From: Breznakia sp. PF5-3
GTDB lineage: Bacteria; Bacillota_I; Bacilli_A; Erysipelotrichales; Erysipelotrichaceae
Assembly (NCBI RefSeq): GCF_029504745.1
Contig: NZ_JAQFIQ010000053.1
Coordinates: forward strand, 1 to 14,814
Length of the DNA: 14,814 nt
Direction of reading: 5' to 3'
Positions 1 through 14,814 of this stretch are shown here, in pieces (the stretch's first letter is position 1; every line of letters starts with the position of its first letter). Under the pieces are notes generated by a model, which was given only the letters and a program-made list of their open reading frames with translations, was not told where the DNA came from and searched no databases. The translations under genes were made by a program, and so were the position numbers.

Positions 1-59
1 TTTATCGACTAAAATAGAGAAATTTCCTGCCTAATAGATTGTATCATATACCTTGTTAT

Positions 60-93
60 AAAAAAAGACCATTGACTTCTTTTGTCAACAGTC
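60..93 (-). terminator. Putative rho-independent terminator that works only on the minus strand
   Basis: GACCATTGAC (67-76) and GTCAACAGTC (84-93) flank a 7-nt loop. On the plus strand the stem has two C/A mismatches. In the minus-strand RNA these become G-U wobbles, giving a 10-bp stem followed by a U7 tract (complement of A60-A66). No obvious minus-strand gene feeds into it. Confidence 0.45.
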
Positions 94-96
94 TGC

Positions 97-123
97 AGTA
101 TCATGTGATAATGATACTTTTTT
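97..123 (+). terminator. Putative rho-independent terminator for a plus-strand gene lying upstream of the window
   Basis: AGTATCA (97-103), an 8-nt loop and TGATACT (112-118) are followed by a T-run to 123. The stem is only 7 bp with 2 G-C pairs, so it is weak. Confidence 0.4.
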
Positions 124-404
124 ACTTTAATGAGAATTAAAGAAACATAAGTGAATTGTACTAAACTATTATTTTTTATGTGGATGTAATTGTTTTGGCA
201 ACAATAAGATAGAAAATAATAAAGAAAAAGAAATGTGCAAATCGGAAGTTACCAGTCATGATGTTACATTAGATGTAAAGATTAAAGACAGGATTGATAT
301 ATTACTACGGGACCAAACTTTTTTAATATAGTTTAGATGCAAAAATCAAAGGAAATAATGAAATGCAAGATTACTATGGGAAATTGAATTAGGGAGAATA
401 CAAA

Positions 405-1109
405 ATGAAAAAACATAGAAAGTTAATTGTTCTGATAATTATAATTATAGTTCTAGTAGGAGTAACTATAGTTGGGAAAAAAGTTTATAAAGAAATGAAT
501 GAGAAAGATATCAATAATATTTTTGATGAAATGTATTATGTTGGTGAAGATAATGTTTCTGCATATTGGCATAAAGATGTATTTAAATCAGTATCAAAAG
601 AATCAAATCGGGCAAAAGGAACCATAGATAGTGATGGAATAAAACATGGACTGATGAGAGTTTATAATAAGTCAGCAATTTCACCTGCTTTAAAAGAATA
701 TGGTGTAGAAAGTATTATAGTGTATTTTGATTATGATCCATTTCTAAAAATTATAACATCAATTGATAGAGGGGAAGGGAGTGATGACAGTATAATTATA
801 CGTTGGATTTATAATGTGGAGAGCGATGAAATGGAACTTGAATTTGAATTTATAAATGAAAAAGCAAAATTTGAACCTATGACAGGAAAAGATATTGATG
901 AATTTTTAGCGAGTTTTGATATGGATTATGATGAACTATATGAAGTAGCGAGAATGTTCTTATATGATCAAATATTGATAGATTATTTAGAGGGGAATGA
1001 AAAGTTGTCAAAATTCTCAATGGATGATTTAGGAGATGTAGACATTTTAGGGGCAAAAGTTGTGCTATGTAGTAATTTTCTTGAAGGATGTTTGCAAAGC
1101 GAAAAATGA
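405..1109 (+). CDS. Hypothetical protein, N-terminally membrane-anchored and acidic, family not recognised
   Basis: 234-aa ORF with an AGGGAG RBS about 9 nt upstream. The N-terminus MKKHRK is followed by a roughly 20-residue hydrophobic helix (LIVLIIIIIVLVGVTIVG) with no lipobox or obvious signal-peptidase site. The rest is rich in D and E. I recognise no catalytic motif. Confidence 0.6.
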   Translation: MKKHRKLIVLIIIIIVLVGVTIVGKKVYKEMNEKDINNIFDEMYYVGEDNVSAYWHKDVFKSVSKESNRAKGTIDSDGIKHGLMRVYNKSAISPALKEYGVESIIVYFDYDPFLKIITSIDRGEGSDDSIIIRWIYNVESDEMELEFEFINEKAKFEPMTGKDIDEFLASFDMDYDELYEVARMFLYDQILIDYLEGNEKLSKFSMDDLGDVDILGAKVVLCSNFLEGCLQSEK

Positions 1110-1123
1110 TGTTAATTAAACGC

Positions 1124-1849
1124 TTAAAAAGGATGTAAGATAACTTCATTTTCTATAATGTATTGCCCCATGAGTTTATGCTGGGTTTGACTAATATAAA
1201 TTTTTCCATTTTGACGAGTCAGCAATCCATTGCTTTCAATTTTTTGTAGAGAACGATTAAGTGTGCGAACACTACAAGCCATTTTACTAGCAATATCTTC
1301 TCTTTTGGCATTGATTTTCACTTGTTTTACATCGCCATATTTTTGATATTCTTCATATAAGAATACAATGATTCTTGTTTCGATATCCAAAAATAGAAAT
1401 TGTCTTAAAAATTGTGTTTCTCTACTCAATACACTCATTAACATATTCATACGAATAAATAGAGCATTTACATCTTCTCTTACCCAATTCATATAATCAC
1501 CCGAATTGATACGAATACAAACACAATGATTTTTGGCACGCAAAGATACAAAACGGCCTGATGCATTGGAAAATAGTTCATAATCACCAAGCACATCAAT
1601 TGCTCGATATTCTCCAAACGTAAAAGGATAGCTAGGAACTTGTTCGTCAACGACAGATACTTTTCCTTTTAGTAATACGTAGACATACGTATTTGGATCA
1701 CCAGTTTCCATGATAGGGTGACCTTTTTCATAGGTAACAATTTCCATCTTTGCCTGTGTAGCTTCAGAACAATTTTTAAAGATTGTTGATACAAAGATAT
1801 AGTCATTATCACTAAGGTGAGTTTTACAATATTTTAAAATTTGTGACAT
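1124..1849 (-). CDS. Crp/Fnr-family transcriptional regulator (cNMP-binding-like beta-roll plus C-terminal HTH)
   Basis: 241 aa. The N-terminal 'GD...YVYVLLKGKVSV...FGE' pattern is typical of the Crp/Fnr effector domain. The C-terminal 'REDIASKMACSVRTLNRSLQKIESNGLL' is a Crp-type helix-turn-helix. An AAGGAG RBS lies on the minus strand at about 1856-1861. The gene is divergent from the deoD operon. Confidence 0.8.
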   Translation of the reverse strand: MSQILKYCKTHLSDNDYIFVSTIFKNCSEATQAKMEIVTYEKGHPIMETGDPNTYVYVLLKGKVSVVDEQVPSYPFTFGEYRAIDVLGDYELFSNASGRFVSLRAKNHCVCIRINSGDYMNWVREDVNALFIRMNMLMSVLSRETQFLRQFLFLDIETRIIVFLYEEYQKYGDVKQVKINAKREDIASKMACSVRTLNRSLQKIESNGLLTRQNGKIYISQTQHKLMGQYIIENEVILHPF

Positions 1850-1863
1850 AATTTACTCCTTAG

Positions 1864-1875
1864 GGACAAGTGTCC
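1864..1875. promoter_or_regulatory. Candidate operator palindrome GGACA-AG-TGTCC in the regulator leader
   Basis: Perfect 5-bp inverted arms (1864-1868 and 1871-1875) lie just upstream of the regulator RBS and downstream of a minus-strand TATAAT (complement of 1884-1889). A T8 run follows on the plus strand. Function is inferred only. Confidence 0.3.
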
Positions 1876-1918
1876 TTTTTTTTAATTATACACTAAGATA
1901 AGATAAAAATAGTAATAG

Positions 1919-1937
1919 GAAATCAATTTCTTATAAT
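1919..1937 (+). promoter_or_regulatory. Candidate -10 box (TATAAT 1932-1937) of the deoD operon with an abutting inverted repeat GAAAT-CA-ATTTC (1919-1930)
   Basis: A consensus TATAAT hexamer lies 25 nt upstream of the deoD ATG, with no good -35. The inverted repeat occupies the spacer or -35 region, where a repressor or activator of the Crp/Fnr type could bind. It does not match the FNR (TTGAT-N4-ATCAA) or CRP (TGTGA-N6-TCACA) consensus. Confidence 0.3.
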
Positions 1938-1961
1938 TATTATTTTGGAGGTAAGAGTTTT

Positions 1962-2678
1962 ATGGCAACACCGCATATTGAAGCAAAAGAAATGGATATC
2001 GCAAAAGTAGTTTTAATGCCTGGCGATCCATTAAGGGCAAAATATATAGCAGAAACATATTTGGAGGATGTTATTAAGTTTAATAATGTTCGAAATATGT
2101 TTGGTTTTACAGGAACATATAAAGGAAAAAGGATTTCCGTAATGGGTTCTGGTATGGGAATGCCAAGTATTGGAATTTATTCATACGAACTATTTAAAGT
2201 TTATGATGTTGAAGCAATTATCCGTATTGGTAGTGCAGGAGCATATACGGATGATTTGAAATTGTTTGATATTGTTTTAGCGAGTGATGCCTGGAGTGAG
2301 TCTTCGTTTGCACTTGCACAAGCTGGAGTAAAGGATTCAATAATGAAGCCAAGCGAAAAGTTGAATACTTTGATAAAAGATACAGCAGCAAGTATTAATA
2401 AAACAGTACATGAAAATCGTATTCACTCAAGTGATGTTTTCTATCATGAAGATAATGTAGATGGATATGCAGATTTCTATAGCAAACATGGATGTGTTTG
2501 TGTAGAGATGGAAAGTTTTGCATTGTTTCACACAGCAAACCTTTTCAATAAGCAAGCAGCATGTCTTTTAACAATTTCTGATTCACTTGTAACACATGAA
2601 GTGACAACGGCAGAACAACGACAAAATTCATTTAATGAGATGATGGAAATAGCATTAGAAAGCGCAATACAGGTTTAA
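1962..2678 (+). CDS. deoD: Purine nucleoside phosphorylase, DeoD type (hexameric PNP)
   Basis: 238 aa. The N-terminus 'MATPHI...[21 protein letters not shown]...[29 protein letters not shown]' is almost collinear with E. coli DeoD as I remember it, and the 'VCVEMES' active-site region is present. A GGAGG RBS lies at 1947-1951. Confidence 0.95.
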
Positions 2679-2683
2679 AAAAG

Positions 2684-3880
2684 ATGAAAAACTATAAACG
2701 AATTTTTACCATCGTAGTTGACTCATTGGGTGTGGGAGCAGATGATTTAGCTGGATATGATAAAGGTGCTAATACATTGGCTCACATCAGTGAGCATATG
2801 CCAAATTTTAAAATCCCAACATTACAAAAGTTAGGATTGGCGAATGTAACTAAGTTAGTATCAGTAGAAGCAGAAATATCTCCCCTTGCCACTTATACAA
2901 AAATGAAAGAGGCAAGTATTGGAAAAGATACGATGACAGGACACTGGGAAATGATGGGGTTGTTGATTGATACACCTTTCCAGACGTTCACAGAAGAAGG
3001 GTTTCCAAAGGAATTAATTGATGAATTAGAAAGTCGTACAGGACGTAAAGTAATTGGTAATAAAGCTGCAAGCGGTACAGAGATATTAGATGAATTTGGT
3101 GAAGAAGAAATTGCCACAGGTCATATGATTGTTTATACATCTGCAGATTCGGTACTACAAATTTGTGGAAATGAAGAGACAATGGGGTTGGATAATCTAT
3201 ATAAGTATTGTGAGATTGCACGTGAAATTACTATGAAACCAGAATGGAAAGTGGGAAGAATCATCGCTCGACCTTACACAGGAAATAAGAAAGGAAGCTT
3301 TGTACGTACTGCAAATCGTCATGATTATGCATTAAAACCATATGGTAGAACAGCACTAAATGTATTAAAAGATGCTGGAAAAGATGTTATCAGTGTGGGT
3401 AAGATTAATGATATTTTTGATGGTGAGGGTATTACAGAAGCATATAAATCAAAAAGTAGTGTGCATGGTATGGAGCAGACAATCGATATAGCAAAAAAAG
3501 ATTTCGATGGTTTATGCTTTGTAAATCTTGTGGATTTTGATGCCTTATGGGGACATCGACGCAATCCTGTAGGCTATGGTGAAGAGTTAGAGCGCTTTGA
3601 TGCTCTATTAGCTAAATTATTGGATGTGTTAAGAGAAGATGATTTATTGCTTATTGTAGCCGATCATGGAAATGATCCAACGTATATAGGTAGTGATCAC
3701 ACAAAAGAGATGGTACCATTCTTAGCATATAGCAAGGATATGGAACAAGGACAGCATTTAGAAGTATTTGATACATTTGCGAATGTAGGTGCAACAATTG
3801 TAGATAATTTTGGTTTCGCTATGCCAAAAGATACGATTGGAGTATCAAAATTAGCAGAAATCGTAAAATATCGTAAATAG
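2684..3880 (+). CDS. deoB: Phosphopentomutase
   Basis: 398 aa. It shows the 'VDSLGVGA' N-terminal metal-binding motif, '[10 protein letters not shown]', '[18 protein letters not shown]' and 'ADHGNDPT', all characteristic of DeoB in the alkaline-phosphatase superfamily. It starts 5 nt after deoD. Confidence 0.95.
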
Positions 3881-3901
3881 TATTCGAGGGAGGTTATAAA
3901 G

Positions 3902-5407
3902 ATGAGTAAAGTTAGTGAAATTATTAAAGACCCTACTTTGACATATCAACAGCAAGTACTATCACTTGCTCGATTGGCAGAGAGTGAAGATGATTCCTTA
4001 CCTCGAGATAAAGCGTTTATCGAAGCATTACAAGATGGTGTATTATGCGACTTAGGTGAAGGGTTAGCGCCATATCGTCCTCGATATATCGTGCCTGATT
4101 ATGAGTTGTTGATGAAAAAGGGGTGTGAATTTTTAGATATAGCACCACCTAGTGATATTTGGGAAGCTACCAATGCATTATTGATTTTTTATAAGCATGT
4201 ACCAAGTATTACATCATTTCCTGTATACTTAGGAAACTTTTCCACGCTTTTTGCACCATTTGATACAGAGGAAGAGATAACAAGAAAAGCTTTGAAATTG
4301 TTTTTACAACACATTGATAAAACCCTTACAGATTCTTTTGTTCATTCGAATATCGGACCAAAAGAAAATCGTGTAGGACATATTATTTTAGATTTAACAA
4401 AAGAAATGCAATTAGCAATACCAAATCTTACGTTGTTATACAATCCAGAAAAGACAAGCAACGAGTTCGCATTAAAATGTGTGGATTGTATGCTTGAAAC
4501 AAGTAAGCCAAGTTTTGCAAATGATGCGATGTATGCAAAAAATATGGATGGAAACTATGCCATTGTTAGTTGTTATAATGCATTAAAGATAGCAGGTGGT
4601 GGATATACATTACCACGAATTCGCTTATACGATGCTTCTTTAAAAGCAAAGGATGCAGATGATTTCTTAAATAACATACTTCCATACTATGTTGAAGTGT
4701 TGTTGAAGAATATGGATCAAAGAATTACTTATATTGTAGAAGAATCAAGTTTCTTTAAAAGTAACTTTCTTGCAAAGGAAGGCTTTGTTAAACAAGAAAA
4801 CTTCACTGGCATGTTCGGTGTTGTTGGCTTAGCAGAGTGTACAAATAACTTATTAGGAATTAGTGATAAAAGCAAAGGTTATGGACATGACAAAGATGCT
4901 GAAAAGTTAGCATCTACCATTCTAGATAAGATACATGATATGGTGGAAGCACATCATGGTGTGTATTGTGAGGGCTGCAATAATACTTATGTAATGCATG
5001 CTCAAGTTGGAATTGATACGGATGGTACAGAAAATTCTCCTGGGTGTCGAATTCCAATTGGAAGCGAACCAGAACTTAGAGATCATTTATTGTTAGAAGC
5101 AAAAATGCATAAACATTTTATATCAGGAATTGGTGATATCTTTAAGTTTGATAAAACTTGGAATAAAAATCCCCAAGCGATATTGGATATAATTAAGGGT
5201 GCATTCACAAGCGGAATGCGATACTTTACTGGATATAATGCTGATAATGATGTTGTTAGAGTTACAGGATATTTAGTAAAGCGTAGTGAAATTGAAAAAT
5301 TACGTAATAATGAGGCTTCTTTAAATCAAGTGACATTGTATGGTAAAGGAGCGGAAGAAAAAGGTAAGGCACTAAGTCGAAGAGTGTATGAAAACAGCAA
5401 TCGTTAA
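3902..5407 (+). CDS. yjjI: YjjI-family (DUF3029-like) glycyl radical enzyme, substrate unknown
   Basis: 501 aa with a strong GAGGGAGG RBS at 3886-3893. It has a C-terminal glycyl-radical fingerprint VVRVTGYLV (G456). It is much shorter than canonical GREs of roughly 750-850 aa. An overlapping dedicated activase gene follows immediately. The symbol is used by analogy with E. coli yjjI, and orthology is not verified. Confidence 0.85.
   Translation: MSKVSEIIKDPTLTYQQQVLSLARLAESEDDSLPRDKAFIEALQDGVLCDLGEGLAPYRPRYIVPDYELLMKKGCEFLDIAPPSDIWEATNALLIFYKHVPSITSFPVYLGNFSTLFAPFDTEEEITRKALKLFLQHIDKTLTDSFVHSNIGPKENRVGHIILDLTKEMQLAIPNLTLLYNPEKTSNEFALKCVDCMLETSKPSFANDAMYAKNMDGNYAIVSCYNALKIAGGGYTLPRIRLYDASLKAKDADDFLNNILPYYVEVLLKNMDQRITYIVEESSFFKSNFLAKEGFVKQENFTGMFGVVGLAECTNNLLGISDKSKGYGHDKDAEKLASTILDKIHDMVEAHHGVYCEGCNNTYVMHAQVGIDTDGTENSPGCRIPIGSEPELRDHLLLEAKMHKHFISGIGDIFKFDKTWNKNPQAILDIIKGAFTSGMRYFTGYNADNDVVRVTGYLVKRSEIEKLRNNEASLNQVTLYGKGAEEKGKALSRRVYENSNR
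5258..5272 (+). other. Glycyl radical site motif R-V-T-G-Y (G456 codon at 5267-5269)
   Basis: Read directly as aga gtt aca gga tat in the frame of 3902-5407. It matches the RVxG[FWY] fingerprint shared by PFL, class III RNR and other GREs, and lies 45 residues from the C-terminus. Confidence 0.8.
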
Positions 5408-6227
5408 TAAAATTATTCCATTTTCAAATGTTGATGGACCAGGAAATCGGACAGCAATCTTTTTTCAAGGATGTTCATTCGCTTGTTTGTATTGTCACAA
5501 TCCTGAGACAATCCATCTATGCAGGCATTGTGGAGAATGTGTTGAACAATGTCCTGTGAATGCTTTATCAATGAAAAATGGAAAAGTTGTATGGGATGAT
5601 GAAATATGTTGCGAATGTGATACATGTATAAAGGTGTGTCCACATCTCTCATCTCCAAAAACAAAGCTTATGAAGGTAGCGGATATTGTTGAATATATTA
5701 AACCTCATGTAGCATTTATAGAAGGAATTACAGTAAGTGGTGGAGAATGTATGTTGCAGGCAGATTTTCTACTAGAACTATTTAAAGAAATGAAAAAAAT
5801 GGGATTAACTTGTTTAATCGACAGCAATGGAACTGTTGATTTTCGTAAGCATACATCATTACTAGATATAAGTGATGGAGTTATGCTGGATGTGAAAGCA
5901 TTTGATAATGACTTTCACCGTCAAATTTGTAAATACGATAATTTGTCAGTAAAACAAAACTTGGATTACTTGCAAAGTATACATAAACTTTTGGAAGTTC
6001 GAACCGTATTGCTTCCAAACCAAGATGAGCAAAATGAAGCTACTGTGAATTATGTAAGTAAATGTTTAAAAGAAGGAATTACATATAAGCTGCTTCGATT
6101 CCGTCCATATGGGGTCCGCTTTGAAGGTGTTGAATACTTTGGAAAGGAAAGCGTTAGTGAAGAATACGCAGAAAAATTCAAGAATATTGTTTTGAAAAAT
6201 GGACACAATGATATAATTATCGTATAG
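5388..6227 (+). CDS. yjjW: Glycyl-radical enzyme activating enzyme (radical SAM), YjjW type
   Basis: 279 aa. The N-terminal 'SNVDGPGNRTAIFFQGCSFACLYCHNPE' carries CX3CX2C at C29/C33/C36. Two ferredoxin-like motifs follow: C45-x2-C48-x2-C51-x3-C55-P and C74-x2-C77-x2-C80-x3-C84-P. The 'SGGEC' SAM-binding motif is present. The ATG overlaps the upstream GRE gene by 20 nt. Confidence 0.9.
   Translation: MKTAIVNKIIPFSNVDGPGNRTAIFFQGCSFACLYCHNPETIHLCRHCGECVEQCPVNALSMKNGKVVWDDEICCECDTCIKVCPHLSSPKTKLMKVADIVEYIKPHVAFIEGITVSGGECMLQADFLLELFKEMKKMGLTCLIDSNGTVDFRKHTSLLDISDGVMLDVKAFDNDFHRQICKYDNLSVKQNLDYLQSIHKLLEVRTVLLPNQDEQNEATVNYVSKCLKEGITYKLLRFRPYGVRFEGVEYFGKESVSEEYAEKFKNIVLKNGHNDIIIV
5472..5639 (+). 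other. Radical-SAM [4Fe-4S] motif (5472-5495) plus two auxiliary ferredoxin-type cluster motifs (5520-5639)
   Basis: The cysteine codons were read directly in frame: tgt at 5472, 5484 and 5493 for CX3CX2C, then CRHCGECVEQCP and CCECDTCIKVCP. This architecture resembles the activases of non-PFL GREs, which carry auxiliary clusters. Confidence 0.85.
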
Positions 6228-6275
6228 ATAAGCATACTAGATTATGACTTTACAAAAGAAAACCGGAGGTAAAAG

Positions 6276-7352
6276 ATGAAAAAATTTAGTATTATGGCTG
6301 TGACAGCGTGCCTTGTATTGCTATTAAGTGCATGTGGTGGCTCAGATGGTGACAGCGCAAAGGATGACACATGTCCTGTAAAAGTTGGATTTGTAACGGA
6401 CATGGGAGGGATTGATGATCGCTCATTTAACCAAGGATCTTGGGAAGGTGTACAGCAATTTGCCAAAGATAACAAATTGGATAAGAGTTGCTATACATAC
6501 CTAGAATCAAAAACAGAAGCAGATTATACTACAAACTTATCAACATTGGCAGATGATGGATATGATATCGTAATCGCAGCAGGTTACTTATTCATAGATT
6601 CAATGGGAGATGTGGCTGCACAATACCCTGACACAAAATTTTTGATTATTGATGGTGTTGTAGAAGCAGAAAACGTGGAAAGTGCAGTATTTGCCGCAAA
6701 TGAATCGTCTTATTTGGCAGGTATGGCAGCAGCTTTAGAAGCGAAAGAACAAGGATCTAATGATGTTGGATTTATTGGAGGTATGGAAGGTGAAGTAATT
6801 GGAGCTTTCCAAGCTGGATTTGAACAAGGTGCATTGGATGCGAATCCAGATGTTATCGTTCATGTAGACTATGTAGGTAGTTATGATGATGCTGGTAAAG
6901 CGACAACATTAGCTGCTAAGCAATATGATGCAGGTGTAAAAGTAATTTTCCATGCTGCAGGAAATGCAGGTAATGGTGTTATCAAAGAAGCACAAACAAG
7001 AAGTGAAGCTGGCGATATAGTATATGTGGTTGGTGTAGATAAAGATCAATACGATACAGGTAAATACGGTGATGATGACAAGTCAGTAATTTTAACTTCT
7101 GCATTAAAACGTGTAGATGTTGCAACTTATGATGCAGCTAAAGCAGTTATGGATGATAAATTCGAAGCTGGAGTTACAACATATACATTAAAAGAAAATG
7201 GTGTAGGAATTCCTGAGAAAAACCCTAACTTAAGTGATAGTATTAAAAAAGCATTGGATAAAGCAATAGCGGATATTAAAGATGGAACAATTACAGTAAA
7301 TGAAAAACCTGTAATTGCAAATGGTTCTTCAAAATCACCAAAAGCTAAATAA
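6276..7352 (+). CDS. BMP-family (PnrA/Med/TmpC-like) nucleoside-binding lipoprotein, the ABC transporter substrate-binding component
   Basis: 358 aa. The signal peptide has the lipobox L-S-A-C (C20 codon at 6333-6335). 'GFVTDMGGIDDRSFNQGSWEG' is the hallmark BMP-family motif. It corresponds to B. subtilis NupN (YufN), L. lactis RnsB-system binding proteins and Treponema PnrA. A GGAGG RBS lies at 6266-6270. Confidence 0.9.
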   Translation: MKKFSIMAVTACLVLLLSACGGSDGDSAKDDTCPVKVGFVTDMGGIDDRSFNQGSWEGVQQFAKDNKLDKSCYTYLESKTEADYTTNLSTLADDGYDIVIAAGYLFIDSMGDVAAQYPDTKFLIIDGVVEAENVESAVFAANESSYLAGMAAALEAKEQGSNDVGFIGGMEGEVIGAFQAGFEQGALDANPDVIVHVDYVGSYDDAGKATTLAAKQYDAGVKVIFHAAGNAGNGVIKEAQTRSEAGDIVYVVGVDKDQYDTGKYGDDDKSVILTSALKRVDVATYDAAKAVMDDKFEAGVTTYTLKENGVGIPEKNPNLSDSIKKALDKAIADIKDGTITVNEKPVIANGSSKSPKAK

Positions 7353-7378
7353 TCATAGATATTCAAGTTAAGTATTAT

Positions 7379-7405
7379 GGGAGAAAGTAGCTTTCTCCCA
7401 TTTTT
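7379..7405 (+). terminator. Intra-operon hairpin with T-tract (partial terminator or attenuator) after the binding-protein gene
   Basis: GGGAGAAAG (7379-7387), loop TAG and CTTTCTCCC (7391-7399) form a perfect 9-bp stem followed by ATTTTT (7400-7405). It sits 18 nt before the ATPase start codon. Confidence 0.65.
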
Positions 7406-7422
7406 GAAGAAAGGGGAATATA

Positions 7423-8946
7423 ATGGAATATGCAGTAGAAATGCTAAACATCACAAAAGAGTTTCCAGGAATCAAAGCAAATGATGATGTAACGGTTCGC
7501 TTAAAACAGGGAACAATTCATGCGTTGCTTGGTGAAAATGGGGCTGGAAAGTCTACGTTAATGTCAATTCTATTTGGTTTATATAAGCCAACTTCAGGTG
7601 AAATAAAAGTAAAAGGTAAAGTTATTGAAGATATGGATCCTAATTTGGCAACAGAGTTGCATATAGGGATGGTGCATCAACACTTTAAACTTGTGGAATC
7701 TTTTACAGTGACTGAAAATATTGTGTTGGGTCAAGAGCCTATGAAAAATCATATGATTGATTATAAAGCGGCGAAAAAGCGAATTTTGGAGTTATCAGAA
7801 CAATATGGATTTAAGGTTGATCCAGATGCAAAGATTTCTGATATATCAGTAGGGACACAACAAAAAGTTGAAATTTTAAAAATGCTATATCGCAATGCAG
7901 AAATTTTGATTTTTGATGAACCAACAGCGGTTTTAACACCACAAGAAATTGATGATTTGATTTTGATTATGAAACAATTGGTAAAAGAAGGAAAGAGTAT
8001 TTTATTGATTACGCATAAGCTTCAAGAAATTAAAGCAGTTGCTGATGAATGTAGTGTTTTACGTAGAGGTAAATACATTGCTACAGTGAATGTAAAAGAT
8101 ACAAGTAAAGAAGAAATGGCAGAAATGATGGTGGGTCGTAATGTTAATTTTAATGTTGAAAAAGGCCCTGCAAAACCAGCTGAAGTGGTTTTGGATATTA
8201 AAAATATCGATGTTTGTGATGAAGATAAAAATAGAAAAGTAAAAGATTTTTCTTTACAGGTGAGATCTGGAGAGATTGTTGGTGTTGCTGGAGTTGATGG
8301 AAATGGCCAGAGTGAATTGATTTATGCACTTTGTGGGTTGATGAAAAACACCAAAGGAACAATTTGTTTGAATGGGGAAGACATTAGTAAAATGTCAATT
8401 AAGAAGCGTTTTGATAAAGGGCTTGGACATATCCCTGAAGATCGACATAAATATGGATTGGTATTGGATTTTCTTTTAAAAGAGAATTTGGTGTTACAGT
8501 CTTATAATGATGCACCATATTCAAAAAAAGGAATCTTACAAAAAAATGAAATTGATAAGCATGCAGATCGTTTGATTGAAATCTTTGATGTAAGAAGTGG
8601 AGAAGGTAAGGATTCCTTAACCCGTAGTATGTCTGGAGGAAATCAACAAAAAGCAATTATTGCGCGTGAAATTGAACGTAATCCTAAATTGTTATTAGTC
8701 GTACAACCAACACGAGGTCTGGATGTAGGAGCAATTGAATATATTCAAAAACGTATTATTGAAGAGCGAGACAAAGGGACAGCGGTGTTACTAGTTTCAT
8801 TGGATTTAGATGAAATACTAGATTTATCAGATAAGATTGCAGTTATGCATGATGGAGAATGTACAGCATTCTTAGACCGCTCAGAAACAGATTTCAGAGA
8901 TATTGGATTATATATGGCTGGAACTAAGAAAGGAGAAGAATCATGA
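7423..8946 (+). CDS. ABC transporter ATP-binding protein with two fused ATPase domains (CUT2/nucleoside type, NupO/YufO-like)
   Basis: 507 aa. The first domain has Walker A 'GENGAGKST', a signature-like 'VGTQQKVEIL' and Walker B 'ILIFDEPT'. The second domain has a degenerate Walker A 'GVDGNGQSE', signature 'MSGGNQQK' and 'LLVVQPTRGLD'. Confidence 0.92.
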   Translation: MEYAVEMLNITKEFPGIKANDDVTVRLKQGTIHALLGENGAGKSTLMSILFGLYKPTSGEIKVKGKVIEDMDPNLATELHIGMVHQHFKLVESFTVTENIVLGQEPMKNHMIDYKAAKKRILELSEQYGFKVDPDAKISDISVGTQQKVEILKMLYRNAEILIFDEPTAVLTPQEIDDLILIMKQLVKEGKSILLITHKLQEIKAVADECSVLRRGKYIATVNVKDTSKEEMAEMMVGRNVNFNVEKGPAKPAEVVLDIKNIDVCDEDKNRKVKDFSLQVRSGEIVGVAGVDGNGQSELIYALCGLMKNTKGTICLNGEDISKMSIKKRFDKGLGHIPEDRHKYGLVLDFLLKENLVLQSYNDAPYSKKGILQKNEIDKHADRLIEIFDVRSGEGKDSLTRSMSGGNQQKAIIAREIERNPKLLLVVQPTRGLDVGAIEYIQKRIIEERDKGTAVLLVSLDLDEILDLSDKIAVMHDGECTAFLDRSETDFRDIGLYMAGTKKGEES

Positions 8947-10073
8947 AGAAAAACCTTTCACCAATAAAAATTTCCCTTATATCCGTTGGAATGGGATTGA
9001 TTCTTGGGATTATCATTTTGGTAGCATCTGGCTATAGTCCGATGGTTTTATTTAATGCTATGTTACGTGGGTTAGTAGGATCCACTTTCAATAATTTTGG
9101 TAATTTTAATTTACGTAATACAGGTGAATTTATTGTATTTTCATTACCAATTATTTTAACTGGTCTTTCCGTTGCTTTTGCATATCGTACAGGTATGTTT
9201 AATATTGGTGCTGAAGGACAAGTTATGGTAGGGGCATGTGCAAGTATTTGTGTTGCACTACTTGTACCACTACCAGGAATCTTACATGTAATTGCTTGTG
9301 TAATTGCAGGAGCAGTAGCAGGAGCATTATGGGGCCTTATTCCAGGGATTTTGAAAAGTCGTTATAAAATTAATGAGGTTGTTGTATGTATCATGTTGAA
9401 TTACTTTGGTATGTACTTCTCAAATTATATTTTAAAAGCATTACCAGGTTCGAGTATTTCAAAGACAGTACAAATACCTAGTTCAGCTTCACTATCTAGT
9501 GATTTCTTGAGTTCGATTACAAATAATTCACGGTTGAATTGGGGAATTCTAATTGTAGCTTTAGCAATCTTTGCATATTGGTTTATTTTAAATAAAACCG
9601 CTTTTGGTTTTAGTCTGCGTGCTACTGGATATAATGAAGATGCTGCGCAGTACGCAGGTATGAAAACGAAAAGAAATGTTGTTTATTCAATGATGATTGC
9701 AGGAGCTCTTGCAGGATTAGCTGGAGCCGTTATTTCCTTAGGTACCTTCAACATGGGTAGAGTTATCGGGTCTTTTGAAAATTATGGATTTGATGGTATT
9801 GCCGTTGCTTTTGTTGGCGCCTTTAATGCAATTGGAATTATGCTTGCAGGATTGTTGTTTGGATTGTTGAAAGTGATGTCTCCACTTATGCAGGCAACTG
9901 GTGTTCCAAAAGAGATTAATGAAATAATTTCGGCAGGTATTGTATTGTTTGTGGCAATGCAATATGGAATTATATTGTTATTAAATCGCTTTCATAAGAA
10001 AAAGAAGAAACCAAAGAAAATTGAAACTGATAAAAATGAGAATGAAAAAGTGGAAGGAGGCGTGAAAGTATGA
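8943..10073 (+). CDS. ABC transporter permease (NupP/YufP/RnsC-like) with a lysine-rich C-terminal tail
   Basis: 376 aa and polytopic, with multiple hydrophobic segments. An ATGA overlap of 4 nt with the ATPase stop indicates translational coupling. Its position and family are typical of the BMP-type nucleoside importer. Confidence 0.9.
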   Translation: MKKNLSPIKISLISVGMGLILGIIILVASGYSPMVLFNAMLRGLVGSTFNNFGNFNLRNTGEFIVFSLPIILTGLSVAFAYRTGMFNIGAEGQVMVGACASICVALLVPLPGILHVIACVIAGAVAGALWGLIPGILKSRYKINEVVVCIMLNYFGMYFSNYILKALPGSSISKTVQIPSSASLSSDFLSSITNNSRLNWGILIVALAIFAYWFILNKTAFGFSLRATGYNEDAAQYAGMKTKRNVVYSMMIAGALAGLAGAVISLGTFNMGRVIGSFENYGFDGIAVAFVGAFNAIGIMLAGLLFGLLKVMSPLMQATGVPKEINEIISAGIVLFVAMQYGIILLLNRFHKKKKKPKKIETDKNENEKVEGGVKV

Positions 10074-11020
10074 ATTTATTTCTACAAATGTTTCCAGCAG
10101 CTTTGATTATGGCAACACCGATTGTAATTGCAGCATTAGGTGGTTTGTTTTCTGAGCGTAGTGGAATTATCAATATTGCTCTTGAAGGTATTATGTTAGT
10201 TGGTGCTTTTGCAACCGCAACAGTAACCATTTTATTAAGTGATAGTCTTGGTAATTTTGCTCCTTGGGTAGGAATTATTATCGGTGCAATTGTAGGATGT
10301 TTATATTCTGCAATCCATGCTTTTGTGTCGATAAACTTGAAAGCGGATCAAACGATTTCTGGGGTAGCATTAAATATGCTTTCTACAGGATTGACAATTT
10401 ACTTATGTCAGTTGATATTTCAAGGACAAAGAACGCCAAACTTTCCTACTAATATAGCAAAGTTATCAGTTCCTATCTTGAAGGATATACCAATTATTGG
10501 GCCAATGTTCTTTAGCAATGTATATCCAACTTTCTTTATCGCTGTAGGACTTGTCCTATTAACGTATTTCTTGATGTATAAGACGCGTTTTGGGTTGCGT
10601 CTACGCTCATGTGGTGAGTATCCACAAGCAAGTGCTTCGATGGGGATAACCGTTGCTAAAATGCGCTATATTGGTGTTTTAACTTCAGGTTTCCTTGGGG
10701 GACTTGCAGGCGGTATTATGGTGTTGACAACGAATATTCAATTTAGTGTTAGTGTTATTCATGGAGTTGGATTTATTGCCCTAGGATGTTTGGTGTTTGG
10801 AAAATGGCATCCATTTGGTTGTTTACTTACAGGAGTATTTTTTGGATTCTCAGAAACCATTTCATCATATTCTGGAAATATCCCAGGATTATCAGGTTTC
10901 CCAACCGAATTTTTCTATAGTATACCTTATGTTCTAACAATCATTGCGTTGATAATCTTCGCAAAACGTTCAGTTGGACCAAAAGCTGCTGGAAAAATTT
11001 ACGATGCTGGGCAAAGATAA
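10070..11020 (+). CDS. ABC transporter permease (NupQ/YufQ/RnsD-like)
   Basis: 316 aa and polytopic. It has a 4-nt ATGA overlap with the preceding permease, and a GGAAGGAGG RBS is embedded in the upstream gene's tail. Confidence 0.9.
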   Translation: MNLFLQMFPAALIMATPIVIAALGGLFSERSGIINIALEGIMLVGAFATATVTILLSDSLGNFAPWVGIIIGAIVGCLYSAIHAFVSINLKADQTISGVALNMLSTGLTIYLCQLIFQGQRTPNFPTNIAKLSVPILKDIPIIGPMFFSNVYPTFFIAVGLVLLTYFLMYKTRFGLRLRSCGEYPQASASMGITVAKMRYIGVLTSGFLGGLAGGIMVLTTNIQFSVSVIHGVGFIALGCLVFGKWHPFGCLLTGVFFGFSETISSYSGNIPGLSGFPTEFFYSIPYVLTIIALIIFAKRSVGPKAAGKIYDAGQR

Positions 11021-11027
11021 TGTAGTT

Positions 11028-11066
11028 ATAAAACCAGATTCTTTATTTTGAATTTGGTTTTATTTT
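11028..11066 (+). terminator. Putative weak intra-operon terminator or attenuator hairpin between the permease and cdd
   Basis: AAACCAGATTC (11031-11041), loop TTTATTTT and GAATTTGGTTT (11050-11060) give an 11-bp AT-rich stem with one G-U wobble, extendable by 2-3 A-T pairs, followed by a T-rich tract. cdd has its own strong AAGGAGGAG RBS at 11072-11080. Confidence 0.45.
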
Positions 11067-11083
11067 AATACAAGGAGGAGAAC

Positions 11084-11479
11084 ATGAATACATTAATTGA
11101 AAAGACAAAAACATATTTAAAGAATGCATATGTACCATATTCTGATTTTCGAGTTGCTGCATGTGTAAAGACTAAAACAAAAGAATATTATGGAGCAAAT
11201 ATCGAAAATGCTTCTTATGGACTTTCCAATTGTGCTGAGCGAAGTGCTTTATTTGCTGCATATTCTCAAGGGGTTCGTAAAGAAGATATTGAAGCGATGA
11301 TTATTGTTACAAAGGCTAAGCAATTAACCTATCCATGTGGTGCATGTCGTCAAGTAATGGTTGAACTTGTACCTAGAGAGGCAAAGGTTATACTGGCAAA
11401 TGAACATGAAATTAAAGAAACTACAGTTGAAGAGTTAATACCTTTTGCTTTTGATGCTTCAGATTTAGATGAAGAATAG
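11084..11479 (+). CDS. cdd: Cytidine deaminase (small homotetrameric type)
   Basis: 131 aa. The zinc and catalytic motifs 'NCAERSALF' (C-A-E) and 'PCGACRQVM' (PCxxC) have the correct spacing, and the size matches B. subtilis-type Cdd. Confidence 0.93.
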   Translation: MNTLIEKTKTYLKNAYVPYSDFRVAACVKTKTKEYYGANIENASYGLSNCAERSALFAAYSQGVRKEDIEAMIIVTKAKQLTYPCGACRQVMVELVPREAKVILANEHEIKETTVEELIPFAFDASDLDEE

Positions 11480-11493
11480 AGAGGGAAAAGACG

Positions 11494-12795
11494 ATGAATA
11501 TAATAGAAATCATTGAAAAGAAACGTGATGGTCAAATTCTAACAAAAGAAGAAATTGAGTATTTTGTGAAAGCCTATTGCGATGGTACGATTGCAGAATA
11601 TCAAGCTTCTGCTTTGCTTATGGCAATTTATTTTAATTCACTTAATAAGGAAGAATTGTCTGTTTTTACGAAAGCGATGATAGAGAGCGGGAGAACATAT
11701 GATTTTTCTAGTTATGATGGTGTATTTGTAGATAAACATTCAACTGGTGGTGTAGGAGATAAGACAACCTTGGTGTTAGCTCCCATCTTAGCCGTTTGTG
11801 GTTGTAAAGTCGCTAAAATGAGTGGTAGAGGATTATCTTTTACTGGTGGAACTTTGGATAAACTAGAATCAATCCCCGGCTTACAGGTTGAAGTTAGTGA
11901 AGCTGATTTTATGAAACAAGTAGAGGAAATTGGTTGTGCTGTAATTGGACAAAGCAATGATATGGTGTATGCAGATAAAAAACTATATGCACTCCGTGAT
12001 GTAACAGGAACAGTTAGTAGTATTCCACTTATCGCTTCTTCTGTTATGTCTAAGAAAATCGCTGCTGGAAGTGAAGTTATTTTATTAGATGTAAAATGTG
12101 GTGATGGTGCATTTATGAAAAACAAAGATGATGCTATTGAATTGGCGAAACGAATGATTGAAATTGGTGAAAGTGCCAATCGCAAAGTCGCGGCTGAAAT
12201 TACAAGTATGGATGATGTGTTAGGTACTTGTGTTGGTAATTCATTAGAAGTATGGGAAGCAATTGAAACATTGAAAGGAAATTATGACCAAGATTTCTAT
12301 GATTTATGTGTACATTCTTCTTATACAATTTTAAAGATGGCTAATATTTGTGAGAATGAAGAAGAAGCACGACAAAAAGTAGAAGCCTGTATTCAAGATG
12401 GAACAGCTTTGGCAAAATTAAAAGAAATGATTGAATATCAACATGGTAATGGCGAAGTAGTTAATAATTATGAACTATTAGCGATTTCTAAACAAACGGT
12501 TGATGTTTATGCAGATACTGCTGGTTATCTAAATACGTTGCATGTGAAGGATATAGGACTTTTATCTTGCGCACTTGGAGCAGGTAGAATGCAAATTGAA
12601 GATGCAATCGATCATGGGGTAGGAATTGTTTTACACAAGAAACGTTATGATAGGGTTGAAAAAGGAGATATCTTATGTACTCTCTATGTAAATGACACCT
12701 TCGAAGAAAGCTTGGTTGATAAAATGAAAGCATGCTTTGTAATTGAAGAGAATGAAATAGAGAGAGAACCATTAATATACAAAGTATTGCATTAA
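11494..12795 (+). CDS. pdp: Pyrimidine-nucleoside (thymidine/uridine) phosphorylase
   Basis: 433 aa. It shows 'IIEKKRDG..L..EEI..F' at the N-terminus, 'DKHSTGGVGDKTTLVLAPILA' (phosphate-binding), 'MSGRGLSFTGGTLDKLESIPG' and 'LYALRDVT', which are typical of the Pdp/DeoA family. Confidence 0.93.
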   Translation: MNIIEIIEKKRDGQILTKEEIEYFVKAYCDGTIAEYQASALLMAIYFNSLNKEELSVFTKAMIESGRTYDFSSYDGVFVDKHSTGGVGDKTTLVLAPILAVCGCKVAKMSGRGLSFTGGTLDKLESIPGLQVEVSEADFMKQVEEIGCAVIGQSNDMVYADKKLYALRDVTGTVSSIPLIASSVMSKKIAAGSEVILLDVKCGDGAFMKNKDDAIELAKRMIEIGESANRKVAAEITSMDDVLGTCVGNSLEVWEAIETLKGNYDQDFYDLCVHSSYTILKMANICENEEEARQKVEACIQDGTALAKLKEMIEYQHGNGEVVNNYELLAISKQTVDVYADTAGYLNTLHVKDIGLLSCALGAGRMQIEDAIDHGVGIVLHKKRYDRVEKGDILCTLYVNDTFEESLVDKMKACFVIEENEIEREPLIYKVLH

Positions 12796-12798
12796 TAC

Positions 12799-12829
12799 AA
12801 AAGATACAGAAATAATTCTGTATCTTTTT
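12799..12829 (+). terminator. Rho-independent terminator ending the nucleoside operon
   Basis: GATACAGAA (12803-12811), loop ATAA and TTCTGTATC (12816-12824) form a perfect 9-bp stem. It is flanked by AAAA upstream and TTTTT downstream (12825-12829), so it looks bidirectional. It starts 4 nt after the pdp stop. Confidence 0.8.
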
Positions 12830-12881
12830 AATTATTATAATGTTTGAATTTAATAGCAATCTATAAGATTATTTTCTTTTA

Positions 12882-12890
12882 TGGTAAAAT
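12882..12890 (+). promoter_or_regulatory. Candidate extended -10 element (TGgTAAAAT) for the downstream three-gene cluster
   Basis: A TG-n-TAAAAT motif lies 62 nt upstream of the 12952 start, and no convincing -35 is present. Other TATAAT hexamers occur at 12836-12841 and 12902-12907, so the assignment is ambiguous. Confidence 0.25.
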
Positions 12891-12951
12891 AATGAAAGAA
12901 ATATAATATGCAGCAATGGCGTATGGAAACAATTGTGGAAAGAGGTAAGCT

Positions 12952-13512
12952 ATGAGTACGATATTAACATTTACAAATAGAGATGATTTTCATGAATGGT
13001 TAGATAATAATAGTGAAACAAGTGAAGGTGTATGGTTGCTTTTTGGTAAGAAAGGTGGTCCTAAAACACTCTCTGCAAATGATGCACTTGAAGAAGCACT
13101 GTGTTTTGGTTGGATTGATGGGCAGATGAAAAGTATTGATCAAACAAAGTATAAAAAATATTTTGCTAAAAGAACTGCAAATAGTAAATGGTCAGAAAAG
13201 AACAAAGGATTGGTTCAAAAACTTGAAGACCAAGGATTGATGAAAGATCGAGGAAGAGCCAAAATTGAGGAAGCGAAAGCAAACGGACAATGGGATGCTG
13301 TTAAAATAACATATGATACAGACGATAATATTGCATTTGTATCAGAGTTATTGAAAGGTTATGAGCCAGCATTTACAAATTTTCAAGCAATGTCTCCATC
13401 GGTGAAAAAAACTTATACACGTGCGTATTTTGACGCTAAGACAGAGGCTGGAAAAGAGAAACGATTATCATGGATGGTGGATAGGTTAAATAAAAACCTA
13501 AAACCAATGTAA
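12952..13512 (+). CDS. YdeI/OmpD-associated family protein (DUF1801-related, sometimes annotated 'bacteriocin-protection')
   Basis: 186 aa. The pattern 'F....F..WL..N...S.GVWL.F.KK........ndAleEALCFGWIDGq...D......fa.R...S.WS..N......L...G.M...G...ie.AK.nGqWD' matches my recollection of the YdeI family. Confidence 0.7.
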   Translation: MSTILTFTNRDDFHEWLDNNSETSEGVWLLFGKKGGPKTLSANDALEEALCFGWIDGQMKSIDQTKYKKYFAKRTANSKWSEKNKGLVQKLEDQGLMKDRGRAKIEEAKANGQWDAVKITYDTDDNIAFVSELLKGYEPAFTNFQAMSPSVKKTYTRAYFDAKTEAGKEKRLSWMVDRLNKNLKPM

Positions 13513-13526
13513 AAGGAGAAAATAAT

Positions 13527-13973
13527 ATGATTCGCTATATACATACGAATATTGTAGCTAAAGACGTGGAAAAGCTAACTACTTTTTATAAAACAGTATT
13601 GGATTGTAAAAGCATAAAGGAAACACGTGATCTCAAAGGAGAATGGTTAGATGATTTAACAGGGATAGAGAAAGCGCATATTGTTGGAGAGCATCTTTTA
13701 TTACCTGGATATGGTAGTAATTATCCAACCCTTGAAATATTCTCATATGATGAACTGGAAGATAATGACATATCAAACATTAATAAACAAGGGTTTGCTC
13801 ATCTAGCTTTTCAAGTGGATGATGTAGAAAGTATGGTAAGTAAAGTGATCAAAGCTGGAGGAAGCATGGTTGGTGAAATTGTTAAGACAATGTATCCTAA
13901 CAATAAAGAAGCAACGTTTGTGTACGTACGTGATCCAGAGGGGAATATTGTTGAGTTACAAAGTATAAGGTAA
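13527..13973 (+). CDS. VOC-family (glyoxalase / bleomycin-resistance / dioxygenase fold) protein
   Basis: 148 aa. The N-terminal 'HTNIVAKDVEKLTTFYKTVL', central 'GFAHLAFQVDDVES' and C-terminal 'YVRDPEGNIVELQ' are typical of paired beta-alpha-beta-beta-beta VOC modules. An AAAGGAG RBS is present, and the gene starts 14 nt after the preceding gene. Confidence 0.75.
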   Translation: MIRYIHTNIVAKDVEKLTTFYKTVLDCKSIKETRDLKGEWLDDLTGIEKAHIVGEHLLLPGYGSNYPTLEIFSYDELEDNDISNINKQGFAHLAFQVDDVESMVSKVIKAGGSMVGEIVKTMYPNNKEATFVYVRDPEGNIVELQSIR

Positions 13974-14004
13974 TAAAATATACATTTAGTGAGGGAGAAC
14001 GAAA

Positions 14005-14715
14005 ATGAGAATAGAGAGATTGCTGATAAATAATATTCCATCATTATGTTGGGGAGAACCCTCGGATAAGTTGTTCATTGCAATTCATGGGAATATGTCA
14101 AGTAAAGAGGATGAAGTTATTAAGCGCTTCGCTCATGTGTTAGTTATGAGAGGATATCAATTGATAAGTTTTGATTTGCCAGAACATGGGGAGCGACAAA
14201 ATGATCTTAACTATTTATGTAAGCCTCAAAATTGTATCGATGATTTACAACAAGTTATGAATTATGCGAAAACGGTTGCGAAGGAAATTAGTGTTTTTGC
14301 TTGCAGTATAGGGGCATATTTCAGTTTGTTGGCATATCCAAATGAGAAGATAAAACAATGTTTATTCTTGTCACCAATTGTTGATATGAAATCATTGATT
14401 GATAATATGATGCTGTGGAATAATACAACCGAAAAAGAATTAAGAGATAAAAAGGAAATAAAAACGGACTTTAATCAGATATTATATTGGGATTATTATA
14501 CATATGTGAAAAATCATCCAATTGTTAGATGGGATAAGAAAACAGCTGTTTTATATGGTTCTAAAGACAATTTACAAAGTAAAACATTAATAAAGGAATT
14601 CTCACAGAAATTCAATTGTAAATTGAATATATTAGAGGGTGGAGAACATTTTTTTCATACACAGGAACAACTGCAATGTTATCAAGATTGGATTTATGAA
14701 ACATTAAAAGGATAA
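14005..14715 (+). CDS. Alpha/beta hydrolase fold protein (putative esterase)
   Basis: 236 aa. 'LFIAIHGNMSSKED' looks like an oxyanion or HG region. 'VFACSIGAYF' is a nucleophile elbow of the form small-x-S-x-G (A-C-S-I-G). 'EGGEHFF' is a candidate catalytic His. A GAGGGAG RBS is present. Confidence 0.7.
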   Translation: MRIERLLINNIPSLCWGEPSDKLFIAIHGNMSSKEDEVIKRFAHVLVMRGYQLISFDLPEHGERQNDLNYLCKPQNCIDDLQQVMNYAKTVAKEISVFACSIGAYFSLLAYPNEKIKQCLFLSPIVDMKSLIDNMMLWNNTTEKELRDKKEIKTDFNQILYWDYYTYVKNHPIVRWDKKTAVLYGSKDNLQSKTLIKEFSQKFNCKLNILEGGEHFFHTQEQLQCYQDWIYETLKG

Positions 14716-14747
14716 TTTCTGGTAGTGTAAAATATCTTGTGTAAACT

Positions 14748-14767
14748 CCTAGGGCTACCAACCTAGG
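14748..14767. repeat. Inverted repeat or hairpin CCTAGG-N8-CCTAGG downstream of the hydrolase gene
   Basis: CCTAGG is self-complementary, so the copies at 14748-14753 and 14762-14767 can form a 6-bp stem with an 8-nt loop. No T-tract follows. A third near-copy, CCTAGT, lies about 30 nt downstream. It could be a weak terminator or a protein-binding site. Confidence 0.3.
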
Positions 14768-14814
14768 ATAGATAGCTAATATAGAAAAAGGGAGCCATTC
14801 CTAGTAGAATTAAT

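Follow-up and report, generated by a model that had tools for sequence, protein, structure and literature searches.

What might a small glycyl radical enzyme do in the middle of an operon for nucleoside breakdown? The question is raised by a stretch of DNA of 14,814 nucleotides from Breznakia sp. PF5-3 (hereafter the window), in which yjjI and the gene of its activase, yjjW, lie between those of a phosphopentomutase and a presumed nucleoside importer. YjjI looks, in our own assessment, like one of the last glycyl radical enzymes of E. coli without an assigned reaction. The Breznakia protein is a new member of an orphan family that was already known, and its context is unusually informative. 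The initial annotation of the locus held that no substrate or reaction had been established for this family. [quoted passage not shown] The position of yjjIW offers a concrete clue to the function of the family and leaves only a few compounds, all of which can be bought, to be screened as substrates.

The yjjIW locus in Breznakia

The features of the window that matter for the argument are the following.

1124..1849, - strand: Crp/Fnr-family transcription factor, candidate regulator (PF00027 cNMP_binding and PF13545 HTH_Crp_2)
1850..1961, + strand: divergent promoter/operator region upstream of deoD (inverted repeat 1862-1877; conserved block ~1879-1910)
1962..2678, + strand: deoD, purine nucleoside phosphorylase (TIGR00107, 286.5 bits, cutoff 232)
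2684..3880, + strand: deoB, phosphopentomutase (TIGR01696, 526.9 bits, cutoff 341)
3902..5407, + strand: yjjI, YjjI-family glycyl radical enzyme, 501 aa (TIGR04040, PF11230)
4568..4579, + strand: Cys finger loop S223-C224-Y225-N226, with C224 the predicted thiyl-radical cysteine
5258..5272, + strand: glycyl radical motif R453-V-T-G456-Y457
5388..6227, + strand: yjjW, dedicated radical-SAM activase, 279 aa (TIGR04041, 366.5 bits, cutoff 250.2)
5472..5495, + strand: radical-SAM cluster motif of YjjW, C29-x3-C33-x2-C36 (regular expression on the translation; PF04055)
5520..5642, + strand: ferredoxin-like insert of YjjW with two CX2CX2CX3CP motifs (regular expression; Fer4 family matches at residues 44-86)
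6276..7352, + strand: Bmp/PnrA-like substrate-binding lipoprotein of an ABC importer (PF02608, 239 bits)
7423..8946, + strand: double ABC ATPase of the importer (PF00005, two domains)
8943..11020, + strand: two BPD_transp_2 permeases (8943-10073 and 10070-11020; PF02653), with start/stop overlaps of 4 nt
11084..11479, + strand: cdd, cytidine deaminase (TIGR01354, 134.5 bits, cutoff 113.65)
11494..12795, + strand: pdp, pyrimidine nucleoside phosphorylase (TIGR02644, 558 bits, cutoff 409)
12799..12828, + strand: intrinsic-terminator-like hairpin closing the ten-gene block (13-bp stem, T-rich tail TTAATTATTAT), 4 nt past the pdp stop

The ten co-directional genes follow one another in the order deoD-deoB-yjjI-yjjW-bmp-ABC-permease-permease-cdd-pdp, with intergenic gaps of 5, 21, -20, 48, 70, -4, -4, 63 and 14 nt. 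Every gene of the block has a ribosome-binding site upstream, and the GC3 of yjjIW is that of the neighbouring genes. A pattern scan of the + strand between deoD and pdp returned no terminator except a weak site inside pdp. The terminator-like hairpin at 12799-12828 directly follows pdp. The architecture is that described at the outset, including the identity of the flanking genes, for which we now have profile matches, the gaps of 21 nt between deoB and yjjI and of 48 nt between yjjW and bmp, and the lack of a terminator on either side of the pair. The short or negative gaps and the single terminator at the end suggest that yjjIW are part of one nucleoside-catabolic transcription unit. The importer is presumed to be specific for nucleosides, given its family name and the flanking cdd and pdp. 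No deoC is present in the operon.

The order of the ten genes is identical in B. pachnodae, as is the position of the Crp/Fnr-family gene, which diverges from the operon and by that position would encode a candidate regulator of it. The region between them contains a hairpin-like site at 1862-1877 (AGGGACAAGTGTCCTT) followed by a T run, and a stretch, TTTAATTATACACTAAGATAA-ATAAAAAT, that is almost invariant relative to B. pachnodae. We found no Rfam match to this promoter/operator region.

Identity and predicted fold of YjjI and its activase

YjjI matches TIGR04040 at 679.6 bits (cutoff 498.3), its residues 3-495 covering positions 2-496 of a profile of 497, and PF11230 (formerly DUF3029) at 700.3 bits (cutoff 23). 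The protein is already named YjjI family by NCBI. It aligns with E. coli YjjI (b4380) from end to end at 38% identity, and YjjW is 39% identical to E. coli YjjW (b4379). The families that the initial annotation had named, TIGR04040, PF11230 and TIGR04041, were correct, all scoring above their curated cutoffs in the profile search. The two reading frames, their overlap of 20 nt and the R-V-T-G-Y motif 45 residues before the C-terminus of YjjI also lie where it had placed them.

The residues expected of a glycyl radical enzyme are conserved. R453 and G456 are invariant among 20 diverse family members and in a set of 81 mixed sequences, and C224 is the only cysteine invariant in both. The loop S-C-Y-N occurs in all aligned members, we found no conserved cysteine after C224 across the family, and several clades have H, Y, D or T in place of C49. 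E293 is also invariant and lies away from the Cys loop. The glycyl motif aligns with RVSGY of PFL and RITGY of NrdD, and hhalign with PflB puts C224 on C419 and G456 on G734. In the AlphaFold2 model (pLDDT 92.3, pTM 0.91) one predicted beta-hairpin (E220-222 / E226-228) carries C224 at its tip, and another (E451-453 / E458-460) contains the glycyl motif.

Foldseek returned 107 PDB matches to this model at E<=0.001, and all 50 among the matches listed are glycyl radical enzymes. Class III ribonucleotide reductases (RNR) match best, with E 3e-17 and a query-normalised TM-score of 0.74-0.77. PflD and YbiW (8id0, 8yjo, 8id7), which act on sugar phosphates, and eliminases come next. The hhalign probability is 92% for E. 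coli NrdD and 45% for PflB. The model thus predicts a glycyl radical enzyme barrel of about 500 residues, as had been expected, and this barrel is at least as close to NrdD as to the PFL-like enzymes. The initial annotation took all characterised glycyl radical enzymes to exceed YjjI by roughly 250-350 aa, but this statement omits class III RNR, whose solved chains have about 530-715 residues. Profiles, invariant residues and predicted fold agree with the earlier claim of a glycyl radical enzyme and activase pair, and homology and modelling together indicate that YjjI is a minimal yet genuine glycyl radical enzyme.

YjjW carries the cluster motif C29x3C33x2C36 and, in its insert, C45x2C48x2C51x3C55-P and C74x2C77x2C80x3C84-P, found by regular expression as previously described. 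Its best non-family profile matches are the HypD activase (147 bits) and PFLE_PFLC (137 bits), and its gene adjoins yjjI in 75 of 80 related loci. According to the June 2026 review, a ferredoxin-like insert is found in most glycyl radical enzyme activases and is absent from those of PFL and class III RNR. Judging from its sequence, the insert of YjjW is of the kind typical of non-RNR, non-PFL systems.

Three known types were considered for YjjI and rejected. NrdD has a C-terminal zinc-binding cysteine cluster and an N-terminal ATP-cone or allosteric region. YjjI shows no conserved zinc-ribbon cysteines and no ATP-cone match in Pfam, no match to an NCBIfam NrdD model was reported, and the Pfam match to NrdD is only local (PF13597, 29.1 bits, residues 237-349 on profile positions 281-398 of 562). 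It also lacks an equivalent of C175, as hhalign leaves YjjI with a two-residue gap opposite the N-C of FNCMLID, the NrdD stretch that holds this residue. A formate lyase of the PFL type, which would have an adjacent Cys-Cys pair in its Cys loop and an architecture of roughly 760 aa, is contradicted by S223-C224 in place of C418-C419, by a PF02901 match that is local and covers 74 residues, and by the low hhalign probability. The 1,2-eliminases of the superfamily are recognised by a G-C-x-E Cys loop with its catalytic glutamate. The loop of YjjI is S-C-Y-N, hence its acid/base machinery would not be the known eliminase one.

Neighbourhoods across the family and the substrate of YjjI

The family is both compact and widespread. 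Out of 1.84 billion representatives it takes up about 20 full-length clusters (50% identity), and the species genomes of bacteria contain at least 586 stretches that match it, to which an archaeal member can be added. Our neighbourhood sample comprised 80 loci, mostly from Firmicutes, plus distant members. In E. coli yjjW-yjjI is divergent from deoCABD, and in Edwardsiella yjjIW lies between deoCABD and the gene of the NupC transporter (nupC). A Bmp-type transporter is encoded within five genes of yjjIW in 22 of the 80 loci, in four arrangements or orientations. In five of these 22, the transporter operon encloses yjjIW in antisense orientation. A nucleoside hydrolase gene stands beside the pair in four loci. 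Direct linkage to deoB, deoD, pdp and cdd was seen, among the loci sampled, in Breznakia and enterobacteria only, the Breznakia operon being the tightest functional context of all. Yet nucleoside context is absent from the other 58 loci, as it is from Proteus and Ferrimonas, from an archaeon and from several metagenomic members, and among the 98 immediate neighbours in those 58 loci no other family occurs more than four times. In one locus yjjIW directly follows the nap nitrate-reductase operon (napD/napB), and in several Erysipelotrichaceae it is flanked by ftsK and by genes of M16 peptidases, in a housekeeping block.

The family-wide enrichment in nucleoside genes that the initial annotation anticipated was therefore found in part: apart from yjjW, no genes but these recur next to yjjI in the sample, and they do so in lineages and arrangements that are independent of one another, but most of the loci and most distant members lack them. 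This means that the link may be lineage-specific. Moreover, the Bmp-linked loci are confined to three of seven YjjI clusters (65% identity), which points to few independent linkage events. The nucleoside or nucleoside-derived substrate that had been proposed is likewise made plausible, and only plausible, by deo, nupC and Bmp-type linkages that recur in independent lineages without being universal. The particular reactions suggested for such a substrate in the initial annotation are speculative.

The reading that we favour, which falls a little short of probable, is that YjjI acts on a ribosyl compound derived from a nucleoside, by way of a radical elimination or isomerisation. YjjW, with S-adenosylmethionine and its reduced [4Fe-4S] cluster, would abstract a hydrogen from G456, and the glycyl radical would generate a thiyl radical on C224 at the opposing finger-loop tip inside what would be a ten-stranded barrel. 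The substrate might be a nucleoside, ribose-1-phosphate or (deoxy)ribose-5-phosphate. The thiyl radical would take a hydrogen from a hydroxyl-bearing sugar carbon, and the resulting ketyl radical would eject the adjacent leaving group, be it hydroxyl, phosphate, base or ring oxygen. Such a 1,2-elimination or isomerisation would be redox-neutral, like the first half-reaction of RNR or the C-O lyases YbiW and PflD, and would deliver a deoxy-keto sugar for fermentation with no net reduction. Elimination is favoured over reduction because YjjI has a gap opposite NrdD C175, the family has C224 as its only invariant cysteine and the activase has a ferredoxin insert. A precedent for glycyl radical chemistry on sugar phosphates now exists (June 2026 review).

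What is known of regulation counts for an anaerobic role: E. coli yjjI is directly activated by FNR (PMC3688515) and the gene is induced 4.3-fold anaerobically in Yersinia (PMC3792023). In E. coli and Salmonella yjjI co-clusters with narG and other FNR/NarL-type genes, and a role in nitrogen metabolism was predicted for it (PMC3228777). This co-expression and the nap-adjacent locus point to nitrate metabolism and away from the favoured reading. Two other observations also sit uneasily with it. The Cys loop of YjjI does not have the G-C-x-E that marks known 1,2-eliminases, and the phosphorylases of the Breznakia operon already cleave the glycosidic bond, which leaves the purpose of a radical step unexplained.

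One might argue that the system is real but acts on something other than a nucleoside, its adjacency to deo and Bmp genes reflecting lineage-specific gene order or shared anaerobic or catabolite regulation and its role lying elsewhere, e.g. in nitrate or nitrite respiration. That most sampled members form a stand-alone two-gene unit among heterogeneous neighbours fits this reading, as do the nap-adjacent locus, the clustering with narG, the few subclades with Bmp-linked loci and the ftsK/M16 setting. But the nucleoside association spans two phyla, with differing partner genes and orientations, so that inheritance of a single gene order is hard to invoke. Furthermore, no alternative theme recurs among the neighbours in the sampled loci, and the nitrate link amounts to one locus plus a co-expression that FNR control alone would explain. 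We regard a non-nucleoside substrate as unlikely, though it is the strongest of the rival readings.

Much less can be said for YjjI as a stripped-down NrdD relative that uses formate or a thiol for the net reduction of a ribonucleoside or ribose-5-phosphate to its 2-deoxy form, the product going to DeoC or to deoxynucleoside salvage. NrdD does come closest to YjjI in structure and in profile, yjjI lies next to deoC in enterobacteria, and such a reaction could serve as an electron sink during fermentation. Yet RNR-like reduction is disfavoured because the essential second active-site cysteine of NrdD (C175 in the E. coli enzyme) is missing, C49 being variable. The lack of a conserved zinc-ribbon cysteine set and of an ATP-cone, an activase unlike NrdG and an operon without deoC also speak against this reaction, which we consider very improbable. 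A radical ring or side-chain change of the freed purine or pyrimidine base, the other product of deoD and pdp, seems equally remote: the dihydropyrimidinase, beta-ureidopropionase-like CN hydrolase and aminotransferase genes found 4-7 kb upstream of yjjI in two Acidimicrobiia-type contigs would speak for it, but they are non-adjacent, oppositely directed and limited to one lineage, the fold resembles that of ribose- or sugar-phosphate-acting enzymes, and the Arg and Lys residues invariant in the YjjI alignment (R61, K202, R239, R274, R383, R493) would suggest an anionic substrate.

Returning to elimination on a ribosyl substrate, one may go further, with less confidence, and conceive of YjjI as the catalyst of a hitherto unrecognised radical step, sensitive to oxygen, in anaerobic nucleoside or pentose-phosphate catabolism, resembling the first half of the RNR reaction without net reduction, and as an eighth functional class that in structure bridges class III RNR and the PFL-like enzymes. 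If the nucleoside link is true, a pathway that passes for completely understood gains a radical branch, with relevance to the anaerobes of the gut and of the insect gut that live on the breakdown products of nucleic acids. If it is false, the family is still notable as a minimal NrdD-like barrel with a PFL2-type activase.

Comparison with known systems

Canonical deo operons include deoCABD of E. coli and the deoC-nupC-pdp type of Firmicutes. The Breznakia unit resembles them in uniting deoD, deoB, cdd, pdp and an importer, but it lacks deoC and has a radical enzyme pair right after deoB. E. coli YjjI and YjjW, the type members of TIGR04040/TIGR04041 and PF11230, are full-length homologues (38% and 39%) with the same S-C-Y-N and R-V-T-G-Y loops, overlapping genes and deo proximity. 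However, the E. coli pair is divergent from a deoCABD operon that contains deoC, whereas the Breznakia pair is embedded in its operon, and C356, C359 and C382 of Breznakia YjjI are absent from the E. coli protein.

Among the better-known enzymes, class III RNR resembles YjjI in its compact barrel, in its glycyl motif and in having a genomic context related to ribose. Yet the two are only about 12% identical, YjjI is some 100-200 aa shorter, and the ferredoxin insert of YjjW has no counterpart in NrdG. With PflB/PflA the likeness is in the loops, YAIACC of PFL aligning with YAIVSC of YjjI and RVSGY with RVTGY. But PflB has the C418-C419 pair where YjjI has a single cysteine (S223-C224), YjjI is about 260 aa shorter, and the activase is of a different class. 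The 1,2-eliminases (glycerol and propanediol dehydratases, CutC, HypD) have chemistry of the type proposed for YjjI, and their activases also carry ferredoxin domains, but their Cys loop is G-C-x-E, not S-C-Y-N, and YjjI is about 300 aa smaller. Finally, the glycyl radical enzyme isomerases YbiW and PflD are C-O lyases of 1,5-anhydroglucitol-6-P and 1,5-anhydromannitol-6-P, i.e. they act on cyclic sugar phosphates, and they feed an aldolase. They are PFL-like proteins of about 765-810 aa, related to YjjI in sequence only at the superfamily level and found in a different genomic context, but they are among its top Foldseek matches and, like YjjI, were once orphan enzymes of E. coli.

Identity of the YjjI and YjjW proteins

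Homology and modelling showed that yjjI and yjjW encode a bona fide glycyl radical enzyme and its dedicated activase; the glycyl radical is predicted to form on G456 and the thiyl radical on C224. The initial annotation had named the families PF11230, TIGR04040 and TIGR04041, and the profile scores lie far above the curated cut-offs: YjjI matches PF11230 (YjjI-like) at 700.3 bits and TIGR04040 at 679.6 bits (cutoff 498.3), and YjjW matches TIGR04041 at 366.5 bits (cutoff 250.2). Its reading of the sequence also stood. RVTGY occupies residues 453-457 of the 501-aa YjjI (nt 5258-5272), and the translation of yjjW, which overlaps yjjI by 20 nt, contains C29x3C33x2C36 and two CX2CX2CX3CP motifs. 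Identity with the E. coli proteins is 38% for YjjI, over its full length, and 39% for YjjW. Public databases hold an identical protein named 'YjjI family glycine radical enzyme [Breznakia sp. PF5-3]', and the window gene is therefore already correctly named; it is a further member of a named, functionally orphan family. Both this family and its proximity to the E. coli deo genes were previously on record. The family is compact, since 1.84 billion cluster representatives, searched exhaustively, yielded only 466 matches, about 20 of them full length.

Conservation was judged from two family alignments, one of 20 diverse members and one of 81 mixed members. C224 (in S-C-Y-N), R453, G456, H148, E293 and several arginines are among the residues that never vary in them, and C224 is the only cysteine of this kind. 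YjjI residues 356-382 (nt 4967-5047) bear C356, C359 and C382, and in both alignments the consensus has a cysteine at the first of these positions. All three are missing from E. coli YjjI, and a zinc site was for that reason rejected as a family feature; the three cysteines may be a metal or disulfide site confined to one clade. One 574-aa database protein (P0274), from a 2.9-kb contig, joins a YjjI-like domain that matches E. coli YjjI at 100% identity to a DeoC-family aldolase domain. As yjjI and deoC are divergent in E. coli, this fusion probably arose as an artefact of assembly or gene calling.

The gene block of the window

Flanking deoD, deoB, Bmp-type importer, cdd and pdp genes, as first described, were recovered by profile search.

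Open reading frames of the block and of its divergent neighbour
1124-1849, divergent from the block, Crp/Fnr-family gene
1962-2678, + strand, deoD
2684-3880, + strand, deoB
3902-5407, + strand, yjjI (translates to 501 aa)
5388-6227, + strand, yjjW (20-nt overlap with yjjI)
6276-7352, + strand, Bmp/PnrA-like binding protein gene (profile search)
7423-8946, + strand, double ABC ATPase gene (profile search)
8943-10073 and 10070-11020, + strand, two permease genes (profile search)
11084-11479, + strand, cdd (profile search)
11494-12795, + strand, pdp (profile search)

From deoD to pdp the intergenic gaps are 5, 21, -20, 48, 70, -4, -4, 63 and 14 nt, and purine-rich ribosome-binding sites precede the genes of the block. 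The claim that no terminator flanks yjjIW agrees with our pattern scan, which found no convincing + strand terminator within the deoD-pdp block; it did find TTAATTATTAT, a 13-bp stem with a T-rich tail, 4 nt past pdp. The ten genes recur in unchanged order in Breznakia pachnodae, with the same divergent Crp/Fnr-family gene, and the intergenic region upstream of the block is conserved in part between the two. Given these gaps, the position of the terminator and the conservation in B. pachnodae, co-transcription of the ten genes is a well-supported prediction. By its architecture, yjjIW is an internal member of a predicted nucleoside import and catabolism block. A recent horizontal insertion of the pair is unsupported, since its GC and GC3 match those of the neighbouring genes.

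Between the Crp/Fnr-family gene and deoD lies an inverted repeat, AGGGACAAGTGTCCTT (1862-1877), followed by a T run and adjoined by a block of ~30 nt (~1879-1910) that is near-identical in B. pachnodae. Together they may be an operator or promoter. Neither this region nor any other part of the window matched a riboswitch, leader RNA or other family in Rfam. Further upstream, a 234-aa ORF (405-1109, + strand) matches the TipC family immunity proteins (NF033863, 45 bits, cutoff 30), a family linked with toxins of the type VII secretion system; the ORF seems to have no connection with the nucleoside block.

Neighbourhoods and regulation across the family

We compared 80 species-genome loci with 51-89% identity, mostly from Firmicutes with some Fusobacteria. 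They are only those closest to the window in a scan with a 7-sequence alignment, and the resulting statistics are therefore Firmicute-biased. ORFs with homology were given priority over longer overlapping ones. In 75 of the 80 loci yjjW adjoins yjjI. The neighbourhood enrichment expected from a nucleoside role was borne out in part: a Bmp-type transporter lies within five genes of yjjI in 22/80 loci, and deo genes accompany the pair in E. coli and Edwardsiella, but the other 58 loci have no recurrent partner. The transporter is co-directional and downstream in ten of the Bmp-linked loci, convergent in four and divergent in four. In L023, L028, L035, L055 and L059, yjjIW is inserted in antisense orientation between the genes for the ABC ATPase and the Bmp protein, an unusual arrangement that keeps pair and transporter together; these five are metagenome-assembled genomes of Clostridia/Oscillospiraceae type. 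Bmp-linked loci fall in three of the seven YjjI clusters at 65% identity, so that independent events are few. Two Anaerorhabdus loci (L045 and L061) have the transporter directly after yjjI with no yjjW between, and L062 likewise lacks an adjacent yjjW; in all three the activase must be encoded elsewhere or lost.

Four loci (L050 3181-6146, L052, L057 and L060) also have, divergently upstream, an inosine-uridine nucleoside hydrolase and an ADP-ribosylglycohydrolase-domain protein; the latter has 660-677 aa, the domain being N-terminal and ~360 C-terminal residues unassigned. Downstream, two loci carry a phosphoglucomutase-family mutase. Direct linkage to deoD, deoB, cdd and pdp was restricted, among the 80, to the two Breznakia species, and the window gene has the most informative context of the YjjI members sampled. 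In E. coli K-12, yjjW-yjjI is divergent from deoCABD at a distance of 257 bp, and in Edwardsiella the pair is flanked by deoCABD and a NupC-family transporter.

The main rival explanation holds that this nucleoside context is lineage-specific and that YjjI really acts on a substrate from another part of anaerobic metabolism. Where the Bmp transporter is missing (58 loci), no Pfam family recurs more than four times among the 98 immediately adjacent genes, which leaves the transporter as the only recurrent partner. The deo genes of Proteus do not adjoin yjjIW. Ten more distant members were inspected one by one, and no nucleoside genes lie beside yjjIW in Ferrimonas, another gammaproteobacterium, an archaeon with a short activase and three metagenomic contigs. 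In L088 (1-3198) and L094 (1-4052), reductive pyrimidine-catabolism genes occur 4-7 kb upstream of yjjI; the set comprises a dihydropyrimidinase-like amidohydrolase, a class III aminotransferase and a CN hydrolase, on two related Acidimicrobiia-type contigs. In L089 (8001-10374), yjjI-yjjW follows napD and napB at a distance of ~190 nt and is co-directional with the periplasmic nitrate reductase cluster, which echoes the nitrate-linked co-expression of E. coli yjjI: biclustering in 2011 grouped it with nar genes and predicted a role in nitrogen metabolism (PMC3228777). The yjjI operon of E. coli is directly activated by FNR (PMC3688515), and in anaerobic Yersinia intermedia yjjI rises 4.3-fold and yjjW 2.1-fold (PMC3792023). 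At the E. coli yjjI/deoC locus (L001 7516-10103), published CRP ChIP-seq peaks fall both between the two genes and within yjjI (PMC4287617), and hence the deo regulatory region there seems to extend into the 5' part of yjjI. We regard the rival as rather unlikely. In Erysipelotrichaceae, the upstream block of RNase Y, MiaB, RNase J and FtsK and the downstream M16 peptidases were rejected as functional partners, being housekeeping synteny.

Fold and candidate chemistry

An AlphaFold2 model of YjjI, built on an 81-sequence alignment, is confident (pLDDT 92.3, pTM 0.91), with C224 and G456 at the tips of two beta-hairpins. Among the Foldseek matches listed from the PDB, all are glycyl radical enzymes, led by class III ribonucleotide reductases (E 3e-17, query-normalised TM-score 0.74-0.77) and followed by PflD, YbiW, hydroxyproline-type dehydratases and pyruvate formate-lyase (PFL); no solved structure of the YjjI family is detectable by sequence. 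Profile comparison gave 92% probability for E. coli NrdD, the class III reductase, and 45% for PflB. In the PflB alignment YAIVSC falls on YAIACC, with C224 on C419, and RVTGY on RVSGY. The initial annotation put YjjI at 250-350 aa below the length of every characterised glycyl radical enzyme, a statement that leaves out NrdD. In profile searches YjjW resembles the ferredoxin-domain activases of eliminases and decarboxylases far more than NrdG or PflA, the activases of NrdD and PflB; the ferredoxin domain is missing only from PFL and class III reductase activases (2026 review). On these results YjjI is a minimal barrel that resembles NrdD no less than it does PFL-like enzymes, and its activase is of PFL2 type. 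In L087 and L090, one an archaeal contig (neighbours eIF-1A, NMD3 and RIO1), YjjI is paired with a short activase of 243-247 aa. Neither has a Fer4-family (ferredoxin-domain) Pfam match, so that the insert may not be universal in YjjW.

A search of the literature available without subscription found no published YjjI reaction, as the initial annotation had supposed, and the June 2026 superfamily review, with seven functional classes, does not mention the family. The observation of the initial annotation was confirmed, and its interpretation is supported in part. The substrate would be a nucleoside-derived ribosyl compound, and YjjI would act on the sugar by radical 1,2-elimination or isomerisation with no net redox change. 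We hold this overall reading tentatively, and any one specific substrate is much less probable still. The case makes this long-standing orphan open to direct testing with a short substrate list.

This reading leaves two points unexplained: the G-C-x-E signature of eliminases is absent from YjjI, and the step would be redundant with the block's own phosphorylases. As for reduction, the second catalytic cysteine of NrdD, C175, lies opposite a gap in YjjI, and C49 was ruled out as its analogue, being neither invariant nor aligned with it. We favour elimination or isomerisation on the sugar over reduction because this reducing cysteine of NrdD is missing, because YjjW is of the eliminase type, and because YbiW and PflD, glycyl radical enzymes that open cyclic sugar phosphates (2026 review), provide a precedent.
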